Shown here in pieces: positions 1 through 64,000 of a DNA stretch of 64,000 bases. Where the stretch lies: contig JBAZFG010000004.1 in NCBI GenBank assembly GCA_041653515.1, positions 6,568-70,567 on the forward strand. The letters are read 5' to 3'. Both the position numbers and the translations under genes were made by a program. How positions within the stretch are numbered: the stretch's first letter is position 1; each line of letters begins with the position of its first letter. The stretch is from Candidatus Nanoarchaeia archaeon (GTDB taxonomy: Archaea > Nanobdellota > Nanobdellia > WJKC01). The notes under the pieces were generated by a model, which was not told the origin of the DNA, ran no database searches, and saw only the letters and a list, made by a program, of their open reading frames with translations.

Positions 1-240
1 CGCAAGCGAGCGCAGAGGAACTAAGTAAATAGTTTTGCCACCGCGAGACTTATTAATCATCGCAGCCACTTGAGCTACCAGTGTCTTGCCACTACTCGTC
101 GGCGAAGCTAATAATAGATTAGTGCCGTCAAGAAAACCAGTATTAAACGCTTCAGCTTGTGGTGGGTAGAACTCGTGAGGCAAGCGCTTAACAAGCGGTT
201 CAAGACAAGGGTATTGTTTAACTAAATCATTAATGTCCAT
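1..240 (-). CDS. Hel308/Ski2-like DEAD/DEAH-box helicase, N-terminal fragment (gene continues beyond the window start)
   Basis: Reverse-strand ATG at 240-238. Translation is MDINDLVKQYPCLEPLVKRLPHEFYPPQAEAFNTGFLDGTNLLLASPTSSGKTLVAQVAAMINKSRGGKTIYLVPLRSLA, with Q-motif-like PPQAEAF and Walker A ASPTSSGKT. Absent from the ORF track because no stop lies inside the window. Confidence 0.65.
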   Translation of the reverse strand, partial: MDINDLVKQYPCLEPLVKRLPHEFYPPQAEAFNTGFLDGTNLLLASPTSSGKTLVAQVAAMINKSRGGKTIYLVPLRSLA

Positions 241-294
241 CTAAATAAAAAATGATAGTTAGCCACTTATTAAGTTAATGCAAGGAAACAACCG

Positions 295-400
295 CTAAGG
301 GATAAGTTTTTGTTAAACAAAAGGGCACAGCCCCTCTTGACACCTCATGATTTTAAAGAAATAAGTGACTAAAACTAAGAGATAAGTTTTTATTAAAATA
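295..400 (+). promoter_or_regulatory. Upstream region of the surface-protein operon with two direct repeats of CTAAGrGATAAGTTTTTrTTAAA and a TATA-like box
   Basis: ctaagggataagtttttgttaaa at ~295-317 and ctaagagataagtttttattaaa at ~375-397. AT-rich TTTTTATTAAAATAA ends ~20 nt upstream of ATG 418. Confidence 0.3.
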
Positions 401-417
401 ATAACTAAGAATCCTTT

Positions 418-1824
418 ATGAATAAACGAGGGGAGAATGGGAAAAGCGCTGGCGTAATGCTGGCAATATTCTTGATATTAATGGCAGCGTACATTATTTA
501 CATAATGTTACTCCACCCTTGGGAGCGAAGAGCGTTATTAACAGTAGAATCAATGATTACAGTCAACGTTGTTGACTGCGATTCAGGTTACCCAATTAAT
601 GGCGCCAGAGTTAATCTTTATAACAATGAAGGAATAATTGTTGAGGAAGCAACAACAACTAATGGCTCAATTGTATTCAATGAATTCCCTGATTGTTTCA
701 TAATTAAAGCATCTTATGATGCTGAGCAAATAAGAGAAGTATGCACTGGTAATGGGGAACACAAAATAATTAACTTCTGTTACGACCACCCTGAAGCTAA
801 CCCTAACATTATTTATTATCAGGACACTATTGGTTTTATTGGCGGCACCACTGGAGAAGAAGTGAGTAATAAGAGTTTTAGCAACGTGTTATTATCATAC
901 CCATTAAATAATGTTACAATAACTTACCCTTCATCATTCATTTACTCAAACATCTTATGGAGTGAAGGAATGAAGATTAATTTAACAAACATTAATGAGT
1001 CATATACTAAAGCAATTAACTTTGAATTTAACATGGGCTCAAAAAGAGGCGACCCAACCACAAGGGTTTATGTTAATGGTCAATTATTATTTGATAATAA
1101 AGTATCAACTAATGAATTAGTCAGTGTTAGCATACCAAAACAATCGCTTAATGAGACAATGAACTTTGAAGTTAAATGTGATTTCAACGGCGTTTTCTTC
1201 TGGAGCACTCAGGATTGTAACTTAACTAATATAAGAGTTACTCAAGAGTTTTACTCCCCAGAGAAAACTAGTCAGGAATTCCCGTTCACTATCTCAACAA
1301 TTGAGTCGCAAGCAAATAGTCTTGGGTTATCATTCACTAGTGTTAATAATGTTATTGGCGGGGTAACAGCCAGCATTAATAATGTTCAAGTTTTTGACAG
1401 CAACTCATTATTAGCTAAGAATTACACTGCGTCAATAACTGTTGAAGGCATTAATTTTAACAATGACACTAACACGCTTCGCTTCAACGCTAACCCTGGT
1501 GCAGAAGCGCTATTAAGAAACATTAAGTTATCGTTCACTGCGCCAGTCACGCCTAAAGAAAAAGAGGTTATTGAGTTTGCTATTAATAATAATACTATGG
1601 ACTCACTTGATAGTGCAACTATTAATTTCTTCCTAAGTAACATTTACTTGAATGGTGAGTTATTATTCAAAGTAAATGATATTACTTACGTGACAACTGT
1701 TTACAAAGCAGGCTGGAACTCATTCACCATTGACAAAGAAGACTTAGCTAATGATAATGTATTAGAGATAAGTGCTATCACAGGTCGATTTGAGATGGAT
1801 GAATTAAGAATAACCTACGAGTAA
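418..1824 (+). CDS. Secreted or signal-anchored surface protein, many N-x-S/T sequons, hypothetical
   Basis: ORF-track protein of 468 aa. N-terminal hydrophobic anchor AGVMLAIFLILMAAYIIYIML followed by a large Asn/Thr-rich extracellular region. First gene of a co-directional, tightly packed operon. Confidence 0.6.
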   Translation: MNKRGENGKSAGVMLAIFLILMAAYIIYIMLLHPWERRALLTVESMITVNVVDCDSGYPINGARVNLYNNEGIIVEEATTTNGSIVFNEFPDCFIIKASYDAEQIREVCTGNGEHKIINFCYDHPEANPNIIYYQDTIGFIGGTTGEEVSNKSFSNVLLSYPLNNVTITYPSSFIYSNILWSEGMKINLTNINESYTKAINFEFNMGSKRGDPTTRVYVNGQLLFDNKVSTNELVSVSIPKQSLNETMNFEVKCDFNGVFFWSTQDCNLTNIRVTQEFYSPEKTSQEFPFTISTIESQANSLGLSFTSVNNVIGGVTASINNVQVFDSNSLLAKNYTASITVEGINFNNDTNTLRFNANPGAEALLRNIKLSFTAPVTPKEKEVIEFAINNNTMDSLDSATINFFLSNIYLNGELLFKVNDITYVTTVYKAGWNSFTIDKEDLANDNVLEISAITGRFEMDELRITYE

Positions 1825-1883
1825 AAACGCGTTTTTCTATATGAGTAAAGTATTATAAATCCTGAAACACTTAGGAAAAAGTA

Positions 1884-3899
1884 ATGGCGGAAATTGATGA
1901 CAGGATTGCTGCTCTTGCTAAAATGTTTAATAACACTACTGATGAAAATGAAAAAGCAGGCATTCAAAAGCAAATTGAGACTCTAAAATTATTGAGGAAT
2001 AAACAATCACAGGAGAGCACTGAAAAAGAGAAAACCTCTAAAGAAAAATACGAAGAAGAATCACAGGAGAGCACTGAAAAAGAGAAAACCTCTAAAGAAA
2101 AATACGAAGAAGAATATTATAAAAAGAAACTTGAAACTGAAAGTGCTGCTCAAAAAGCACAAAGTTCCTCTAAGACATTATTCAAACAGGGCTTGTCTTC
2201 TGGTTGGTTATTATTATTTATCGTTATGGCTGTTATTGGCTTCTTTTTAGTAATATTTAGCACATGGCTGGTTGGATTGCCATTAATCATTGCTGCAGGC
2301 GTGATAGCTTACAATAGAGGTAACTTAATGATACCAAGATTAACAGCAATACTAATCGCAATGTCATTCAAGTGGATGCCAATCATACCCCAATATGATT
2401 TAATCAGCGTTTTTGGCGTGACAATCGGTTTCATGGCAATAGTATTATTAATGCCTGAAGCCAAAGAGGGTAATAGTAAAAGCGGAGGGGTCTTTAAAGC
2501 AGGACCTGCTTTGTGGTGGGGTATTCTTGGTGTTATCATAACAGTTGGTTGGTCTATATTCATTTTTGCTGGAGTAACAAGCGGCACTACTATTGCGGCT
2601 GTCGCTGCTATTACTGGCGCAATGGTTGCGGGCAGTATTATCTGGAAGCAACCAATTAGTTCTGGTTGGAAAGGAATCTTAACACTAGCTTGTTTCTCGC
2701 CATTAATATTCCTCGGAGTTCAATACTTATTCATTGCAGGCGGCACAGCTCTTGGCGGCATCTTTGATGAAGTACAGCACTTACTAGGCCAAGGCATTGG
2801 TAGCACAGGCACATCACTTGACTGGTTATTAAACCCAACGCTGGCAGTGCAAGCTCAACTAAAACCACCAAGCACTGCAGCAACAACTACTAGTGGCACA
2901 GTCTCAAGCGTTAAATTAACTGTTACAGGGGATACCCTGCCAAGCACTGGTTGTTATGATTCCAGCCCATTCCAAATAATTGGTCGCATCAAGAATACAG
3001 GCACAGAGCATATCAGCTCGCTTGATGTTATAATGGAGCCTGACTGGTCTGGCGCGTCATTAACAAGTCAGTGCCGACAGATTAATTTGCCAACTGATTG
3101 CTCAACAACTATCACTTCAATCCCAACCGGTGTCACCTCAACCGTTGATTGCACAATTGAAAGCGTGCCGTCAAGTGATATTATAGGCGCGACAGCTACT
3201 CACACTTGTTATGTTGATATCACTGCAACAACAGGTTATCATAGCACTGCCCGACTGCCAATCCAATTCATTGAGTATGAGTATGGTCGCAGTAAGTTTG
3301 AGCAACACCAATTAACTCAACGAATCACGCCAAGCACGACTGGACCCGGCCCAGTTGAATTAAGCCTTGGTGGTTTTGAGCAACCAGTGCTTAATTATGT
3401 TAGCACAGGAAACGCGTCACCGCAGAAACTAACAATGATAACTACTATTAGTAATGACGGTACAGGTGATGTTAATAATTATGTTAGCGCTTACTTGTAC
3501 ATTCCTAATGTATTATTAGATGAAGGTCAATGCTCAGGCGCAGGCAATGGTTGGACTTGTATTAGTGAATTAAATTGTGATTCATTAAGCGATGAAGCTA
3601 AGACTAATTGCTTGAATTTCCTTACTTACAAGAATAATGGGTTAATCGCGGGTTATACTCAATTTGATTATGATTACGCTGACGAGTTATTAAATAATGA
3701 TTTCTCAATCTGCTTTTACAACAATGAGATTAATATTGATAATATTGAGACTAGCAAGTGCGTGTTAAAAGTTGGTGATGTAATGGATGGTGATAGTACT
3801 GCACTTAGGAAAACAATGCTAATAAGAGGCGATGTTCTTTACTCTTACAAAGTGACTGGTGAAGCCAGCTTCCAAGTCAAGGATTGTGATGTATCATGA
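1884..3899 (+). CDS. Polytopic membrane protein with N-terminal coiled/repeat region and C-terminal Thr/Ser/Cys-rich extracellular domain (CARDB-like NTGT motif)
   Basis: 671 aa. Tandem 18-aa repeat SQESTEKEKTSKEKYEEE x2. About 6-8 hydrophobic helices between aa 105-290. Downstream region contains IGRIKNTGTEHISSLDV, typical of DUF11/CARDB beta-sandwich domains. Stop overlaps the next start (ATGA). Confidence 0.6.
   Translation: MAEIDDRIAALAKMFNNTTDENEKAGIQKQIETLKLLRNKQSQESTEKEKTSKEKYEEESQESTEKEKTSKEKYEEEYYKKKLETESAAQKAQSSSKTLFKQGLSSGWLLLFIVMAVIGFFLVIFSTWLVGLPLIIAAGVIAYNRGNLMIPRLTAILIAMSFKWMPIIPQYDLISVFGVTIGFMAIVLLMPEAKEGNSKSGGVFKAGPALWWGILGVIITVGWSIFIFAGVTSGTTIAAVAAITGAMVAGSIIWKQPISSGWKGILTLACFSPLIFLGVQYLFIAGGTALGGIFDEVQHLLGQGIGSTGTSLDWLLNPTLAVQAQLKPPSTAATTTSGTVSSVKLTVTGDTLPSTGCYDSSPFQIIGRIKNTGTEHISSLDVIMEPDWSGASLTSQCRQINLPTDCSTTITSIPTGVTSTVDCTIESVPSSDIIGATATHTCYVDITATTGYHSTARLPIQFIEYEYGRSKFEQHQLTQRITPSTTGPGPVELSLGGFEQPVLNYVSTGNASPQKLTMITTISNDGTGDVNNYVSAYLYIPNVLLDEGQCSGAGNGWTCISELNCDSLSDEAKTNCLNFLTYKNNGLIAGYTQFDYDYADELLNNDFSICFYNNEINIDNIETSKCVLKVGDVMDGDSTALRKTMLIRGDVLYSYKVTGEASFQVKDCDVS
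2007..2114 (+). repeat. Perfect 54-bp tandem duplication (2 copies) inside the CDS, encoding an 18-aa repeat
   Basis: tcacaggagagcactgaaaaagagaaaacctctaaagaaaaatacgaagaagaa at 2007-2060 and again at 2061-2114. Confidence 0.9.
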
Positions 3900-4939
3900 A
3901 AAAATCATTAATAGCAATAATGGGCTTACTATTAATCTGTGGTTGCTTAGGTAATAATACTACGAGTACTGAAACTAAAATACAATCAACGCAAGGTATT
4001 GGCGTGCTAGAGTTCAAAGCAGTGGTTGATGACATGATAGCAAGCACTTACAATTACTTATTATTATCCATTAGGAATAACGCTGAAGGCAGTAGTGCTA
4101 AAAATATTATGGTCAGCCTTGAGAATGTTGAGCCATTCATGATTTATGAATGCAACCAAGAGCACGCGCCTAATGAGAAAAGAACTTCAGTCTGCAATCA
4201 ATTCTTTGATGATGTTGGCGAAGCTTACCGAACGCATAAAATTAATAATATGTTACCTGATGAAGAGATTCAATTCTTCTGGAATATTAGGGCGCCAACT
4301 GAGCAAGAAATAGTTAACTTAGCTTATGACCAGACAATTTATTACTCAATGAGTTATGATTATACCACGACAGTTACTCAAACAATTGCAGGTATCAGCC
4401 AAGCAGAGTACTTAGAGCGCAGTAAGGAAGGAGCAGTAACACTATCAGGCCAAACAATTAGTAGTCCAGGTGAAGTGAAAATAGAGAGCAAGACTCAGCA
4501 ACCAATAATATACACAGAAGGCAGTAGTATCCCACTGGATTTCACGCTTCAATTTGAATTAGATAATGTTGGAACAGGCGTGCCAAAACCAGGGAGCACA
4601 ATAATAGTGGCAGTTAAGAGTGATGAGTCAACCAGTGTTAATGAAGAATTAGCGCGCAGGGCTGGTTGGTTGCAGTATAGTGAAATACAATCAGCTTTTG
4701 ACGCTAAGTTCCCGTTAATTGAATTCGAGGAATTAACATCAACAATTAGAGAAGGCTTATGGATTACTAGTATTGATAGTAGTTTGATTAGGAGCAGTAG
4801 TTATTCGTTAATATTACCTGTGCAATTTAATACAGGAAATGTTTATGAACCACAAAAGATTTTAACCTTTAGTGCTTATATTTCATACACGTATTTAAAA
4901 GAAGGAAGCACCAGCATAAGTGTTTACCCAGTAGAGTGA
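3896..4939 (+). CDS. Putative lipoprotein or surface protein (lipobox-like LLLICGC), hypothetical
   Basis: N-terminus MKKSLIAIMGLLLICGCLGNNTT, with a signal peptide and Cys lipobox. Contains the CARDB-like motif FTLQFELDNVGTGVP. Confidence 0.6.
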   Translation: MKKSLIAIMGLLLICGCLGNNTTSTETKIQSTQGIGVLEFKAVVDDMIASTYNYLLLSIRNNAEGSSAKNIMVSLENVEPFMIYECNQEHAPNEKRTSVCNQFFDDVGEAYRTHKINNMLPDEEIQFFWNIRAPTEQEIVNLAYDQTIYYSMSYDYTTTVTQTIAGISQAEYLERSKEGAVTLSGQTISSPGEVKIESKTQQPIIYTEGSSIPLDFTLQFELDNVGTGVPKPGSTIIVAVKSDESTSVNEELARRAGWLQYSEIQSAFDAKFPLIEFEELTSTIREGLWITSIDSSLIRSSSYSLILPVQFNTGNVYEPQKILTFSAYISYTYLKEGSTSISVYPVE

Positions 4940-4944
4940 TTTGA

Positions 4945-5937
4945 GTGATAGACAACAAAACAATAAAAATAGCAACAATTGGGATGATAATACTACTTGC
5001 AGGTTGCACTGGAGAAGAAATAAACTCTGGAACAGGAATAACATTGAAAAACGAATTAAGCACTGAGTTAATGCAGCCAGGCGGCAGCGTTCTATTAAGA
5101 ACTAGCATTAATAATTTTTTTGACAGAGAATTAATTAATGCTCAAGCAAAATTAACAAGGAGTTTTGGTGAACTTGAAGCTAATCCATCAGACACAGCTT
5201 TTGTTGGAACAGTTCAGGCTAACCCTAACGCTACTGCCAGAACCCAATGGACTTTAGATGTTAGCGAGACTGCTAGCAGTGGCACTGAGTTCACTAATAA
5301 GATAAGACTTTGTTTTAATTACAATCAAACTTCTTGGCATGAGATAGTTTTGGTTAATAGTTTTGAAACAGAATCAGAAGTGAATAGTGGCGAGGATTCA
5401 GGCCCGTTAAAGATTAGTTTTGCAGGCATTGACACACCGTTCCCGTATAACGAGCAGATTAAGAGCCAAATACCAATTACAGTCAGTATTAAGAATGATT
5501 ATACTGGTTTTGTTGGTCGCTTAGGTTTATCAAGAGATGAGATACCTAACATTACTTACATTGAAATGAGGTTCTATGATAAGGATGGCGGCCCAGGATT
5601 AGGATATGTTTCTAATGGCTCGCCTTTTGGTGCTAACTTAAAGGAAGGAACTAATTTTGAAATAATCAAACAGTTCACTAATCCTTCATGCGATAAGAAA
5701 ACCAGTGGTTGCATGAATTGTGATAACAGTTTATGGGATGAAACTAATGGTTATTTCAAGTGTTATGCACAGAACATATCAGTGTTTGGTGACGAAACGT
5801 TTATTGGAACTAAATTAAATGTTACTAAGCTTGATGTTGAGGAGTTAATTGAGAAAGTTGAAGTGCTCATTTCATATGATTATTGCATTGAGAGTGAAGA
5901 CTTCATGATAACAGTGTTCACACCTGGTGGTAGGTAA
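4945..5937 (+). CDS. Putative lipoprotein or surface protein, hypothetical
   Basis: N-terminus IGMIILLAGCTGEE lipobox. Contains ITVSIKNDYTGFVG CARDB-like motif and sequons. Confidence 0.6.
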   Translation: MIDNKTIKIATIGMIILLAGCTGEEINSGTGITLKNELSTELMQPGGSVLLRTSINNFFDRELINAQAKLTRSFGELEANPSDTAFVGTVQANPNATARTQWTLDVSETASSGTEFTNKIRLCFNYNQTSWHEIVLVNSFETESEVNSGEDSGPLKISFAGIDTPFPYNEQIKSQIPITVSIKNDYTGFVGRLGLSRDEIPNITYIEMRFYDKDGGPGLGYVSNGSPFGANLKEGTNFEIIKQFTNPSCDKKTSGCMNCDNSLWDETNGYFKCYAQNISVFGDETFIGTKLNVTKLDVEELIEKVEVLISYDYCIESEDFMITVFTPGGR

Positions 5938-6926
5938 TGAAATCCTACTTCTTATTTTTTATTTTATTTTTATCAACACTAATAATGGGTTGCACAGGTT
6001 CTGAAGAACAAGTTTATGAGGGTAATGGTTTAGTAATCACTAATTTTACCAGCACTTTTAACACTTTAAGGGTTAATGAAGCCACTAACCTAAAATTAGT
6101 GATGCTTAATAATGGTGATTTTGAAGCGTGGAATATTACTTCAATTCTTTATGGTGAGGGCTTAATGACACGTGAGAATGAGAATAATTTTACTTATAGT
6201 ATTTTATCTGATAAACAAGAATTACAATTCTGGACATTAAGGGTTCCATTAAAATTAAGTCAAACTGAGTCAACGAGTTATACTATTAGTTCAAGAATGT
6301 ATTATTACTATAATTTTTCTGGTTTCCAACAAATTGGTTTTGTAGCCCCAACTTATGTTGGCGCTGACTTGCCTTTATCAAGCAGCACTAGTAAGTCACC
6401 ATTAAAGGTATCCATACAATCAAGGAATCCTATTAGGACCCTGCCTGATGAGGAGTCATTATTCTCAATAACTATTACTATTATTAATATTGGTGAGGGC
6501 AGTATTAATTATATTGATTGTATTGGCAACCCTAATTGTCGCAAGAAATCATATATTAATGATTTAAGAATTTCAGTGCCTGCTACTTGGACGCCAGTGA
6601 CTGACCTTAGTGCTTGGAGTAATGAAGTTTCGGGTGATGATATTGTTTATTCAATTAATTTTGGTGAATTAGATGATAATTATTATGAAGTGCTTAATTG
6701 TGATGAAACAAGTTATGATGAAACACCTGCTTGTTATCCTTTAAGTGAAGCACTTAATAGTTTGCGTATGGTTAGGGATGAGGAAGCGCGAATAGTATTG
6801 CAATTCCAAATTGATGAGGTTACTGAAACACTCATTGATTCAGTTAAGGTTAATGGAAACTTTGGTTATAACGTGGATGTTAGTGATTTCAAGAACCCAA
6901 TAACATTACTAGTGCTGGGTGATTAA
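5937..6926 (+). CDS. Putative lipoprotein or surface protein, hypothetical
   Basis: N-terminus FILFLSTLIMGCTGSEE lipobox. Contains LKLVMLNNGDFEAWNI and ITIINIGEGSINY motifs. ATG overlaps the upstream stop. Confidence 0.6.
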   Translation: MKSYFLFFILFLSTLIMGCTGSEEQVYEGNGLVITNFTSTFNTLRVNEATNLKLVMLNNGDFEAWNITSILYGEGLMTRENENNFTYSILSDKQELQFWTLRVPLKLSQTESTSYTISSRMYYYYNFSGFQQIGFVAPTYVGADLPLSSSTSKSPLKVSIQSRNPIRTLPDEESLFSITITIINIGEGSINYIDCIGNPNCRKKSYINDLRISVPATWTPVTDLSAWSNEVSGDDIVYSINFGELDDNYYEVLNCDETSYDETPACYPLSEALNSLRMVRDEEARIVLQFQIDEVTETLIDSVKVNGNFGYNVDVSDFKNPITLLVLGD

Positions 6927-6947
6927 ACTCTTTTTATATGAAAAGAA

Positions 6948-7020
6948 ACTTTGGTTTCCCAATAAACGCTCTTTTCAAAAAAAAGGAAGAGGTGTAGAGA
7001 GGGGAAAACTTTGGTTTCCC
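6948..7020. repeat. Two direct copies of GAAAACTTTGGTTTCCC, each holding the small hairpin GAAAC-TTTG-GTTTC, between convergent genes. Possible bidirectional terminator pair.
   Basis: gaaactttggtttccc at 6948-6963 and gaaaactttggtttcccc at 7002-7020. Confidence 0.4.
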
Positions 7021-7023
7021 CTT

Positions 7024-7785
7024 CTAACCAATGTAACATTGTCTAATAGTATTATTATCTGCTAAGCCTGCCAGTCTTGATTCTTCTTTTAATTCTTCTT
7101 CATAACTCTTGATTTCATCATCTAATTCATCAAAGTCAAGCTTGAAGCCGAGGTATTTGGTGATTACGGTTAATATCTTCTTGGCTTCTTTAACCCCAAC
7201 GTGTTGTGATTGATTAATGGTTTCAGCTAGTAATGAGAAAGCATTAATTTCTTCGAGGCTAGCAATACCTAATAATAAGCCTGCCGCGCCAAGCACTATC
7301 TTAACTGTCTCGTTGCCATCAAAAATAACGTCCAAGCCATTAAGTGATTCCTTAATTGATTCATTATTAATTATCACATGAACCCTTGGCTCGTCTGGTG
7401 GTTCAGGTAATCCAATACCACCAAGCGTGACTAATTCACTAACCCCTAATTCCTTGGCCAACTCAATGATTTTCTTACAAAGAGCATAACTCTCGCTGTC
7501 ACCTGTTGGTTGAATATCTCCTGAGACTAATAATAAATCTCTACCATTGATTTTTGTGTGATAAAACTCAATGCTAAACATCTTAATAGTTGAGTCATCA
7601 TTAATCGTCACTGAATTAGGGAATACATCTGAGAATAACTCAATTATTTTTCGCGCCTTAAGTTTATTAACTAAGTAATCAATGCTGGCGCGCGCAACGT
7701 TACCAATGCCTGGCAAGCCTTCAATCATTATGGGGTTAATCATCTTAACGGTCTCAAATTTTTTAACTACGAATTCAGTCACCAC
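7024..7785 (-). CDS. PAC2-family protein (proteasome assembly chaperone-like, COG1938)
   Basis: N-terminal MIEGLPGIGNVARASIDYLV matches the G-x-PG-x-G signature of archaeal PAC2 proteins. Sits where COG1938 usually follows aIF2alpha in archaea. Confidence 0.55.
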   Translation of the reverse strand: MVTEFVVKKFETVKMINPIMIEGLPGIGNVARASIDYLVNKLKARKIIELFSDVFPNSVTINDDSTIKMFSIEFYHTKINGRDLLLVSGDIQPTGDSESYALCKKIIELAKELGVSELVTLGGIGLPEPPDEPRVHVIINNESIKESLNGLDVIFDGNETVKIVLGAAGLLLGIASLEEINAFSLLAETINQSQHVGVKEAKKILTVITKYLGFKLDFDELDDEIKSYEEELKEESRLAGLADNNTIRQCYIG

Positions 7786-8539
7786 TGCTCACCAGAACTC
7801 TTAATGATTTGCCTTTAGCTACTAATTCAATCATTAGTTTATTAAAGAATTCTTCAGCAGTCTTATAATTCGTTGACTCAATGGTTAACAAGAATTTATT
7901 TGAACCAAGATAAGATAATTTAGTGGTTATTATTTTAGTTGATTTAATACTGTTTAATAATTCTTTTATTCGATTAACACCATCACCTTCAACTGAACTA
8001 ATGCTTAAAGTTTTCTTAATGCTGACATTTAATTGTTGCAGCATTGAATTAAAACTATCATTGATTGGCTTAACAATATTATCAGGTAATTTGACCATAT
8101 CAAGGAATTTCAAGCCTTTATCTCTTAAAGCTTCAAAAGCATTATAGAGATTGCCGTACTCCTTAACAAAAGAAGTTATTATGTTATCAGTTATTGATAT
8201 ATCACCTGCTTCTTTACAAGCGTGTTCAACTAAGTGATAAAAGCGTTTCTCAATTCGTGATTCATTAAGTTTTTGTTTGCGACCACCACTATTAACGCGT
8301 TTAAGGCTCACGTCAACCTCGCCTGGTTTAGCGCGCAGTATTTTACAAACAATTTTTTTATTAACACTCAGGTGATCCTTAATATTCTTAACACCTCTTA
8401 AAGCTACTTCACCAATATGGAGCATGCCTTCAACTCGTTCGTACTCATCAAGGTCAACAAAAGCTGAGTGAGGGCTTAATCGCTTAACAGTGCATAAGAC
8501 TAATTCACCAACTTCAGGTAAACCTTTTTTCTTAAACAT
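7775..8539 (-). CDS. eif2a: Translation initiation factor aIF-2 alpha subunit
   Basis: S1-domain N-terminus GELVLCTVKRLSPHSAFVDLDEYERVEGMLHIGEV. About 254 aa. GGAGGTG SD 8 nt upstream inside the S27e gene end. Confidence 0.85.
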   Translation of the reverse strand: MFKKKGLPEVGELVLCTVKRLSPHSAFVDLDEYERVEGMLHIGEVALRGVKNIKDHLSVNKKIVCKILRAKPGEVDVSLKRVNSGGRKQKLNESRIEKRFYHLVEHACKEAGDISITDNIITSFVKEYGNLYNAFEALRDKGLKFLDMVKLPDNIVKPINDSFNSMLQQLNVSIKKTLSISSVEGDGVNRIKELLNSIKSTKIITTKLSYLGSNKFLLTIESTNYKTAEEFFNKLMIELVAKGKSLRVLVSSGD

Positions 8540-8543
8540 TAGT

Positions 8544-8720
8544 TCATAACACCTCCTTTACTTTAGCCAACACAATAGTCTTGCCTCCTGAAGGCTTAGC
8601 TATTAATTTACTGCAAGAATTACAATTAATCTTTGAAGTAGCTTTGCCGAAAATTACTTGCTCTTTATTGCATTCAGGGCAAATGACTTTCAGGAATTTA
8701 CTGGTTGTTTTTTTAGTCAT
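8544..8720 (-). CDS. rps27e: Ribosomal protein S27e
   Basis: Not in the ORF track. Reverse-strand ATG 8720-8718 (alternative ATG at 8723), stop at 8546-8544. Translation MTKKTTSKFLKVICPECNKEQVIFGKATSKINCNSCSKLIAKPSGGKTIVLAKVKEVL has the C4 zinc ribbon CPEC...CNSC. Conserved S27e-aIF2alpha linkage. Confidence 0.8.
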   Translation of the reverse strand: MTKKTTSKFLKVICPECNKEQVIFGKATSKINCNSCSKLIAKPSGGKTIVLAKVKEVL

Positions 8721-9292
8721 CATTCACTTAACACCTCCTTAATGGCTTCCTTTTCTAATAATAATTTAACAACGCTTAAGGGTAGGTTAGCAACGTCTTC
8801 TTGTTTGAATGGCCCGAGGGTTGATTGGCCCCACGCGAATTCAGGGAAGTCATTGATAAACCTGACTAATACGTTATTATCATTTAAGACAGGGTTGTCC
8901 TCTTTTTTAAGCTTTCTACCAGTTAGTTGATTAAAATAATCATTTAAAGTGTTTCTTAGTTGATTGTAAAGAATCGCTTCAAATGATAACATTCCTTCAG
9001 TTTCGGGTTTAACACCCATTCTAGTGTCAACCAGTACTTGGTTGAATATTTTTTTGGCGCGGTGCTCGAACACGCCTTTAAAACTCTTGCGCGCGTTAAC
9101 TAACTCATTCTTGGTTCGCTCTTTCACTTTCTGGGCAATGATATTATCATCGCTCTTATCAAGCATTGATTGTTTATCAATAATATACGAGTTAAAGCGG
9201 TCAATGAATGATTCGTCAACATCAGTTAGTTTATTGCTCTCACGCTCGTTGCGTTCAACAACCCTTAATTCATCATAAGTCAATAAGTCCAT
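8720..9292 (-). CDS. Hypothetical protein, possibly a GINS (Gins15-like) replication factor
   Basis: 190 aa, helical, no Cys motifs. Immediately downstream and co-directional with the primase gene. The Gins15-PriS neighbourhood is conserved in archaea. Assignment rests on context only. Confidence 0.3.
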   Translation of the reverse strand: MDLLTYDELRVVERNERESNKLTDVDESFIDRFNSYIIDKQSMLDKSDDNIIAQKVKERTKNELVNARKSFKGVFEHRAKKIFNQVLVDTRMGVKPETEGMLSFEAILYNQLRNTLNDYFNQLTGRKLKKEDNPVLNDNNVLVRFINDFPEFAWGQSTLGPFKQEDVANLPLSVVKLLLEKEAIKEVLSE

Positions 9293-9341
9293 GAATAATA
9301 AAGTCCAATTATAGGGTTTTAAGTCTTTCTCTTTAACAAAA

Positions 9342-10688
9342 TTATTTATTTTCTTTAGTTAACCCTGCTGGTTTTTTTGTAACGCCCTGCTTTTTTTTAC
9401 GACGCTGGGGCTGATTAGTAGTTGAAGAGCGACGCTTAGTTTTAGTCATCTTATGTTTATGTAATGCGTAAGTCACGGGGTTATTTATCTTAGCGCACAA
9501 GCCATCAGGAGCGCAGACGCCAATATCCTTATAATTAGGGCTTTTACAATTAGGCGGCATTAAACCACCTTGCTTGCAGGACCAGTCTATCTGAGCTTTA
9601 ATATAACCAGTTCTTAATGGTGATTTATTAGTTTCATTCCATTTTATTAATAATGCTTCAATTAACTCCCAATCATAACCGCACTTGTAATAAAAATTGA
9701 TTAACATGAATAACGCTCGCTTGCGACCATCAGTTAAGCCAGTTAGAATATTATTAATACAAGGAGGAAAGCAATTAGTATTAACAGCAGTTTTAGGTAC
9801 TGTTTTATTAATCATTGACACTGGTTTTTTTTCAGATTGAATTTTATCATGCCAATCAAAGGCTTCCCTGAATAAACGGCTAGCGTCACAAGTTTGTTCA
9901 AGAAAACCTAACTCAAAAGTAATGTTTTCTGGTCGGGCTGACTCAGGGTTAAAGTCAAGCACTTCGCTTGGCTTGATTGGCTTGCTCACCAACCACTTCT
10001 TCTCATTAATACTGTAAGGCGCTCTGATTAAATGCCTTGATGAAATAGCAATTGGATCAATATTAACTACTTTGAATGGGTCAAACTCGTTATTAACTAA
10101 TAACGCACTAGTCTCGACACCCATCTTAACTGCTATATTATTAATTGAACCAGTTCTTAATAACTCATCTTTCAGGAAGTCTTTGATAACCCATTGAATG
10201 TAGGACCCAATCACTCTTAACGCATCAGGGAATAAATTTTTTACTAACTCACCTTTGATTCGTTCAGGATTACTAAAAGACAAACCAATATGAAATCCTG
10301 TGCCGCCGCTAAACTTAATGCTGACTTCTTTAATGTCAAGTATTTCAAGCGCGTCAATAATTAATTTAGCGCATAAGCGTGAGTAATCAATAATTGGGCA
10401 GTCAACGTCAAAAATTAAGTCCCAGCCGCTTCTTAATGAATCAAGTTCTTTGCGGTTCATATCAGCTGACAAGGCCATTGGGTTAGTCCAGTGTTCTTCA
10501 CTGCAATGAAAACTTGATGCTCCACGCCTAATAACATCAAGTAACTCGCCTTCAAAACGGAATGATTGCGGTCGCTCGCCAAAGTAATTGCCAAAACGAG
10601 GGACTACTTCCCTGCCGCGGGAAAACTTTAACATGAAGTTAATGAAGCCCTGCTGTGAATAATATTTGATTAATTCAGAAGTTCTCAT
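9342..10688 (-). CDS. priS: DNA primase, PriS catalytic subunit fused to a PriL C-terminal (Fe-S) like domain
   Basis: N-terminal AEP primase motifs DLIFDVDCP and SGGTGFHIGLSF. C-terminal ~150 aa contains CFPPCI (the PPC motif of PriL-CTD) plus clustered Cys (CKQGG, NCKSP, GVCAPDGLCAK) and a basic tail. Confidence 0.75.
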   Translation of the reverse strand: MRTSELIKYYSQQGFINFMLKFSRGREVVPRFGNYFGERPQSFRFEGELLDVIRRGASSFHCSEEHWTNPMALSADMNRKELDSLRSGWDLIFDVDCPIIDYSRLCAKLIIDALEILDIKEVSIKFSGGTGFHIGLSFSNPERIKGELVKNLFPDALRVIGSYIQWVIKDFLKDELLRTGSINNIAVKMGVETSALLVNNEFDPFKVVNIDPIAISSRHLIRAPYSINEKKWLVSKPIKPSEVLDFNPESARPENITFELGFLEQTCDASRLFREAFDWHDKIQSEKKPVSMINKTVPKTAVNTNCFPPCINNILTGLTDGRKRALFMLINFYYKCGYDWELIEALLIKWNETNKSPLRTGYIKAQIDWSCKQGGLMPPNCKSPNYKDIGVCAPDGLCAKINNPVTYALHKHKMTKTKRRSSTTNQPQRRKKKQGVTKKPAGLTKENK

Positions 10689-10723
10689 TAAAATAAATTA
10701 ATTAAGCAACAGCTTAATAAGTA

Positions 10724-11062
10724 TTGTTAATGAAACTAAAAGCCTTAACTAATGAATTACTTGAGTTATTGCCTGGCGCTGTTAAGGAATATCGCACGCC
10801 TGACGGCACGCGGATTGATGTTGCAGTGCCAGAAATAGGTTTGGCCATTGAATTAGAAAATACTTACAAATGGATTGACCGGCGAGTCTTGTTTAATGCA
10901 GTTAAAGCCCAGCGAGCTGGGTTCAAGGATTTAGTGATAATCTACCCGTTCAAGGATGACTGCATTAGGCGGTCATGGGTCATGAAGTATGTTAAGGAGT
11001 TAGGAATTAATTTAACAATAATCAAGCCTGATAAGATTAATAATTTAAAAAAGATAAAATAA
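10724..11062 (+). CDS. Hypothetical protein (possible nuclease-fold, weak)
   Basis: 112 aa. RIDVAVPEIGLAIELENTYKW is loosely reminiscent of PD-(D/E)xK or Hjc-type cores. No firm match. Confidence 0.35.
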   Translation: MLMKLKALTNELLELLPGAVKEYRTPDGTRIDVAVPEIGLAIELENTYKWIDRRVLFNAVKAQRAGFKDLVIIYPFKDDCIRRSWVMKYVKELGINLTIIKPDKINNLKKIK

Positions 11063-11075
11063 AAATTTAGTAATT

Positions 11076-11486
11076 TTAATTGTTGTCGTCTTCGCTTATC
11101 TGCCCTTCTAATTCCTCGGCTAAGACGGCTGCTTCCTGCCTGATTTTCTTGAGCGTGGCAATCAATCGTTTTTTCTCTTCGATTGATAAGCCAATCTTTA
11201 TGTAAGGCGCGGCTGCTTCCTTGAACTCACTAAGACCAAAGTAAGCGTAAGGCATCTTAGCCATTCGCTTGCTGATTTCAGTGGCAATATCACCCAGTAA
11301 TTTGTTTAATTCTTTCTTAACATCTGAGCGAATCATTGTCTTGCCAGTCTGAGCTTTAATTAATCTAACAACTGCAGCGTTAGGGAAAGGCAGTGAAGCG
11401 TCCTCTTCATCATCTTCGCTGTCAACAACGTCTTCTTCTTTGACTTCTTGTCCGTCAACAACTTCAATATCATCTTGTTTTGCCAT
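11076..11486 (-). CDS. Histone-fold-like protein with acidic N- and C-terminal tails
   Basis: Core SLPFPNAAVVRLIKAQTGKTMIRSDVKKELNKLLGDIATEISKRM resembles the alpha1-L1-alpha2 region of archaeal histone and NF-Y/NC2 folds. Flanked by D/E-rich tails. Confidence 0.4.
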   Translation of the reverse strand: MAKQDDIEVVDGQEVKEEDVVDSEDDEEDASLPFPNAAVVRLIKAQTGKTMIRSDVKKELNKLLGDIATEISKRMAKMPYAYFGLSEFKEAAAPYIKIGLSIEEKKRLIATLKKIRQEAAVLAEELEGQISEDDNN

Positions 11487-11570
11487 AAAAAAATTAATGA
11501 AACAATGCTTTAAAAAGGTTAGGGTAGGCTACTGCTAAATAAAAGTAAAGGCAACAAAATCAAGGAGAAA

Positions 11571-11599
11571 ATGCCTAAAAAACAGTTTTAGTTAGGCAT
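11571..11599 (-). terminator. Imperfect hairpin downstream of nrdG (ATGCCTAA...TTAGGCAT)
   Basis: atgcctaaaaaacagttttagttaggcat. 8-bp arms, located 14 nt past the nrdG stop. Confidence 0.25.
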
Positions 11600-11612
11600 C
11601 ATTAGGAAAGCT

Positions 11613-12308
11613 TTACACTCGTAAAACAACCTTCTTAAAGTAGGGCTTTAATAACTTGGCAAACTCTTTCAAATCAGCCTCAGAATAAGCCCGCTCATCC
11701 TTATACGACGGGTCAAGCACTTCACCATTACGGAATTGCTGCAACGAGTACAAATCAGAGCCATCTAACCACTCACCAATCTTAATAAAATCATCACGCG
11801 AGTGTAACCTTGGGAGAACAGTAGTCCTAAACTCATAAGGAACGCCACTAGACCGAATAAGGTTAATTGACTCCTGAATATCAGTCAAATTAACCCTAAC
11901 ACCAGCAGCCTCAGAGTAACGCTCAGGACTAGCCTTAATATCCATCGCAAGGTAATCAAGCAATTTAGCATCAATCAAACGCTTAAGGAGTTTCGGCAAC
12001 GAACCATTAGTATCAAGTTTAACTAACAAACCCTTAGCTTTAATCATTTTAATGAACTCATAAAGACCTGAAGAGAGCAATGGCTCACCACCAGTAATAC
12101 AAACACCCTCAAGCCAACCCTTACGCGAGTCAACAAAAGAAAAGAATTCATCCTCAGAAATAACAGGCAATGAACTAACACTATTAATTAATGAAGGATT
12201 ATGACAAAAAGGGCAACGGAAATCACAATTAGGCAGGAACACAGTACAAGCCACCTTTCCAGGATAATCAATTACAGTAGTTTTTTGCAGGCCAACAATA
12301 GAAATCAT
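11613..12308 (-). CDS. nrdG: Anaerobic ribonucleotide reductase activating protein (radical SAM)
   Basis: CDFRCPFCHN CxxxCxxC radical-SAM cluster. Start moved to the ATG at 12308 (MISIVGLQKTTVIDYPGKV), because the longer track ORF begins with a GTG inside the upstream gene. Confidence 0.85.
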   Translation of the reverse strand: MISIVGLQKTTVIDYPGKVACTVFLPNCDFRCPFCHNPSLINSVSSLPVISEDEFFSFVDSRKGWLEGVCITGGEPLLSSGLYEFIKMIKAKGLLVKLDTNGSLPKLLKRLIDAKLLDYLAMDIKASPERYSEAAGVRVNLTDIQESINLIRSSGVPYEFRTTVLPRLHSRDDFIKIGEWLDGSDLYSLQQFRNGEVLDPSYKDERAYSEADLKEFAKLLKPYFKKVVLRV

Positions 12309-12325
12309 AAAAAAAGAATAATTAA

Positions 12326-12478
12326 TCAGCAACTGCACTCTTCTTGAAGCGCTTTATGCTCACTGAAAGTCTTACGGTGCTTAAACTCCTCTTTTTTACC
12401 ATCATTCCAGTTATTAATCGGCCTAAAATAACCAACCACTCGGCTAAAAACCTCGCACTTAGAACCACACTCACTCAT
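12326..12478 (-). CDS. NrdD C-terminal glycyl-radical domain encoded as a separate 50-codon ORF
   Basis: Translation MSECGSKCEVFSRVVGYFRPINNWNDGKKEEFKHRKTFSEHKALQEECSC. RVVGYFRP...NDGKKEEFKHR matches the class III RNR Gly-radical signature (E. coli RVCGYLG...NAGKQEEVKRR). Own SD GGAGGTGA 8 nt upstream of the ATG. The frame is shifted relative to the end of the nrdD body ORF. An in-frame TAA lies 2 codons upstream. Confidence 0.6.
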   Translation of the reverse strand: MSECGSKCEVFSRVVGYFRPINNWNDGKKEEFKHRKTFSEHKALQEECSC

Positions 12479-14969
12479 CTTTTACATCACCTCCTTTTAA
12501 TGCTTTAACAGAAACCATAACAGCGTCAGCAATACTGCTTGACTGCTTATCAGACATTAACGGGCAAGTATGATGCTCACCGCGAATATAACCATGAATA
12601 GGGCAAATACTAAAAGTAGGCGTAATACTAAAGTAAGGCAATCGAGTGTTCTCAGCAATCTTACGCACAAGAGCTTTACAACTATCACCATCAGTCATGC
12701 GCTCACCAAGGAATGTATGAAACATTGTTCCACCAGTATACAATGGCTGAATATCATTCTGATGACTTAAAGCCTCAAATAAATCATCAGTAAAATCAAC
12801 AGGCAACTGAGTTGAGTTAGTCAAGAAAGGATAATCATTACCACTTAAATGAATATCAGGATGAAGTTTCCTATCAAGTCTTGCAAGCCGATAAGAAGCC
12901 CCCTCAGCAGGCGTTGCCTCAAGATTATACAAACTACCTGACTCCTGCTGATAACGCTTTAATAATTCACGCATGAAATTAAGCGTCTCAATAGCAAAAG
13001 CCTTACCCTCAGGCGTTGATATATCCTTGCCTAAGAAATTAATACAAGCCTCGTTCATACCACAAATACCAATAGTTGAGAAATGATTCCTAAATGAGCC
13101 AAGATAAACCTTAGTATAAGGCATTAAACCATTTTTGAGATTACGATTAATTACTTTACGCTTCATCTCCAAAGAATCGCGAGCTAAATTCATGAAATGC
13201 TGCAAACTCTCAAAGTACTTGCGCTTATTACCCTTAGCAATATAGGCCATTCGATTAATATTAATAGTCACCACCCCAATACTGCCAGTACTGTCACCAG
13301 CACCAAAACCACCACCAGGCCGATTCATTAATTCCTTTAAATTAAGGTTTAACCTGCAACACATAGCCCTAATACTCTTAGGGTCGAGATTACTCCCAAT
13401 ATAATTCTGGAAATAAGGAATGCCATATTTAGCTGTAACTTCAAACAATAAATTAGCCACAGGGCTATCCCAATCAAAGTTTTTAGTCAGATTATAAGTT
13501 GGTATCGGGAAAGTAAAAATTCTACCCTTAGCATCACCGTCACGCATCACTTCAAGGAAAGCAGTATTAATAATATCAACTTCAGGCTGACAATCACCAT
13601 AAGTAAAATCCATCTTCTTGCCGCCAACTATTGCAGGCTCATCTTTCATATCCTGAGGAACAATTAAGTCAAAAGTCAGGTTAGAGAAAGGCATTTGACT
13701 GCCCCAACGCGAAGGAATATTAAGATTAAAAATAAGCTTTTGCATATTTTGTTTAACTTGTTTAAAAGTCAGTTTATCAGTTTTAATAAATGGAGCTAAT
13801 AACGTATCAACACTGCTAAAAGCTTGGGCACCAGCAAACTCCATTTGTAGGCAACCAATAAAATTAACAATCTGACCAACAACAACATCCATATGCTTAG
13901 CAGGCACTGTATCAACTTTATTAGAAACACCACCAAAACCTATAGTCAATAAATTCTTCAATGACCAACCAGCACAATAACCAACCACACCACAACTAAG
14001 GTCATGCAAGTGGAAGAAACCATTATTATGCGCATCCCTAATTGGTTGAGAGTAAATCTCATTAAGAGTGTAATTAGCAATTACTTTACCAGCAGTATGA
14101 AGCATCAAGCCAGAAAAAGAGTAATCAGTATTACTGTTCTCCTTAACGCGCCAATCAACTTGGTCCAAGTAATCATTAATAGTGTTATTAACATCAACAA
14201 AGATAGATTTAGACTCCCTTAATCGCTTATGCTCAGCCCGATAAAGAATGTATGCTTTAGCAGTCTTTGCATGACTATTCTTAATAAGCACTTCCTCAAC
14301 AGCATCCTGAACAGCTTCAACCTCAGGGTTGCCGCCAGGGAACTTACGACTTAATAAATTAACAACTTCATCCCCTAAATGATCAGCCAGTGATTGGTCA
14401 GCACCACCAATAGACTCAGCAGCCTTAAAAATTGCCTTAACAATCTTAGCTTTATCAAAATCAACCAAGAAACCTGAACGCTTCTTAACCATTCTTGGTG
14501 GTTCACCAGCAGGAGTATTGAGTAATCTTAATTTCTCAATTTCATGCTCAAAAACATCAACATCCTCAAACATTAAGTGAACACTGGCGTAACGAAGATA
14601 AGCAATCTTATCAACACTACGCAAACCATCCATAATTAATGAACCAATAGTCTTAGTTAGAACCTCATTTTCATTAGATTGTTTAAAAGTTAACTCAATA
14701 TTATTAACAATAACATCAACTTGCTCTTCAGTAACCGAGCGCTTATCACAAGCTTTTAGTATGCTAAGCTTTAATTTATCTTTATCAAAAGATTCACGAC
14801 GACCATCACTCTTAATAACCACTAAATCAAAACTTTCAACCCGTTCATAAGTAGTAAAACGCTTACCACAAGAAGTGCACTCACGACGACGACGCGAAAC
14901 ATCAAAGTCAGAAGTATCCCTTTTATCCACCACTTTTGTTTCATTACTCGTGCAATATGGACATTTCAT
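12471..14969 (-). CDS. nrdD: Anaerobic ribonucleoside-triphosphate reductase catalytic body with N-terminal NrdR-like Zn-ribbon plus two ATP-cones. Lacks the Gly-radical tail in frame.
   Basis: Start set to ATG 14969 (MKCPYCTSNETKVVDKRDTSDF..RRRECTSCGKRFTTYERVE), which has GAGGGG SD 8 nt upstream. A second ATP-cone follows (GFLVDFDKAKIVKAIFKAAE). Class III RNR core follows. Ends ..ICPIHGYIRGEHHTCPL..KGGDVKDE* without the RVxGY motif. Confidence 0.85.
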   Translation of the reverse strand: MKCPYCTSNETKVVDKRDTSDFDVSRRRRECTSCGKRFTTYERVESFDLVVIKSDGRRESFDKDKLKLSILKACDKRSVTEEQVDVIVNNIELTFKQSNENEVLTKTIGSLIMDGLRSVDKIAYLRYASVHLMFEDVDVFEHEIEKLRLLNTPAGEPPRMVKKRSGFLVDFDKAKIVKAIFKAAESIGGADQSLADHLGDEVVNLLSRKFPGGNPEVEAVQDAVEEVLIKNSHAKTAKAYILYRAEHKRLRESKSIFVDVNNTINDYLDQVDWRVKENSNTDYSFSGLMLHTAGKVIANYTLNEIYSQPIRDAHNNGFFHLHDLSCGVVGYCAGWSLKNLLTIGFGGVSNKVDTVPAKHMDVVVGQIVNFIGCLQMEFAGAQAFSSVDTLLAPFIKTDKLTFKQVKQNMQKLIFNLNIPSRWGSQMPFSNLTFDLIVPQDMKDEPAIVGGKKMDFTYGDCQPEVDIINTAFLEVMRDGDAKGRIFTFPIPTYNLTKNFDWDSPVANLLFEVTAKYGIPYFQNYIGSNLDPKSIRAMCCRLNLNLKELMNRPGGGFGAGDSTGSIGVVTININRMAYIAKGNKRKYFESLQHFMNLARDSLEMKRKVINRNLKNGLMPYTKVYLGSFRNHFSTIGICGMNEACINFLGKDISTPEGKAFAIETLNFMRELLKRYQQESGSLYNLEATPAEGASYRLARLDRKLHPDIHLSGNDYPFLTNSTQLPVDFTDDLFEALSHQNDIQPLYTGGTMFHTFLGERMTDGDSCKALVRKIAENTRLPYFSITPTFSICPIHGYIRGEHHTCPLMSDKQSSSIADAVMVSVKALKGGDVKDE

Positions 14970-15125
14970 TATTAAACCCCTCAAACAAGCACATACTACC
15001 GGTAGTGTTTTTTTAAACAAATACCCACTACATCTTGTTAGTATCGCTAAAATAGTAATAAATCATTCTTGTATATAAACCTATTTAGGGACAAAGTTTT
15101 CTGTTGTCCATTAATATATTTTTTA

Positions 15126-15154
15126 GTAGTATAGAAAATAAATTTATATACTAC
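15126..15154. promoter_or_regulatory. Inverted repeat GTAGTATA-N13-TATACTAC in the nrdD upstream / 15169-gene downstream region
   Basis: 8-bp perfect arms at 15126-15133 and 15147-15154. Could be an operator or an AT-rich terminator hairpin for the gene ending at 15169. Confidence 0.25.
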
Positions 15155-15168
15155 AAGCCATACTTCAC

Positions 15169-15831
15169 CTAAATGCTTAATTGGGTAAATGTATCCATAT
15201 ATTTTTTACCATAAACGATTATAACAGCGTTCATTGAGGGTTCCTGCATCCAATAACCAAGGAATTTTGTCTTACTAATCGCTTTATTAGGCTGAGCTTT
15301 TTCAGGTCCAGTCTCATGATAATAAAAATTATTAACATCACAACCAGTTAGCACAACATATTTACCAAAACGCTTCTTAGTGCCAAGGATAACTATCGGC
15401 AAACAACCCTTGTTAATAAAACTCTCAATATCAACCAAGGATAATGATTTTTTCTCAATTAAATTCTTATTACTAACATAATCAAATGACTCACTCAAAG
15501 CCCCAAAATGAGTCTTATCAACATAAGAATTATTAAAAACACTAATAAAAGAATTATAATCAGAAAAAACACTCAAGTCACCAGCAGTAAACAATCGAAC
15601 AAACATGCCAACTTCATCAAAAGCCCTGACTACTTGCATAGGCCAAACCCATAATTCCCTTTCAGGACAAAGAAAAGCATTAATGAACTCCTGCGAGTAA
15701 AAATCCTTTGAAAAGTGCTTAATAACACTCTGCATTGCTGCATGAATACAATGCCACTCATCAGGATTCTTAAAGAATGGAACTGTGCCAATCATTAAAG
15801 AGATGACAAACACACCCCTTAAAAGGACCAT
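15169..15831 (-). CDS. Hypothetical protein, possible papain-like (C39-like) cysteine peptidase fold
   Basis: Candidate catalytic Cys in PDEWHCIHAAMQSV. Later KYVVLTG...YYHETG resembles the His-block region of C39-like peptidases. Weak. Confidence 0.3.
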   Translation of the reverse strand: MVLLRGVFVISLMIGTVPFFKNPDEWHCIHAAMQSVIKHFSKDFYSQEFINAFLCPERELWVWPMQVVRAFDEVGMFVRLFTAGDLSVFSDYNSFISVFNNSYVDKTHFGALSESFDYVSNKNLIEKKSLSLVDIESFINKGCLPIVILGTKKRFGKYVVLTGCDVNNFYYHETGPEKAQPNKAISKTKFLGYWMQEPSMNAVIIVYGKKYMDTFTQLSI

Positions 15832-15920
15832 TCAAAGAAAATGATTAGAAAAGAATATAAACTAATTAACAATAGTTAATTAATTATGATTTTACCACAA
15901 GAACTAGAAGTCTTCCCGAA

Positions 15921-15971
15921 CCGCAGGGGGGACACCCCCCTTCAGTTCATGGCATCTCCTGATTCCCCCCG
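15921..15971 (+). repeat. 51-bp GC-rich palindromic core element, copy 1 (CCGCAGGGGGGACACCCCCCTTCAGTTCATGGCATCTCCTGATTCCCCCCG)
   Basis: Identical to copies at 16022-16072 and 57921-57971. GGGGGG-ACA-CCCCCC hairpin plus a second CCCCCC tract. Confidence 0.9.
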
Positions 15972-16021
15972 AAAACGAGGCGACCAATGATTCTTCCACA
16001 AGAACTAGAAGTCTTCCCGAA

Positions 16022-16072
16022 CCGCAGGGGGGACACCCCCCTTCAGTTCATGGCATCTCCTGATTCCCCCCG
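16022..16072 (+). repeat. 51-bp GC-rich palindromic core element, copy 2
   Basis: Identical to 15921-15971. Confidence 0.9.
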
Positions 16073-16087
16073 AAAACGAGGCGACCA

Positions 16088-16441
16088 ATGATTCTTCCAC
16101 AAGAACTAGAAGTCTTCTATGTCATCCCCGCAATCAGGCGGGAACTAGCCCTATCCCTTAGCAAAAAAGGCTTTAAACAAAAAAAGATTGCCCAGATTTT
16201 CGGGGTCACTGAAGCCTGCATCAGCAATTACTTCAAATCAAAAAGAGCTAACGAAGTCAAATTCAACGTTAAAATAATCAAATTAATCAATGATTGTGCT
16301 GAAAAACTATCAAAAGGACAAACTTGTTTCATTAACGTTGTCCAAAAAGTTTGCAAAGAATTCAAGAATAGCGAGTGTTTATGCGCTCTTCACGAAAAAC
16401 TTGACGAGCACGTCTGTAAATGCAGGGGGTGCTTAGAATGA
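16088..16441 (+). CDS. HTH transcriptional regulator with C-terminal Cys cluster, upstream of iscSU (possible Fe-S responsive regulator)
   Basis: HTH-like KKIAQIFGVTEACISNYF. C-terminal CLCALHEKLDEHVCKCRGC. Stop overlaps the iscS ATG (ATGA). GAGG RBS 8 nt upstream of the ATG. Confidence 0.45.
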   Translation: MILPQELEVFYVIPAIRRELALSLSKKGFKQKKIAQIFGVTEACISNYFKSKRANEVKFNVKIIKLINDCAEKLSKGQTCFINVVQKVCKEFKNSECLCALHEKLDEHVCKCRGCLE

Positions 16442-17562
16442 ATAAAAAAATTTATTTTGATAACGGTGCAACAACAATGACTGACCCGTTAGTGGTTAAA
16501 GCAATGACGCCTTACTTCACTATTGACTACGGTAACCCATCAAGCCTTCATTCTTTTGGCACTAAAGCTCGTGAAGCTGTTGAATTAAGCCGAAAAGTAA
16601 TTGCAACTAAAATAAACGCTAAACCTCAAGAAATAATCTTTACTAGCGGCGGCACCGAAAGTGATAACTTAGCCATCAAAGGCATTGCTGGACTAAAAGG
16701 CAAGGGCCACATAATCACAAGCAATATTGAGCACCCAGCAGTTCTTAATACTTGTAAAAAACTAGAAACTAAAGGATTCAAAGTCACTTACTTAAAAGTT
16801 GATAATGAAGGCTTAATTAACCCAATTGAAGTTGAGAAAGCAATCAGACCAGACACAATATTAGTAACAATCATGCACGCTAATAATGAGATTGGCACTA
16901 TTCAACCAATCAAAGAAATTCACCAAATCTGCTTAAAAAACAAGATACCATTTCATACTGATGCAGTTCAATCATTTACCAAAACACCCTTATCAGCTTG
17001 TAATGCTGACTTAATTAGCTTATCAGCCCATAAGATTCATGGACCAAAAGGGGTTGGCGCATTATTCGTACGCGAAGGATTAAAACTTGAAAGACAAAAT
17101 GACGGTGGTAGTCACGAGCAAGGATTTAGAGCAGGCACTGAAAACACGCCAAGCATTGTCGGCTTTGCCAAAGCAGTTGAATTAACAAACAATGAAGGCT
17201 TAACTGAATTAAGGGATTATATCATTAATGAATTACTCAACATACCTAACTCAATACTTAATGGCTCAAAGAATAAACGCTTATGTAATAATATTAACAT
17301 AACATTCAAAGGAGTTGAAGGTGAGTCATTACTACTCCACCTTGACGCTAAAGGCATTGCAGTCAGCACTGGAAGCGCTTGTTCCAGCCACTCACTTAAG
17401 CCAAGCCACGTGCTAACAGCCATTGGATTAAAACCAGAAGAATCCCATGGCAGCATCAGGATAACTATTTCACGCTTCACAACCAAAGAAGAAATTGACT
17501 ACTTAATCAAATCACTAAAAGAGATTGTCAAAAACTTACGAGAGATGAGTCCATTAAAATGA
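16438..17562 (+). CDS. iscS: Cysteine desulfurase IscS/NifS
   Basis: PLP-lysine block SAHKIHGPKGVG and active-site GSACSS. Start set at ATG 16438 (MNKKIYFDNGATTM). Confidence 0.9.
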   Translation: MNKKIYFDNGATTMTDPLVVKAMTPYFTIDYGNPSSLHSFGTKAREAVELSRKVIATKINAKPQEIIFTSGGTESDNLAIKGIAGLKGKGHIITSNIEHPAVLNTCKKLETKGFKVTYLKVDNEGLINPIEVEKAIRPDTILVTIMHANNEIGTIQPIKEIHQICLKNKIPFHTDAVQSFTKTPLSACNADLISLSAHKIHGPKGVGALFVREGLKLERQNDGGSHEQGFRAGTENTPSIVGFAKAVELTNNEGLTELRDYIINELLNIPNSILNGSKNKRLCNNINITFKGVEGESLLLHLDAKGIAVSTGSACSSHSLKPSHVLTAIGLKPEESHGSIRITISRFTTKEEIDYLIKSLKEIVKNLREMSPLK

Positions 17563-17930
17563 ATTACAACAAGAAAGTAATGGATTACTTCCTGCACCCA
17601 AAGAATATGGGTGAGCTTGACAAACCTGATGGTGAAGGACAAGTGGGCAACCCAGTGTGCGGCGACGTGATGAAAGTCCAAATAAAAGTCAAGGCAGATC
17701 ACATCAGTGACATTAAGTTCAAAACCCTTGGTTGCGCAGCAGCAATAGCAAGCAGCAGCGCGCTCACAGAATTAGCTAAAGGCAAGACACTCAAGCAAGC
17801 TGAAATGATAACCCGTGATGATGTGGTCAAAGAATTAGGCGGCCTGCCAACCGAGAAAGTTCATTGCTCAGTCCTAGCGCAAGAAGCATTAAAAAAGGCA
17901 ATCAAGAATTATAAAAATAAAAGTTTATAA
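17559..17930 (+). CDS. iscU: Fe-S cluster scaffold IscU/NifU-like
   Basis: GNPVCGDVMKV, LGCAAAIASS and KVHCSVLA conserved Cys blocks. ATGA overlap with iscS. Confidence 0.85.
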   Translation: MNYNKKVMDYFLHPKNMGELDKPDGEGQVGNPVCGDVMKVQIKVKADHISDIKFKTLGCAAAIASSSALTELAKGKTLKQAEMITRDDVVKELGGLPTEKVHCSVLAQEALKKAIKNYKNKSL

Positions 17931-17955
17931 AGACATCCTAAAAATCAATTCAATA

Positions 17956-18564
17956 ATGAAAGAATCAATTTATGATAGACGATATCAAGATTTCAGCAAA
18001 GTAATGATTAAAAACCTATTTGAACTAGATTCAATGCTTAAAGAAACTGGAATCAATTATTTTATTGCTGAAGACACTGCAGTCAGGGCTTATGTTATAA
18101 CTTTAAAGAATAAAAAAATAATTAAGACAAAACCAGACATCTTTAAATTAAAAATTAAAGATGATAATGAAAAAATCTCAAATCTTAAAGACTTAATCAC
18201 TGAATCAAAAAATTTTGAGAATGATCGTTTCAGACCAACTTATCAAATCATATCAAAGCAGTGTGGAATATTTGATTTTAGTGTTGAATTTAATGATATT
18301 GAATTTACTCATAAACAATTATTAACAAACGAGTTAGCAAGCCTACCTGCTCAAAACCCATCAACACTTACCGCATACTTAATTGATAACTTAAATTATG
18401 ATGACCGTGAATTAATGAATATTTATCGAATGTTCACACTCTTTAATAACAAACAATTAAAACCTAATAAAGGATTATTCAACGAACGCATTAAAGAGTA
18501 TAATTGTGAAGAAACGTATAACAAAGTAAAGAACTTATTAAAAATTGATAATCCTTTCAGCTAA
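17956..18564 (+). CDS. Hypothetical protein
   Basis: 202-aa ORF, Lys/Asn-rich, no recognisable motif. Confidence 0.4.
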   Translation: MKESIYDRRYQDFSKVMIKNLFELDSMLKETGINYFIAEDTAVRAYVITLKNKKIIKTKPDIFKLKIKDDNEKISNLKDLITESKNFENDRFRPTYQIISKQCGIFDFSVEFNDIEFTHKQLLTNELASLPAQNPSTLTAYLIDNLNYDDRELMNIYRMFTLFNNKQLKPNKGLFNERIKEYNCEETYNKVKNLLKIDNPFS

Positions 18565-18602
18565 AAGGATATAAATAATCCAATGATTATTAATTAATCA
18601 TA

Positions 18603-19550
18603 ATGGGTAAAACTCAGTTTGTCAGAGTTGATAAAGACTCTCTTAAAAAGATTGCCCAGTTCCAAAAAGAGTTAAATCAAAATAGTGTTATTATTGGCAG
18701 TTACTCACTTGGTATTCACGTCCTAAAAAATAAGAATAATATTAATGAAAAATTTGAGTTTGGCAAAGAAGAAAGTTATGAAACATTAGAAAAGTTAAGC
18801 GATTTAATTGGAAACATCTTAAACGAAATCAACAGAAGCAAAGGCAAGCTTACTAAGAATATTAAAAACTCAATTAATGATATTAATGAAAAATTACCTG
18901 CTAATTGGCAGTCTAAAGACCTTAATAAAAATTCATTATCACTAATAAAAAACGAATTAGATGAATTAAAGAGCGACCTCAAGGATTATAATAAAAACCT
19001 TAAGACTTTAAAAAACTCAAAAGAAGGTGATAAAATCAAGGATTATATTCTTGATAAACTATCTGACATTGACCTCATTGTAGAAAAACCAACAGACGCT
19101 GCTAAAAAAGTTAAAGAACATATCTGGCACAAAGAAGGCGCTTTATTACACCTTAATTATTACGGCATGCCAGTTGGGTTCTTACTAACAAGCGATGAAT
19201 TCACTAGAATTGAACTAGATAATTATGTTGAATATGAATTAAAAGAATTTGGCATTAATTCAAATGGTCGCATTCGCGTCACCACACCAGAAGGTTTTAT
19301 TGGTTCAAAACTATTCATTAACACCCTTGAATTAAAGGATTATCTTAACATTGGTGTTGCGCTTAGATTAATTGCTAACAAGAAAATACCCTTTAACAAA
19401 GAATTGTTCATAAAATTAATTAAGAACTCAAGAGGGGCGAGCAGCCCAAAAAGAGCTTATAGGATTTATTTAAGGATACTAAAAATTTTTAATATAAACA
19501 AAGACCCACTTGACTTTAAAGCGGTTATGAAATCATTAGGCATTAAGTAA
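18603..19550 (+). CDS. Hypothetical coiled-coil protein
   Basis: 315-aa ORF with long K/E/N-rich helical segments. Confidence 0.4.
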   Translation: MGKTQFVRVDKDSLKKIAQFQKELNQNSVIIGSYSLGIHVLKNKNNINEKFEFGKEESYETLEKLSDLIGNILNEINRSKGKLTKNIKNSINDINEKLPANWQSKDLNKNSLSLIKNELDELKSDLKDYNKNLKTLKNSKEGDKIKDYILDKLSDIDLIVEKPTDAAKKVKEHIWHKEGALLHLNYYGMPVGFLLTSDEFTRIELDNYVEYELKEFGINSNGRIRVTTPEGFIGSKLFINTLELKDYLNIGVALRLIANKKIPFNKELFIKLIKNSRGASSPKRAYRIYLRILKIFNINKDPLDFKAVMKSLGIK

Positions 19551-19587
19551 AATATATAAAAAGAATTCATGACTCAAGCTTACTAAT

Positions 19588-19611
19588 ATGAAGATACTCG
19601 CTACAGCAGAC
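19588..19611 (+). other. Ghost gene start: a diverged copy of the first 8 codons (MKILATAD) of the downstream metallophosphoesterase
   Basis: ATGAAGATACTCGCTACAGCAGAC versus live ATGAAAATATTAGCGACTGCGGAC. All five differences are synonymous. Followed by hairpin CAACAA-CAAAG-TTGTTG. Confidence 0.7.
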
Positions 19612-19661
19612 ACTCAACAACAAAGTTGTTGGGTCCCGCAGTCACATGAAGGTGGAATAGC

Positions 19662-20264
19662 ATGAAAATATTAGCGACTGCGGACATACACGGGGACAAA
19701 AAACTAGTTGACCGCTTAATTAAGAATAGTAAGGACGCTGACGTAATTGTTGTGGCCGGTGACCTGACTTGGGCTGAAAATGATTTGCGAGGGATTATTG
19801 GGCCACTAAAAAAGCAAGGCAAACCAATTATTATGATACCAGGCAATCACGAAACACTAGCTTCAGTTGATTTCTTAGAGAACTTGTATAAGCCGGGTGT
19901 TTACAACTTGCACGCGCGCGGCATTAAAATCGGTGACACTTGTTTTGTTGCTTGCGGTTCAGGTAACATTGGTTTATTCCAACTAAGCGATGATGAAGTC
20001 ACTGACGCTTTAGAGAAAGCAATTAAAGAAGTAAAGGGTTGCACTAAAACAGTGCTAGTCACTCACACGCCGCCATACCAAACATTACTGGATAACCTTG
20101 GCTGGACTAATGCAGGGAGCAAAGCGGTCAGAAAATTCATTGAGAAGCACAAACCAGACTTATGCTTGTGCGGCCACATCCACGAGACCGCAGGTTTAAT
20201 GGAGAAAATAGGCAAGACACTAGTGGTAAACGTTGGGTTTAGCGATAAGATAATTGAGATATGA
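19662..20264 (+). CDS. Calcineurin-like metallophosphoesterase
   Basis: ADIHGD, VVAGDLT, GNHE and HTPP motifs. Confidence 0.7.
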   Translation: MKILATADIHGDKKLVDRLIKNSKDADVIVVAGDLTWAENDLRGIIGPLKKQGKPIIMIPGNHETLASVDFLENLYKPGVYNLHARGIKIGDTCFVACGSGNIGLFQLSDDEVTDALEKAIKEVKGCTKTVLVTHTPPYQTLLDNLGWTNAGSKAVRKFIEKHKPDLCLCGHIHETAGLMEKIGKTLVVNVGFSDKIIEI

Positions 20265-20364
20265 TTAACGCCCCTAACCTCAAAAGGGGGAGGTTAGGTC
20301 CAAGGAGGGAGAACGCCTCCTGGACGTAAACGTTGGTTTTAGTGATAAAATAATTGAGATTTAA
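20265..20364 (+). repeat. 61-bp GC-rich double-hairpin insert followed by a ghost copy of the last 12 codons plus stop of the metallophosphoesterase
   Basis: Insert 20265-20325 carries CCCCTAACCTC-AAAA-GGGGGAGGTTAGG and CCAAGGAGG-gagaacg-CCTCCTGG hairpins. Ghost GTAAACGTTGGTTTTAGTGATAAAATAATTGAGATTTAA (20326-20364) versus live GTAAACGTTGGGTTTAGCGATAAGATAATTGAGATATGA. Both encode VNVGFSDKIIEI*. Confidence 0.8.
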
Positions 20365-20404
20365 CAAACAATATTTAAGTCAGAGAATATTTTAATTATA
20401 ATTA

Positions 20405-21145
20405 ATGAATTACTGGTTATTACTCAGCCCAATTGGCATGATACTAATTGGTTTACTAACAATTATTTACTGGCGAACAAAACATAAATCAAAATTAATC
20501 TTATTCGCTTGGGGTGGATTATTATGGTTTATGGCAATAATGCTCAAGTCAGTATTAGATTACACTGTAATGCCTTACTTTTATGAATTCATTAATAATT
20601 TATGGCCTGCAGCATTATTAGTCATCGCATCAATCACTCTTGGGCTTAGAACAGGGTTCTTTGAGTCAGGCATTAGTTATTTAATGCTTAAAGGCAAGTT
20701 AAAGAAACCATCTTGGAATGACACTATTGCTATTGGTATTGGTTTTGGCGCGAGTGAAGCAATATTATTTGGCGTGTTAAGTTTGATTAACATGTTAGTA
20801 TTAATGAATCCTGCTTTTATGAGCACTCTTAGCGAGGTTGAGTTAACAATGCTTGAAGCACAATTAAGCCAGAACACTATTATTGTCGTCGCTGCTTGGT
20901 TGGAGCGATTCTTCGCATTATTAGTTCATGTATTCGCAACCGCTTTAGTTATCAAAGCCTTAACTAAGAGCAAGAAAAAGTTCTTATGGTGGTCAATTGC
21001 TTTTAAATCACTAATAGATACACCTGTATTATTACTTCAGTCATTCATCAGTGAATCAATCGTTAATGCCTTCATTGCTGAATCATATATAGTATTGTTA
21101 GGCTTGGCAGGTTTTTATGGCCTTAAGTGGCTGAAGAATCAGTAA
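20405..21145 (+). CDS. Polytopic membrane protein, hypothetical
   Basis: 246 aa with 6-7 hydrophobic helices. Confidence 0.45.
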   Translation: MNYWLLLSPIGMILIGLLTIIYWRTKHKSKLILFAWGGLLWFMAIMLKSVLDYTVMPYFYEFINNLWPAALLVIASITLGLRTGFFESGISYLMLKGKLKKPSWNDTIAIGIGFGASEAILFGVLSLINMLVLMNPAFMSTLSEVELTMLEAQLSQNTIIVVAAWLERFFALLVHVFATALVIKALTKSKKKFLWWSIAFKSLIDTPVLLLQSFISESIVNAFIAESYIVLLGLAGFYGLKWLKNQ

Positions 21146-21205
21146 TCTTTTTAAAGGACTCTTCTGTTCTTTTTTAATAACCAATGATACGAGGTGTAAA
21201 AAACT

Positions 21206-21571
21206 ATGAGTGAAGAAAAGTCAACAAAGAAGGAATCAGTCAGTACCAAGGACTTATTTGAGTTAATTGAGATTGCAACTGCTCCAAGCACTAAAGGTAA
21301 GGTTAGGAAGGGTGTTAACGAAGTAACTAAAGCTATTGAGCGCGGTAACGCCCAAATAGTAGTTGTTGCTGAAGACGTTAGTCCTAAAGAGATAATTGCT
21401 CACATACCAATTTTATGCAAGGAGAAGAACATCAAGTACTTAACACTCCCAACCAAAACTGAGCTAGGAAAAGCTGCTGGTATTGGCAAGGATTGTTCAA
21501 GCATTGCAATAATCAGTGCTGGTGAAGCTGAAGGAAAAGAATTATTGATGAAGGTAATGAAGAATGCCTAA
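21206..21571 (+). CDS. rpl7ae: Ribosomal protein L7Ae
   Basis: KGVNEVTKAIERGNAQIVVVAEDVSPKEIIAHIPILCKEKNIKY matches the L7Ae/K-turn-binding signature. Confidence 0.85.
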   Translation: MSEEKSTKKESVSTKDLFELIEIATAPSTKGKVRKGVNEVTKAIERGNAQIVVVAEDVSPKEIIAHIPILCKEKNIKYLTLPTKTELGKAAGIGKDCSSIAIISAGEAEGKELLMKVMKNA

Positions 21572-21842
21572 AAAACAAAAGGATGTTAAGGCTAGCCCTG
21601 AAACTGATGAAACTGATAAGTTCGTCGAAGGCGAGGCAGTTCCAGCTCAAGTAATTGAAGTGATTGGTCGCGTTGGCACTAGAGGAGAAGCAACCCAAGT
21701 TAGGTGTAAGATTCTTCAAAGTATGGATAAAGGTAAGATTCTCAGGCGCAACGTTAGGGGGCCTATTAGGATTGATGATATATTAATGCTTGTTGAAACA
21801 GAGTTAGAAGCAGCTCCATTAAGAGGAGGCAGGCGTCAATGA
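21564..21842 (+). CDS. rps28e: Ribosomal protein S28e
   Basis: AQVIEVIGRVGTRGEATQVRCKIL...RNVRGPIRIDDIL. Confidence 0.85.
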   Translation: MPKKQKDVKASPETDETDKFVEGEAVPAQVIEVIGRVGTRGEATQVRCKILQSMDKGKILRRNVRGPIRIDDILMLVETELEAAPLRGGRRQ

Positions 21843-22009
21843 ATTGTTCTTATTGTAAAGGCGAGATTGAGCAGGGCCGAGGCGTTTTTGTTGTTAAAAA
21901 AGATGGTAAGATTAATCGTTTTTGCAGCAGTAAATGCCGTAAGAACTTTAATTTAAAGCGCAACCCAAGCAAGCTTAAATGGATTACTAAAGAGGTTAAA
22001 AAGAAATGA
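21839..22009 (+). CDS. rpl24e: Ribosomal protein L24e
   Basis: Not in the ORF track. MNCSYCKGEIEQGRGVFVVKKDGKINRFCSSKCRKNFNLKRNPSKLKWITKEVKKK. Zn-ribbon C..C...C..C. ATGA overlaps with S28e and ndk. Confidence 0.8.
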   Translation: MNCSYCKGEIEQGRGVFVVKKDGKINRFCSSKCRKNFNLKRNPSKLKWITKEVKKK

Positions 22010-22485
22010 TTGAGCATACATTAGTCTTGATTAAGCCTGATGGTGTTTATCGAGGCCTTATCGGCGAGGTCGTTCAGCGGTTCGAGCGAGCAGGCTTAAA
22101 AGTTGTTGGTATGAAAATGGAATGGATTGAAAAAGATTTTGCCAAAAAACATTATCATGCCCATTTAAAGAAAGGTTTTTACCCTGGATTAGAGCAATAT
22201 ATTACTTCAGGTCCAGTGGTCGCCATTGTATTAGAGGGTATTAATGTTGTTGAGGTTGTCAGGAAGATTGTCGGCCCGACTGAGCCGGGCAAAGCAATGC
22301 CAGGCACTATCAGGGGTGATTACTGTCACGTTAATGTTGCTTACGCTGATGAGAAAAAGAAAAGCGTTTACAATATTATTCACGCGAGCGGCAGCGTTAA
22401 TGAAGCCAAGGATGAAATACTATTATGGTTTGACCCGCCTGAGTTAAGTAATTATAAACGTGTGGGCGAAGACTGGATTCAATAA
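22006..22485 (+). CDS. ndk: Nucleoside diphosphate kinase
   Basis: TLVLIKPDGV, active-site region NIIHASGS, and the classic L7Ae-S28e-L24e-ndk archaeal cluster. Confidence 0.9.
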   Translation: MIEHTLVLIKPDGVYRGLIGEVVQRFERAGLKVVGMKMEWIEKDFAKKHYHAHLKKGFYPGLEQYITSGPVVAIVLEGINVVEVVRKIVGPTEPGKAMPGTIRGDYCHVNVAYADEKKKSVYNIIHASGSVNEAKDEILLWFDPPELSNYKRVGEDWIQ

Positions 22486-22493
22486 ACATTACT

Positions 22494-23123
22494 TTATTTT
22501 AATGAAGGTTTTTTGCATAAATAATTCAGATAACTATTGCCTCCTTCATAGTGTTCATTACCAGCAGAATTATAAAACAACTTAAAATGATGTTTTTCAA
22601 GAAGAGCTGTTAATTCATCATTCGAGTATAAAGCATAAAAACGCTCCTTATCGCCATACCATTTAGATTTTTTAAAACCCTCAGAAGAACCATTCTTCAT
22701 GCTCAAACCAAGTATTCCATCTGGTTTTAAAACTCGATAAAGCCCATCCAAGGCTGAGGGAAAATGATTTTTAGGAATATGAATCAAAGAAGTGTTAGCC
22801 CAAACACCATCAAAACTCTGGTCAGGAAAAATAATTTTTTCTAAATCCATTTTAATCGCGTTTAAACCCTTGTTTTTACATAACTCAATCATTGAGTCAG
22901 ACAAATCAATGCAAGTAACATTAAAGCCATTAAGCTGAAAGTATGATGCGTCGCGACCAGGCCCGCTACCAACATCCAAAATTTTTTTACCAATAATAGA
23001 TTCAATAAACAAATCAGTATGCGCTGGAGAAAGGTTGTTAGTTACTAAATCAAATTTCTCTGCAATCTTATCATAAGTCTCAATAGTAATCCTTTTTTCG
23101 TTATCCATCAAAAGCAGAATCAC
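22494..23123 (-). CDS. Class I SAM-dependent methyltransferase
   Basis: Motif I ILDVGSGPGRD. Confidence 0.6.
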   Translation of the reverse strand: MILLLMDNEKRITIETYDKIAEKFDLVTNNLSPAHTDLFIESIIGKKILDVGSGPGRDASYFQLNGFNVTCIDLSDSMIELCKNKGLNAIKMDLEKIIFPDQSFDGVWANTSLIHIPKNHFPSALDGLYRVLKPDGILGLSMKNGSSEGFKKSKWYGDKERFYALYSNDELTALLEKHHFKLFYNSAGNEHYEGGNSYLNYLCKKPSLK

Positions 23124-23191
23124 AACAAGTTTTTATAAAATTATCTATCAGAGCAAAGATTTTAAAAGAAACCCTTAATTCTTTCTCTTTA

Positions 23192-24964
23192 ATGACTACC
23201 CGCCAATTAATCTGCTCAGTGCTTGGTCATATTGACCACGGCAAGACGACTATCCTAGATCGGATTAGGGGTACTGCTGTTCAGTCAAGGGAGGCTGGGG
23301 GTATTACTCAGCATACTGGTGCTAGCGAGGTGCCATTAGAAGTTATTAAACGGGTTTGTGGTCCATTACTTAAAGGGATTAAAGGTGACTTAAAGATTCC
23401 TGGCTTATTATTCATTGACACACCAGGCCATAAAGCGTTCACTAGCTTGCGCCAGCGCGGGGGTAGTATTGCTGATATTGCTATCCTAGTGGTTGACGCG
23501 CAGGATATATTACAACCACAAGCATTAGAGTCAATTGCCATCCTAAAACAATTCAAGGTGCCGTTTATTATTGCTTTAAATAAAGTTGACACGATTGGTG
23601 GCTGGGTCACCCAGAAGAATAAGTATATTCTGGATAGTATTAAATTACAAAAGCAAGAAGTTCAAGGAATGCTTGAGCAACGATTATACTCATTAGTTAA
23701 TGAATTAAGCCAGCAAGGGATTAACGCTGAGCGGTTCGACCGAATAAGTGATTTTACCAAAGAGGTTAGTATTGTGCCAACCAGTGGTTTTACAGGTGAG
23801 GGCGTGCCTGAATTATTAATGGTCTTATCAGGATTAGCTCAACGTTACTTAGAGAAAAGCTTGGAAGTTAATCTTGATAAACCTGCTGTTGGCAGCGTGC
23901 TTGAAGTCAAAGAAGTTAAAGGGTTAGGCACCACGCTTGACGTGATTATTTATGACGGCACACTCAACGAAGGCGATTTAATTGTTATCGGAGGGTTAGA
24001 TAAACCTATTAAGAGTAAGGCTCGAGCGTTATTGAAACCAGCACCATTACAAGAGACTAGGGAGAAAGGTGATTATAATTATGTTAAATCAGTTGTTGCA
24101 GCAGCAGGGGTTAAGATTAGCGGGCCAGGGCTTGACGCTGTTGTGCCAGGTATGCCGTTGATTGCTTGCCGCAACGAAGCAGATTTATTAGCAGCTGAAG
24201 CTAAAGTTCAAGAGAATATTAATCGAATCTCATTCAAAACAGATAAGGAAGGTATTATCATCAAAGCTGACTCACTTGGTTCGCTTGAAGCGCTCACTAA
24301 TTTATTTGGTGATTATCCTGTTAAGAAAGCAGTTATTGGTAATGTTAACAAGAGCGATGTTATTGAAGCAGTGAGTGTTAAGGAAAAGCAGGAAGCTTTA
24401 GGTGTTATTATCTCATTTAATGTTAATGTCTTACCTGAAGCCAAGGAATTAATTAATGAAAATGGGATTAAGTTGTTTGACGCTAAAATAATTTATACAC
24501 TGCTTGATGATTATAAAAAGCATCGGGAGGAAGTTGAATTAGAAGTTAAGCGCCGAGCACTCTCAGGGCTTGTCCTGCCAGCTAAAATCAAAGTCTTACC
24601 TGATCATGTTTTCAGGGCAAGCGGGCCAGCCATTATTGGGGTTGAAGTAGTTGGCGGCACACTAAAAGTTGGTTATTCATTAATTAATGAGGAATTAAAA
24701 CAAGTGGGCCATGTTAAGTCCATCAGGCATGACAAAGAAGTATTGGGCGAAGCTGTTAAGGGGTCAAGCGTGGCGATAAGTATTGACAGCGGCGTGGTTG
24801 GTCGCAACATCACTGAAGGTGGCTTACTCTACACTGGGGTTAGCGAGCAAGAATTCCATAAAATGAAGACTGCACTCAAGAAATTCTTAAAACCAGACGA
24901 GCTTGAGGCAATGAGGGAAATACTTAAGTTACAGCGAGAGAAAAACCCACTCTGGGGCTTTTAA
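23192..24964 (+). CDS. infB: Translation initiation factor aIF5B (IF2 homolog)
   Basis: GHIDHGKTTILD, DTPGH and NKVD GTPase motifs, about 590 aa. Confidence 0.85.
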   Translation: MTTRQLICSVLGHIDHGKTTILDRIRGTAVQSREAGGITQHTGASEVPLEVIKRVCGPLLKGIKGDLKIPGLLFIDTPGHKAFTSLRQRGGSIADIAILVVDAQDILQPQALESIAILKQFKVPFIIALNKVDTIGGWVTQKNKYILDSIKLQKQEVQGMLEQRLYSLVNELSQQGINAERFDRISDFTKEVSIVPTSGFTGEGVPELLMVLSGLAQRYLEKSLEVNLDKPAVGSVLEVKEVKGLGTTLDVIIYDGTLNEGDLIVIGGLDKPIKSKARALLKPAPLQETREKGDYNYVKSVVAAAGVKISGPGLDAVVPGMPLIACRNEADLLAAEAKVQENINRISFKTDKEGIIIKADSLGSLEALTNLFGDYPVKKAVIGNVNKSDVIEAVSVKEKQEALGVIISFNVNVLPEAKELINENGIKLFDAKIIYTLLDDYKKHREEVELEVKRRALSGLVLPAKIKVLPDHVFRASGPAIIGVEVVGGTLKVGYSLINEELKQVGHVKSIRHDKEVLGEAVKGSSVAISIDSGVVGRNITEGGLLYTGVSEQEFHKMKTALKKFLKPDELEAMREILKLQREKNPLWGF

Positions 24965-25003
24965 CGTAAAACTTTTTAAAAGGAATGATTAATTCCATTA
25001 AAC

Positions 25004-25534
25004 ATGAAACTATTCTTTGTTCGACATGGCGAGTCAGTTGGTAATCAATTAAAGATAGCTCAAGGCCATCTTGATTATGACCTGACTAATGATGGAGTTG
25101 AGCAGGCAAGGAGAGTGGCTGAACGCTTAAAGAACGAGCAGTTCGCTCATATTTACTCAAGTGATTTATTACGAGCAGCTAATACTGCGCGGGAAATAAT
25201 TAAGCATCACCCAGATAAACCAATCACTTTTACAGCCACGTTAAGGGAGCGTGATTATGGTGAGTTATCAGGAACAAAACAGCGCTTAAAGGATTTGGAT
25301 AAAATACCAATTAGTGTTGAGAGTGATGAATTATTAATTAATCGCTTCAAGTCATTCCTTGATTCAATTGAGTCAAATGACAATATCTTAATTGTTAGTC
25401 ACGGCACTGCCATTAAAACAATGATTTCAATAATCACTAACAAAGAATTTGATGAAAGTTATAATAATACTGGTTTAACAATCATTAATAACGGTGAGAT
25501 TGAATTATTTAATGACGCCAAGCACTTAGAGTAA
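25004..25534 (+). CDS. Histidine phosphatase (phosphoglycerate mutase family)
   Basis: LFFVRHGESVGN RHG catalytic motif, and SHG at VSHGTAI. Confidence 0.65.
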   Translation: MKLFFVRHGESVGNQLKIAQGHLDYDLTNDGVEQARRVAERLKNEQFAHIYSSDLLRAANTAREIIKHHPDKPITFTATLRERDYGELSGTKQRLKDLDKIPISVESDELLINRFKSFLDSIESNDNILIVSHGTAIKTMISIITNKEFDESYNNTGLTIINNGEIELFNDAKHLE

Positions 25535-25568
25535 GTCTTAAAAATAATAATTGTTGATTTAAAGAATT

Positions 25569-26039
25569 ATGAATAAAATAGATGAGATAATCAATTTTTT
25601 TGACTTCAAAAACTTAGATGACCTTATTTTAAGACTTAATAAAGCAGTGGCGCACTCAATACAAGAGAGTATTCACACGCCAGGCTTAATAAGCAGGCGC
25701 TGTAAAGGGATTAGTATTATTGATGATGTTTATGACTCAATGCCTAATAGAATAATTACTTTCTGCGTTGACTTCAGTGAGCTAACAAAACAATTAGGGA
25801 AAGCGCTCGGCTACGAAGTAGAATTAATAACGTGTTACCCTAAATACTTGAATAACAATTATCACTGGCTTATCAAGTCAAGTGGCGTCTTCAAGGACCC
25901 GTCAATTTACAATAAACATTACAATAATGGTAAATGGGTTAAGACTAAACCAGAATTAATGCTTAATGTACCTGAAGAGCAATTAGGAAAACACTGGGCT
26001 ATTAACCTTGACTCTTTTTATAAAAAGAAAGCTTTTTAA
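25569..26039 (+). CDS. Hypothetical protein
   Basis: 156-aa ORF, no recognisable motif. Confidence 0.35.
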   Translation: MNKIDEIINFFDFKNLDDLILRLNKAVAHSIQESIHTPGLISRRCKGISIIDDVYDSMPNRIITFCVDFSELTKQLGKALGYEVELITCYPKYLNNNYHWLIKSSGVFKDPSIYNKHYNNGKWVKTKPELMLNVPEEQLGKHWAINLDSFYKKKAF

Positions 26040-26064
26040 AACCTTCAACTTTTATCTTCTCTCA

Positions 26065-26439
26065 ATGGAATTTAAGCTAACAATTAATGATAAGGCTAAG
26101 AGTTACAAACAAGTAGTTAAAGAGCCAGAAGCAGCTATACTGGTTGGCTTAAAGATTGGGGATAAAGTTAAGGGCGACCACCTTGGTTTGATTGGTTATG
26201 AATTAATAATTAGTGGTGGCAGTGATAAGACTGGTGTGCCAATGCACAAAGGGGTTTTAGGCGCTGACCGAGCTAAGATGATTAAGCGATTAAATAATGG
26301 TTCTGGTGTTAGGAAAACAGTTATGGGTAACACAATATCTGAGAATGTTGTTCAAATCAATTTAACAGTAGCCAAGAAAGGCGCTAAAGAACTTGAAGAA
26401 TTATTCGGCAAGAAAGAAACAGAAATCAAACAAGAGTAA
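26065..26439 (+). CDS. rps6e: Ribosomal protein S6e
   Basis: Start reset to ATG 26065 (MEFKLTIND). GYELIISGGSDKTGVPMHKGV and RKTVMGNTIS match S6e. The longer track ORF overlaps the upstream gene. Confidence 0.8.
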   Translation: MEFKLTINDKAKSYKQVVKEPEAAILVGLKIGDKVKGDHLGLIGYELIISGGSDKTGVPMHKGVLGADRAKMIKRLNNGSGVRKTVMGNTISENVVQINLTVAKKGAKELEELFGKKETEIKQE

Positions 26440-26474
26440 AACTTATAATAAGCGCTAATTCTTTCATTCTAATA

Positions 26475-27686
26475 ATGGTTCCTGAAATTAATATCGGCAT
26501 GGTAGGTCATATTGACCACGGCAAGACTAGTTTGCTTAAGAGCTTGACTGGTAAGTGGGCCAGCACTCATAGTGAAGAAAAAAAACGAGGCATTACTATC
26601 AGGCTTGGTTACTCAGAGATGATTGTTTATCAATGCCCTGAAGGTGAGTATACTAATCAAGAGAAGTGTTTGGAGCATAATAAGAAATGCAAAGCAGTTA
26701 GGACTATTAGTTTTGTTGACGCCCCGGGTCACGAGACGCTAATGGCAACTATGTTATCAGGCGCGAGCGTGATGGACGCGGCAGTGCTAGTTATTGCTGC
26801 TAACGAGAAGTGCCCTCAACCACAAACAAAAGAGCATTTAGCAGCGTTGAATATAATGAATATTAAAGATATTATTATTGTTCAAAACAAAGTTGACTTA
26901 GTTAATGATGAACAAGCACATGAGTCAATGAATAATATTAAATCATTTGTTAAAGGCAGTGTGGCTGAATCAGCCCCAATCATCCCAATCAGCGCGTTGC
27001 ATGATGGTAACCTTGATGTATTAATTGAAGCTATTCAAGAATTATTTAAGACACCAAAGCGTGACCTTAATAAACCGCCAATAATGTTAGTGTCAAGAAG
27101 TTTTGATGTTAATAAACCCGGCAGCACAATTAATGAATTTAAAGGAGGTGTTATTGGCGGCATATTAAAACAGGGTAAATTAAAGAAAGGGGATGAAATA
27201 ATAATCTTGCCCGGACTAAAATCAGAAGAAGGCGGGGTCACTAAGTGGTTGCCATTAAAAACTATTGTTGAATCATTATTTTACGGTAATAAAGAAGTAA
27301 TTGAAGCAGTGCCAGGGGGTAATTTTGGTTTAAGCACAACAATTGACCCAGGTGTGGCTCGTAACGACGCGCTTGCAGGCAGTCTAGCTTGCACTAACGC
27401 GCACCAACCACCAGTTTTTATTGATAGTATTAATCTTAAAGCTGATTTAATGGTCCGCGTAGTAGGCACTTCAAAGGAATTAAATATTGGTCCATTAAAA
27501 GTTAGTGAACCATTAATGATTAATGCATTCACAGCCAAGACTGTAGGTGTTATTAACCGGGTAGCGCCAGAAAGCATAACTGTTAAGCTTAAACTACCAA
27601 TCGCTATTGATGTTGGTGAAAGCGTGGCATTAAGCCGATTCATCAATAATAAATGGCGGTTAGTTGGTTCAGGGGTAGTGCTTTAA
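26475..27686 (+). CDS. eif2g: Translation initiation factor aIF-2 gamma subunit
   Basis: GHIDHGKTSL, Zn-ribbon CPEGEYTNQEKCLEH, DAPGH and QNKVD. About 403 aa. Confidence 0.85.
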   Translation: MVPEINIGMVGHIDHGKTSLLKSLTGKWASTHSEEKKRGITIRLGYSEMIVYQCPEGEYTNQEKCLEHNKKCKAVRTISFVDAPGHETLMATMLSGASVMDAAVLVIAANEKCPQPQTKEHLAALNIMNIKDIIIVQNKVDLVNDEQAHESMNNIKSFVKGSVAESAPIIPISALHDGNLDVLIEAIQELFKTPKRDLNKPPIMLVSRSFDVNKPGSTINEFKGGVIGGILKQGKLKKGDEIIILPGLKSEEGGVTKWLPLKTIVESLFYGNKEVIEAVPGGNFGLSTTIDPGVARNDALAGSLACTNAHQPPVFIDSINLKADLMVRVVGTSKELNIGPLKVSEPLMINAFTAKTVGVINRVAPESITVKLKLPIAIDVGESVALSRFINNKWRLVGSGVVL

Positions 27687-27734
27687 TTTTTGATACTCAA
27701 GAGTAAGCTTATTTAGTAACTAAATTAATTATCC

Positions 27735-27977
27735 TCACTTCTTCTTTTTGTAGGACATCCAACTCTTAGGGGCTTTGGCTACTTTATCAAAAAGCTCAAA
27801 AACCATTGTCTTAATAGCCATTGAAGTAACTGTTTTTTTGTTCTTAACTTTTTTAGTCACCATTGACGCAATAGTCTTAGCAATTGGTTCTGGCACGCCT
27901 GCACGCTTACAAGCCATAACAATCTTAGCTGATTTATAGCCCTCGAGTGATTTATCCCTCTTAACGACTTTAACCAT
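27735..27977 (-). CDS. Stand-alone ATP-cone domain protein (80 aa)
   Basis: MVKVVKRDKSLEGYKSAKIVMACKRAG... fits the ATP-cone N-terminal consensus (V-KRDG-x-E-F-x-KI-x-A-x-AG). Confidence 0.45.
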   Translation of the reverse strand: MVKVVKRDKSLEGYKSAKIVMACKRAGVPEPIAKTIASMVTKKVKNKKTVTSMAIKTMVFELFDKVAKAPKSWMSYKKKK

Positions 27978-28043
27978 GCGTTAATCTAACGTTTTATGTA
28001 TTTAAAAAAATTTATAATATGATTTTAGCTCAATCTGAATAAT

Positions 28044-28157
28044 GCTTCGGTAGCTCAGAGGTAGTAGCGCTGCTCCGGTACGCTCACTTCGTTTATGTAA
28101 TAACGAGAGTTGAGCCTAGAAAGGCAGAGGTCGTGGGTCCAATTCCCATCCGAAGCT
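28044..28157 (+). tRNA. tRNA with 41-nt canonical 37/38 intron. Anticodon probably GGT (Thr).
   Basis: Acceptor GCTTCGG/CCGAAGC. D-arm GCTC..TAGC. Anticodon stem CTGCT/GGCAG (28070-74 / 28123-27). Loop CCGGTA|A, exon1 ends at 28080, intron 28081-28121. T-arm GTGGG-TCCAATT-CCCAT. Discriminator T28157. C33 is unusual, so anticodon identity is tentative. Confidence 0.65.
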
Positions 28158-28169
28158 TTATAAATTTGT

Positions 28170-28619
28170 GTGCAAACAATCTTGATTATGGATAAATATT
28201 CATTTATCGAAGGACTCACTTATGCGGGAAATAAATTATTAGATTACTTCCAAGACAAGTATTTCACTGAAGCTAACCAATACTTACGCAAGGGCATGAA
28301 TGAGTTATTAAATAATATTAATATTTTTTGTGGGCTTGAAGAAAAATTATTATTAAGCAATAAAAAAGGACTTGAATTAATCAGTGATAGTATTAATTCT
28401 GTTAAGTTAATTCAAGGGCAATACATCAATAAAGGGCTTGATAATGAAAGTTATAACAAAGGGCTTGAACAAATATTCAACTTAATCAACAAGACTTTTA
28501 ATGAAGTTCCTTTTGGCATAAAATTATTGTTTGGTCCTGTACTCAACCCAGCAATTAAGGAATCAAAAAGAATAATTAAGAGCTTAAAGCGACCGCTTAC
28601 TAACCAAGTAAGCAATTAA
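28170..28619 (+). CDS. Hypothetical protein
   Basis: 149-aa ORF. Confidence 0.35.
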   Translation: MQTILIMDKYSFIEGLTYAGNKLLDYFQDKYFTEANQYLRKGMNELLNNINIFCGLEEKLLLSNKKGLELISDSINSVKLIQGQYINKGLDNESYNKGLEQIFNLINKTFNEVPFGIKLLFGPVLNPAIKESKRIIKSLKRPLTNQVSN

Positions 28620-29138
28620 TAATGAGCCAAACGTTAAGCCAATTGTTAACGGAAACATTAAGCTTAATGAGTAATCAGGCAAGTAAGGGTGAGTGCCAAG
28701 TAAGTAATCGGATAAATCACTCAATAACAAGAAGCTTAATACTATTAATAATGATTTTTTAGTGAACTTGAATTTAAGTGAGAGTAATAATTGTTCAAAA
28801 ATTAATAATAAGTGCGCGGCAAGGTTAATTAAATTAATAGCCAGATTATCTGGCGTTACATAAAAACCCCAATAACTAGTAATGACAATCCAAGTCCAAA
28901 GACCATACTTAATACCAGCGCTAACAGTTAGCAAGAACAAAGTGTTATTAGCTTTCTTATTCAATAATAATAATGACGCTGATAATACAAAGAGAAATGC
29001 TGCTAATGGACAGTCAGGCACAAAAACCCACAACAAAGGATTAGTAGCCATTAATTGAGAGCCATAAAAGAATAATGAACCATTAATAAAACCAAATAAG
29101 TTCACTACTACTAACAAATAAAGTAAGTCTTCAATCAT
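28584..29138 (-). CDS. Polytopic membrane protein, hypothetical
   Basis: 184 aa, 5-6 hydrophobic helices. Confidence 0.4.
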   Translation of the reverse strand: MIEDLLYLLVVVNLFGFINGSLFFYGSQLMATNPLLWVFVPDCPLAAFLFVLSASLLLLNKKANNTLFLLTVSAGIKYGLWTWIVITSYWGFYVTPDNLAINLINLAAHLLLIFEQLLLSLKFKFTKKSLLIVLSFLLLSDLSDYLLGTHPYLPDYSLSLMFPLTIGLTFGSLLIAYLVSKRSL

Positions 29139-29192
29139 TAAAAATGATTAATATGGATAATTTAATAAATAATTCCTTTATTTGTTTGAATA

Positions 29193-29735
29193 ATGAGAAT
29201 AATTGGTTTAATGGGTCGGATTGGCAGCGGCAAAGGAACGGTTGGCGAAGTATTAGTTAAGGAGTATGGTTTTAACAGCATCACAATGGGGGACTTAGCT
29301 CGTGAAGAAACTATTAATCGCGGGCTTGAACCAACACGCGAAGAGACCACTAGAATCAGTACTGAATGCCGAATGAATGACCCTGCTTACTTTATTAAAA
29401 AAGCGGTGAGCAAGATAAAAGAGTCAGGGCATGACAAATGGGTGATTGATGGCATTAGGACACCCTTAGATGTTAAGGAGTTCAAGCAATCATTTCCTGA
29501 AATTAAATTCATTAAAGTTGAAGTCTTACCTCAGATTCGCTATGAGCGAATGAAACTTAGGGGCAGAGCAGGTTTCCCTGACTCATTTAACAAATTCATA
29601 GAGCATGAAGCATTAGAGGAAGAGCGTTTCAACTTGAAAAGCACTCTTAGTAATGCTGATTACACTATTGAGAATAACGGGTCTTACGAGGAATTAGTTA
29701 ATAAGACTCGTGAATTAGTTAATAAATTATTTTAA
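29193..29735 (+). CDS. P-loop nucleotide kinase-like protein (adenylate/dephospho-CoA kinase-like fold)
   Basis: Walker A GLMGRIGSGKGTVG at the N-terminus. Confidence 0.5.
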   Translation: MRIIGLMGRIGSGKGTVGEVLVKEYGFNSITMGDLAREETINRGLEPTREETTRISTECRMNDPAYFIKKAVSKIKESGHDKWVIDGIRTPLDVKEFKQSFPEIKFIKVEVLPQIRYERMKLRGRAGFPDSFNKFIEHEALEEERFNLKSTLSNADYTIENNGSYEELVNKTRELVNKLF

Positions 29736-30128
29736 TTGCCTTAGCATGTTAGACTTGCCTTTATCCTTGAAAGCGCTGGATAAATCAATATAATACTTGC
29801 CTTCACTGATATTAATCACTATTGGTTCACCACGCATCAGAGCACTGATATCAATCTCAAACTTGCCTGGACCAAGTGTCTTAATAGTCTCTAAGTCAAG
29901 AATAACTGGTTTACCTGGTGATTTATCACCTAATAAATCCCTAACGTCCCGCTCCATCTCCTTAACATCAGTCTCTGATAAACTATTGCGGATTAACTCA
30001 GCGCTCGCTGATAACTCTTTATCCTTAATGTAAAAGAAGAACCGGCCACCGCAAGCTTCACAACCAGTTAATAATTGCTTTGAGCCATCCTCAATCCTCT
30101 TACCACAACGAACGCATTGATGGGGCAT
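29727..30128 (-). CDS. Zn-ribbon protein, conserved archaeal hypothetical
   Basis: CVRCGKR...CEACGG N-terminal C4 ribbon. Confidence 0.45.
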   Translation of the reverse strand: MPHQCVRCGKRIEDGSKQLLTGCEACGGRFFFYIKDKELSASAELIRNSLSETDVKEMERDVRDLLGDKSPGKPVILDLETIKTLGPGKFEIDISALMRGEPIVINISEGKYYIDLSSAFKDKGKSNMLRQLK

Positions 30129-30162
30129 GGAGTATTCTTAGACCTTGAACTTTAATAAGTTT

Positions 30163-30537
30163 TCACTTAATAAGCAGGCTAATCCGGTCAGGCTCTCTTT
30201 TTATCTGGCTAACTATTTTAGCTGGACCAATAACAGTGATGCCACTCTTGCCTCGAGTTAAGAAATTAACAATTCCCTCTTTAATGCGAGCCAACAAACT
30301 GTTATCACCCATTAATTCGCTACTTGACAGAGACGCTATTTCAACCCCAGAGAATGACTTATTAATGCTCTCCATTGTCCGCTGAATAAGAGCAGTCTCC
30401 TCTTTAGGGTCAAACCGCGCATTAAGCACTACTATTTTCTTGTCCTTGATTTTTGATAGGATTAACTCAACCCTATCCTCCATTGATGACTTCATCAATA
30501 ATTCAACTGGTATAAAATCTAGTGTTAAACCTTTCAT
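30163..30537 (-). CDS. Hypothetical protein (co-transcribed with GTPase)
   Basis: 124-aa ORF, abutting the downstream GTPase gene. Confidence 0.4.
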   Translation of the reverse strand: MKGLTLDFIPVELLMKSSMEDRVELILSKIKDKKIVVLNARFDPKEETALIQRTMESINKSFSGVEIASLSSSELMGDNSLLARIKEGIVNFLTRGKSGITVIGPAKIVSQIKREPDRISLLIK

Positions 30538-30539
30538 TA

Positions 30540-31172
30540 TTATTTTAACCTCCGACTAATATCAAATAACGCGTCATATAAATCATTAAAGCCCTCGCCG
30601 TTCCTAGCGCTCAAACCAATCACTTTATACTGAGGGAAAGCTGAGTTAACTCTCATTATCTTAGCAGTCTTCAAATCAGTCTTGTTAGCAACTATTATCA
30701 CAGGTATCTTCCTTGCTTCAAGGTTGCCAAGAATAGTAATATTAACTTGAGTATAAGGGTCCTTGGTTGAATCCATTACTGCTAACACAACGTCCATATC
30801 ATCAAGCCACTTAATTGCTTCAATAATGCCTTTAGTTGCTTCTCGGGCGCGCTTCTTGGCTTCGTTGCGTTTAATGCCATACTTAATGAATTCTTCAAAG
30901 TCAACTTTAGTGCTAATGCCAGGGGTATCAATTAAATTAATCTCAATTTTTCGACCGTTGCGCTCAATTGCCACTTTTTCTTTTGTCTGAACTTCTCTTG
31001 TTTCATGAGGTATCTTACTAGCAGTCCCTAATTCCTCACCAGTCCATTCTTTACTAATCCAATTAGCAATACTAGTCTTGCCTGCGTTGGGGGGTCCATA
31101 AACGCCTAGCCTAAAAACCTTCTTTTTCCAAAAGAAACGAGCCAAGAAGTTCTTGAAAAAATTAAACGCCAT
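30540..31172 (-). CDS. Small GTP-binding protein
   Basis: G1 GPPNAGKTS, G3 DTPG, G4 NKTD. Confidence 0.7.
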   Translation of the reverse strand: MAFNFFKNFLARFFWKKKVFRLGVYGPPNAGKTSIANWISKEWTGEELGTASKIPHETREVQTKEKVAIERNGRKIEINLIDTPGISTKVDFEEFIKYGIKRNEAKKRAREATKGIIEAIKWLDDMDVVLAVMDSTKDPYTQVNITILGNLEARKIPVIIVANKTDLKTAKIMRVNSAFPQYKVIGLSARNGEGFNDLYDALFDISRRLK

Positions 31173-31254
31173 AATAGTAATTGAGTGCTGTGTGCTTAAA
31201 TTTCTTGTGATATTAGAGAAATGTTTTTATTAAAGACACCCATTAACTTATTCT

Positions 31255-32685
31255 ATGCGAAAAACAATCCTATTAATAGCTTTTATTCTAATGGCTGGGG
31301 TAACAAGCGCGGTTAGTTATGAAGTCACTGGGGTTAAAACAAGAGTATACCCTGAGGAGAGTCTTATTTACAGGATAAACATAATTAACAATGACTCGGT
31401 TAGCAAAGAGGTTTACATTAACAAGTATATGGTGGAGAACACTTTTGGTATGGCTAGCAGTGTTAGGCCGTCAATTAACCTTGTTTTATCACCTAATAGT
31501 TCAACAATCATTAATGTCACAATTCCAGTTAGTAATAGTGTTACTAAAGGGACTTACAGCACGCCATTATTATTCTCTTACGGCAATACCACCACGGACA
31601 GGGTTTATCTTGAATCAGTTATTCTTAGTAAGGTATTAGAACCAATTGAATTGCAAAACATTACGGTCATTAACCCTGAGAGCATTATTCCAGTTCATGA
31701 GTTTAACACAACAGTCACGCTCTTATGCAACATTGAGTCAGTTTACCCGTTAGTTAAAATAACTGTTAGTGATGATAATGGAATTATTTATGAGTCTAGC
31801 AGTGTTCAGGAATTAAAAGAAGGTATTAATGTGTTCAGGCGCAGCGTTAAATTACCTGACCGAACAATGCCTGGCACTTACACTTTATTAGTTGAAGCTA
31901 GTGTTTCGGGCAGGGTTATTACTCAGGGGGTGGGTGATTTAGTAATTAATCCCTACACTTACATTAATTATTCAGCTGGGGTTTATGAGGACTTGTTTGG
32001 TAAACGAGTTAATCGCACTGCGGATAACCTTGGTACTGAAATAATTAACACTAGTGTTAATTACACTACTTCGTTATTAGAGCCATTATTAATTAATCGA
32101 ATATTATTATTAATTAAGAAAGATGGTAATATTATTAGTTCAACTACACCTGTTATTAGTGATTACTTAATTAATGAATTAGTCACGCTTGAATCAGGTG
32201 AGTCAGCTGAATTAATCATTGAGTTTGGTTATGGCTTATTAATTGCAATCCCATTTGTTATTATCTTAGTGATTATTGGTTGGTTCTTCGTGACTAAGCG
32301 AGTAATTGTTAAGAAAGAAATAATTGAATGCCATAAGGATGGTAATGAATTAACCGTTAAGGTTGGAGTTAGTGTTAAGAACGTTTCACTTAGCAGTATT
32401 AATAATGTTAAAATTATTGAGGATTTGCCTGTTTACGCTAAGAAAGCAGGCGCTTTTGGCAGTATTAAGGGTGATATTGACCGCAAGAAAGGTATTATTA
32501 CTTTCCTGCCAGGCCGGCTTGACCCTAAAGAAGAAGTATTATTATCTTATAAATTCAAGACTGATATTGAGTTAGTTGGCAGGGTCTCGTTGCCGCCAGC
32601 CACAGTTAAGTTCAGGGTTGATGATAAAGTAATGATTGTTAAGAGTAATACTACTGGCATTGAATTAATTAAAGGCGGAGAGTAA
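31255..32685 (+). CDS. Secreted surface protein with C-terminal transmembrane anchor, hypothetical
   Basis: Signal peptide MRKTILLIAFILMAGVTSA. Beta-rich body with sequons. Hydrophobic segment LLIAIPFVIILVIIGWFFV near aa 320. Confidence 0.5.
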   Translation: MRKTILLIAFILMAGVTSAVSYEVTGVKTRVYPEESLIYRINIINNDSVSKEVYINKYMVENTFGMASSVRPSINLVLSPNSSTIINVTIPVSNSVTKGTYSTPLLFSYGNTTTDRVYLESVILSKVLEPIELQNITVINPESIIPVHEFNTTVTLLCNIESVYPLVKITVSDDNGIIYESSSVQELKEGINVFRRSVKLPDRTMPGTYTLLVEASVSGRVITQGVGDLVINPYTYINYSAGVYEDLFGKRVNRTADNLGTEIINTSVNYTTSLLEPLLINRILLLIKKDGNIISSTTPVISDYLINELVTLESGESAELIIEFGYGLLIAIPFVIILVIIGWFFVTKRVIVKKEIIECHKDGNELTVKVGVSVKNVSLSSINNVKIIEDLPVYAKKAGAFGSIKGDIDRKKGIITFLPGRLDPKEEVLLSYKFKTDIELVGRVSLPPATVKFRVDDKVMIVKSNTTGIELIKGGE

Positions 32686-32838
32686 AAACAATCTATTCTT
32701 TCATCTTTACATCCAATCTTAGCTCAATAAACCCTTTTCTCGCTTCGCTCCAAAAGTATTTCATCCCAAAATTAATGCGCTTAGTAATCTTTTTAAAACA
32801 ATCTATTCTTTCATCTTTGTATCCCGTCTTAGCTCAAT
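32685..32838 (+). repeat. 44-bp direct repeat x2 (110 bp apart) duplicating the tRNA-Tyr upstream region and the first ~16 nt of the tRNA
   Basis: aaaacaatctattctttcatctttacatccaatcttagctcaat (32685-32728) versus aaaacaatctattctttcatctttgtatcccgtcttagctcaat (32795-32838). Confidence 0.8.
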
Positions 32839-32958
32839 GGTAGAGCGCATGGCTGTAGACCAATACTGGATTCAAAATATTCTCGTGTTGGGGAAAAGCG
32901 TGCATTGAGCAGGCATTCAGATACCATGAGGTTCCCGGTTCAAATCCGGGAGACGGGA
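32823..32958 (+). tRNA. tRNA-Tyr (GTA) with 64-nt intron at 37/38
   Basis: C1:G72 acceptor CCCGTCT/AGACGGG, which is the archaeal Tyr identity. D-arm GCTC-AATGGTA-GAGC. Anticodon stem CATGG/CCATG. Anticodon GTA at 32855-57. Intron 32859-32922. T-arm CCCGG-TTCAAAT-CCGGG. Discriminator A32958. No encoded CCA. Confidence 0.8.
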
Positions 32959-33050
32959 CATTCTTATTCCTCCTGGTTCAAACTCTCGAGTGAAACGAGA
33001 GAGTGCCTGAGCGAGCGATAGCGAGTGCAGAGCATCCGGGAGACGGGACA
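32944..33050 (+). repeat. tRNA-Tyr 3'-end duplication flanking a structured insert (element A)
   Basis: 17-bp direct repeat ATCCGGGAGACGGGACA at 32944-32960 and 33034-33050. Insert 32961-33033 = CATTCTTATTCCT + CCTGGTTCAAAC (T-arm mimic) + hairpin CTCTCG-AGTGAAA-CGAGAG + GTGCCTGAGCGAGCGATAGCGAGTGCAGAGCA. Confidence 0.8.
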
Positions 33051-33059
33051 CTTTTTTTT

Positions 33060-33902
33060 TTAAATTTTAATGATTAATCCGTCGTATGATATTAGGTTTT
33101 TTTGTTTTGAGTGCTTTTTTAATCCACAGTTGATTAAAGCTTGTCTAATCGTGTTGTCCCATTCTTTGTGGTTTTTTGGCGTCTTATAAGGCAGTGGGTT
33201 ATTGTTTGTTATTTCCTCATCACTAAAGTGCGTAAAGTACACATTTTTAGGAGTCCATCTTATTAGGTAATTAATTGCTTGTTGAAAACTCATGTGACCT
33301 GGTTTATTATTAATTGGTTCGTTAAACCAATTGGTTTCAATTATTAGTGAGTCAATTGGTTTTTCAATAATTATTGATTCATTTTCAATGCTATTAAAAT
33401 CAGATGTGTAAATTAATCGCTTGTTATCTTCATCAATTATGTAGCCAGTTGAGCCTGGCGCAAATGAGCCATGATTAGTCTTAAAAGGGGTTATTAGTAA
33501 GTTGTCAAGAGTTAATGATTCATTATATTTTATCGCTTGTTCTTTTATTATTGAGTCAAATAAGTATTTTAGGTCTTTTTTGTTTTTTAAGTAATTAATT
33601 GCATCAATATGAGCATATAATGGTACTTGCCAGTTTTTGTAAGCGCGTCTATAAATATTTAATTCATCAAGACCACCAGTATGGTCTTGGTGTGTGTGAG
33701 TAATTAATAGTGCGTCAATATTTTTTATAGAGTGCTTGATTCTTTGTTCTTTAAAGTCAGGTCCGCAGTCAATAAGCACTTTTTTGTTTGATTCAATTAG
33801 TAATGAAGTTCTAGTGCGATAATCCCTGTAATCAGTTATATTATTGATTAATTCATTTGGAAGACCCCAAGCGTTACCAGTGCCTAGAAAAGTGATTTTC
33901 AT
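33060..33902 (-). CDS. Metallo-beta-lactamase fold hydrolase (RNase Z/ElaC-like possible)
   Basis: ITFLGTGNAWG, LIDCGPD and LLITHTHQDHTGGL (HxHxDH). Start moved to the internal Met (MKITFLGTGN) to avoid overlap with the 33907-34422 ORF. Start coordinate is uncertain by about 1-2 nt. Confidence 0.6.
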   Translation of the reverse strand: MKITFLGTGNAWGLPNELINNITDYRDYRTRTSLLIESNKKVLIDCGPDFKEQRIKHSIKNIDALLITHTHQDHTGGLDELNIYRRAYKNWQVPLYAHIDAINYLKNKKDLKYLFDSIIKEQAIKYNESLTLDNLLITPFKTNHGSFAPGSTGYIIDEDNKRLIYTSDFNSIENESIIIEKPIDSLIIETNWFNEPINNKPGHMSFQQAINYLIRWTPKNVYFTHFSDEEITNNNPLPYKTPKNHKEWDNTIRQALINCGLKKHSKQKNLISYDGLIIKI

Positions 33903-33906
33903 TTTT

Positions 33907-34422
33907 TTAATCATCCCATAATTGATCGAAGTGTTCAAAATCAGGCAGTGATTCAAGCATGGCACTGACAGCTTTACTACTCCTTTGCCAATCAAGCTTT
34001 GCCTGTTTTCTCGAATCACTTTTAAGGTAGGGGTAATCATGCAATGAGTCTGGATTTTCAATCACTTGCATAATTCTGTCATAATAATCAACCCAGTAGT
34101 GGTTATGAAAACCATTAAGCGGAACAAGCTTGCCAGTCAGGCCAACGCGTTCAAGAAGAGGTAGTTCATTGTATAATTGTGTGTGATAAATATTCTTAAA
34201 ATTAAAATCAAGAACAACGCAGTAGGTCTTATACCGAGGATTATCAATAATGTCAATAATAAATCCGTTACGCACTGAACGTTCAAATTTATGTTCGTAA
34301 GTGTTAGTGTTATACTCCCAGTTTAGTATATCATATTTAAGATTTTTAGATTCAGATTTGCTGATTAAATGAAAAAATAAAGACTTGTTATTATCAATTG
34401 TGTTTTCAATTTCGTTTTTCAT
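33907..34422 (-). CDS. Hypothetical protein
   Basis: 171-aa ORF. Confidence 0.4.
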   Translation of the reverse strand: MKNEIENTIDNNKSLFFHLISKSESKNLKYDILNWEYNTNTYEHKFERSVRNGFIIDIIDNPRYKTYCVVLDFNFKNIYHTQLYNELPLLERVGLTGKLVPLNGFHNHYWVDYYDRIMQVIENPDSLHDYPYLKSDSRKQAKLDWQRSSKAVSAMLESLPDFEHFDQLWDD

Positions 34423-34518
34423 AAGTTTAATTTAAGCAGAAATATTATTTTAAATCTGTTATTTAAAAATAAATCAAAGAGTAATATTTTTAATATAAAA
34501 ATTACTATTTGATATAAT

Positions 34519-35481
34519 ATGTTATTATCTGTTAAGGATGAACGAATTATTAAGGGGCTTAATAAGAATAGCAGGCAGTCGTTTACTCAGCTTGGTAAAA
34601 AAGTAGGTCTGCCAAAAAACATTGTTAATTACCGTGTTAAAAAATTAGTTGATGAGGGGGTTATTACTCTTTTTTGCACAACTATTAATCGCGCAAAACT
34701 GGGTTACATGTATTGTAGGTTTTTTTTAAAGTTCATGCATTTTTCTGAAAAAATTGAGGAATCACTTGTTAAGTCAGTTTCAAAATTAAAAAATATACAC
34801 TTTGTTGCAAGACTTGATGGTTCATTTGATTTTTGTATAATATTTCTTGCTAAAACAATTAAAGAAATTGATGACATATATGATTCAATCACTTACTCGT
34901 TTGATAATAACTTAATAGATAAAGAATTAAGTATTGCATCGAGACTTTATTATTTGCCTTATAATTATTTGTATAACAAAAGCGAGCCTGTTTATAGCGA
35001 AGTATTAAATGTTGATAAGACAATTAATTTAGATGAGAATGATTATAAGTTAATTAACATTATTAAAGAAAATTCTAGAAAACCAATGATTGAATTAATT
35101 AATGAACTAAAATTAAGTCCGCAAGTTATTAGGGCTCATATGAAGAAACTAATTAGTGAAGGTATTATAATTGGTTATAATATTAGGGTTAATAATAAGA
35201 AGTTTAATTTAAATAATTTTCACATTTTTCTTAACTTAACAAATATTAATGAGTCTAAGTATCAGGAGATAATTAATTTTTTATTTAGTAAAAAACCAGT
35301 AACACACATAATTAAAGGTTTAGGTAAGTGGGATTTAGAATTTGAAGCAGTTCTTAAATCACATTTTGAGTTACATGAGTTAATTAAGGAATTAAAAGAT
35401 AAGTTTCCAACAAATATTTTAAAGCATGAGTCAGCAATAATTTATGAAGTTTATAAAATTAACACTGTTAAATACTCTTAA
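34519..35481 (+). CDS. Tandem Lrp/AsnC-type HTH transcriptional regulator
   Basis: Two HTH_AsnC-like segments: NSRQSFTQLGKKVGLPKNIVNYRVKKLVDEGVI and NSRKPMIELINELKLSPQVIRAHMKKLISEGII. Confidence 0.55.
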   Translation: MLLSVKDERIIKGLNKNSRQSFTQLGKKVGLPKNIVNYRVKKLVDEGVITLFCTTINRAKLGYMYCRFFLKFMHFSEKIEESLVKSVSKLKNIHFVARLDGSFDFCIIFLAKTIKEIDDIYDSITYSFDNNLIDKELSIASRLYYLPYNYLYNKSEPVYSEVLNVDKTINLDENDYKLINIIKENSRKPMIELINELKLSPQVIRAHMKKLISEGIIIGYNIRVNNKKFNLNNFHIFLNLTNINESKYQEIINFLFSKKPVTHIIKGLGKWDLEFEAVLKSHFELHELIKELKDKFPTNILKHESAIIYEVYKINTVKYS

Positions 35482-35782
35482 ATAAGTGCCTATAGGAATC
35501 TAATTCTTTTATGTGGTGCTTTCCTTGCACACCTAAATAAGTGTAATTGTCATTACCCTCTTCATCAGTGTAGGCATAAATTACGTAAGGAAGTGGTTCT
35601 TCTTCCAGTTTTAATAATTCTTTTAGTGTTTTATTAAACTCTGTTGAGTCATTTTCAGATTCTTTTAATTTTTTTAATAGTTGTTCTAGTGATTTTTCAA
35701 ATTTATTTTTTTCTTTTAAAATAAGTTCACAAGCTTTGTCATATTCACTGTAAATTGAGTATTTTGTGTCAGGCATAATCAA
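35468..35782 (-). CDS. Hypothetical protein
   Basis: 104-aa ORF. Confidence 0.3.
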   Translation of the reverse strand: MIMPDTKYSIYSEYDKACELILKEKNKFEKSLEQLLKKLKESENDSTEFNKTLKELLKLEEEPLPYVIYAYTDEEGNDNYTYLGVQGKHHIKELDSYRHLFKSI

Positions 35783-35973
35783 TTAAAGTATTTATGGTAA
35801 TATGAATTTTGTTTTATTATTTTAATCCAAAAAGAATTATTTAAGATTGTTTAGTTATCTTTTGATATAAATTGTCTTTTGTAATACAATCTAGATTAAA
35901 AAATATTTGATTAATAAACAACAATCACATCACTATTTATATTCATTCTAATTAAACCGAAGATAATTTTTAT

Positions 35974-36070
35974 GTCAGGGAGATGGGACATTCTTATTTC
36001 TCCTGGTTCAAACCCACGAACGAAGTGAAGTGGGTGCCTGAACGAAGTGCAATGTGTCCAGTAGATAGGA
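35974..36070 (+). repeat. Degenerate third member (element B) of the tRNA-downstream structured element family. No tRNA present.
   Basis: GTCAGGGAGATGGGACA (a tRNA 3'-end-like remnant) + CATTCTTATTTCTCCTGGTTCAAAC + hairpin CCCAC-GAACGAAGTGAA-GTGGG + GTGCCTGAACGAAG. Covaries with element A. Confidence 0.7.
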
Positions 36071-36126
36071 TAATCTTTTTTTGAATAATCAGTTTTATAA
36101 GCCACATCACTACTCTAAATTTATTT

Positions 36127-37371
36127 GTGAACAAGTTTTATTCGTTAATCTTTATAGTATTACTAGCTGGTTGTATCAAAGTTAATACACAAAGTAATGC
36201 CTGCACGCCTAACTGGCAGTGCACTGATTGGATTAACTGCCTACAAGGCAATCAGAATCGGACTTGCACTGATATTAATGATTGTAATAATAACATGAGC
36301 AAGCCTGATTTAACTAAAAAATGTGATGAACAATCTTGTAATTCTTACAAGCCAAACGTGGTTTATAACATGGCTTTCGTTTTGTTCAGCAGTCCTGACA
36401 GCAGTCCTGCATCAAGTGAAGAATTAAGCAGATTAAATGAATCAATAATCCTTGCTCAAGATAAGTGGAATGAAATAACTCCTGGGCTTAGCTTAAGAAT
36501 AAAATTGTACTTGATTAATGTTTCACGGTTCGCAACAACAGAGCCAATTCGTGCTGTAAATACTTTTTATGATTATTATCCTCTGGAAAACCAGAATTAT
36601 GACGCAATAGCTTTTATGGATACTTGGACTAACAATGATTATTACTGTAGCAGTAATAATTTCCTTAAGGATGATGTGGACACTCTTTTCGGCATTAATA
36701 ATTGCAGTTTAAGACAGGTTATTTTCCTAACAAGTATACATAACCCTTGCAGTGCTATTAATAATTTAGATGCTTATCAAATTGCTACTATTATAATTCA
36801 TGAAACAACTCATCACTGGGCAGTGCAATTACCAGTTGTTTTCTTAGATGGTAACTCAAGTGACACTTCATCACCAGCAAGCCTCTTAGATTCTTACAAA
36901 GTTCACTGGAGTGATTATGTTAACTCCTCGTTTGACCCGTTGGGTGGTAATTTATTTGAATTAAATAATAGCACTTTTACTGTGGTTGCTCACTCCTTGC
37001 GCTTAATCTGGCCTAATGAAAATGATTCTAAATACACTTTTGATAACATGAAGAGACTTGACTTAGAGTTATTCATGATGGGGTTAAAGACTAGAGAGGA
37101 AGTTAGTAATGTAAGATTAATGACTAATTGCAATAATTATATATGTTCATCATACCATGATTTCAGCGTGGATGATATCCTGCCTATAAATATGGCAACA
37201 ATAACCCCTAGCCTTCCGGGAGACACTGATGGGGATGGAATTTATACGTGGGCTGAGCTTGAAGGAACACTTGGTTACAAGTCTGACCCCTTTAATAAGG
37301 ACACTAACCAAAATGGGATTGATGACTTAAGTGAAATACTCAATGGACAAAACCCATTGTTATGTCAATAA
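36127..37371 (+). CDS. Lipoprotein, putative secreted zinc metalloprotease (HExxH) with N-terminal 6-Cys module and C-terminal Ca-binding-like D-rich repeats
   Basis: Lipobox LLAGC. CTPNWQCTDWINC...RTCTDINDCNNN. IIIHETTHHW (HExxH). DTDGDGIYTW..DTNQNGIDD. Confidence 0.5.
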   Translation: MNKFYSLIFIVLLAGCIKVNTQSNACTPNWQCTDWINCLQGNQNRTCTDINDCNNNMSKPDLTKKCDEQSCNSYKPNVVYNMAFVLFSSPDSSPASSEELSRLNESIILAQDKWNEITPGLSLRIKLYLINVSRFATTEPIRAVNTFYDYYPLENQNYDAIAFMDTWTNNDYYCSSNNFLKDDVDTLFGINNCSLRQVIFLTSIHNPCSAINNLDAYQIATIIIHETTHHWAVQLPVVFLDGNSSDTSSPASLLDSYKVHWSDYVNSSFDPLGGNLFELNNSTFTVVAHSLRLIWPNENDSKYTFDNMKRLDLELFMMGLKTREEVSNVRLMTNCNNYICSSYHDFSVDDILPINMATITPSLPGDTDGDGIYTWAELEGTLGYKSDPFNKDTNQNGIDDLSEILNGQNPLLCQ

Positions 37372-37524
37372 ATAAAACATTGTATTCTAGCATGAAATAT
37401 AATATCATTTCTTATTATTTTGATTCAAACCTAAAGAAATGAGGGTAAATTTGGTTAAAACATGAGTCTTATGACGTGAGTGACCCTACCTTTTTATAAC
37501 TATTAAGTGTGTTTCATTCTTTCT

Positions 37525-38391
37525 ATGAAAACCACTGACTTGATTGATAAGCTTGATAATGACTTCAAATTAAGCTCTTTAAGTGATGATTGGAGTGATT
37601 GGCCTGAATTAAAAAGTAATTCTTATGTTACTGATAAATTCAAGAAGTGTTACATGGGATTAATAGCTGATAATGCTTCTGAAATTGAAAGTATTTATAC
37701 TGCTGTGTTCCCAAGCAAGCAAGTCTTTAGTGAGTTAAAAAACGTTAATAATGCTTTATTAATCACTCATCACCCAATGAAATGGGATATAAGAGTTAAA
37801 CCCGCTTTCACCCCGATTAGTAATAAAGAATTTAGCTTGCTTAAGAAGAATAAGATATCTTTTTACAATCTGCACGTGCCACTTGATGCTAATGGAACTT
37901 ACTCCACCAGTGTTAATCTGGCCCGAGCGTTAGGGGCTGGTTTGCTTAAAAAAGAATTCTTTGATTATCATGGAGTTAAAGTCGGTGTTGTCAGCAAGAT
38001 TAATGAAAAAACGGTTCAGGAATTAAAAGATAAGTTCAGCGCATTATTAGGTCATGAGATTGGTTTGTATAATTATGGTAATCAAGTGATTACTAAAGGG
38101 CTTGTTGGTTTTGTTGGTGGTGGGGGCCTTAATGTTGAGTCATTAAATGACTTAAATAAAATAGGAGTTAACACGTTAGTGACTGGTGTCACTGCGGTTA
38201 ATAGTTATTCAAAACCAATGCATGAATTAGCCAATAAGTATAAGATTAATATTTTAGGCGGTAGCCATTACTCAACTGAGAAGTTCGCGTGCGTTAAGCT
38301 ATGTGATTACTTCAAAAAGAGGAATTTAACTGCCCAATTCATAGAGGAAAATATTAAAAACAATCTTGATTGGATAAAAGCGGATTTATAA
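37525..38391 (+). CDS. NIF3-family metal-binding protein
   Basis: HHPMKW and GGSHYSTEKFA match the NIF3 HHP and GHYxTE blocks. Start set at ATG 37525 (MKTTDLIDKL). Confidence 0.6.
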   Translation: MKTTDLIDKLDNDFKLSSLSDDWSDWPELKSNSYVTDKFKKCYMGLIADNASEIESIYTAVFPSKQVFSELKNVNNALLITHHPMKWDIRVKPAFTPISNKEFSLLKKNKISFYNLHVPLDANGTYSTSVNLARALGAGLLKKEFFDYHGVKVGVVSKINEKTVQELKDKFSALLGHEIGLYNYGNQVITKGLVGFVGGGGLNVESLNDLNKIGVNTLVTGVTAVNSYSKPMHELANKYKINILGGSHYSTEKFACVKLCDYFKKRNLTAQFIEENIKNNLDWIKADL

Positions 38392-38444
38392 AAAAAATTG
38401 CTTTTCAAAATCATTATAAAACCATTCTTCCTTAGGATTAATCA

Positions 38445-39701
38445 GTGTTTAAGGGTTATTTATTAGCAGGGACTTTATTATTAATAGTATTAATCGCTGG
38501 TTGTGCTACTAACACGCCAGCAGTGACTAATTGTAATGATTATTGTTTATTAGAATCACATGAATCTTGCGATGGTGAATGGAGTATTAGTGGTGAGTAC
38601 CCTAATTGCACTTGTGGTTGGGTTTGTGATGATACTTGCACGCCTGACTGGAGTTGCACTGAATGGAATGATTGTAACGTAACTAATTTACAGACAAAGC
38701 ATTGTATTGACTTAAATGAATGCGGGATTAACACAAACAAACCAGCTGAGTCGCAAGCTTGCACTTTCATTAATTTTTGTGATTCAATCAGCAGCGCTAA
38801 CCTGAAAGCTAATTGCAACGCGTTCTTGTACAATGATGTTAGTAAGTGCCCAACTGAATCAACCACTTTTTATGAGAACTGTGCTTATGATTTGGCAAAG
38901 ATTACTTTTAATATCACTGTTTGTGATTCAATCAACACTACTTACACTAGGAATGTTTGTAAAGCAATAGTTAAGAATAACTTGGCTTATTGTAATATTC
39001 TTATACCAATAAACAGGACTCAATGTTATGAAGATGTTTACGCGTTCCTTAATTATCGGGCTAGTTTTGAGAATAATTCTTATTATTGTGGTTTAATAAT
39101 TAACACAACTCTTTACCCTAATTGCGCTAACCAACCAACAAGGAATACTTACTTGAATCATTATAGTAATTACAGTATTTGTGAGCGCTACTTCTTTGAT
39201 TATAACAGCACTGATTATCAGAGCATCTTTGCTTGTTATTCTTATCATGTTAAAACAGATAACACTAAAACTGTTTGTGAAAGCATAAAGAACATTGTTA
39301 ATATGACTGACTTATTCTATGATGAGTGCATAGCACTAGCGGATAATAATATTACTTATTGTTATGATTTTAATGGAACCCTTAGGGATCGTTGCTTGGC
39401 TAATTTTGCTTATTTACGAAACGACACTGATATTTGTCGCGACGCGTCTAATCGTGATAATTGTAATCAAATTGTTTGCGGTGAATTTGGCTACATTAAT
39501 TTCTGCGATATGTTAACTACTACTGTCACGCGCAACGTTGAGGTTTATAATTTAGCTATTGCTTGCTTATCAAATAACTGGGCTTCATGTAACATGGGTT
39601 ATTGTGATTTATTAACCGACCAAGTGTTAAAGGATTCATGTATTTACTATATTTATCGTTATGAGAAAATGCTTGGTTATAATTACAGAAATTATATTTG
39701 A
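38445..39701 (+). CDS. Cysteine-rich lipoprotein, paralogous N-terminal module to the 36127 gene product
   Basis: Lipobox LIAGC. Shared module CTPDWSCTEWNDCNVTNLQTKHCIDLNECGINTNKP. More than 50 Cys overall. Confidence 0.5.
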   Translation: MFKGYLLAGTLLLIVLIAGCATNTPAVTNCNDYCLLESHESCDGEWSISGEYPNCTCGWVCDDTCTPDWSCTEWNDCNVTNLQTKHCIDLNECGINTNKPAESQACTFINFCDSISSANLKANCNAFLYNDVSKCPTESTTFYENCAYDLAKITFNITVCDSINTTYTRNVCKAIVKNNLAYCNILIPINRTQCYEDVYAFLNYRASFENNSYYCGLIINTTLYPNCANQPTRNTYLNHYSNYSICERYFFDYNSTDYQSIFACYSYHVKTDNTKTVCESIKNIVNMTDLFYDECIALADNNITYCYDFNGTLRDRCLANFAYLRNDTDICRDASNRDNCNQIVCGEFGYINFCDMLTTTVTRNVEVYNLAIACLSNNWASCNMGYCDLLTDQVLKDSCIYYIYRYEKMLGYNYRNYI

Positions 39702-39744
39702 ATAGTAATCCTTAAAAATAGGTCTTTGGTTTCATTTTACAATT

Positions 39745-39817
39745 GCTTCGGTAGTCTAGTGGTCTAGGATCTCGGACTGTCGATCCGGGGACCCGGGTTC
39801 AAATCCCGGCCGGAGCG
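39745..39817 (+). tRNA. tRNA-Asp (GTC), no intron
   Basis: Acceptor GCTTCGG/CCGGAGC. D-arm GTCT-AGTGGTCTA-GGAT. Anticodon stem TCGGA/TCCGG with loop CTGTCGA. T-arm CCGGG-TTCAAAT-CCCGG. Discriminator G. 73 nt. Confidence 0.85.
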
Positions 39818-39880
39818 GTTAAAACAAGCGACGGCAGGGGCCTGGAATTTATTCCAGTGCACCGGCCGAAGCGATTATCT

Positions 39881-40342
39881 TTATAATTTATACTTACTTA
39901 ATATTGAATTAACCTTTAAGTCAAGCTTAGAAAAACGCTCACTATCAGGTTTGCATTTCAAGGCATAAGTTAAGTAATGATTTATCAAGCTTAAAGCATT
40001 AGTTAATTCCTCTTCTTTACCAGAATAATCAGGGGCTTTAATTGCTAATAAATTAATTAATTCTTCAGCAAAACTTATGCAAACATCATGAAAAACGTTT
40101 CTAAACACTGCTTCAAATATTGGTTTATCATCTAATTCTTTAATGACTTGTTGTTTCAATGATTTATTAACAGTGGTCTCATAAAAGGATGATTGAACAA
40201 TTATCTCATAAAGGTAAAGAATATTTCTATTCGGATTAAGCGCTTTCTCATCATCAATGATTAATAATGCTTCATCAAGATTACAATAATAAACTTGTTT
40301 AGCAATCTTTTGAATAAGGTCCATAAAGAAGAAAACTATCAT
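39881..40342 (-). CDS. Hypothetical protein
   Basis: 153-aa ORF. Confidence 0.35.
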   Translation of the reverse strand: MIVFFFMDLIQKIAKQVYYCNLDEALLIIDDEKALNPNRNILYLYEIIVQSSFYETTVNKSLKQQVIKELDDKPIFEAVFRNVFHDVCISFAEELINLLAIKAPDYSGKEEELTNALSLINHYLTYALKCKPDSERFSKLDLKVNSILSKYKL

Positions 40343-40446
40343 TAAAAGCTTATTAACTTATTGACAAAACTTATAAAACAAACAATATTTTTCTAAATGA
40401 TAATAATGAGTCTGGCTTCTCGGAGAAGACGCATTATACAAATAGT

Positions 40447-40586
40447 GGGCCCGTAACTCAGTCTGGTTAGAGTACTTGGCTTTTACGTCGCTACGCTCCT
40501 CCGTCCTTACGGACGGACGCTCGCTTGCTAAAACAAGCGGTGACGAGGATACCAAGGAGTCGCGGGTTCGAATCCCGTCGGGCTCA
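40447..40586 (+). tRNA. tRNA-Lys (TTT) with 65-nt GC-rich intron at 37/38
   Basis: Acceptor GGGCCCG/CGGGCTC (G2:U71). D-arm ACTC..GAGT. Anticodon stem CTTGG/CCAAG. Loop CTTTTA|A. Intron 40486-40550. T-arm GCGGG-TTCGAAT-CCCGT. Discriminator A40586. Confidence 0.75.
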
Positions 40587-40747
40587 CATCCTCAAGGAGG
40601 GGGACTCCCCCTCCTTTAGAGATAATTCTCCCCCGATAAGTTGCGCCAAAGGCGCTAACCAATAAGTGGGTTCAAACCAACGGAGCTCTGCGAAGTTAGT
40701 GCCTGAACGAGCGAATAACAAAGTTCAGAGCATCCCGTCGGGCTCAC
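40572..40747 (+). repeat. tRNA-Lys 3'-end duplication flanking a 144-bp structured insert (element C)
   Basis: 16-bp direct repeat ATCCCGTCGGGCTCAC at 40572-40587 and 40732-40747. Insert includes the perfect 23-nt palindrome AAGGAGGGGGA-C-TCCCCCTCCTT (40594-40616), the T-arm mimic GTGGGTTCAAACC, and the conserved arm GTGCCTGAACGAGCGA...CAGAGCA. Confidence 0.8.
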
Positions 40748-40932
40748 TCAACCCCTTTCTTTTACAAAGAAAGTGGTTTGATCCCCAAAGAAACTATTTG
40801 ATTCGAGCTAACGCTCGAAAGTTATTTACTAAAGAATTGCGCCAGAAGCGCTAATAAACTGGCTCAAACCCAAGGGGTGATGGCAAATAATAATAGTAAA
40901 ATTTATAATGATATCAAACGAATAAAAACATC

Positions 40933-41325
40933 ATGAAAATTGATTTTGATAATTATAGTAAAATAATTCCAGGTAGTATACCAGCACTCTACCAATCAGG
41001 CAGTGATATTATTTGCTATAAATTACTTAATGGCGAAAAAGTTAACAATAACCCTGAATTTTTTATTGAAAGATTATCAATGATAACAGGCATCCAAAAA
41101 AGCGAATTATTCAATGAACGCACTACTCTGGTCAGTAAGTCTGGGAAAATATTTGATAACTGGTGTGCACAAGAACACAAAGAAATAATACCTGCATGGA
41201 TTACTAAAACTATTGACAACAAAATTAAAGGATTGTTTATAGACTCTGATTATATTTGGTCACCCAACCAATCTAATAATAAAAGGAACGAATTATTCCA
41301 GCAATTCTTAGATATATTCTATTAA
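40933..41325 (+). CDS. Hypothetical protein
   Basis: 130-aa ORF. Confidence 0.35.
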   Translation: MKIDFDNYSKIIPGSIPALYQSGSDIICYKLLNGEKVNNNPEFFIERLSMITGIQKSELFNERTTLVSKSGKIFDNWCAQEHKEIIPAWITKTIDNKIKGLFIDSDYIWSPNQSNNKRNELFQQFLDIFY

Positions 41326-41330
41326 GTTAT

Positions 41331-42059
41331 TCATTTTCTCATTACTCTTGACTCGAATGGGATTTTATTTTCTTTAAGATTATGGTAAAAATCCTGTTTT
41401 GATAAAGGGTGTTTGTATAACTGGCCTGGTTTTTTTACCTGATAAAAAGAGGGTCTATTAGACAGAAAAGAAAGTTCATAGACACAATTGTCCTTGAATA
41501 AATATTTATTAGACAAACGATTAATTAATCGATTAAGAATTATTATCTCATCAGGATTAATTGTTGATTTTATTAACTCATGACCAGACGCACTTAACTT
41601 AATTATTGTCCGCTCAGCTTCCAAACGGTCAATATTAAAGTGATTGCCTTTAACTGCTTCAATAATATAAGCGCCGTTTTGGGGCATTAGGTTAAGCGAG
41701 AACAAGTAATCAGTCTCAGGTGTCCATTCTTGAATAATAATAAAACCATCAGAGTAACCGCCATGTTTTTCTGATAAGAATACTAAAGCTTCTCTCATTT
41801 TGGATAATATTAATTCATCATCATTAGCGTCAAGGTTAGGCGCTAAGAATAATTTAAATTCAGGGCGACCTGCTAAGCCAACTCTAACGCAAGCTAACTG
41901 ACAATTAATTTTTGATTTAAAATTACGCAAGCCATCACGCAAGAATGATTCAATCTCATCAGGCCTAACGCCATTAAGGTCAAGGGCGTAAAAACTATTA
42001 TGAGGAAAACCCATAGATGATAATTCAAGCATACTATACAATTTGTTGCTCATTATCAT
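41331..42059 (-). CDS. Hypothetical protein (possible ATP-grasp-like fold, weak)
   Basis: 242-aa ORF, no firm motif. Confidence 0.35.
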   Translation of the reverse strand: MIMSNKLYSMLELSSMGFPHNSFYALDLNGVRPDEIESFLRDGLRNFKSKINCQLACVRVGLAGRPEFKLFLAPNLDANDDELILSKMREALVFLSEKHGGYSDGFIIIQEWTPETDYLFSLNLMPQNGAYIIEAVKGNHFNIDRLEAERTIIKLSASGHELIKSTINPDEIIILNRLINRLSNKYLFKDNCVYELSFLSNRPSFYQVKKPGQLYKHPLSKQDFYHNLKENKIPFESRVMRK

Positions 42060-42088
42060 TAGATTAATTAATAACTTACTTATATAAT

Positions 42089-42529
42089 ATGATTGAAATG
42101 AAACTAACTGCGGTTGAGCCGTGCATTTTTTGTCGGATAATCAAAGGCGAGTTACCATCATATAAAGTATATGAGGATAATAAGTCAATAGCTTTCCTTG
42201 ACATTTATCCTATTAATGAAGGTCATTTACTTGTCATGCCAAAAGAGCATTACAAGACGATTACTGATATGCCATGTAAATTAAACAAGCACTTAGCAGG
42301 TGTTGTCTGGGAATTAGTCCTCAGGTTACAGAAAACACTTGACCCGCCTGGAATAAAAATAATTCAAAATAATAATGAAGCCGCAGGCCAAGAAGTGCCA
42401 CATTATCATATTCACTTATTGCCAAGGTATGAAGGCGATGGTGAGCGTTATAAAGAAACTACCCTTAGAACAAAAGCGAATAAGGATAAATTACTGAAAT
42501 TACAGGAAAAGTTACAAAAAAAGAGCTAA
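42089..42529 (+). CDS. HIT-family (histidine triad) hydrolase
   Basis: PHYHIHLLP HxHxHxx motif. Confidence 0.75.
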   Translation: MIEMKLTAVEPCIFCRIIKGELPSYKVYEDNKSIAFLDIYPINEGHLLVMPKEHYKTITDMPCKLNKHLAGVVWELVLRLQKTLDPPGIKIIQNNNEAAGQEVPHYHIHLLPRYEGDGERYKETTLRTKANKDKLLKLQEKLQKKS

Positions 42530-42569
42530 CGAAAGATTTAAAAAGGCTAGTAATTTGTTTTTCTCAATA

Positions 42570-42869
42570 ATGGCTTCTAATAAGAAAATTCCTGTAAAAG
42601 AAAAAGAACAAGAAGAAACTGTCAAGGATTTGAAAAGAAGCATTAATGAACATAAGCTCGTGCCCCCTCATAGGATAATTAATGATGAGGAAAAACAAAA
42701 ATTACTGATTGATTTTAAGGTTAGATTAAAAAACTTACCTAAAATAAGCATTAAAGACCCTGTTGTTAAAACACTTAAGGATGCAAAGGTTGGTGATGTT
42801 GTTGAGATTAAGCGCAGAAGCGTTACGGCAGGCGAGTCAATGTATTACCGAGTGATAATTAATGATTAG
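42570..42869 (+). CDS. rpoH: RNA polymerase subunit H (Rpb5 homolog)
   Basis: KHKLVPPHRIIND...VGDVVEIKRRSVTAGESMYYRVI. Start set at ATG 42570 (the track ORF starts at a TTG). Confidence 0.8.
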   Translation: MASNKKIPVKEKEQEETVKDLKRSINEHKLVPPHRIINDEEKQKLLIDFKVRLKNLPKISIKDPVVKTLKDAKVGDVVEIKRRSVTAGESMYYRVIIND

Positions 42870-44355
42870 TAAAAAATTATTGAAAGCATACCACAAGGAT
42901 CGTTTGACTAACCAGTTTAATCTAGATTCTTTTAATAAATTCATTAATGAAGGAATGCAATTAGTTATTGATGAAGTTGGCAACGTGTTACCTGATATCT
43001 TGCCATCTAATGTTAGAGATTTTGAAATTAAATTTGGTAAGGTTTGGATAGAGAAGCCATGTATTGTTGAATCAGATGGTACTCGTAGGGAGATAATCCC
43101 AATGGAAGCCAGACTTAGGGATATTACTTATGAATCACCAATACTTCTTGAGATGTATTACTTAAAGAATGGAGTTAAGAGTGAAAAACAAATTATTAAT
43201 ATTGGCCATATACCAATAATGGTTAAAGGATCTGCTTGCACGCTTAATGGTTTAAAGCGGGATGAATTAATTGAGAAAAAAGAAGACCCTGATGACCCTG
43301 GCGGTTACTTTATTATTAACGGCACTGAACGTGCTATCGTAATCATTGAGGACTTAGCGCCTAATAGAATGTTTGTTGAGAGGAAAGCAACTGGTAAGTA
43401 TACTGAGATTTGTAAGGTTTTCAGCGAGGATGCTCAATTAAGGATTCCTCATGTAGTTCAAAAGGATAAGAGTGGTATGATAACAGTTAGTTTCACTCGA
43501 ATGAAAAATATTTCATTTACATTGTTAATGAAAGCACTTGGTATTTGCAGTGATAAGGATATTGTTAAAGCAATTAACCCGACTGAGAAGATGATGAGTG
43601 AGTTGTATACTAACTTGTATGAAACAGCGTCTATTAAAGATCACGCTGATGCATTAAGCACTATTGGTAAGAAGATTGGTGGCAGTAAACGTGAGGAGAT
43701 TAATGTTGAGAAAGCTATTAGGATGATGGATAAGTACTTATTCCCTCATATTGGTCATGAAGAAAGCGACCGATTACGTAAAGCGTATTACTTGGCTAAT
43801 ATGGTTAAGAAATTATTAAAATTATCTTATGGTCTTGTTGAAGAGGATGATAAAGACCATTATTCAAACAAGCGATTAAGATTATGCGGTGATATGATGG
43901 AAGGATTATTCAGGTATTCATTCAGAATATTAGCAAGCGATATGAAATATAATTTTGAGCGATTAGTCAAACGAGGTAAATTGCCAGGTTTACAAGCAAT
44001 TACCAGACGACAGTTATTAACTTCTCGAATAAAGAGCAGTCTTGCTACTGGTGAATGGGTTGGCGGCAGACATGGTGTTAGTCAGCACTTGCAGCGAAAT
44101 AATTTTGTGGCAACAATCTCTCATCTAAAGAGGGTTGTTAGTTCATTAAGTTCTGCTCGTGAGAATTTTGAGGCAAGGGACTTACACCCAACTCAATGGG
44201 GCAAGCTTTGTGCTTCAGAAACACCTGAAGGTCAAAACGTTGGTTTAAGAAAAACTTTAGCAATCACTTGTGAAATTAGCACTCAGGTTAACAATGATGA
44301 CAATGATAATATCATTAAATCAATTAGTGAATTAGGAGTGAAGGTGATTAAATAA
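42862..44355 (+). CDS. rpoB2: RNA polymerase subunit B'' (N-terminal half of split B)
   Basis: 497 aa, N-terminal RNAP B domains. Gene order rpoH-B''-B'-A'-A''. Confidence 0.9.
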   Translation: MISKKLLKAYHKDRLTNQFNLDSFNKFINEGMQLVIDEVGNVLPDILPSNVRDFEIKFGKVWIEKPCIVESDGTRREIIPMEARLRDITYESPILLEMYYLKNGVKSEKQIINIGHIPIMVKGSACTLNGLKRDELIEKKEDPDDPGGYFIINGTERAIVIIEDLAPNRMFVERKATGKYTEICKVFSEDAQLRIPHVVQKDKSGMITVSFTRMKNISFTLLMKALGICSDKDIVKAINPTEKMMSELYTNLYETASIKDHADALSTIGKKIGGSKREEINVEKAIRMMDKYLFPHIGHEESDRLRKAYYLANMVKKLLKLSYGLVEEDDKDHYSNKRLRLCGDMMEGLFRYSFRILASDMKYNFERLVKRGKLPGLQAITRRQLLTSRIKSSLATGEWVGGRHGVSQHLQRNNFVATISHLKRVVSSLSSARENFEARDLHPTQWGKLCASETPEGQNVGLRKTLAITCEISTQVNNDDNDNIIKSISELGVKVIK

Positions 44356-46157
44356 TGAGTGATATTTACCTTAATGGTGTTTTCCTTGGCGTAACTGAGA
44401 AACCAGTTGATTTTGTTAATAAATTAAGGGTTAAGCGACGCAAAGGTGATTTAATTGGTATGATGAACGTCTCTTATGATGAGGAGTATGATAATGTTGA
44501 GATTTCAACTGAAAAGGGCAGGGCTAGACGACCATTAATTGTTGTCAAGAACGGCGTCCCATTATTAACTAAAGAATTAATGAATAAGTTATCAAAAGAT
44601 GAGATTGATTGGGATGGTTTAGTTAAGTTAGGTGTTATTGAATATTTAGACGCTAATGAAGAGGATAATACTAAGATTGCAATTAATGAAAGTGCGATCA
44701 CTGATGAACATACTCACTTGGAGATTAGTCCTTTAGTAATATTTGGTAATCAAGCATCACTGGTTCCTTATGCAGGGCATAACATGGCTACTAGAATTAT
44801 TTTTGGTTCAAAAATGACTAAGCAGGGCTTGGGTATTTATGCTAGTAATTACTTGTTGCGTGATGATACTAATGCGCACATAATGCATTATGCTCAGAAA
44901 CCATTAATCTCAACAGTAATGTATGATTTAATGAATTATGACCTTCATCCGTTTGGTATGAACGTTGTTGTTGCAGTAATGCCATGGGATGGTTATAATA
45001 TGGAGGACTCAATTGTTATTAATAAATCATCAGTTGATCGCGGTTTATTTAGGAATAATTCTTTCAAGCCAACTAAATGTGAAGAATTAAGATATGCTGG
45101 TGGTATCAAAGATAAGATTGGTATTCCTGATAAAGATGTTAGTGGTTATCGAACAGAAGAATCTTATGCTCATTTAGAAGAAGATGGTATTATTCACCCT
45201 GAAGCTAAAGCTAAACCATATGAAGTATTAGTTGGCAAGACTAGCCCACCAAGGTTTATGACTAGTGTTGAAGAATTCAGGGTTAGTGTTGAGTCAAGGA
45301 AAGAGACTAGTGCAGCCATGAAGAGTGATGAGAATGGTGTGGTTGACTCAGTTATGATCACTGAGAGTGGTGAAGGTAATAAGATGGTTAAAGTAATTAT
45401 TAGAGAAGAGCACATCCCTGAATTAGGTGATAAGTTTGCGAGCCGTTATGGCCAAAAAGGTATTATTGGTATGACTGTGCCCCAAAATTCGATGCCTTTC
45501 ACTGCGTCAGGTGTTGTGCCAGATATTATTTTCAGTCCATTAAGTATTCCATCAAGAATGACTTATGCTCAGGTGCTTGAGTGTGTTGGTGGCAAAGCAT
45601 CAGCCATGAGTGGTGAGGTTATTGACGCAACTAGTTTTGAGGCCACGCCTGAGGATAAGCTTAGGAGTATGTTGTTAAGTATGGGCTTTAGGGATAATGG
45701 CACTGAAGCAATGTATGATGGTCGAACTGGTAGGATGTATAAAGCTCGAATTATGATTGGTAATATGTTTTATATGAAATTAAAATACCTTGTCTCAGGC
45801 AAGATACAAGCTCGTGGTAGGGGCAGGCTTCAATTATTAACACGACAACCAACTGAGGGTCGCGCTAAGGAAGGTGGTCTTAGATTAGGTGAAATGGAAA
45901 AGGATTGTCTTATTAGTCATGGTTCAAGCCTGTTATTACAGGAAAGGTTTAATAGTGATAGAGCGATTATTCCTATTTGTAAGAAATGTGGTTTAGTTGC
46001 TATTTACAATAAGTTCAAGAATAAGGGTTTATGCCCTGTTTGTGGTGATAAAAGCGAAATAGTATTAGTTGAGATGAGTTATGCGTTTAAGTTGTTATTA
46101 GATGAATTAAAATCATTATGTATTTATCCACAATTAAAGGTTAAGGAGAAAAATTAA
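44355..46157 (+). CDS. rpoB1: RNA polymerase subunit B' (C-terminal half of split B)
   Basis: 600 aa with C-terminal Zn-binding CKKCGLVA...CPVCGDK. ATGA overlap with the upstream gene. Confidence 0.9.
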   Translation: MSDIYLNGVFLGVTEKPVDFVNKLRVKRRKGDLIGMMNVSYDEEYDNVEISTEKGRARRPLIVVKNGVPLLTKELMNKLSKDEIDWDGLVKLGVIEYLDANEEDNTKIAINESAITDEHTHLEISPLVIFGNQASLVPYAGHNMATRIIFGSKMTKQGLGIYASNYLLRDDTNAHIMHYAQKPLISTVMYDLMNYDLHPFGMNVVVAVMPWDGYNMEDSIVINKSSVDRGLFRNNSFKPTKCEELRYAGGIKDKIGIPDKDVSGYRTEESYAHLEEDGIIHPEAKAKPYEVLVGKTSPPRFMTSVEEFRVSVESRKETSAAMKSDENGVVDSVMITESGEGNKMVKVIIREEHIPELGDKFASRYGQKGIIGMTVPQNSMPFTASGVVPDIIFSPLSIPSRMTYAQVLECVGGKASAMSGEVIDATSFEATPEDKLRSMLLSMGFRDNGTEAMYDGRTGRMYKARIMIGNMFYMKLKYLVSGKIQARGRGRLQLLTRQPTEGRAKEGGLRLGEMEKDCLISHGSSLLLQERFNSDRAIIPICKKCGLVAIYNKFKNKGLCPVCGDKSEIVLVEMSYAFKLLLDELKSLCIYPQLKVKEKN

Positions 46158-46158
46158 A

Positions 46159-50021
<3,863 letters not shown>

Positions 50022-50025
<4 letters not shown>

Positions 50026-50456
50026 GTAGTAATCTTAAAATAATTTTTGATAATGAGTGTCTTAAGCATATTAATTTATTTCAATCAATTACTAAAGCAA
50101 GTGTTAAGGATTGTATTATTGATTTGGATAAAATAATGTTTGTTGTTAAAGAAGGTCAAGCTGGGTTAGCTATTGGTAAGAATGGAGCTAATATTAAGAA
50201 TTTACAGCGATTAATTAAGAAAAAAGTTGAGATTATTGAGTTTAATAATGACTTAAAATCTTTTTTGGATAATATTTTTAGGCCAGTCAAAGTTAAGGAA
50301 TCAGTTAATGTTGATGGTGGTAATCGACGGGTTGTTAAGGTATCTGTTGAGAATGATAATCACATTAATTCTAAATCTTATGTTAAGAGCAAGGTTAAGA
50401 AAGCTCGTGGATTATTAAAGAGATATTTTAATATTGATGACATTAACATTGTTTAG
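50022..50456 (+). CDS. nusA: Archaeal NusA-like KH-domain protein
   Basis: Two KH segments with GQAGLAIGKNGANIKNLQ. ATGA overlap. Confidence 0.8.
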
Positions 50457-50496
50457 AGGAAATATTTAAAAAGCCTTCGGGGTTTTCTTTTAGAGT

Positions 50497-50931
50497 ATGA
50501 AAAAGCCTAATGGTTTATTTGCAGGCAGAGCATTGCTTAGCCGGCGCAAGAAGTTTAAGACTGCTAAGAAGGGTTATAAGATGAAAAAGTTAGGCTTGAG
50601 TTTCAAGCATGACCCTTTAGAGGGTTCGCCTAGAGCTAAGGGTATTGTAATGCTTAAGTGTAATGTTTCTTGTAAACAACCACACTCAGCTTTGCGTAAG
50701 TGTGTTGTGGTTCAATTAATTAAAAATGGTAAGAACGTGACTGCGTTCGTGCCTGGAACAGGCGCTATTAAGCATGTTGATGAGCATAACACTGTTTTAA
50801 TTGAGCGTATTGGTGGCCCAATGGGTGGTAGTAAGGGCGATATTCCTGGTGTTAAATTCAAAGTAGTTAGTGTTAATGGTGTTAGTTTGCCAATGCTTAT
50901 TGCAGGCAAGAAGGAGAAACCAGTTAGATGA
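50497..50931 (+). CDS. rps12: Ribosomal protein S12 (uS12)
   Basis: [48 protein letters not shown]. Confidence 0.9.
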
Positions 50932-50937
50932 TGTTAA

Positions 50938-51621
50938 ATGGTTAAGAAATCTTTATTGCTGAAAGCAAAGGAAATTGAGGATAAGAAGATTGTTAAGAAA
51001 GGCGAGGAAGTCTTGATTGATTTTAGTGATATTAAATTGTTTGATAAGTGGGATACTAATAATATTGAGGTTAAGGATGAGGGTTTGAAGCGTTATATTA
51101 ATCTTAAACCAGTAATCGTGCCTAAGACTCATGGTCGTAACCAAAAGACTCGTTTCTGGAAGAGTAAACAACATATTGTTGAGCGATTAATGAATCATGT
51201 GCCTGTTAGTGGTCATAAGGGCAAGAAGCATTATTGGAGTAGTGCTGAGCAGATTGGTGAGGGTCATACTATTTTTATGGTTATGATTAAGGCTTTAACT
51301 GAGATTGAGCGTAAGACTAAAATAAACCCTGTTGAAGTGATTGTTCGGGCGATTGAGAAGTCTTCACCGCGCGAGGAAGTCACAACAGTTCAGTATGGTG
51401 GTATTAAGCATCCTAAAGCAGTTGATTGCGCGCCTCAGCGAAGGGTTGATTTAGCGCTTCGTTGGATGAGTCAGGGCGCTTTCCAAGCGAGCAATAAGGG
51501 TAAACGTCGTATTTGGAGCACTTTATCTGATGAGATTATTGCTGCTTACAATAATGACCGTAAGAGTTTAGCTATTAGTAAGAAATTTGAGACTGAACGA
51601 CAAGCTGCTGCCAGCAGGTAA
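50938..51621 (+). CDS. rps7: Ribosomal protein S7 (uS7)
   Basis: 227-aa uS7/eS5-type sequence, in the canonical S12-S7 order. Confidence 0.9.
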   Translation: MVKKSLLLKAKEIEDKKIVKKGEEVLIDFSDIKLFDKWDTNNIEVKDEGLKRYINLKPVIVPKTHGRNQKTRFWKSKQHIVERLMNHVPVSGHKGKKHYWSSAEQIGEGHTIFMVMIKALTEIERKTKINPVEVIVRAIEKSSPREEVTTVQYGGIKHPKAVDCAPQRRVDLALRWMSQGAFQASNKGKRRIWSTLSDEIIAAYNNDRKSLAISKKFETERQAAASR

Positions 51622-51714
51622 AATTGATTTTTTCTAATAATTAATATTATTCTTTGGGGTGAAGCCCTTTCTTTTTAAGAAAGGGTTTCTTTGAGACTGA
51701 ACGACAAGCTGCTG
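51589..51714 (+). repeat. rps7 3'-end duplication: 22-nt direct repeat flanking a hairpin-bearing insert
   Basis: GAGACTGAACGACAAGCTGCTG at 51589-51610 (the live end, ..GCCAGCAGGTAA) and at 51693-51714 (ghost, ..GTATCAAGATAA = ETERQAAVSR*). Between them lies the hairpin GAAGCCCTTTCTT-TTTAAG-AAAGGGTTTCTT (51661-51692). Confidence 0.8.
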
Positions 51715-51736
51715 TATCAAGATAAAAAAAGATTAA

Positions 51737-52654
51737 TTATATTTTTTTCTCAATATTCTTAATTAAACTTAATAGACCATTTCTATCATTCTTTATTAGT
51801 ATTGATACTTGGTTATTGTTTACTCGACAAACATTGAATTCTTTTAGGCAATTATAGAATTCGACTGTAAGTGATTCATCAAGATTTTCAGGCGGGGTTA
51901 GCGTGTAATCAGTGTTTTTATTAATGAATTGTTCTTCAACGTAGTTTATTACTGATTCAATGGCAGTTTTTTTAATATAACAATCAAGTTCTTTGGATGA
52001 TTTTCTAATTTCTTTCTTTTTTAACAAAGCGCTTAGTTCTTTTAAGTCTGTGTTAATGCCATTAATTTGTTGCTCAAGTTTTTTGATAGTAGTATCTTTA
52101 TGTAAGAAGCGTTGTTGATAAGCAGATAATTCTTCCTTAACAACTATTAAGTTAGATTCTCTTTGCTCAATAGCCTCTTTTAATGAATTAATTAATTTAG
52201 GGTAATTATCCTCTAATAATAACATGTAATCATTAAGCACCCTAAGAGTGAGAGATGGATTAGGCTTGTTAAAGTAATAATTATTATTTTTGCGTTTAAT
52301 TATTATATTTTCAGTTAATTGATTAATGGCTTCCTCAATGAGTGGTTTTTCACATTTAACAAAGTCAGGGTTAATTTCTTTTAAGTGATTAATTAATGAT
52401 TTAAACTCAGTCAATCCTTTATTGGATTCATTAAAGTCATAAACTGCTTGTTCCATTGACTTGCAATCCTCAAATAAGTAAGCATTATTTTTTAATAACT
52501 CTTTTTTATCATTAATACATTTAATCTGGTTATCAATAGTCATATAACCTTTTTTAGCTAATAGAGCATTAAGCGCAAAACTACCCATACAATTAATCTC
52601 TGTTGATAATAATTCAAGCTCTAATGTCCGATAAGCCTTATTTTCACGATACAT
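51737..52654 (-). CDS. Hypothetical coiled-coil protein inserted on the opposite strand between rps7 and EF-2
   Basis: 305-aa K/E/N-rich helical ORF interrupting the conserved S12-S7-EF2 array. Confidence 0.4.
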   Translation of the reverse strand: MYRENKAYRTLELELLSTEINCMGSFALNALLAKKGYMTIDNQIKCINDKKELLKNNAYLFEDCKSMEQAVYDFNESNKGLTEFKSLINHLKEINPDFVKCEKPLIEEAINQLTENIIIKRKNNNYYFNKPNPSLTLRVLNDYMLLLEDNYPKLINSLKEAIEQRESNLIVVKEELSAYQQRFLHKDTTIKKLEQQINGINTDLKELSALLKKKEIRKSSKELDCYIKKTAIESVINYVEEQFINKNTDYTLTPPENLDESLTVEFYNCLKEFNVCRVNNNQVSILIKNDRNGLLSLIKNIEKKI

Positions 52655-52739
52655 AAATGATTACTCCTAACTAAGCCCTTTTAAACTTTATGAATTAATA
52701 GTAATCTTTAAAAACGGTTGGTCTTTCATTTTTTCGTAT

Positions 52740-54914
52740 ATGGCTAAGTTTGATGATAAAATAGCTTTTCTTCATAAGAAACAAGCTCAGATTAGGAATA
52801 TGGGTATTATTGCTCATATTGACCATGGTAAGTCAACTTTAAGTGACTCATTATTGGCTGGTGCTGGTATGATGCGGATGGAGCAAGCTGGTACTCGCCG
52901 GATGACTGATACAACTGATGAAGAGCAACAAAGAGGTATTACTATTCAGAACACTGGTGTTAGCATGATTCATAATGTTAATGATATTGATTATTTAATT
53001 AACTTAATTGACACGCCAGGCCACGTTGATTTTGGCGGTGAGGTCACAAGGGCTTTGCGAGCAGTTGATGGCGCGTTAGTGGTTGTTTGCGCAGTTGAGG
53101 GCGCGATGCCTCAAACTGAGACTGTATTAAAGCAAGCGCTTAAGGAGCGAGTTAAACCAGTTTTATTCATTAACAAAGTTGACCGATTATTAAAAGAATT
53201 AAAACTCACACCTGAGCAAATGCAGGAGCGTTTCCTTAGGATTATTGCTAAGGTTAATCAAATTATTTATGATAACGCGCCTGCTGACTTGAAGAATAAA
53301 TGGCAGATTAATGTTAATGATGGCACAGTTGCTTTTGGCACAGCAGTTGACCGTTGGGGCCTGAGCGTGCCTGTAATGAAGCAGAAAGGAATGACTTTCA
53401 AGGATGTATTAGATGCTTATTATAAGGGTGGTAAAGAAGCAATTAATGAATTAGGTGATAAAGCACCGGTTCACTCAGTTATCCTTGATATGGTAACCAA
53501 GCACTTGCCTAACCCGATTGAGGCTCAGAAGATGAGGATACCAATTTTATGGCATGGGGACCTTAATAGTGTTGTTGGTAAATCATTAATGAACTGTGAC
53601 CCTGAAGGCCCATTAGTATTCATTGTTACTAAAATATTTAATGACCCACAAGCAGGTGAGTTAGCTTTTGGTAGAGTCTTTAGCGGCACTTTAAGGCAGG
53701 GTAATGAAGTTTACATGGTTAACGCTAAAACTGACTCGCGGTTCCAGCAAGTATTCATCATGAAGTTAGATAAGCGTGAGATTGTTGATAGTGTGCCTGC
53801 AGGTAATATTGGCACAGTTATTGGTTTGAAAGGGGTTGGTAGTGGTGAAACTGTTTGTCAGGATAAAGAGATGATTGGTTTTGAAAAAATTAAACATATG
53901 TTTGACCCAGTAGTTACTAAGAGTATTGAACCTAAGGACCCTCAAAAACTTGTTAAGTTAATCAAATTATTAAGGAATTTACAGCAAGAAGACCCAACTA
54001 TGAGAACCACTATTAATGAAGAGACAGGTGAGTGTCTTATCTCTGGTTTAGGTGAGCTTCACTTAGAGATTATTGAGCATAAGATTGAGCGCGATAATGA
54101 TATTCCAATTGTTACTAGCCCGCCAATTGTTGTTTATCGTGAGAGTATTGGTAAAAAGAGTAATGTTGAGTTTGGTAAGAGTCCTAACAAGCATAATCAT
54201 TTCTTCTTCCTGATTGAGCCTATGCCAACTAATATTTATGACGCATTAGCTAAAGGTGAGTTAAATGATATGGAAATTAAGAAGAAACATAATGATGTTA
54301 TTGATAAATTAATTGATATTGGCGTTGACCGAGAGGAAGCTAAGCGTATTAGGAGTATTTACAAGAAGAATATGTTGATTGACGGCACTAAGGGTATTGT
54401 TCAGATTGGTGAGGTCATTGGGTTAGTTATTGATGGTTTCAAACAAGTAATTAATGCAGGCCCATTAGCTAAGGAGCCTTGTGAGGGCATTAAGGTTACT
54501 TTCACTGATTGTAAGTTGCACGAGGACGCGATTCATCGAGGTCCGGCTCAGGTTTACCCAGCTGTTAGGGAAGGTATTCGTTTTTGTTTTAATAGCGCTG
54601 AAGCACAATTATTAGAGCCAGTACAAATAAGACAGATAGAAGCGCCTAATGAATTCATGGGCTCTTTATCTAAGATTGTTCAGTCAAGGCGCGGTAAGTT
54701 GATGAGCATGGACCAAGAAAATAATAATGTTATTATTAAAGCTGAATTACCTGTTTCTGAATCATTTGGTTTCACGAGCACTCTTCGAAGCGCAACTGAA
54801 GGCCGTGGAGTCTGGTTCTTAATTGACAGTAAGTATCAGCCAGTACCTAAGTCATTGCAGGATGAAGTTGTTAAGAAGATTAGGCAACGCAAAGGCATGA
54901 AGACTGAAGAGTAA
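52740..54914 (+). CDS. fusA: Elongation factor aEF-2
   Basis: AHIDHGKST, DTPGHVDF, and the diphthamide-loop region HRGPAQ. Confidence 0.9.
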   Translation: MAKFDDKIAFLHKKQAQIRNMGIIAHIDHGKSTLSDSLLAGAGMMRMEQAGTRRMTDTTDEEQQRGITIQNTGVSMIHNVNDIDYLINLIDTPGHVDFGGEVTRALRAVDGALVVVCAVEGAMPQTETVLKQALKERVKPVLFINKVDRLLKELKLTPEQMQERFLRIIAKVNQIIYDNAPADLKNKWQINVNDGTVAFGTAVDRWGLSVPVMKQKGMTFKDVLDAYYKGGKEAINELGDKAPVHSVILDMVTKHLPNPIEAQKMRIPILWHGDLNSVVGKSLMNCDPEGPLVFIVTKIFNDPQAGELAFGRVFSGTLRQGNEVYMVNAKTDSRFQQVFIMKLDKREIVDSVPAGNIGTVIGLKGVGSGETVCQDKEMIGFEKIKHMFDPVVTKSIEPKDPQKLVKLIKLLRNLQQEDPTMRTTINEETGECLISGLGELHLEIIEHKIERDNDIPIVTSPPIVVYRESIGKKSNVEFGKSPNKHNHFFFLIEPMPTNIYDALAKGELNDMEIKKKHNDVIDKLIDIGVDREEAKRIRSIYKKNMLIDGTKGIVQIGEVIGLVIDGFKQVINAGPLAKEPCEGIKVTFTDCKLHEDAIHRGPAQVYPAVREGIRFCFNSAEAQLLEPVQIRQIEAPNEFMGSLSKIVQSRRGKLMSMDQENNNVIIKAELPVSESFGFTSTLRSATEGRGVWFLIDSKYQPVPKSLQDEVVKKIRQRKGMKTEE

Positions 54915-54968
54915 ATTCTTTAGTGTTAATAGTAATCTTTTTAAAGTCATTCTATTTTTCATCTGGTT

Positions 54969-56237
54969 ATGGCAAAGAAAGAACACTTAAACCTTGTATT
55001 CGTTGGTCACGTTGATCATGGTAAGTCTACTTTAATTGGTAGTATCTTCCACATGACCGGCGCTTTAAGCCCTCAAGAACTAGAAAAGTTCAAGGCTAAG
55101 GCCAAAGAGTACGGTAAGGCTACATGGGAGTTTGCTTACTTGACAGACGCTACTGAGCAGGAGCGAAAGAGGGGTGTAACTATTGAGTTATCCCACAAGA
55201 AGTTCGAGACAAACAAGTATATGTTCACAATTATTGATGCCCCTGGACACAAGGACTTCATTAAGAACATGATTACTGGCGCGTCACAGGGCGATGCTGC
55301 TGTTCTTGTCGTAGCTGCTAGTGAAGGCGTTATGCCTCAAACCAAAGAGCACATATTCCTTTGCAGGACTCAAGGCATCAAGCAATTAATGGTTGCTGTT
55401 AATAAGATGGATTTGATTGACTACAAAGAGGATAAGTTCAAGAAATTGGTTGAGGACTTGAAGGTATGGATTAGAAGCGCAGGTTTTAACCCTGACACTA
55501 TTAAGTTCATTCCTGTTAGCGCAGTCACTCAAGAGAACTTGGTTAAGAAGAGCGATAAGATGCCATGGTATACAGGTAAGTCATTAGTAGAAGAGCTTGA
55601 TGAACTTCAAATGCCTGAGAAACCTACTTCGTTACCATTAAGGATTCCAATTCAGGATGTTTATAGCATTACTGGTATTGGCGCAGTCCCTGTTGGTAAA
55701 GTACAGACTGGTGTTATGAAGATTGGCGACAAAGTCGTCTTTAAGCCAAGCGGTGCTGCTGGTGAAGTTAAGACCATTGAAATGCATCACGAGACAGTGC
55801 CTCAGGTTGAGCCAGGTGATAATATTGGTTTCAACGTTAGGGGTGTTGGTAAAGGCGATGCTAAGCGCGGAGACGTTTGCGGTCACGCTGATAACCCGCC
55901 AACTGTTGCTAAACAGTTTAAGGCTCAGGTAATCATTATTGACCACCCAACTGTTATCACGCCTGGTTACACACCTGTATTCCACTGCGGTACTGCGCAA
56001 GTCGCGTGCAGCTTCAAGCAATTACTTGCTAAAGTTGACGCTAGGACTGGTGCGGTTAAAGAAGAGAACCCTGACGTTTTACGTAAGGGCGACGCTGCAA
56101 TTGTTATTATCGAACCTAACAAGCCGATGGTTATTGAAGAGAAGGGTGTAGTCCCTCAATTGAGTAACTTCGCTATTAGGGATATGGGTAAGACGATTGG
56201 CGCAGGTATGTGCATCAAAGTGCTTGAGAAAGCATAG
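54969..56237 (+). CDS. tuf: Elongation factor aEF-1 alpha
   Basis: [17 protein letters not shown] and NKMD motifs. Confidence 0.9.
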
Positions 56238-56331
56238 AATCCCATTCTAATTTTTTGAATTTTAATTTTATTTTTTATTTTTCATAATAACTAAATGTTT
56301 TTATATTAAAATTTAATGGGAGTTCTCCCTA

Positions 56332-56784
56332 ATGGTGAACCTTAATTTCTCTAATGAAGTTTTTTTCTGCCTGCCAGTTAGTGAAAATGAGTTTGATGAC
56401 TTAATGATTGGCCTAGACTCGCTTGAAAACCGATTAAATAATACTAAGCGGGTTTTAAGTAATAATTATTTTAATGATTGGTTATTCTTTAACTCAATTA
56501 ATATTTCGTTAAGTTTATTAGAGATTTATTGTCATTTAAGTAATAAAACTGTTAATTATTTATCACGGTTTAATGATTTAACTGATGAGCATCATAAGAA
56601 GATTTTTGGTTTCACTAAAGATGAACCTGAAGTGCGTTCAAAAAGGTATTCTTTATTTCAGAGTTATAACATACAATTAATCCCTAATAATCAGGAATAT
56701 GGTGATTCATTAAAAAAGCTTAAGATTCCTGATTATGCTAAACCTAATGCTATGTATCATATTGCTTTAAGCCAAAACCTTTAA
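56332..56784 (+). CDS. Hypothetical protein inserted between EF-1alpha and S10
   Basis: 150-aa ORF. Confidence 0.35.
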   Translation: MVNLNFSNEVFFCLPVSENEFDDLMIGLDSLENRLNNTKRVLSNNYFNDWLFFNSINISLSLLEIYCHLSNKTVNYLSRFNDLTDEHHKKIFGFTKDEPEVRSKRYSLFQSYNIQLIPNNQEYGDSLKKLKIPDYAKPNAMYHIALSQNL

Positions 56785-56810
56785 AAAGTGTTTGTTATTC
56801 TTTACTGCTT

Positions 56811-57122
56811 ATGAGTTCGAAAGCCCGAATTAAATTAAGTAGCACTGAACCTGAAGCACTTAATAGTATTTGCGAGCAAATTAAGGGCATTACTAGTCGG
56901 ACTGGGGTTGACATTAAAGGACCAGTGCCATTGCCGACTAAGAAGATTCGAATGGCTACTAGGCGTGCTATTAGTGGTGAGGGCAGGGAAACTTATGAGA
57001 GTTGGGAGTTAAGGATTCACAAGCGATTAATTGATATCCCAATGGATGAGCGCGCGTTAAGGCTGATAATGAGGATTGCCATCCCTAAGAGCGTTAACAT
57101 GGAAATGGAAATTACTGAGTAA
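56811..57122 (+). CDS. rps10: Ribosomal protein S10 (uS10)
   Basis: ARIKLSSTEPEALNSICEQIKGITSRTGVDIKGPVPLPTKKIRMATRRA. Confidence 0.85.
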   Translation: MSSKARIKLSSTEPEALNSICEQIKGITSRTGVDIKGPVPLPTKKIRMATRRAISGEGRETYESWELRIHKRLIDIPMDERALRLIMRIAIPKSVNMEMEITE

Positions 57123-57250
57123 AATATTTAATATTTAGTTCTTTTGGTCAAGGTTTTCTTGCTAAGAAAAGCTTGTTGGAAATGGAAATTACTGAGTAAA
57201 ATATTTAGTTCTTTTGGTCAAGGTTTTCTTGCTAAGAAAAGCTTGTTGGA
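57101..57250 (+). repeat. Tandem duplication (~73-77 bp x2) of the rps10 3' end (last 6 codons + stop) and its 3'UTR hairpin
   Basis: ggaaatggaaattactgagtaaaatattta[atattta]gttcttttggtcaaggttttcttgctaagaaaagcttgttgga at 57101-57180, and again without the 7-bp extra at 57178-57250. Contains the stem GGTTTTCTT-GCT-AAGAAAAGC. Confidence 0.85.
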
Positions 57251-57262
57251 ATAAAATAATTC

Positions 57263-57898
57263 TTAACGGTGCTTATACCTGCCTCTTGATTCAACAGTTA
57301 GTAATCGTTTAATTACTTCCCTGCCAATAGGGTAATGTTTCTCGTAAGCTTTTTTGAATAACTTCCATGCTTTATGGTAAACATTATAGTGACGGCTCAT
57401 CAAAGCTTGTTTTAGAACATGCAAGTCAACTGCTCTTGACTCAACTTTATCACTAACCTCGCTTAAACCAAAATCAATAATGAATAATTCACCCTCTTTT
57501 AGCAGCATATTACTTGTTGTTAAGTCGCCGTGAATAATATTATTAACATGCAATAAAGCCACTAAACGACCAACTTCTTTCATAACATTAAGATTATTAT
57601 CAAGCACATCACGCAGGACTGGCGCGTCAATGAAATCCATCGTGATTGAGTAATCAGTCACGCCGCGAACTCTTGGCACATTAATTAGTTTACCAGCCCG
57701 CTCCAGTAACCGCGCCTCGGCCTTAGTTCGCTGGCGACGCAACATTAAATCAAGCTCTTTAATACGATAAGACTTTTTCACCCGCGCCTTAATTAAAGTT
57801 GAACCATCACGCCATAACTTACTCTCAGCCCCTTGCGCAATAATCTGGCGCTTATTGCTCTTCGCTTCGCTCAGCCGCTCTTTATTATTTAACGCCAC
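57263..57898 (-). CDS. bud32: Bud32/PRPK-like protein kinase (KEOPS)
   Basis: RQIIAQGAESKLW, IIHGDLTTSNMLL, IIDFGLS. GTG start at 57898 with GAGGTGA SD 7 nt upstream. Adjacent to kae1. Confidence 0.75.
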   Translation of the reverse strand: MALNNKERLSEAKSNKRQIIAQGAESKLWRDGSTLIKARVKKSYRIKELDLMLRRQRTKAEARLLERAGKLINVPRVRGVTDYSITMDFIDAPVLRDVLDNNLNVMKEVGRLVALLHVNNIIHGDLTTSNMLLKEGELFIIDFGLSEVSDKVESRAVDLHVLKQALMSRHYNVYHKAWKLFKKAYEKHYPIGREVIKRLLTVESRGRYKHR

Positions 57899-58069
57899 TT
57901 AACTATCACCTCATCCCAAACCGCAGGGGGGACACCCCCCTTCAGTTCATGGCATCTCCTGATTCCCCCCGCAAAAACTAACGCCACTTAACTATCACCT
58001 CATCCAAACTTTTCCGCTCCGCGCAAAACCTTGACCAAAAAACTAACGCCACTTAACTATCACCTCATC
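57891..58069. repeat. Three direct copies of a 25-32-bp segment (kae1 3' end + bud32 RBS/start) separated by two different short inserts
   Basis: AACGCCACTTAACTATCACCTCATC at 57891-57915, 57980-58004 and 58045-58069. Spacer 1 contains the 51-bp GC-rich core. Spacer 2 = CAAACTTTTCCGCTCCGCGCAAAACCTTGACCAAAAAACT. Confidence 0.9.
57921..57971 (+). repeat. 51-bp GC-rich palindromic core element, copy 3
   Basis: Identical to 15921-15971 and in the same orientation. Confidence 0.9.
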
Positions 58070-59005
58070 TGTTCTTTCACTTTGATTAATATCAATTCTT
58101 GACTTAACCCCTGACTCATACATCTTCAAGCCCAACAAACCAATCATCGCGCCATTATCAACACAATACTCCATCGGTGGCGCGCTAAACTTAGCGCCAC
58201 GCTCATCACACATAATCTTACACATCTCACGCAAGCGCTTATTAGATGCCACGCCGCCAGTTAGAATTAACTCATTCTTCTGACAATGAGCAAGGGCTCG
58301 CTCAGACACTTCAATCAGCATTGCAAAAACAGTCTCTTGTAACGAATAACACAAATCATCAAGCTTATGGTCTTTTAGTTTCTGACGCAAGTTAGTTAAG
58401 ATGCCAGTTAAGCTCACATCCATACCCTTAACAACGTAAGGCAGTGGAATGTACTTGCCCTTCAAGGCTTTCTGCTCGATTACTGGACCACCTGGAAAAG
58501 GAATGCCAGCGTAACGAGCAAAAGAGTCAATAAAATTACCCACACCCATATCAAGTGTTTCAGCAAACACACGATAACGACCACCCTGATAAGCAATAAC
58601 TTGAGTGTTAGCCCCACTAGTGTATAATACAACCGGGTCATTAAAGCCAGTAAGCTGTCGTGCGACCTCAACATGCGCAATACAATGATTAACACCTATT
58701 AGTGGGATTTTTAATGATTGAGCCAGCGTCTGAGCAGCTACTAAGCCAACGCGCAGTGAATGGCCAATGCCCGGTGCCCGGCTAAAAGCAATCAAGTTAA
58801 TATCACTGTAATCAATGCTTGCCTTACGCACAGCAGCATTGATGATGTCAGCAGCCCTAGAAGCAATGAAATCACTAGCTTCTCGAGGATGAATACCACC
58901 ACTAACAGGATGATAAGTCTCCTTAACATTAGATAAAATCTTACCATCAAATACTACTCCAACACCAAACGTATGAGCAGTTGACTCAATACCAAGACAA
59001 ATCAT
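58043..59005 (-). CDS. kae1: Kae1/TsaD N6-threonylcarbamoyladenosine synthase (KEOPS)
   Basis: MICLGIESTAHTFGVGVV, HCIAHVE and GGVASN. Start set at the internal Met. Last codons DEVIVKWR* lie within the repeated segment. Confidence 0.85.
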   Translation of the reverse strand: MICLGIESTAHTFGVGVVFDGKILSNVKETYHPVSGGIHPREASDFIASRAADIINAAVRKASIDYSDINLIAFSRAPGIGHSLRVGLVAAQTLAQSLKIPLIGVNHCIAHVEVARQLTGFNDPVVLYTSGANTQVIAYQGGRYRVFAETLDMGVGNFIDSFARYAGIPFPGGPVIEQKALKGKYIPLPYVVKGMDVSLTGILTNLRQKLKDHKLDDLCYSLQETVFAMLIEVSERALAHCQKNELILTGGVASNKRLREMCKIMCDERGAKFSAPPMEYCVDNGAMIGLLGLKMYESGVKSRIDINQSERTDEVIVKWR

Positions 59006-59059
59006 TAAAAGTAAAATAAACAATTGAGTTTATAAATATGTAACTCTGAACAAGTCAAT

Positions 59060-59557
59060 ATGTCACAAAGAACCTTTGATAGTATATACCAAAAATTAAG
59101 CAGGAAATACCCTAAAATAACTGGTTTTAATCATAAATTGATTGAGAATTATAACAAGGCATTAAAACTAATTAATAAAAACAATTTAATAATAATCAAT
59201 GATTTCTTTTTCACAAAACTAGGCACCTGCCTAACTTTATACAAACAAGAATCAAGCAATGATTACTGCGTGACACTAACAACAAGCGTTAATGATGAAT
59301 TAATAATGACTGGCTTATACGACAAGGGTGATATGATAATTGGCGGCCACTGCACCACTAAATTAGTTGAGCATGAATCAATTATTGATGACTTGGATAA
59401 ATTCACTAATGAAGTTCATAAAAGATTAAAGCCAAGAATAGTAGTCGCTGTCGCGCCAATAGAAAATATATCAAGTATGATTAATGACGATGTATTCCTG
59501 CCAGACCAAATAAAAACAATTAATACACTAAAGGAAATACTGCTAAAATCTATTTAA
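59060..59557 (+). CDS. Hypothetical protein
   Basis: 165-aa ORF. Confidence 0.35.
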   Translation: MSQRTFDSIYQKLSRKYPKITGFNHKLIENYNKALKLINKNNLIIINDFFFTKLGTCLTLYKQESSNDYCVTLTTSVNDELIMTGLYDKGDMIIGGHCTTKLVEHESIIDDLDKFTNEVHKRLKPRIVVAVAPIENISSMINDDVFLPDQIKTINTLKEILLKSI

Positions 59558-59756
59558 TCTCAACATAACCGCATTTACCACAAACATGACGATTCTGGTG
59601 GTCAGCCATGAACACGCCAGGACCACAACGAGGACAATAAACTGCGCGCTTAACAGAGTCACCTTCAACAGTGTACTTAGCGTACTTCTTACTAGACTCA
59701 TGTCCCTTGCGCTCCTTCTTACCCTTACGAACCACTTTCTTCTTCTTAGCACCCAT
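59550..59756 (-). CDS. rps27ae: Ribosomal protein S27a (eS31)
   Basis: CPRCGPGVFMADHQNRHVCGKCGYV zinc ribbon and basic N-terminus. Confidence 0.8.
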   Translation of the reverse strand: MGAKKKKVVRKGKKERKGHESSKKYAKYTVEGDSVKRAVYCPRCGPGVFMADHQNRHVCGKCGYVEIK

Positions 59757-59757
59757 T

Positions 59758-60087
59758 TTAAGCCTCAGCCTCCGCAGATTCAGTCACAACGCCTTCCTTC
59801 TTTGCTTCAATAAGATTATTACGCTTCAATAAATATTGAGACTCATAATCATTCATCTCATCAGTATTCTTGTAAACACGCGCATTACCAATTGTTCGGC
59901 CAATACCAAACAAAGTTTTAAAACCATCAATAACAACAAGCGATGAATCACCACCAACCTTCTTAGCTAATAAAAGTCTAACATCAATTAATTTAGGTGT
60001 TGGCTCACCATCATGAACTACTTCAAACCGAATCTCATTACGATTAAATAAAAGGTTCTCAGTCTCGTTTAATAATTTAACATCCAT
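59758..60087 (-). CDS. rps24e: Ribosomal protein S24e
   Basis: NLLFNRNEIRFEVVHDGEPTP...RTIGNARVYK. Confidence 0.8.
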   Translation of the reverse strand: MDVKLLNETENLLFNRNEIRFEVVHDGEPTPKLIDVRLLLAKKVGGDSSLVVIDGFKTLFGIGRTIGNARVYKNTDEMNDYESQYLLKRNNLIEAKKEGVVTESAEAEA

Positions 60088-60088
60088 T

Positions 60089-60271
60089 TTATTGTTTCAC
60101 CTTCAAAGCGTACTTGCCTGGCTTTAATTCCATTGCCTTAGCAATATCACTATTCTCATCATAAATCATTAATAAACCATTCCATTTAGCACTTAACTTA
60201 GGGTTACCACAAACAGGACAAGTCTTAGCGTCAGTCACTGCTTTACACTTAACACAAGCCTTATCAACCAT
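60089..60271 (-). CDS. spt4: Transcription elongation factor Spt4 (RpoE'')
   Basis: KACVKCKAVTDAKTCPVCGN Zn-ribbon. Located downstream of rpoE'. Confidence 0.7.
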   Translation of the reverse strand: MVDKACVKCKAVTDAKTCPVCGNPKLSAKWNGLLMIYDENSDIAKAMELKPGKYALKVKQ

Positions 60272-60846
60272 TAAGCTTCAGCCTCCTTCTTCTTAGATGC
60301 TTTCTTAACAGGCGCCACTTTCTTCTCAAACCAAGACAAAACACCCATGCCTTCCTGCCTCATGGTTAAACCAACTTTAGCAGTCTGTAAGTTCTTCAAA
60401 TTAGCAGCAATAACCCTAGCGCGAATCTTATCACCAACTTTCAAAACGCGATTAGAATCCTTACCAGCCATTGAACCAGTTTTTGAATAAGAAACGAAAT
60501 CATCCATTATCTGCGATTTATGAATTAAACCTTCAATCGGACCAATCTTAGCAAAAGCCCCAAACTCAGCAATCTCAGTAATAATACCCTCAACTACTTC
60601 CTGAACAACTGGTTTATAAGCTAAAATAGTGAAAACAACATCATAATAAACAGCGCCATCACCAGCCACAATAACACCATCACCTATGTCTAATACTTCA
60701 ATAACACCTAAGAATAAGCCTTCCTCTAAGTCCAGAACGCCTTCAAAGTCAGTCCTAACGCTTTCCTCAACTGACTCAGCTATCTTCTTGCCGAACAAGT
60801 GAGGCGGCACCCTTATTTTTGATTTTAACTTTAATTCAGTGTACAT
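60271..60846 (-). CDS. rpoE: RNA polymerase subunit E' (Rpb7 homolog, S1 domain)
   Basis: N-terminal RVPPHLFGKKIAESV and C-terminal S1 domain GDKIRARVIAANLK. Confidence 0.8.
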   Translation of the reverse strand: MYTELKLKSKIRVPPHLFGKKIAESVEESVRTDFEGVLDLEEGLFLGVIEVLDIGDGVIVAGDGAVYYDVVFTILAYKPVVQEVVEGIITEIAEFGAFAKIGPIEGLIHKSQIMDDFVSYSKTGSMAGKDSNRVLKVGDKIRARVIAANLKNLQTAKVGLTMRQEGMGVLSWFEKKVAPVKKASKKKEAEA

Positions 60847-60855
60847 TTTTTTTAC

Positions 60856-61224
60856 TCAACCCATTATCACAAAGTGATTTTTTTGACGTAATATGACTAC
60901 ACGCAAGCTATTATTTAAAAGCTTTTTCTTTAAAAGCCTATCCTGAGTCAGGACCAGCGCCTTATTAGGACGCGCGTACTCAACAATCAAATCATCAACT
61001 GACGATGCTTTCAAATCAGTTTTAATTATTTTTAAGCCATTCCTCAAACCTAAATCAATAATTGACTCCCATTGGCGTGGTTTAAGCCCTTTAAGCTCAT
61101 TAACACAAGCCTCAAGCGTTACTAACTCAGCTCCAGGCACCAAATCCTTAACCCCTTGATAAGGGTTAACTTTAAACATAAAAGGAATTAATAACGCGTT
61201 AGTGTCAAAGATAACCTGCGTCAT
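60856..61224 (-). CDS. PIN-domain protein (Fcf1/VapC-like RNase fold)
   Basis: N-terminal VIFDTNALLIP acidic PIN signature. Conserved position upstream of rpoE'. Confidence 0.5.
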   Translation of the reverse strand: MTQVIFDTNALLIPFMFKVNPYQGVKDLVPGAELVTLEACVNELKGLKPRQWESIIDLGLRNGLKIIKTDLKASSVDDLIVEYARPNKALVLTQDRLLKKKLLNNSLRVVILRQKNHFVIMG

Positions 61225-62141
61225 AAAGCGTCCTGTATTTTTGGCACGACTTGCTTCTTACGGCTCATCACGCCAGGCAACAAAACTTCATTATCCTTTG
61301 ATTTCTTGCCAAAAGCGTTCTCAATAATAACAGTATCACCAGTAAACCATAAACGAGTCACTTCACTGATAATATTAGTAACCATTAAACAAGCCAGTTT
61401 CAAGCCGCCAGCAACCCTAACTGACTCAAGCTCTTTTAATAACTCATCCTTGCGCTCATCAGCCTCAACATAATCAACCACTTCTAATTGACCAATACCA
61501 TACTTAAAACAATCCTTATCAAACGCCTTAAAGTCAATCATAATAACCTCATTAGCAGTTAGTTTCTTAATACTGGCCTTAGCTTTCTTGACTTCAAGAC
61601 CGAATGGCACTAAATCAAGCTTGGCTATCTTATTTAATTGCTCAGCCAACCGACGGTCCTTATCAGTTGTTGTCGGCGACTTAAAAATAACAGTATCAGA
61701 GAGTATGGCTGCGAGCAACGCTGAAGCTAATTGTTTACTCAGCGGGACTTTATGATAAAAGAAGAAATCAGCCACAATAGTAGCAGTCGAGCCAACTGGT
61801 TCAGCGTGAAATAATATTGGGGAACTAGACTGGAAACCACCAACCTTATGATGGTCAATAATCTCGAAAATAATTGCTTGGTCAGCGCCGTCAACTACTT
61901 GACCCATCTCATTATGATCAACTAATATGAGCTTCTTACCAGCAGCATCTGATAATAGTTCAGGCGCAGGCAACTTAAAGCGATTCAACACATACTCAGT
62001 TTCAGGGTTAAGCGCGCCAGCCCTGGCAGGCAAGTACTCATCATCAAGGTCAACTAATGACTTGAACTTAGCATAAGCTATTGCAGCAACCACTGAATCA
62101 GTATCAGGGCACTTATGACCAATAACATAAATCTTTGCCAT
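61221..62141 (-). CDS. DHH-family phosphoesterase (family II inorganic pyrophosphatase / NrnA-like)
   Basis: IGHKCPDTDSVVAA, LVDHNE and GGFQSS blocks. Start set at the internal ATG 62141 (MAKIYVIGHK). Confidence 0.6.
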   Translation of the reverse strand: MAKIYVIGHKCPDTDSVVAAIAYAKFKSLVDLDDEYLPARAGALNPETEYVLNRFKLPAPELLSDAAGKKLILVDHNEMGQVVDGADQAIIFEIIDHHKVGGFQSSSPILFHAEPVGSTATIVADFFFYHKVPLSKQLASALLAAILSDTVIFKSPTTTDKDRRLAEQLNKIAKLDLVPFGLEVKKAKASIKKLTANEVIMIDFKAFDKDCFKYGIGQLEVVDYVEADERKDELLKELESVRVAGGLKLACLMVTNIISEVTRLWFTGDTVIIENAFGKKSKDNEVLLPGVMSRKKQVVPKIQDAL

Positions 62142-62217
62142 TAAATAGAGGATAATCAGAAAGCGGTTTTTAAAGTTTACTAAGATATTTAAGCCGCTGG
62201 GAATTAATAAATAATTA

Positions 62218-63120
62218 ATGACAGTCAGTAATATTGTAATACAAAACATAAGGAATATTAATGATAAACCTGACGTTAATCTAAAGGATATTAAAATAAA
62301 AGACCTTTACAGCTTAAGAGAAGCAATTATTTTCTTCTCACTTAAGAGAATATTATCAGAGAAATTTGGCAAAAGCGATTTTGTAATATACGTTTTTTAC
62401 GACCACCCAGGATTTACTGCAGCGAACAAGGAAGCACCTTATGTTGAAATACTAGGCGAGACAGATTATTCTTTTAGCGAACCGATTGACCCAAATTACA
62501 ATGGCAATATTGATTTATTCATAGTTAACAAAGAATGGCAGGATTACAACCCAAAAACAATGTTTAATTCATTAAGTAAAATTGAGAACTCAAAAATAGT
62601 TTTAAAACAAAACTTAATAAAAGGTAATTATGAACTTGATATTGATGAAGACTTGTTTAAAAGAACAGAGTTTAACAAAATAAGTAATAAAGAAGAATTC
62701 AAAGAATTAAACAAAGTATTATTAGATATTCAAAGCCAATTAATAACCCAAAAGATTGGTGACAAAATAATTATTTTCAGAAAAAACATCAGTGACAAGT
62801 TCTTAGAAAAAGAAAACGTATTCAAGAATAAATTCCTAACAGGAATAACTTTTGATGCATCAATAGCTGAGCGCTCAGGAAAAAGGTGGTTTCAGATAGT
62901 TAATATTTCTGACAATGCCAAGACAAGTAATAATATTAAGAAACTTGAATGCGCCAAGAAATGGATTGAAGACGAATTCATAAGCAAACAAGAATTAATT
63001 AACAAAATAAAAAAAGTAAGCGCAATAATTTTTAATGAAATGAGCAATGAGATGCCAAAACTGGATGAGGATAGTTTAAAACCAATAGTTGATGAAGTTT
63101 ACAAATTACTCATCAATTAA
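62218..63120 (+). CDS. Hypothetical protein
   Basis: 300-aa ORF. Confidence 0.35.
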   Translation: MTVSNIVIQNIRNINDKPDVNLKDIKIKDLYSLREAIIFFSLKRILSEKFGKSDFVIYVFYDHPGFTAANKEAPYVEILGETDYSFSEPIDPNYNGNIDLFIVNKEWQDYNPKTMFNSLSKIENSKIVLKQNLIKGNYELDIDEDLFKRTEFNKISNKEEFKELNKVLLDIQSQLITQKIGDKIIIFRKNISDKFLEKENVFKNKFLTGITFDASIAERSGKRWFQIVNISDNAKTSNNIKKLECAKKWIEDEFISKQELINKIKKVSAIIFNEMSNEMPKLDEDSLKPIVDEVYKLLIN

Positions 63121-63617
63121 AAATTACTAGTAAAAACATTAACTCTGTCAGCGTAATTAACCAACTCATCAATGATTTCATCGTGGCGCGCACCAACTAT
63201 TATGGCTGCATCACAATTATTATTGCTTAAGTATTCTTTAATATAACCAAGCATCTCACTGTTAGTCGCCTGATTATAATCATCATGATGAATTGTCAAC
63301 TCGCAAGTATTAACATCAAGACTTACACCAGCAAACAGATTATAATTAGAACCAATCGGGATAATCTTCACGTCATTCTTGCGCGCATTAAGGATTAACT
63401 CCTTGACAGCAGGCATTAAAAAAATACAATCCTTACAATACTCATCAAAACATTGCTCTGGGCTAATTGAATCATTATTATAATCATCAATCAAAGCCAT
63501 CACCCCATCAGTACGCCTGATTAATTCAGTCAATAATGGCAAGCCATTAACCTTCTCAAGAAATAAGCCAAGTGACTCTGTATCAGTATGATTATCCAAT
63601 AGGATTTTTAGTTCCAT
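63117..63617 (-). CDS. Hypothetical protein
   Basis: 166-aa ORF. Confidence 0.35.
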   Translation of the reverse strand: MELKILLDNHTDTESLGLFLEKVNGLPLLTELIRRTDGVMALIDDYNNDSISPEQCFDEYCKDCIFLMPAVKELILNARKNDVKIIPIGSNYNLFAGVSLDVNTCELTIHHDDYNQATNSEMLGYIKEYLSNNNCDAAIIVGARHDEIIDELVNYADRVNVFTSNF

Positions 63618-63700
63618 GAGTATTCAGATGAAACTAATTGATTTAAATAATTTACCATTAAGTGAAAAGATTTATAAGGAGGTTGGATTTTCTTTTCTCC

Positions 63701-64000
63701 ATGGCAAAGCTTAGACCAGCGATTTGTTATAAAACGCCTAAGAGACCTTACACAAGGGTTTCAAAGTATAAACGAGCGTCATTTGTTACAGGTGTGCCTG
63801 GGTCAAAAATTAGGAAGTTTGATATGGGCCAAACTAATGGAGATTTTGAGATTGAAGTTGGTTTCAAATGCCATGATAACATCCAAATAAGACATAATGC
63901 TTTAGAAGCATTCCGTATCAGCGCTAATAGGAATCTTGAGAAAAAATTAGGCAAGAATAATTATCACTTAAAACTAAAAATATACCCTCATCATGTTATG
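63701..64000 (+). CDS. rpl10e: Ribosomal protein L10e (uL16), 5' fragment running off the window end
   Basis: ATG 63701. MAKLRPAICYKTPKRPYTRVSKYKRASFVTGVPGSKIRKFDMGQ... matches the L10e N-terminus. TATA-like TTTATAA about 30 nt upstream. Absent from the ORF track because no stop lies in the window. Confidence 0.8.
   Translation, partial: MAKLRPAICYKTPKRPYTRVSKYKRASFVTGVPGSKIRKFDMGQTNGDFEIEVGFKCHDNIQIRHNALEAFRISANRNLEKKLGKNNYHLKLKIYPHHVM

Follow-up and report, generated by a model that had tools for sequence, protein, structure and literature searches.

A locus from Candidatus Nanoarchaeia archaeon very probably encodes a genuine and conserved class III RNR that is made of two polypeptides, with an autonomous radical subunit that is obligate. 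(We have no proteomics, ribosome profiling, or biochemistry for this enzyme.) The locus lies in the window, by which we mean the whole 64,000-nucleotide stretch of DNA that was analyzed, and its genes follow an operon order: the nrdD body, a small ORF, and nrdG. A two-polypeptide enzyme was one of the readings offered in an earlier note on this DNA, and it is now backed by the conservation of the split, of the Shine-Dalgarno (SD) motif, and of the ATG; by 33 of 163 related loci being split at the same place; by the purifying selection inferred for the small ORF; and by the large family of small proteins to which it appears to belong.

All of the features below are on the minus strand. The nrdD body ORF (12471-14969) encodes 832 amino acids plus a stop if counted from the ATG of MKCPYC (the earlier note gave 833), and it ends with KALKGGDVKDE and then TGA, with the stop codon at 12471-12473. 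From its N-terminus, it has a Zn ribbon and an ATP-cone like those of NrdR, then another ATP-cone, then the NRDD catalytic barrel as far as the third Zn ligand, and lastly a tail of 29 amino acids. The N-terminal NrdR module (Zn ribbon and ATP-cone; 14529..14969), which is fused in frame to NrdD, was identified by TIGR00244 (positions 1-147 of 147, E 1e-48), by Pfam’s Zn_ribbon_NrdR, and by Foldseek (41% identity to E. coli NrdR structures). The NRDD catalytic domain spans 12561..14141. By alignment, the Zn ligands of the body are C789 (12603-12605), H792 (12594-12596), and C802 (12564-12566), in a motif of the form CPIH...C (12564..12605). The tail (residues 804-832, LMSDKQSSSIADAVMVSVKALKGGDVKDE) is at 12474..12560.

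The small ORF (12326-12478) encodes 50 amino acids plus a stop (MSECGSKCEVFSRVVGYFRPINNWNDGKKEEFKHRKTFSEHKALQEECSC) and is a putative autonomous glycyl-radical subunit. Its ATG, at 12476-12478, puts it in an 8-nt overlap with the body (ATGAGTGA). The SD-like motif with an 8-nt spacer before this ATG, and the in-frame TAA two codons upstream of it, are present as previously described, with GGAGGTGA at 12487-12494 and the TAA at 12482-12484; the last codons of the body tail, K-G-G-D, double as this SD. Within the small protein, Cys4 (12467-12469) aligns with the fourth Zn-ligand position, and RVVGY (12428-12442) contains the radical glycine, G16, at 12431-12433. The whole radical loop is carried (EVFSRVVGYFRPINNWNDGKKEEF). 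The start of nrdG (11613..12308), which encodes a radical-SAM activase of 231 amino acids, is 17 nt past the small-ORF stop. The activase matches TIGR02495 (NrdG2; E 3e-59, 200 bits with a cutoff of 131), and the nrdG call in the Logan contig L161 agrees with ours. As for tRNAs in the window, ARAGORN reported one and Rfam four; the other three Rfam matches are far longer than the 71-position model.

Profile searches divide one NrdD between the two ORFs. The body matches positions 1-525 of the 562 in Pfam’s NRDD (PF13597; E 3e-161, 538 bits with a cutoff of 26) and positions 4-650 of the 684 in NCBIfam’s NF006126 (999 bits with a cutoff of 548), and the small ORF matches positions 526-562 of NRDD (E 4e-11), so that together they tile the Pfam model exactly. 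The small ORF also matches the last 35-40 positions of four NrdD models from NCBIfam. These matches to the C-terminus of NrdD far exceed chance. When checked by motif and with Pfam, the polypeptide with the barrel did not have a glycyl-radical loop (RVxGY); the ORFs and the profile matches agree with the original observation that the motif is in the next ORF, in another frame. In Pfam, NRDD is the sole match of the small ORF, and its NCBIfam matches are all to NrdD models; in these searches, it showed no homology to the Gly_radical domain of the PFL type (Pfam PF01228 / InterPro IPR011140). Models for class II RNRs scored far under their cutoffs on this enzyme and matched only the ATP-cone. 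An RNR split in the manner of NrdJa/NrdJb was considered and rejected, as all of the profile matches are to class III NrdD.

Predicted structures are in line with the profiles. Between the AlphaFold2 model and solved structures of NrdD, TM-scores (target-normalised) are 0.63-0.78. When the body and the small ORF were concatenated into one chain (an artificial fusion), AlphaFold2 predicted an NrdD fold with a pLDDT of 74-88 in the region of the radical loop. The tail of the body is modeled with low confidence (pLDDT of about 55). A search of the PDB with a 98-amino-acid junction peptide as the query gave zero matches, and a 349-amino-acid query was needed for an alignment.

The split had been placed between the two Cys pairs of the Zn site, and we now place it inside the second pair (CPxC). 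This is because, in an alignment to NrdD from T. maritima, the body reaches CP606 and the small ORF starts at C608, and because Cys4 of the small ORF falls in a near-invariant column (C836) of our alignment A1. The columns of C789, H792, and C802 are invariant in A1 and align to the Zn motif of the T. maritima protein, CxxxHx6CxxC. Among the split enzymes, when the fourth ligand is missing from the body, a Cys is found at the homologous place in the small protein (10 of 10 pairs); if the body has the ligand (as CPxC or CPxxH), then the small protein usually lacks it (18 of 20 pairs). Neither count is corrected for shared ancestry. These patterns, inferred from the alignment along with the fusion model, support a four-ligand Zn site that would be completed in trans by Cys4; there are no data on metal binding or geometry. 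The tail of the body, an insert of 29 (about 30) amino acids, has no counterpart in contiguous homologs, and its motif (V/I)PVKASKGG(D/E) is kept in five body homologs (P0055-P0057, P0062, and P0120).

Besides the 33 loci with the same split, 42 of the 120 best homologs of the body end just past the Zn ligands. Wherever a split locus could be checked, a glycyl-radical ORF lies downstream (the contig of L084 ends too soon for this). In the 33 loci, which come from several phyla, each of the three genes (body, small ORF, and activase) is intact. Each small ORF has a start codon of its own, in most cases with an SD; for comparison, SD-like motifs precede 18 of the 51 long ORFs in the window, versus a background of 2.7%. 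The earlier note had proposed aligning the locus to related genomes, and in the closest relatives (L001; L162 and L163, from two different JGI samples; and L164), the split, the internal GGAGGTGA, its spacing, and the independent ATG are all kept. Among these relatives, the ORFs overlap by 14 or 8 nt or are separated by a gap of 1 nt, and in L162-L164 the small gene was picked up by a gene caller and matches Pfam’s NRDD. One locus (L051) has two small ORFs in tandem. Coiled-coil forms are represented by L024, L160, and L104. Some homologs contain true inteins elsewhere. Judging from these comparisons, conservation of the two-piece arrangement extends to many uncultured archaea and bacteria.

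Free-standing small glycyl-radical proteins are, by their sequences, a large family. All 53 of the word-index matches to the small ORF are 42-73 amino acids long, and homologs of this size have been called as genes in their own right. Among 4,972 cluster representatives, the 150 that ranked best in a search with a small-protein profile are all 48-200 amino acids. Derived members with an added glutaredoxin domain or with their own Zn ribbon also occur. Relative to its closest relative, the small ORF has a dN of 0.34 and a dS of 2.5. The ratio dN/dS is about 0.14 for the window and L001, 0.09 for L028 and L031, and 0.13 for L051b and L155 (the other pairs have saturated synonymous sites), which indicates that the small ORF is under purifying selection. 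A neighbor-joining tree requires at least 13 changes between split and contiguous, and one deep clade in it is wholly split. A scan of metagenomes did not find relatives above 80% identity (the best was 75%). The body is identical (100%) to a called gene in public assemblies (P0054), and the exact product of the small ORF was not found among recorded genes.

The two ORFs might really be one gene. The earlier note had raised the possibility that a sequencing or assembly indel in a run of four A’s falsely split a contiguous nrdD, and it is correct that removing one A from the run (which is at 12480-12483, not at 12482-12485) yields a single continuous ORF. However, the Logan assembly of SRR18595300, which is independent, is identical over 3,357 bp, including the junction and the A run, and relatives from other samples, at 74-80% identity and without the A run, are split at the same place and have the same SD. 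What a random frameshift looks like may be illustrated by L128, where the apparent frameshift is in the middle of the radical loop and no start codon or SD follows it. As far as sequence allows, the indel is refuted, and we give it next to no weight. It is also very unlikely that a programmed +1 frameshift or other recoding fuses the ORFs into an NrdD of ~880 amino acids, with the split being only apparent. The 8-nt overlap of the frames, the A-AAA-G between the TAA of the small frame and the TGA of the body, and the +1 frame of the small ORF in many of the closest relatives would all suit such a device. Across the loci, however, the small ORF is in the +1 frame relative to the body in 17 cases, in the +2 frame in nine, and in the same frame with intervening stops in eight, so all three frames are used, and the ORFs overlap by as much as 14 nt in some loci and are more than 100 nt apart in others. 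Furthermore, even the window’s own clade shares no slippery sequence (GTAAAAGATGAGTGA versus GAGATAAATGCCTGA versus ATATTTGAAATG), and the small ORFs have independent start codons and, for the most part, SDs. Whether fused by recoding or “repaired” by removing an A, the protein would hold the insert of ~30 amino acids within CPxC, which is seen in no contiguous homolog. Of the frameshift or reinitiation device that had been suggested, the frameshift is thus not supported, given the varying frames and the lack of a common slippery site, but coupling or reinitiation across the 8-nt overlap is still plausible as a means of expression. A minor +1 frameshift product (by an AAA-G slip) in the window’s lineage cannot be excluded from sequence alone. 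Two other explanations of the junction were considered and rejected. Read-through of the stop codon would reach the next stop just three codons past the TGA of the body. For an intein, a split intein, or a mobile element, the insert is just 29 amino acids, and there is no extra ORF or intein domain.

Alternatively, the enzyme might not work as a pair. DPANN genomes are reduced and have lost biosynthetic genes, and the public gene call on L161 omitted the small ORF, which is what we might see if nrdD were a decaying pseudogene in a reduced genome and the small ORF an untranslated remnant. This is extremely unlikely: the small ORF is under purifying selection (despite the saturation of synonymous sites), its start codon and SD are kept, all three genes are intact in the 33 loci from several phyla, the Zn ligands of the two proteins are complementary, and the small proteins have derived forms with a glutaredoxin domain or a Zn ribbon. 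It is similarly hard to believe that the small protein is a true spare part, with a complete NrdD encoded elsewhere in the genome and the small protein repairing damage from O2 as GrcA does for PFL. The analogy to YfiD/GrcA (PMC8683613) and the tandem small ORFs of L051 favor this idea, but the small ORF is always directly behind a body that lacks the radical domain. In none of the 164 loci does an extra small ORF follow a contiguous NrdD that has the usual RVxGY, and where both kinds of gene occur together (in L060 and L064 only), the small ORF is behind the split body. The evidence on this point comes from the loci only; the rest of the genome of the window’s organism was outside the comparison.

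We therefore prefer a two-polypeptide enzyme, which might work as follows. Translation of the small ORF would start at its own ATG, with its own SD, and would probably be coupled through the 8-nt overlap to termination on the body. The small protein would dock on the body by finishing the Zn site in trans (Cys, His, and Cys from the body plus Cys4), and the loop with Gly16 would enter the barrel beside the finger-loop cysteines C537 and C538. NrdG would install the radical on Gly16 of the free or the docked small protein, and the assembled enzyme would then act as an ordinary NrdD. More speculatively, cleavage by O2 at the radical glycine would cost only the 50-residue subunit, which might be replaced at little expense. 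The radical domain of NrdD is a mobile unit that is able to leave the barrel (PMC11226230), and YfiD is an example of a free radical domain that is able both to be activated and to dock (PMC8683613).

A broader proposal is tentative, and we rate it at somewhat under an even chance: that an undescribed two-subunit class III RNR arose, or was re-fused, many times (in DPANN archaea, CPR bacteria, Spirochaetota, and others); that the protein of ~50 amino acids is an exchangeable radical cartridge; that it is held by a Zn site shared across the chains or by another tether, such as coiled-coil tails; that NrdG activates the free peptide; and that only the cartridge is replaced after exposure to O2. 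If this is true, glycyl-radical enzymes beyond the formate lyases would have their first spare-part-like system, and the radical domain would be a transferable module, which is also found fused to glutaredoxin. In the open-access literature and bioRxiv, we did not find a description of a split NrdD, of a frameshift in NrdD, of NrdD in DPANN, or of an autonomous glycyl radical for class III RNR, although absence is no proof. Autonomous radical-domain proteins for glycyl-radical enzymes other than PFL have been speculated about (PMC8683613), and a 2026 review lists formate lyases as the sole class of glycyl-radical enzymes with such proteins (PMC13450708).

The small-protein family is a candidate for the autonomous radical domain of an essential enzyme of anaerobic dNTP synthesis. 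It may offer a natural system in which installation of the radical is separated from catalysis by NrdD, and in which one could ask if NrdG can activate a 50-amino-acid peptide and how the loop enters the barrel. It also suggests a possible low-cost route for repairing O2 damage in anaerobes with small genomes. In about a third of the nearest homologs of NrdD, the radical domain is absent, and these proteins would seem truncated or non-functional. Because the radical domain is missing from the body and the small gene is sometimes not called (as in L161), metabolic reconstructions of DPANN and CPR organisms could mistakenly score RNR as broken. More generally, the repeated splits at one structural seam and the fusion to glutaredoxin bear on the modular evolution of glycyl-radical enzymes.

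Compared to the canonical NrdD and NrdG of T. maritima, phage T4, and P. copri, the enzyme has the same barrel, ATP-cone, and finger-loop cysteines, a putative Zn site that adjoins the radical loop, the RVxGY glycine motif, and an adjacent radical-SAM activase. It differs in having a separate polypeptide of 50 amino acids for the radical loop and, in this lineage, for the putative fourth Zn ligand; in the 29-amino-acid tail of the body, which contiguous enzymes lack; and in having an entire NrdR at its N-terminus.

The small protein resembles GrcA/YfiD (and Y06I of phage T4), the autonomous cofactor of PFL, in being a small free-standing protein that is essentially a glycyl-radical loop. GrcA/YfiD needs the cognate activase and docks into a catalytic body without a working radical domain (PMC8683613). 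However, GrcA is homologous to the C-terminus of PFL (Pfam’s Gly_radical), whereas the small ORF matches only NRDD and lies outside the GrcA/YfiD family, and GrcA has no role as a Zn ligand. Also, GrcA rescues a full-length enzyme that was cleaved by O2, whereas the body here never has a radical domain, and therefore the small protein would be an obligate subunit and not a spare. The analogy that the earlier note drew to GrcA/YfiD holds for the free-standing radical loop but probably not for the repair of a damaged full-length enzyme.

Another split RNR is the class II enzyme NrdJa/NrdJb of Pseudomonas aeruginosa, which is encoded by two adjacent genes and has its Zn-finger region on the C-terminal piece (PMC9669993). 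There too, the catalytic RNR polypeptide comes from two adjacent genes, but that enzyme is B12-dependent, has no glycyl radical, and is split at another point. In addition, the second piece of that enzyme is a large one, with reducing cysteines and not the radical site.

Essential enzymes that are made as two reassembling polypeptides are also familiar from other systems. The nrdA gene of phage Aeh1 is in pieces, split by the homing endonuclease mobE, and Nanoarchaeum equitans has split protein genes, for which Nanoarchaeota-like lineages are known. Unlike in Aeh1, there is no mobile-element gene at the junction in our locus, and unlike in either of these cases, splits at one and the same structural position are found repeatedly among phyla of archaea and bacteria.

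The nrdD gene in the window is in two pieces, both on the reverse strand. The larger piece, or body (12471–14969), has 832 amino acids if counted from MKCPYC at 14969; the ORF list starts it with a TTG at 15020, and we took the NrdR-like MKCPYC to be the likely start. The body carries a NrdR-type zinc ribbon and ATP-cone in its N-terminal part (TIGR00244 is matched over its full length), a second ATP-cone, and a catalytic domain that covers only positions 1–525 of the 562 in the Pfam model NRDD; it ends with ...TCPLMSDKQSSSIADAVMVSVKALKGGDVKDE-TGA. The remainder of the model (positions 526–562, E = 4e-11) is matched by a small ORF of 50 codons in a different frame (12326–12478), which contains the radical motif RVVGY (12428–12442) and has an 8-nt overlap with the body (ATGAGTGA). 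A Shine-Dalgarno (SD) sequence (GGAGGTGA, 12487–12494) lies within the last codons of the body, 8 nt ahead of the small ORF's ATG, and in the small frame a TAA stop lies two codons 5' of that ATG. The gene for the activase, nrdG (TIGR02495), starts at 12308 on the same strand, 17 nt downstream of the small ORF. The operon is thus co-directional and overlapping. SD-like motifs are enriched in the window: they precede 18 of its 51 long ORFs (versus a background of 2.7%). Given the ORF positions, the division of NRDD, the RVVGY, the SD, and the ATG, the earlier note was correct that NrdD is split and that the glycyl-radical domain has its own ORF, but the A run that it placed at 12482–12485 is at 12480–12483.

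The NrdR module (zinc ribbon plus ATP-cone, 14529–14969, reverse strand) is complete and is fused in frame before NrdD's own ATP-cone. It shares 41% identity with the structures of E. coli NrdR. This fusion is kept in many DPANN homologs, some of which are labeled “NrdD/transcriptional regulator NrdR” in IMG.

To locate the cut, we used NrdD from Thermotoga maritima, whose zinc ion is bound by CxxxHx6CxxC (PMC4493059), and an alignment (A1) of 72 contiguous homologs with 8 bodies that lack the radical domain. In phmmer comparisons to the T. maritima protein (4COI/4U3E), the alignment of the body ended at CP606 and that of the small ORF began at C608. A1 shows no variation at the body's C789, H792, and C802, and Cys4 of the small ORF falls in a nearly invariant column (C836), with the last cysteine of the contiguous proteins' CPxC. 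Because both alignments place the cut there, the order in the window is C-P-L, a 29-residue tail, a stop, M-S-E, and then C-G-S-K-C-E-V-F-S-R-V-V-G-Y. If the tail and the junction are taken out, the standard CPxCGxxxEVxSRVVGY is restored. So the cut is inside the second pair of zinc ligands and not, as had been proposed, between the two pairs.

An identical 832-residue body is on record (P0054), and an independent Logan assembly of SRR18595300 (contig L161) shows no difference from the window along 3,357 bp that include the body, the small ORF, nrdG, and the A run. The closest relatives are split as well. Their junctions vary in sequence and geometry, but the SD and the ATG are retained: L001 (80% identity to the window's body in the best tblastn segment) has aaaGGAGGTGAggtttcagATG with a 14-nt overlap; L162/L163 (two JGI samples that are distinguished by SNPs; body P0055, 78% identity) has aaaGGAGGTGAcgagataaATG with an 8-nt overlap and no comparable A run; and L164 (body P0057, 76% identity) has GGAGGTGAtatttgaaATG with a 1-nt gap. 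Comparison with related genomes, which the earlier note had recommended, therefore finds both the split and the internal SD conserved. The small gene is called in L162–L164, with a match to NRDD. The tail motif (V/I)PVKASKGG(D/E) is also present in bodies P0055–P0057, P0062, and P0120; the SD itself is formed by the motif's K-G-G-D/E codons.

As for the neighborhood, an ORF at 9342–10688 (reverse strand) has weak matches to the two subunits of DNA primase, small and large, as in a PriS-PriL-like fusion, and an ORF at 8720–9292 (reverse strand) matches the C-terminal domain of GINS51. Although all of these matches are under Pfam's gathering scores, they put the operon in a DNA-replication neighborhood. 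Between nrdG and the primase-like ORF (10724–11486) are ORFs of 112 (forward strand) and 136 (reverse strand) amino acids, neither with a match in Pfam; the gene tables of L161 and L162 have proteins of the same sizes after nrdG (136 amino acids, then 110–112 on the opposite strand). Elsewhere on the forward strand, three Rfam tRNA matches (28044–28157, 32823–32958, and 40447–40586) are 114–140 nt long, versus a 71-position model. ARAGORN did not report these three and found only a tRNA-Asp (39744–39818); they look like intron-containing archaeal tRNAs.

A hidden Markov model of the small proteins was run against 163 related loci taken from metagenome and one-genome-per-species collections. 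In 131 nrdD genes, a single ORF contained both the barrel and the radical loop; 33 loci were split and had 34 small radical ORFs among them. At every checkable locus, a split body had a radical ORF downstream (L084 runs off its contig). Similarly, of the body's 120 best homologs in the database, 42 stop within a few dozen residues past the zinc ligands. A word-index search with the small ORF found 53 proteins, all of 42–73 amino acids and all matching NRDD, and an exhaustive comparison of the small-protein profile to 1.84 billion cluster representatives gave 4,972 matches, of which the best 150 are all of 48–200 amino acids. Judging from record titles, the split is present in DPANN archaea, CPR bacteria, and Spirochaetota/Leptospirales, among others. 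In a neighbor-joining tree of 149 bodies, one deep clade is wholly split and the split state is otherwise scattered, with at least 13 changes by parsimony; this count is only indicative because the tree is crude.

The small ORF evolves as a coding sequence. Codon comparisons gave dN = 0.34 and dS = 2.5 (window versus L001), 0.22 and 2.3 (L028 versus L031), and 0.15 and 1.2 (L051b versus L155). In the remaining pairs, synonymous sites are saturated, yet 55–78% of the residues are conserved. Purifying selection has therefore preserved the small frame over a long divergence, which excludes a pseudogene or an untranslated remnant. These sequence comparisons show the small ORF to be a coding unit of its own, under selection and present, at checkable loci, wherever the body is truncated. 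In a Spirochaetota metagenome-assembled genome (L051), two tandem small ORFs (4334–4513 and 4568–4741; 72% identical, dN = 0.24, dS = 0.85) follow one truncated body, which is a duplicated radical subunit.

The earlier note left three readings open: a two-polypeptide enzyme, a programmed frameshift or reinitiation, or a 1-nt indel in the A run. A frameshift that joins the two ORFs fails. The small ORF is at +1 relative to the body in 17 cases, at +2 in 9, and in frame but separated by stops in 8; the distance ranges from a 14-nt overlap to over 100 nt; there is no slippery site in common; and the small ORFs have start signals of their own. A false split from an assembly indel is contradicted by the identical independent assembly and by the split relatives, and decay into a pseudogene by the selection on the small ORF and the co-conservation of the pieces. 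The small protein could also be purely a spare part for a complete NrdD elsewhere. This is unsupported, at least within these loci, as the small ORF is always behind a body that is truncated, and none of the contiguous genes that have the usual RVxGY is accompanied by an extra small copy. The conserved split, the selection, and the small ORF behind every checkable truncated body favor two polypeptides, and we are highly confident that this form of class III RNR is real and conserved.

Some other interruptions and paralogs were seen. In L128 (646–1350), an nrdD that is otherwise contiguous is apparently interrupted within its radical loop (RPVTH | HDGKKQEF), and no start signal follows the interruption; in contrast to the conserved split, this looks like a true frameshift or an assembly error. 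Two CPR loci (L060, 254–2467; L064, 315–2462) encode an NrdD paralog that is contiguous and has RVVGK in place of RVVGY, directly upstream of the split NrdD and its small ORF. Four homologs of 1,068–1,281 amino acids (P0076, P0118, P0158, and P0160) contain intein and LAGLIDADG domains (PF14890, PF14528), so mobile-element insertions, as predicted from these domains, do occur in this clade of NrdD, but the split point is not among their sites.

How might the two pieces fit together? We tabulated 33 body/small pairs and left out three with an ambiguous motif in the body. All 10 pairs whose body lacks a fourth zinc ligand after CP have a cysteine in the small protein five residues before the conserved glutamate, which is the fourth-ligand position of contiguous enzymes. 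Conversely, the small protein lacks that cysteine in 18 of the 20 pairs whose body has CPxC or CPxxH (P = 2e-6, Fisher's test, not corrected for phylogeny). These counts fit a zinc site that would always be completed, in cis or in trans, but there are no metal-binding data. In the DPANN type, including the window, the fourth ligand would come from the small protein; in the Spirochaetota type, the body has CPx(D/E)H and the small protein is cysteine-free; and in the CPR-like type, the body has CPKCD and the small protein ends with RTxCEV. Some pairs (L024, L160, L104, and L141) have heptad-like body tails and heptad-like N-termini of the small protein, which look like a putative tethering coiled coil. 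In L104 and L141 (stop-to-stop ORFs opening at 3444 and 3529), the coiled-coil-like N-terminus, mirrored by the body's tail, precedes the radical loop, and a glutaredoxin/thioredoxin-like domain with CPNC follows it. P0231 and P0282 also have such a domain, with weak to marginal matches to Pfam's Glutaredoxin. The small protein of L148 (opening at 2421) has its own CxxC...CxxC zinc-ribbon-like segment before the loop, even though the body retains CPKC.

AlphaFold2 on an artificial concatenation of the body and the small protein gave a mean pLDDT of 83.6, with a confident radical-loop region (74–88) and a tail of low confidence (about 55). Among solved structures, the model as a whole has matches to NrdD, and for its N-terminus the match is to E. 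coli NrdR, again at 41% identity. The radical domain of NrdD is a mobile unit that can exit the barrel (PMC11226230), its zinc domain is thought to touch NrdG (PMC4493059), and the free radical domain YfiD can be activated and dock into a body (PMC8683613). We infer that translation of the small ORF is coupled to that of the body, that the small protein would dock in trans via the zinc site so that its loop enters the barrel (we have no ligand distances from the model), and that NrdG would activate Gly16 of the small protein, after which normal NrdD chemistry would proceed. More speculatively, the small subunit may be an exchangeable cartridge that is cheaply replaced after cleavage by oxygen.

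The two-polypeptide class III RNR is widespread, and we found no earlier description of it in open-access papers or bioRxiv, although mention elsewhere (e.g., in RNRdb notes) is not excluded. A 2026 review states that among classes of glycyl-radical enzymes, small spare-part proteins are found only in formate lyases (PMC13450708). The two-piece enzyme shares the barrel and the adjacent activase with canonical NrdD (zinc binding is unmeasured), but the body lacks a defining feature, the radical loop in cis. NrdJa/NrdJb, a split class II RNR (PMC9669993), is a parallel in that an RNR is divided, but the two cases differ in class, in where the split falls, and in what the second piece contains. 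The small ORF is not a member of the GrcA family because it matches NRDD and not the PFL-type Gly_radical domain; nevertheless, two-piece NrdD would act like a permanently GrcA-dependent enzyme.

Follow-up and report, generated by a model that had tools for sequence, protein, structure and literature searches.

How the start of a gene comes to be present three times over, and with what effect on its expression, is a question raised by a Candidatus Nanoarchaeia MAG (DPANN), in which the first gene of the HTH-IscS-IscU operon has copies of its opening codons alternating with a GC-rich hairpin sequence. The locus was analysed within a stretch of 64,000 nt, hereafter the window, and in orthologous regions of related genomes. 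The best explanation overall was found to be a family of hairpin modules that inserts with long, variable duplication of its target, followed at this locus by amplification and a role in the leader, and we would put the chances of this account at about even.

The repeated start of the HTH gene

Read directly from the sequence, window positions 15886-16117 have the layout T-E-T-E-T, in which T (30 nt) is the first 10 codons of the 117-aa HTH gene and E is an element of 71 nt. TRF described the same interval as a tandem array of period 101 with 2.3 copies and 98% matches. The features of the locus are as follows.

15854-15861, forward strand: TATA-like box AATATAAA, read from the sequence, 24 nt upstream of the first ATG
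15886-15915, forward strand: T1, displaced original gene start (ATG plus 9 codons, Leu as TTA), opening uORF1
15916-15986, forward strand: E copy 1, 71 nt, 63% G+C (window, 36%), 96 bits with the E covariance model
15918-15948, forward strand: 5' stem-loop of E copy 1, GAAC-CGC-AGGGGGG-ACA-CCCCCCT-TCA-GTTC, 14 pairs, 2 compensatory
15965-15970, forward strand: second C6 run of E copy 1
15977-15983, forward strand: SD-like GAGGCGA of E copy 1, ending 4 nt before the next ATG
15987-16016, forward strand: T2, second gene-start copy (Leu as CTT), opening uORF2
16017-16087, forward strand: E copy 2, same sequence as copy 1, with SD-like GAGGCGA at 16078-16084
16088-16117, forward strand: T3, the first 30 nt of the HTH ORF
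16088-16441, forward strand: HTH regulator gene, 117 aa, with a weak HTH_23/Tfx-like N-terminus and a C-terminal Cys/His cluster
15886-15990 and 15987-16091, forward strand: two tandem 34-codon uORFs, the TGA stop of each overlapping the next ATG

The original prediction, made from this sequence alone, had described two perfect 101-bp units; two units are indeed present at that place, but they differ at two bases, 15892 (T/C) and 15894 (A/T). Both bases fall in one Leu codon, and it was correctly predicted that this synonymous change (TTA versus CTT) is all that sets the first copy apart, T2 being identical to T3 and E copy 1 to E copy 2. Likewise, the 34-aa reading frames that run through E, each closed by the ATGA of the following copy, were found as described. 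Direct repeats of 14 nt or more at short range numbered 16 in the window against a shuffle mean of 0.25, and a 45-nt core pattern gave three matches against none in 100 shuffles. The 117-aa HTH family has the invariant N-terminus MxLPQExEVFYVIPAIRRE.

Filled and empty sites in related genomes

In a sister species, the HTH protein of which is 84% identical to that of the window, a single T-E-T unit was present at the same site in all four independent assemblies, whilst in two other species (L005 and L022) the site was empty. A further relative, L021, carried a different hairpin (b-type) module at the same HTH ATG, with a duplication of 17 nt. The comparison of relatives that had been proposed for this locus hence recovered one-unit, empty and different-module states. 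The start of IscU was occupied by E in L001 (T = 26 nt) and in L021 (T = 6 nt), the site corresponding to the L001 insertion being empty in the window, and the relative L008 had an empty junction at the end of Kae1 and an S10 stop that runs directly into the convergent gene. An insert with two flanking copies in one genome, against a single copy in an empty relative, was therefore available for the HTH start, the IscU start and the Kae1 end.

These filled and empty orthologous sites show that a small recurrent element was inserted and that some 30 bp of the gene start were duplicated with it, much as had been predicted for the HTH locus. In a first step, a module entered the start of a probably leaderless HTH gene and duplicated its first 30 nt; in a second, confined to this genome, the 101-nt T-E unit would have doubled, most likely by unequal recombination between T copies and less probably by a second insertion into T2. 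Tandem amplification, also part of the original prediction, is the best reading of the identity of T2 with T3 and of the two E copies, together with the single unit in the sister species. T1 resembles the outgroup-like states and is identical to the T1 of the sister species at 29 of 30 nt.

The copy number of two at the HTH locus is based on a single assembly, the Logan contig of the same organism retrieved through IscU beginning only inside IscS. An assembler making an extra pass through a loop of the de Bruijn graph could have generated the second unit from a genome that really carries one T-E-T. Two units in one assembly only, perfect repetition of T and E, and one unit in all four sister-species assemblies are what such an artefact would leave, and the 21-nt 3' part that is identical in T1 and T2 could confuse small k-mers. 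However, an assembler faced with a tandem repeat is usually more likely to collapse than to expand it, k-mers longer than about 24 can tell T1 from T2, and like tandem amplification was found at two other loci of the window, S10 (two units) and the Kae1-Bud32 junction (locus 2). We give the artefact little credence, and it would touch copy number alone, not the existence of T-E-T.

Evidence of recombination differed between loci. The IscU gene of L001 was found to be a mosaic (maximum chi-square 12.7, permutation p = 0.005; 26/44 versus 8/39 informative sites), and the module was demonstrably brought in by recombination along with about 210 nt from a diverged IscU allele. Import of this foreign allele accounts for the synonymous differences between T copies in L001. 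The same test detected no mosaic in the HTH-IscS region (p above 0.27), where the event looks like an in-situ duplication; import by recombination was seen at the L001 IscU locus only.

Related modules in the window and the geometry of insertion

Further modules, each accompanied by a duplicated gene terminus or adjoining such an insert, were found at the following positions of the window.

57916-57978, forward strand: E copy at locus 2, 63 nt, with a 53-nt core identical to that of the HTH locus (locus 1), 80.6 bits with the covariance model
58005-58043, forward strand: b-type module, 39 nt, consisting of CAAAC, the hairpin TTTTCCGC/GCGCAAAA and CCTTGACCAAAAAAC
58044-58069 (functional), 57979-58004 and 57890-57915, reverse strand: Kae1 3' end in three identical copies of 26 nt
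57101-57129 and 57178-57206, forward strand: S10 3' end, duplicated, 29 nt
57137-57177 and 57207-57247: two copies of a b-type module at the S10 locus, reverse orientation
51586-51621 (functional) and 51690-51725 (relic), forward strand: S7 3' end, duplicated
51650-51689: reverse b-type module inside the S7-locus insert
20226-20264 (functional) and 20326-20364 (relic), forward strand: metallophosphoesterase 3' end, duplicated, with a 61-nt GC-rich hairpin insert between
40572-40747, forward strand: tRNA 3' end (16 nt), two copies enclosing a 144-nt insert
40748-40795: b-type module after the tRNA-end insert

The core of E had been predicted to recur identically at a second locus, and does so, though over 53 nt (15919-15971 and 57919-57971) rather than 51. 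This second copy has no SD tail, carries b-like termini (CCAAAC...CAAAAAC) and lies antisense to Kae1 and Bud32 on either side, oppositely oriented and placed after the last 8 codons and stop of Kae1. At the S10, S7 and metallophosphoesterase genes, too, a related module comes after the stop codon, and the element hence does not target gene starts specifically, as had been proposed. The 26-nt Kae1 copy, GATGAGGTGATAGTTAAGTGGCGTTA, comprises DEVIVKWR and the TA of the stop, and the two S7 copies end in ASR-stop and VSR-stop, with Ser encoded by AGC versus TCA. The metallophosphoesterase copies have five differences, all synonymous or in the stop, and the same sequence was present in an independent Logan contig (L011); the orthologous site of L021 has a perfect duplication of 65 nt. 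The motif 'GTGGGTTTCAG' in the L021 insert, which had been taken for a tRNA T-arm-like part, is actually the duplicated end of the metallophosphoesterase gene. The 144-nt insert at the tRNA end begins with a distant relative of E (40590-40651; 19.8 bits, E-value about 0.001).

Across a census of about 145 kb, the covariance model recovered six full copies of E and one distant copy, dispersed over three kinds of locus in three species, the empty-site species yielding none. Exact-pattern scans of public genome and metagenome contigs gave no further copies, in collections that evidently lack the JGI samples containing L001-L003. E is one of a set of lineage-restricted hairpin modules of approximately 40-70 nt that lie at gene boundaries in a small Candidatus Nanoarchaeia clade. 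The inserts, of 39-144 nt, are mutually related in their shared termini and hairpin layout, and the hairpin was kept in all five distinct E copies, with two compensatory pairs. Module 5' ends are fairly constant (CCGAAC, CCAAAC, CAAAC), which speaks for an element with a defined terminus rather than for illegitimate joints made at random, and the 3' end of E is GAAAAC with or without an SD tail, such tails being confined to copies at gene starts. The MAFFT alignment of the b-type modules was unreliable across the variable hairpin.

Each insertion comes with a direct duplicate of the adjoining gene terminus, so that both flanking genes remain intact. Duplication lengths were 6, 14, 17, 25-30, 36-39 and 65 nt, most of them 30 bp or less, and the lengths of 6, 14, 17 and 65 nt rule out a fixed duplication of about 26-30 nt; the approximately 30 bp of the original prediction applies to the HTH locus but not across events. 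The identical 26-nt T boundaries of two different modules at locus 2 suggest re-use of a site. Where T copies differ, 13 of the 15 differing codons are synonymous.

The geometry of the junctions is polar, with the 3' end of the module joined exactly at a gene boundary and the other joint falling 6-65 nt inside the gene or its flank. Judged by this geometry, the process would belong to the class in which recombination joins in a DNA segment, one of the two joints being out of register. The junctions fit 'insertion with long, variable target duplication' with later amplification, rather than a fixed-stagger transposase, CRISPR integration or a BHB intron, and the variable duplication length argues against a simple transposase-type target-site duplication.

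Alternatively, E and the b-type modules might be non-autonomous, MITE-like elements mobilised in trans by an enzyme that is encoded elsewhere in the genome and makes long, variable duplications, either an IS1634/IS1549/IS1630-type transposase or a target-primed copying activity, in which a first nick would fix the junction at the 3' end of the element and a second would fall at a variable distance. The fairly constant 5' ends, the dispersed near-identical copies (the 53-nt core at two loci) and the patchy species distribution are what mobilisation in trans would produce, as are the shared T boundaries at locus 2, the striking of one ATG by two different modules in different species, and the closer similarity of copies within a genome than between orthologous positions (GGGGGGAC in the window, GGGGGGGC in L001). 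Duplications of 8-514 bp are made by the IS1634/IS1549 family, which is common in Euryarchaeota (PMC2266710), and of 19-26 bp by IS1630, and the IS1634 family is well represented in archaea (PMC2266710, PMC2853133). These are, however, autonomous, transposase-encoding elements of 1.5-2 kb, and no such gene or matching ends were found here. No integrase, transposase, reverse transcriptase or Cas1 was found among the ORFs of the 64-kb window, Pfam searches of the unannotated ORFs and of the AT-rich block beside the tRNA included, and the modules lack clear terminal inverted repeats, in that the G6/C6 runs alone are inverted and the 5' (CCGAAC/CAAAC) and 3' ends are not inverted copies of each other. 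SD tails on gene-start copies alone would be odd in a fixed mobile unit, and plain target duplication predicts neither the synonymous differences between gene-contiguous and displaced T nor the foreign character of the gene-contiguous copy in L001. We regard mobilisation of this kind as unlikely.

Off-target integration by Cas1-Cas2 was also considered, T being then a pseudo-repeat and E and b the 'spacers' of a 'neo-CRISPR'. Locus 2, with three repeats, two spacers and exact repeat boundaries, does resemble a mini-array, several T lengths (25-30 nt) lie within the range of CRISPR repeats, and CRISPR adaptation is known to duplicate the repeat by a ruler mechanism (for instance PMC4872114). 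Nevertheless, T is not constant (6-65 nt), the inserts of 39-144 nt are mutually related rather than unique captured fragments, one of them recurs at different loci, and the 64-kb window contains neither a CRISPR array nor a cas gene. A CRISPR array proper was rejected on the same lengths and on the related, recurrent inserts, and off-target integration is in our judgement very improbable.

A removal of the insert and one T copy at the RNA level, through an archaeal bulge-helix-bulge intron or translational bypass, would place both T copies under coding constraint and could explain why their differences are almost all synonymous; the many intron-bearing tRNAs of the host mean that a splicing endonuclease is present. 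Yet no hBHBh' motif with the required intron length was found at the HTH, Kae1 or IscU loci, candidates elsewhere being weak and AT-rich, and the intron was rejected as a candidate at these three loci. The unspliced genes are moreover already intact, and the foreign allele explains the synonymous differences in L001, which leaves removal at the RNA level scarcely credible.

Other candidate identities were set aside. An att-site integrative element was rejected given an insert of just 71 nt and a window without an integrase, and C/D-box sRNA, integron attC and IS91-type ends were rejected by eye on mismatching boxes or core sites. A protein search with the concatenated open frames of E, and a blastn search of the array against PLSDB plasmids, gave no match; three patterns searched against viral contigs gave only fortuitous hits to GC-rich phages whose flanks showed no resemblance. 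Exact look-ups of the HTH, Bud32 and IscS products, as delimited here, returned no recorded protein.

Known systems and predicted effects on expression

Long, variable target duplication with amplification has a precedent in bacteria, where kb-sized, protein-coding R-M units are flanked by duplications of more than 30 bp, in a survey that recorded no archaeal case (PMC2853133). The modules resemble that class in forming a segment between direct target repeats of variable length with no mobility gene nearby, in repeats that commonly cover the 3' end of an adjacent gene and in subsequent tandem amplification through these repeats; the bacterial phenomenon is associated with DNA uptake and recombination. 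They differ from it in being non-coding hairpin families of 39-144 nt rather than gene units, with duplications of 6-65 nt, mostly no longer than 30 bp, that bring an SD or U-tracts.

Small non-coding hairpin repeats at gene boundaries are also known from the Correia/nemis, ERIC, RUP and REP/BIME families. Such MITE/REP-type repeats can act as a source of promoters, terminators or RNA-stability signals. Their ends are defined by terminal inverted repeats or a REP tetranucleotide, their target duplications are short and fixed or absent, and a transposase, known or suspected (DDE or RAYT), moves them. The present modules are likewise small, non-coding, hairpin-forming, multi-copy and situated at gene boundaries, but to our knowledge no MITE/REP-type repeat abuts start codons or duplicates tens of coding bases. 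Mobile GC-rich hairpins are also said to occur in AT-rich organelle genomes, as the GC clusters of yeast mitochondria and the repetitive hairpin elements of sponges. The resemblance lies in GC-rich hairpins spread through an AT-rich, compact genome, at or within genes; the organelle elements differ in belonging to another domain of life, in their very short or absent duplications and in neither abutting start codons nor carrying an SD tail.

Homology-facilitated illegitimate recombination during DNA uptake, reportedly described by de Vries and Wackernagel in 2002 and documented in naturally competent bacteria, combines a homologous joint within a gene with an illegitimate joint, and leaves foreign DNA and a local duplication. 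This fits the IscU locus of L001, but leaves unexplained that the joint coincides with the module terminus and that the modules have spread among unrelated loci; the HTH locus, moreover, differs in having no foreign tract.

The genomes of DPANN archaea rank among the most compact known: their genes abut or overlap, and many transcripts lack a leader. At the HTH gene, the TATA-like box of the window, which has an A/T-rich equivalent 22-24 nt ahead of the ATG in each of the five species, would by standard archaeal promoter geometry place the start of a leaderless transcript at or near 15886. Transcription would still proceed from the old ATG, which would open a 34-codon uORF that reads through the module and melts its G6/C6 hairpin. 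The uORF would end on the TGA of ATGA, overlapping the next start codon, and the 3' tail of the module would set an SD 4 nt ahead of the real ATG; the layout of a putative uORF leader (the ATGA overlap and GAGGCGA 4 nt before the ATG) is present as such. With the SD tail and the uORF overlap, the HTH gene would therefore have changed from leaderless to SD-led, translationally coupled initiation. An SD tail adjoining the ATG, with a uORF that stops on ATGA, was found in all four independent gene-start events, including L001 IscU, L021 IscU and L021 HTH, and the frame alone has a chance probability of (1/3)^4 = 0.012. In the opposite orientation, the modules would set U-tracts directly after stop codons in a terminator-like arrangement.

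The original prediction had offered a structured RNA or leader as a further reading of the element. A leader fits the promoter geometry, the uORF and the SD tail; a structured-RNA family was not matched, Rfam 15 giving tRNAs only at the gathering threshold and no hit to E or b up to an E-value of 5.

It might be argued instead that E is mainly a cis-regulatory element of the isc operon under selection, either an operator for the Cys-rich HTH protein or a structured leader RNA, its mobility being incidental. T1 plus E is identical between species at 96 of 101 positions (P about 1.6e-5 at 80% background identity), far more than the flanking genes (74-82%), G6-N3-C6 forms a 15-bp palindrome in a hairpin that is kept with compensatory changes, and the coupling of SD and uORF is preserved. 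Four of the five distinct E loci, in three species, lie in the HTH-IscS-IscU operon, although the sampling is biased towards this result, the loci having been retrieved via the HTH gene. Against selection for an isc function stand the antisense copy of E between Kae1 and Bud32, the relatives that have the same operon without E, the b-type module at the same position in L021 and the absence of an Rfam match; nor is there conservation of the uORF peptide or of the frame in which E is read. We consider a mainly regulatory identity improbable.

Under the preferred account of insertion and amplification, entry at gene boundaries without damage, bringing an SD or U-tract, would be a concrete route by which expression could be remodelled. 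Variable duplication combined with a junction fixed at the start codon does not suit standard transposition and could be instructive on archaeal recombination. In practice, the modules create spurious small ORFs, mislead start-codon calls and break short-read assemblies, Logan contig L010 ending exactly at the first repeat. It is conceivable, though we advance it tentatively, that in DPANN archaea they form an as yet undescribed kind of tiny mobile 'expression cassette', which by polar copy-and-join at start or stop codons, with variable duplication of the terminus, would rewire leaderless genes to SD-led, uORF-coupled ones, place terminators between abutting genes and spread between lineages with pieces of genes. 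SD-like motifs lie upstream of 16 of the 54 genes, against a background of 10%, and the SD tail of E itself reads GAGGCGA in the window versus GAGGTGA in the sister species.

Structure and setting of the array at the HTH gene start

The region 15886-16117 was found to be a tandem array (period 101, 2.3 copies, 98% matches) in which T, the first 30 nt of the HTH gene, alternates with E, a 71-nt hairpin module:

15886-15915, T1: ATG and nine further codons (MILPQELEVF)
15916-15986, E copy 1: 71 nt
15987-16016, T2: second copy of the gene start
16017-16087, E copy 2: identical to E copy 1
16088-16117, T3: 5' end of the functional HTH ORF
16088-16441, HTH ORF: 117 aa

The G+C content of E is 63%, versus 36% for the window. 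Consistent with the original prediction, the 101-nt units differ by a single synonymous Leu codon (TTA in T1, CTT in T2 and T3; bases 15892 and 15894), and both carry a 34-codon ORF whose TGA overlaps the following ATG. The 51-bp core reported to recur elsewhere was indeed identical at the two loci, but is 53 nt long (15919-15971 and 57919-57971); with three matches in the window against none in shuffles, chance does not account for it. Across the whole window, 16 short-range direct repeats were seen, compared with a mean of 0.25 in shuffles. The array is real, reproducible and recent in evolution.

The surrounding sequence is archaeal housekeeping DNA, encoding intron-bearing tRNAs, an RNA polymerase operon, EF-2, EF-1alpha, ribosomal proteins S7/S12/S10, Kae1, Bud32 and a class III ribonucleotide reductase. 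The gene order NrdD, a 208-220-aa protein, HTH, IscS and IscU is kept in relatives. The HTH protein is identical to one annotated in a Candidatus Nanoarchaeia MAG and has about 20 relatives of equal length; it matches HTH_23/Tfx-like domains only weakly and has a Cys/His cluster that is conserved at its C-terminus. An A/T box (AATATAAA, 15854-15861) lies 24 nt 5' of the first ATG, and each of the five species examined has an equivalent box 22-24 nt 5' of its ATG; since this distance matches standard archaeal promoter geometry, a leaderless mRNA that would start at the ATG is implied.

Two features of nearby genes were also recorded. The reductase, a single 849-aa ORF in the window, is called as two overlapping ORFs in species L021 (5786-5998 and 5982-8534) and L022 (5016-5165 and 5158-7641), with a short C-terminal NRDD piece. 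A 671-aa ORF (1884-3899) contains a perfect 54-nt tandem repeat (2005-2115, 2.1 copies), adding an in-frame 18-aa Glu/Lys-rich repeat.

Filled and empty sites, and the origin of the second unit

Comparison of relatives for presence or absence at the HTH locus, as had been proposed earlier, recovered both filled and empty sites. In the sister species (HTH 84% identical), four of four independent assemblies (three JGI samples and GCA_030154545.1) have a single T-E-T unit at this position, whose E differs in the hairpin loop (GCG versus ACA) and has the tail GAGGTGA. In two other species (HTH 74% and 63% identity) the promoter box is followed directly by a single ATG, and the existence of empty and filled orthologous sites identifies the insertion as derived. 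In L021 (HTH 71%), the same ATG is preceded by a 54-nt module of a second family of short hairpins, designated b-type, with the tail AAGGTGGTG and a 17-nt flanking duplication; the HTH start codon has therefore been struck at least twice by differing modules.

The two-unit state occurs only in the genome of the window, represented by one assembly. This T1-E-T2-E-T2 arrangement could be the product of unequal crossing-over in the 21 nt that T1 and T2 have in common at their 3' ends, and amplification is favoured because the E copies are identical and a tandem duplication exists at the S10 locus. Alternatively, a second insertion into T2 is possible: the Kae1 end, where two differing modules share identical T boundaries, shows that a site can be re-used, whilst the b-like termini of E at that locus suggest tandem duplication followed by core conversion as an alternative there. 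The second unit may also be an assembly artefact, though this is unlikely. An independent Logan assembly (SRR18595300) is broken at these repeats, with the HTH locus outside its coverage; the Kae1 stop is the exact end of its contig L010. Another independent short-read contig, L007, has its first base 16 nt 5' of Bud32, where a small hairpin lies, so that modules evidently fragment short-read assemblies.

When the window is compared with the sister species, T1 is identical at 29/30 positions, E at 67/71 and the functional T at 26/30, and HTH, IscS, the upstream gene and NrdD are 74-82% identical. For T1 and E combined (96/101), P is about 1.6e-5 at 80% background identity. At the single lineage-specific T position (ATT versus ATA) both T copies agree within each genome, and E copies within one genome share a loop-side variant (GGGGGGAC in the window, GGGGGGGC in sister-species contig L001). 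Such conservation and within-genome agreement would fit purifying selection on a functional leader together with concerted evolution; the same pattern also fits recent independent insertion at one site. Plausibly, T1 is conserved as still the leaderless initiation site, and the functional T, now led by a Shine-Dalgarno (SD) sequence, may be freer to change at synonymous positions.

Insertion geometry and dispersal of the modules

Four independent gene-start events were available. At the IscS/IscU junction, which in the window is empty with the usual ATGA overlap, L001 carries a second E variant with a 26-nt duplication from the IscU ATG, and L021 an E copy with a duplication of 6 nt only (ATGAAC); the remaining events are the E and b insertions at HTH. 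In all four, the duplication starts at the A of the ATG, and the functional ATG directly follows the 3' tail of the module (GAGGYGA or AAGGTGG plus 3-5 nt). An ORF opened by the displaced ATG (uORF) extends across the module to end at the TGA of the ATGA at the real start, a frame expected by chance in four events at (1/3)^4 = 0.012; in the L001 HTH copy, a later C-to-T change stops it 13 nt early. Because E is read in different frames in different events, the uORF peptide is not the conserved feature. ATGA starts were found at 26/54 window genes, and SD-like motifs 5' of 16/54 versus a 10% background (about three-fold enrichment). SD tails were confined to gene-start copies, with none on gene-end E or b copies. 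A fixed-stagger transposase and a CRISPR integrase ruler are both at odds with one boundary-fixed joint and a variable second joint.

The Kae1 end is present as three identical 26-nt copies (DEVIVKWR plus the TA of the stop). Counted in the direction of the gene, copies two and three enclose E, which is antisense to the genes and lacks the SD tail, and a 39-nt b-type module separates copies one and two; this Kae1/Bud32 junction is empty in a relative. The duplicated flank here is thus a gene end rather than a gene start. The original reading of a small element plus amplification broadly stands, without its specificity for gene starts, contradicted by the Kae1 copy, or its fixed duplication of about 30 bp, given lengths of 30 (HTH-E), 26 (IscU-E, L001), 6 (IscU-E, L021) and 17 nt (HTH-b, L021). 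We file the modules as small dispersed hairpin repeats inserted with long, variable target duplication.

A covariance model of E built from five distinct copies, searched against 145 kb, returned only the known copies and one distant relative beside a tRNA (40590-40651), with none in species with empty sites; an Rfam search gave no family match. The 5' stem-loop is retained in every copy, and two pairs at the stem foot change compensatorily (GAAC...GTTC to AAAC...GTTT). Antisense ORFs of 31-32 aa inside E (e.g. 57889-57987, 15904-15999) are by-products of the module. The longest Bud32 ORF (57263-57898, minus strand) has a GTG start inside the duplicated Kae1 end; this is probably not the real start, and relatives are about 12 residues shorter, starting downstream.

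Hairpin inserts flanked by a duplicated adjacent gene terminus were shared by several further sites.

Further flank-duplicated hairpin inserts
S10 3' end (window): 29 nt; two units, reverse b module
S7 3' end (window): 25-36 nt
Metallophosphoesterase 3' end (window): 39 nt; likewise in an independent Logan contig
Metallophosphoesterase 3' end (L021): 65 nt, perfect
TATA-like sequence (L021): 14 nt
tRNA 3' ends (window): 16-17 nt

The b modules are alignable (5' AAAC, a T-rich/A-rich hairpin, then TTGAYCC(CC)AAAGAAC), the L021 HTH copy being 84-85% identical to the best-matching window copies. In both E and b, as read from the sequences, the first arm of the hairpin has a further complementary segment downstream of its partner arm (G6/C6/C6 in E; TTTCTT/AAGAAA/AAAGAA in b). 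The b modules 3' of stop codons are oriented to give U-tracts on the mRNA. No flank-duplicated hairpin inserts occurred in about 32 kb of the empty-site species, indicating a patchy distribution. The 15-nt direct repeat AAACTTTGGTTTCCC (6946-7020) may mark a further such insert: its two copies are 60 nt apart, and the hairpin GGGGAAAC-TTTG-GTTTCCCC, just 3' of a gene end, contains the second. GC-rich, hairpin-capable sequence (GGTTAAAACAAGCGACGGCAGGGGCCTGGAATTTATTCCAGTGCACCGGCCGAAGCG, 39819-39873) also lies directly 3' of tRNA-Asp.

Source of the gene-start copies, known systems and tRNA loci

The T copies differ in six events, at 15 codons, 13 of them synonymous and two conservative (S/T, A/V); one difference, Ser AGC versus TCA, is unreachable by single synonymous steps. 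Where the outgroup is informative, the displaced T keeps the outgroup-like state, and the gene-contiguous T, at the module 3' end, is the changed one. L001 IscU agrees with L021, not the window, at 26/44 informative sites in nt 1-210 and at 8/39 in nt 211-372 (maximum chi-square 12.7, permutation p = 0.005). This mosaic indicates that one recombination tract, derived from a diverged lineage, brought in both the module and a new gene-start copy, which accounts for the changed gene-contiguous copy in L001; one joint was homologous, within the gene, and the other lay 26 nt inside the resident gene, out of register. No mosaic was seen for HTH-IscS (p above 0.27), and its 30-nt duplication hence looks like an in-situ event. 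By hand count, 12/19 base differences between displaced and functional T were AT to GC in the functional copy (window pairs 15886/16088, 20226/20326 and 51586/51690; L001 4469/4564; L021 9930/10001), a direction that runs against the AT-rich host composition and is consistent with a GC-richer source.

The modules resemble small bacterial repeats that donate expression signals; to our knowledge, start-codon abutment, an SD tail and a coupled uORF occur in no described repeat family. MITEs, REPs, CRISPR/neo-CRISPR, integrase att sites and BHB introns each fail at least one defining feature tested. Insertion with long, variable target duplication has been described for kb-sized restriction-modification units, mostly in competent bacteria, in a survey containing no archaeal case (PMC2853133). 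Variable long duplications are also reported for IS1634/IS1549 (8-514 bp) and IS1630 (19-26 bp) (PMC2266710, PMC2853133); no transposase of these types, or matching ends, was found in the window.

Rfam detected three long-intron tRNA genes that ARAGORN missed (32823-32958, 40447-40586 and 28044-28157; total length 114-140 nt). Duplications linked to tRNAs lie at 32685-32838, 32944-33050, 35974-36060 and 40667-40747; one tRNA has an upstream duplicate of its promoter and first 20 nt (91% identity), and three copies of its 3' end are present. The AT-rich 3-kb block between tRNA duplication copies contains no integrase, and holds an MBL-fold hydrolase and an Lrp/AsnC regulator. A module of a third kind adjoins two tRNA 3'-end duplicates and recurs at 36.0 kb; it consists of GGTTCAAAC, a hairpin that shows compensatory changes, and GTGCCTGARCGA...AGTGCA. 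Lastly, CTCGCTTCGCTC (32740-32752), in the insert 5' of a tRNA, is complementary, with one bulge, to GAGCGATAGCGAG (33005-33020) in the insert 3' of the same tRNA, reminiscent of split-tRNA leader pairing, though this may be chance.

Follow-up and report, generated by a model that had tools for sequence, protein, structure and literature searches.

The ends of the metallophosphoesterase (MPE) gene occur twice, and the extra copies of its first 8 and last 12 codons, henceforth referred to as ghost N and ghost C, are probably the original gene ends, displaced by two separate short hairpin-bearing insertions. According to this reading, to which a probability of about 0.6 is assigned, MPE is a resident gene, each boundary of which independently gained a short hairpin insertion together with a duplication of that boundary, and it represents one locus of a recurrent process. 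Read from the promoter, the 5' side would then consist of the original first 8 codons, the spacer, and the gene with its own first 8 codons; at the 3' side, the gene's last 12 codons would be followed by a spacer and the original last 12 codons. The window, i.e. the whole 64-kb stretch of DNA that was analyzed, belongs to a Nanoarchaeia (DPANN) MAG with an AT-rich, 93%-coding genome of low overall GC3, in which the process would have struck many gene, operon and tRNA boundaries. In such a genome, an insertion would survive only if the segment it duplicates includes a start or stop, which leaves one copy of the gene intact; for this reason, the insertions would appear as ghost termini. If true, this reading shows how an archaeal genome that is very compact and AT-rich copes with frequent small insertions, namely by duplication of the boundary itself.

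Structure of the two MPE boundaries

The features of the locus and of related sites in the window are collected in Table 1. Homologs of MPE with 200 aa are found in many Nanoarchaeia and Woesearchaeota. By six-frame translation of the 64-kb window, the peptides MKILATAD and VNVGFSDKIIEI each occurred only at their two sites. An earlier sequence-only reading had described the ghosts as encoding the exact live termini with synonymous changes only, which was confirmed, as all 11 nucleotide differences (6 on the N side and 5 on the C side) are synonymous. Its count of five changes was correct for the C side, stop codon included, and had to be corrected to six nucleotide differences in five codons for the N side. 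Both spacers fold as it had described, with -16.9 kcal/mol (z -3.3) for the upstream hairpin and -28 kcal/mol (z -3.1) for the downstream double hairpin. A decayed tandem gene duplicate, named there as the finding that would make displaced termini unnecessary, was rejected, since no similarity, in register or otherwise, extends past the ghosts on either side and alignments of the spacers with the gene 5' region and upstream DNA did not exceed shuffles.

Table 1 Features of the MPE locus and of other boundary duplications in the window.
Feature	Position	Strand	Description
TATA-like box, native promoter	19550..19563	+	AAATATATAAAAAG; about 25-38 nt upstream of ghost ATG
Ghost N	19588..19611	+	native first 8 codons MKILATAD, "type A" codon version, ATGAAGATACTCGCTACAGCAGAC; now opens leader ORF
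Leader ORF	19588..19665	+	25 codons, MKILATADTQQQSCWVPQSHEGGIA and stop; TGA stop overlaps live ATG (ATGA)
Upstream spacer "beta"	19612..19661	+	50 nt, 48% GC
Hairpin directly after ghost N	19612..19634	+	ACTCAACAAC AAA GTTGTTGGGT; predicted fold
Predicted 8-bp stem	19636..19683	+	CCGCAGTC (19636-19643) with GACTGCGG (19676-19683, live codons 5-8); minimum-free-energy folds
Shine-Dalgarno-like motif	19649..19655	+	AAGGTGG; 6 nt before live ATG
Live MPE gene	19662..20264	+	ORF, 200 aa; Pfam PF00149 (Metallophos), 6.6e-20
Live C-terminal copy of duplicated segment	20226..20264	+	last 12 codons + TGA
Downstream spacer	20265..20325	+	61 nt, 57% GC; two hairpins, 20273-20298 and 20299-20324
Ghost C	20326..20364	+	native last 12 codons + TAA, VNVGFSDKIIEI and stop; followed by native intergenic region upstream of yhfC-like gene
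Promoter duplication	295-397		
Gene 16088 region	15886-16117		two copies of [10 codons + 71-nt spacer]
rpS7 end	51586-51727		boundary duplication + spacer
rpS10 end	57100-57251		boundary duplication + spacer
Junction segment	57890-58070		26-27 nt, three times, with two different spacers
tRNA boundaries			3' ends of tRNA-Tyr, tRNA-Lys and tRNA-Asp; 5' end of tRNA-Tyr

On the N side, the TATA-like element upstream of the ghost stands at the same distance before a plain ATG in relatives L083, L082, L167, L162, L164 and L166. This distance points to a leaderless or nearly leaderless transcript that would start at the ghost ATG. The ghost now opens a leader ORF that runs through the spacer into the live start. 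All nine leader ORFs of this type, drawn from the window (MPE and gene 16088), L167, L083, L082 and L168 and thus representing five lineages and two genes, begin at the ATG of the former leaderless start and terminate with a TGA that overlaps the next ATG (ATGA); the unit periods are all 3n+2 nt. Motifs reading GGTGA, GAGG or AGGTG occupy the position of the window's Shine-Dalgarno-like motif in L083, L082, L168 and gene 16088. Termination-reinitiation at an ATGA overlap has been demonstrated experimentally in an archaeon (PMC6728339). These sequence features suggest a similar coupling at the MPE leader: transcription would still proceed from the old leaderless ATG, ribosomes would translate the 25-codon leader (ghost codons plus spacer) and stop at the TGA overlapping the real ATG, and reinitiation at the live ATG would be aided by the Shine-Dalgarno motif of the spacer. 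If true, a leaderless start was converted into a translationally coupled leader ORF.

The hairpin directly after ghost N was kept in 80% of cells across six units compared to at most 49% in slid controls, and includes two compensatory pairs. The loop of the predicted 8-bp stem encloses both the Shine-Dalgarno motif and the live ATG. Analogous pairing between the spacer and codons 5-8, at times those of the upstream copy, was predicted in L083, L082 and L167; the complementarity by itself was not significant (p = 0.08). A local, fold-back origin of the spacers (inverted codons 5-17 plus an upstream copy), prompted by palindromes in the gamma spacer of L082 and the alpha' spacer of L167, was also considered and rejected, as the alignments were not above shuffles. 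In these comparisons, which covered the 5' end of the gene and the DNA upstream of it in both orientations, the best p values were 0.04-0.08, uncorrected for 28 tests.

On the C side, the gene appears to end normally, and the GC-rich hairpins and the ghost would merely be carried in the 3' region. The downstream spacer is 93% identical in L167. Its second hairpin (20299-20324), CCAAGGAGG...CCTCCTGG, referred to as family C, also adjoins ghost C in L082 and L083 and recurs after tRNA-Lys at position 40594 of the window. The codons of ghost C are low in GC3, like the genome as a whole, and those of the live end are GC-richer; two of the five differences (GGG and AGC) arose in the live copy after the split from L167. 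The L167 counterpart of ghost C carries non-synonymous changes (LNVGFSDNIIEI and stop), which indicates neutral decay.

Layouts in relatives and recurrence in the window

In the layouts given below, A, B and C denote codon versions of the 8-codon segment, Greek letters denote spacers and "live" marks the live gene. The N side of the window is A-beta-C(live), compared with A-alpha-B(live) in L083, A-alpha-B-gamma-A'(live) in L082 (two N spacers and one C-side spacer) and B'-alpha'-A-beta-C(live), i.e. three N layers, in L167. L168 contains three codons-delta-C(live) and no ghost C, and L170 and L171 are devoid of ghosts. The N-side and C-side structures therefore vary separately, with one to three N layers, different spacers and the C side present or absent. 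Three different layers have their junction at the same point, after codon 8.

Empty sites were identified in the syntenic outgroups L162, L164, L166 and L172, where the TATA box is followed by about 25-35 nt and a plain gene, leaving no room for ghosts between the two. Since the outgroups carry a plain leaderless gene, ghost N and its upstream DNA represent the native promoter and start. The earlier proposal that the ghosts are displaced resident termini is thereby supported, as ghost N and its upstream TATA region are orthologous to the plain promoter and start of the outgroup genes. Empty sites were likewise found in L162 for gene 16088 and in L173 for both the Kae1-Bud32 junction and the rpS10 end.

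A second part of that proposal, that both versions were once real coding ends, is borne out by the substitution pattern. Pooled over sites and lineages, 37 codons differ synonymously and 7 non-synonymously, whereas about 35% synonymous is expected for a neutrally decaying copy, and this excess indicates that both versions have a history as coding ends. Ghost A and live C on the N side of the window differ at 25% of nucleotides, like orthologs of different genera, with no identity block beside the spacer. In-place duplication alone cannot explain a difference of this size without allele exchange.

Exchange is also indicated by the distribution of the units. Ghost N has an identical copy in L167 and a 92% identical copy in L082, where the same codon version is the live start; codon types A and B each occur as ghost and as live copy depending on the lineage. 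The window and L167 are 100% identical over a 110-nt tract that comprises the leader and extends only about 31 nt into the gene; next to it, identity in the gene body is 73-87%. This switching between ghost and live versions, together with the 110-nt identical block, suggests that units are shuffled by recombination. The [8 codons + spacer] units would form small arrays, and recombination at the repeated codon blocks, within a lineage as well as between related ones, would add, remove or swap units. Recombination of array units would explain why a given 8-codon version is a ghost in one lineage and live in another and, through a past as live terminus, why nearly all differences between ghost and live copies are synonymous. 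Such exchange between lineages suggests that homologous recombination is active among uncultivated DPANN populations.

Spacer beta is homologous to the alpha and gamma spacers of relatives and 100% identical in L167. It has no second copy elsewhere in the 64-kb window, and spacers alpha, beta, gamma and delta were found at no locus other than MPE, so that their mobility is evident only as exchange at this locus. Orthology of the window spacer to the L082/L083 spacer was considered and dropped, since alpha and beta types coexist in L167, which identifies them as paralogous units.

Further termini with adjacent ghosts, which the sequence-only reading had proposed to look for, proved common. About a dozen further instances of the same architecture, a 12-65 nt boundary duplication with a hairpin spacer of 38-146 nt, are present in the window, at the genes for ribosomal proteins S7 and S10, the Kae1-Bud32 junction, the gene upstream of NifS, three tRNA genes and a promoter. 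The 64 kb of the window contain 14 short-range direct repeats compared to 0-3 per 20-kb outgroup locus. The duplications measure 12, 16, 17, 23, 24, 26-27, 30, 31, 38, 39, 44 and 65 nt and have no fixed length, with the four most recent events at 26-31 nt. At gene 16088 and rpS7, the differences between repeats are concentrated in one to three codons at the terminus (TTA/CTT; AGC/TCA) and look like a patch of foreign allele.

Several spacer families were recognized. Family A is identical over 53 of 53 nt at positions 15919, 16020 and 57919, is present in both orientations relative to genes, and is flanked by ATGATTCTTCCACAAG... at 16088 but by TAACGCCACTTAAC... at 57917. Families B, C, D and F are each common to several sites or genomes. 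Inspection for TIRs revealed no more than internal hairpins and, in family A, a weak GC(A)GGGGGG/CCCCCCGC symmetry; no TIRs were recognized. No inserting enzyme was found. Given the absence of an enzyme, TIRs or a fixed duplication length, "insertion with target duplication" is used as a description and not as an identified mechanism. A viral or mobile-element origin of the spacers was rejected, as families A, C and D had no match in IMG/VR viral contigs; a 16-mer of family B gave 113 IMG/VR matches, a number judged close to chance expectation for a 16-mer of AT-rich sequence in so large a collection. An Rfam search returned only tRNAs; at the MPE locus there was no match even with the cutoff relaxed to E <= 10. 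ARAGORN found one of the four tRNA genes detected by Rfam. A literature search for a prior description in DPANN archaea gave nothing relevant.

Alternative explanations

The interpretation offered by the sequence-only reading was supported in its first half, displaced termini with a coding history, but not in its second, according to which the gene interior was exchanged like a cassette; integration of the attB type is likewise unsupported. In the replacement scenario, which appears unlikely, a single incoming segment consisting of 5' flank, diverged whole-gene allele and 3' flank replaced the MPE interior by illegitimate or homology-facilitated recombination, and the resident ends were left as ghosts. 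Ghost and live termini do differ only synonymously, at 13-25% of nucleotides, like alleles of distant lineages; the inserted segment of 714 nt is a multiple of 3; and the window and L167 have both structures in common. Bacteria provide precedents for homology-facilitated illegitimate recombination and for gene ends being displaced one after another (PMC5361080). The live gene also stands out in the window by its GC and GC3 (rank 66-67 of 68), and the codons of its C end are GC-richer than those of ghost C. High GC3 was nevertheless rejected as a sign of a foreign interior, because it is equally raised in the ghost-free relatives L170-L172 and not in the outgroups. The two ends are, moreover, uncoupled: L168 has an N structure only, with another spacer, L082 combines two N spacers with one C spacer, and an additional N layer is present in L167. 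Versions with one side only occur at other genes and at tRNAs, and those at genes need no interior swap; both the repeated use of the junction after codon 8 and the short extent of the L167-shared tract into the gene argue against a single event. A foreign origin for part of the MPE gene is still conceivable.

Integrative elements provide a second model, judged slightly less likely than the first, in which the spacers are remnants or miniatures of site-specific elements (attL-element-attR) that brought their own copy of the target end. Prophages integrate at icd or tRNA genes with such a copy, and e14 or phage 21 in icd displaces the gene end at its integration site. As at tRNA attL/attR sites, direct repeats of a functional end flank foreign DNA here, the original end is displaced, and the copies differ mostly synonymously, each having once been coding. 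The tRNA 3' ends in the window are duplicated exactly up to the discriminator region. The downstream copy of the tRNA-Asp end pairs perfectly with the 5' acceptor strand and the upstream copy gives a G.U pair, as expected if the upstream copy came with the insert. A lone tRNA-Tyr-3'-like fragment accompanies a family-D element (35975-36060), and the rpS7 and gene 16088 repeats consist of an identity block beside the gene body and a recoded terminal patch. However, intervals of only 50-146 nt between the repeats and the lack of an integrase speak against integration of the attB type. Even with all sites included, the "element" measures merely 38-146 nt and has neither a body nor cargo. Identical family-A copies lie between two quite different, unrelated flanking repeats, one target carries two different tandem spacers, and promoter-only duplications occur. 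Both MPE ends were affected by separate events, and families A, C and D are absent from viral contigs.

An RNA-level explanation is very improbable. It holds that the spacer and one repeat are removed as a bulge-helix-bulge (BHB) intron or bypassed, so that the ghost codons belong to the coding sequence of the mature protein and are kept by selection. A synonymous-only pattern would be expected if both copies were translated as protein ends, and the spacers are GC-rich and structured within an AT-rich genome. Intron-containing tRNAs are present, the tRNA-Lys intron and the spacer after tRNA-Asp having the 11-nt motif TAAAACAAGCG in common. Superficially, the 50-nt upstream gap, in which a hairpin occupies the take-off position, resembles T4 gene 60. 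Against this, the live copy has its own Shine-Dalgarno motif, ATG and stop and needs no processing, family A occurs in both orientations, the ghosts of relatives carry non-synonymous changes and Rfam returned no match. BHB splicing was not supported by a search for a 4-bp helix between two 3-nt bulges, which scored the tRNA-Lys intron control at 12/12 and the recent identical-repeat sites at 6-10/12; the sole 11/12 matches, on the MPE C side, use A.U and G.U pairs only and lie inside an AT-rich repeat. Programmed bypass of the T4 gene 60/byp kind was rejected on account of the live Shine-Dalgarno motif and ATG and of L082, where the first ghost ends in AAT and the following copy in GAT.

An assembly or strain-mixture artefact joining two alleles can practically be dismissed even for a MAG, a source in which synonymous alleles coexist, because 941 nt of the MPE locus are identical in the separate Logan assembly L001 (SRR18595300), diverged versions of the same architecture are found in at least four other metagenomes (among them those of L167, L082 and L083), the spacers are unique and not allelic sequence, and the junctions have at most 3-4 nt in common.

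Comparison with known systems

The displacement of gene ends by independent hairpin insertions, as favored here, most resembles mycobacterial interspersed repetitive units (MIRUs) in its effect. MIRUs are apparently mobile units of about 40-100 nt that insert at start codons and operon junctions with a coupled ORF at -4 nt spacing, and the coupling preserves expression (PMC12548453). The leader ORF stop similarly overlaps the downstream start by 4 nt in all nine ORFs described here. MIRU tandem copy number varies, and the present units of 56-101 nt occur in one to three copies: two units at gene 16088, and one or two spacers (up to three codon copies) at MPE among relatives. Family A is dispersed (15919, 16020 and 57919), and the MPE alpha, beta and gamma types were seen at MPE only. 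In contrast to MIRUs, the host is an archaeon, no sequence relationship exists, the leader begins at a formerly leaderless start and repeats the first 3-10 codons of the gene itself, the process also affects stop codons, tRNA ends and promoters, and several unrelated spacer families are involved. The resemblance is one of function, an analogy and not membership. If the favored reading is true, the structures would constitute an archaeal counterpart to the mycobacterial MIRUs.

At Rhs/CDI/T6SS effector loci, C-termini are displaced by homology-facilitated illegitimate recombination, and successive events push older gene ends downstream as orphan arrays, which strains exchange by homologous recombination (PMC5361080). 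Successive displacement of gene ends and the passing on of arrays by homologous recombination are features in common with MPE. The orphans there are different polymorphic toxin ends with immunity genes under diversifying selection, whereas ghost and live ends at MPE encode the same peptide, carry no cargo and include N-terminal arrays.

MITE and REP sequences are also short, structured, multi-copy, non-coding and located at boundaries, with direct target repeats and empty sites in relatives. In the present case no TIRs were recognized, no partner transposase is known, and the duplications of 12-65 nt are variable and far longer than usual for MITEs. Long variable target duplications characterize the IS1634 group of IS elements.

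CRISPR spacer integration duplicates a repeat, and ectopic "neo-CRISPR" arrays exist. The repeat-spacer-repeat-spacer-repeat order at the junction segment, where the same 26-27-nt target was duplicated by two successive insertions, and the repeat-sized recent duplications (26-31 nt) are reminiscent of this process. Unlike CRISPR spacers, those described here are unequal in length (38-146 nt) and belong to recurring hairpin families instead of being unique captured fragments, and neither cas genes nor a CRISPR leader were noticed in the window.

A more specific proposal, put forward tentatively and considered rather doubtful, is an undescribed class of small hairpin elements in this DPANN lineage. 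Such elements would enter by staggered, Cas1/casposase-like integration with a target duplication of about 26-31 nt (up to 65 nt) and persist only at boundaries. They might spread between diverged lineages in a homing-like manner with the duplicated essential-gene ends as homology arms, and would make leaderless genes leader-ORF-coupled on the 5' side.

If the favored reading of displaced ends holds, these insertions would naturally give rise to upstream ORFs, 3' hairpins and markers of variable copy number at the essential genes for ribosomal proteins, Kae1-Bud32 and tRNAs. Gene callers were observed to mis-start genes of this type, and P0002 and P0003 were called with N-terminal extensions.

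Ghost termini at the metallophosphoesterase gene

The calcineurin-like metallophosphoesterase (MPE) gene (Pfam PF00149, 6.6e-20) is flanked by second copies, or ghosts, of its first 8 codons (ghost N) and last 12 codons (ghost C). Ghost and live copies encode the same peptides, MKILATAD and VNVGFSDKIIEI*, respectively, and no further copy of either was present in the six-frame translation of the window. They differ by 6 nt in 5 codons on the N side and by 5 nt (4 codons and the stop) on the C side, all synonymous. Ghosts with purely synonymous differences, as described in the sequence-only reading, were confirmed by the equal peptides and by an independent Logan assembly (SRR18595300), in which the locus is identical over 941 nt; the reading's count of five changes per side was exact for the C side and one nucleotide short for the N side. 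Both spacers are GC-rich relative to the window (36%), and folding predicted the hairpins it had reported in each. A decayed tandem gene copy, the alternative that it had raised itself, was rejected because similarity between ghost and live copies ends abruptly at the ghost edges, with none found beyond.

Relatives of the MPE protein belong to Nanoarchaeia, Woesearchaeota and other DPANN archaea. Four syntenic outgroup loci (L162, L164, L166 and L172; 79–67% amino-acid identity; gene order NifS-NifU ... MPE ... L7Ae-S28e-L24e-NDK) carry a single MPE ATG, a TATA box ~25–35 nt 5' of it and short intergenic gaps. Ghost N and the DNA upstream of it align with this native promoter and start. By that alignment the ghosts are the original MPE termini. 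TATA spacing puts the likely transcription start where the native gene would probably have had no leader.

Boundary duplications elsewhere in the window

Recurrence was sought across the 64-kb window with a terminal-peptide scan and a short-range direct-repeat search. The layout of boundary segment, hairpin spacer and repeated boundary segment was found at further sites, listed below, which points to a genome-wide process behind the MPE-type duplication. Short-range direct repeats numbered 14 in the 64 kb and were rare or absent in outgroup loci. The spacers group into families that recur at different sites.

Features of the MPE locus, other boundary duplications and spacer families (window positions unless a locus is named)
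Feature	Position	Description
TATA-like box	19550-19563	
Ghost N	19588-19611	ATGAAGATACTCGCTACAGCAGAC
Upstream spacer	19612-19661	50 nt, 48% GC
Live MPE gene	19662-20264	200 codons
Downstream spacer	20265-20325	61 nt, 57% GC
Ghost C	20326-20364	
Gene 16088 (117 aa, 16088-16441, upstream of NifS)	15886-16117	Two tandem 101-nt units: first 10 codons (MILPQELEVF) + 71-nt GC-rich spacer
Kae1-Bud32 junction	57890-58070	Minus-strand genes; 26-27-nt segment three times, two different spacers
rpS10 C-terminal end	57100-57251	Duplicated after hairpin spacer
rpS7 C-terminal end	51586-51727	Duplicated after hairpin spacer
Promoter (TATA region)	295-397; L171 5900-6000; L082 1-70; L170 5750-6000	Duplicated around hairpin family GGGC.CAGCCCCTCT...
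tRNA-Tyr(GTA)	32685-33060	3' end, and 5' end with promoter (44 nt), duplicated
tRNA-Asp	39744-39874	3' end duplicated
tRNA-Lys(TTT)	40447-40745	3' end duplicated
tRNA genes with long introns	28044-28157, 32823-32958, 40447-40586	Gene lengths 114-140 nt
Spacer family A	15919, 16020, 57919	53/53 nt identical
Spacer family B	57142, 57212, 58025	
Hairpin C, CCAAGGAGG...CCTCCTGG		MPE C side in four lineages; after tRNA-Lys
Spacer family D	35991	Also 3' of tRNA-Tyr and tRNA-Lys
Spacer family F	323	Also in L171

Both 34-codon leader ORFs of gene 16088 end in ATGA; its first copy has TTA, like the outgroup L162, which is an empty site, and later copies have CTT. The segment repeated at the Kae1-Bud32 junction comprises the last 8 codons of Kae1 with the Shine-Dalgarno (SD) motif and GTG start of Bud32; between the copies lie one spacer of family A (62 nt) and one of family B (38 nt), the first G of each restoring the Kae1 TAG stop. 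L173 provides empty sites for this junction, which is single and overlapping there, and for the rpS10 end, the third copy of which has an internal deletion in the window. The promoter-associated hairpin family is common to the window and relatives ~80% identical in MPE. A perfect 54-nt tandem repeat (2.1 copies, 2002-2115) is in-frame coding sequence within a 671-aa ORF (1884-3899) and is unrelated to these duplications.

Each of the three tRNA genes is followed by a 44–146-nt spacer and a second 3'-end copy of 12–17 nt. The T-run terminator of tRNA-Tyr stands only after the second copy. For tRNA-Asp, pairing to the 5' acceptor strand is perfect with the second copy and includes a G.U pair with the first. 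Long introns occupy three of the four window tRNA genes; Rfam detected all four and ARAGORN only the intron-less tRNA-Asp. A motif, TAAAACAAGCG, is common to the tRNA-Lys intron and the spacer 3' of tRNA-Asp. A solitary tRNA-Tyr-3'-end-like fragment (CAGGGAGATGGGACA), with no tRNA gene upstream, is fused to a family-D element that has a compensated hairpin, at 35975-36090; it may have been left by another insertion or be a target copy carried by the element.

MPE ends among relatives and putatively coupled leader ORFs

All loci compared were scanned, gene by gene, for flanking copies of the terminal peptides that the gene itself encodes, and were then inspected.

Architecture of MPE ends (A, B and C are synonymous codings of MKILATAD, distinct from the spacer families; Greek letters are spacers)
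Locus	Identity to window	N side	C side
Window		promoter-A-β-C(live)	hairpin spacer + ghost
L167	~90%	promoter-B'-α'-A-β-C(live)	as window
L083	78%	promoter-A-α-B(live)	65-nt perfect repeat of end, including 26 nt of 3' UTR
L082	79%	promoter-A-α-B-γ-A'(live)	single ghost
L168	86%	other spacer (δ) after codon 3	no ghost
L170, L171		no ghosts; promoter duplicated around another hairpin element	no ghost
L084		outside coverage (contig begins within gene)	no ghost

N-side and C-side states vary independently, and the N side gains or loses layers by itself, which argues against the single cassette-like replacement of the gene interior that had been proposed; attB-type integration was likewise not supported. 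High GC3 of the MPE gene is common to ghost-free relatives and so is uninformative on a foreign origin of the interior. We favor, with a probability of roughly 0.6, two independent boundary-duplicating hairpin insertions of the genome-wide process, each end having received its own, with a MIRU-like, putatively translationally coupled leader array on the N side and units that would pass between lineages by recombination. Known kinds that this resembles are MIRU/MITE-like repeats and displaced gene ends; a literature search found no description of such insertions for DPANN archaea.

Every N-side unit has a period of 3n+2 nt, so that the ORF from the old ATG crosses the spacer and its TGA stop overlaps the ATG that follows. 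This held for 9 of 9 leader ORFs across about six different spacers, with an SD-like motif in the spacer 6–9 nt 5' of the next ATG. We infer that insertions are filtered by selection for such a geometry. Termination-reinitiation at ATGA overlaps has been shown experimentally in Haloferax (PMC6728339), and mycobacterial MIRUs are mobile repeats that insert at start codons and contain an ORF coupled to the gene with a spacing of -4 nt, which minimizes any effect on expression (reviewed in PMC12548453). The N-side arrays would be a functional analogue; what sets them apart is that the leader ORF, at a start that used to be leaderless, opens by repeating the gene's initial codons. The hairpin directly 3' of the ghost is kept across spacer types, with compensatory pairs (80% of cells paired versus ≤49% in slid controls); folding also predicts an 8-bp stem around the SD and ATG, of weak significance.

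Two further observations concern individual relatives. In L167, the closest relative, the MPE gene (396-1000) is interrupted in frame by TAG at a codon that reads AAG in the window (…KFIE*HQPD…), its ghosts and spacers being otherwise intact; pseudogenization, a sequencing error or stop-codon recoding may explain this. In L169, a short ORF, ATGAAGATTTTG... (MKILFFH*), preceded by GAGGTG, lies ~105 nt before the MPE ATG and may be a 4-codon ghost of the start in another lineage, the 12-nt match being too short to judge.

Synonymous differences and origin of the insertions

When all sites and lineages were taken together, the differing codons comprised 37 synonymous and 7 non-synonymous ones; neutral decay from a duplicate would give ~35% synonymous (p ~2e-11, for pairs that are not fully independent). 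The ghosts are not protected as such, as relatives' ghosts carry non-synonymous changes (K to N and V to L in L167 ghost C; T to I in L083 and D to N in L082 ghost N), and the live copy, in which changes survive only if synonymous, is where two of the five C-side differences in the window arose. Codon versions also swap roles: A is a ghost in the window, L167, L083 and L082 and live in L082, and B is live in L083 and a ghost in L082 and L167. A 110-nt tract (ghost A, β and the first ~10 codons) is 100% identical in the window and L167, beside gene body of 73–87% identity; at ~82% background the chance of such a run is ~3e-10, and a recent recombination tract is the simplest explanation. At rpS7 (ghost Ser AGC to TCA, plus Ala to Val) and gene 16088, an identity block adjoins the spacer beside a recoded terminal patch, as expected if an insertion allele passed from one diverged lineage to another and one crossover fell within the short repeat. 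Together, the role swaps, the shared tract and the recoded patches account for the synonymous-only pattern, and these comparisons point to recombinational shuffling of units among lineages as its cause. The sequence-only reading was thus right that both versions were once real coding ends, given the synonymous excess and role swaps, and, from the outgroup alignment, that the ghosts are displaced resident termini; a one-off interior replacement as the cause was not supported.

Duplications span 12–65 nt, and 26–31 nt in the four most recent events. Inspection revealed no terminal inverted repeats at the spacers and no inserting enzyme was seen; spacers had no match in Rfam, nor families A, C and D in viral contigs. 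Candidate processes for insertion with boundary duplication are long staggered cutting by a transposase or integrase, import of donor flanks through homology-facilitated illegitimate recombination (PMC5361080), and replication template switching. A fold-back origin of spacers from local sequence failed a shuffle test, and BHB splicing was not supported by motif search.

The genes between NifU and MPE (17956-19550) differ in every relative compared (L162, L164, L166, L170 and L171), so the MPE 5' end adjoins a variable region. The window has unknown proteins of 202 and 315 aa, unusually AT-rich (26–30% GC), and relatives have a 506-aa or 345-aa protein or nothing, with OMP-decarboxylase genes in opposite orientation in L170 and L171.
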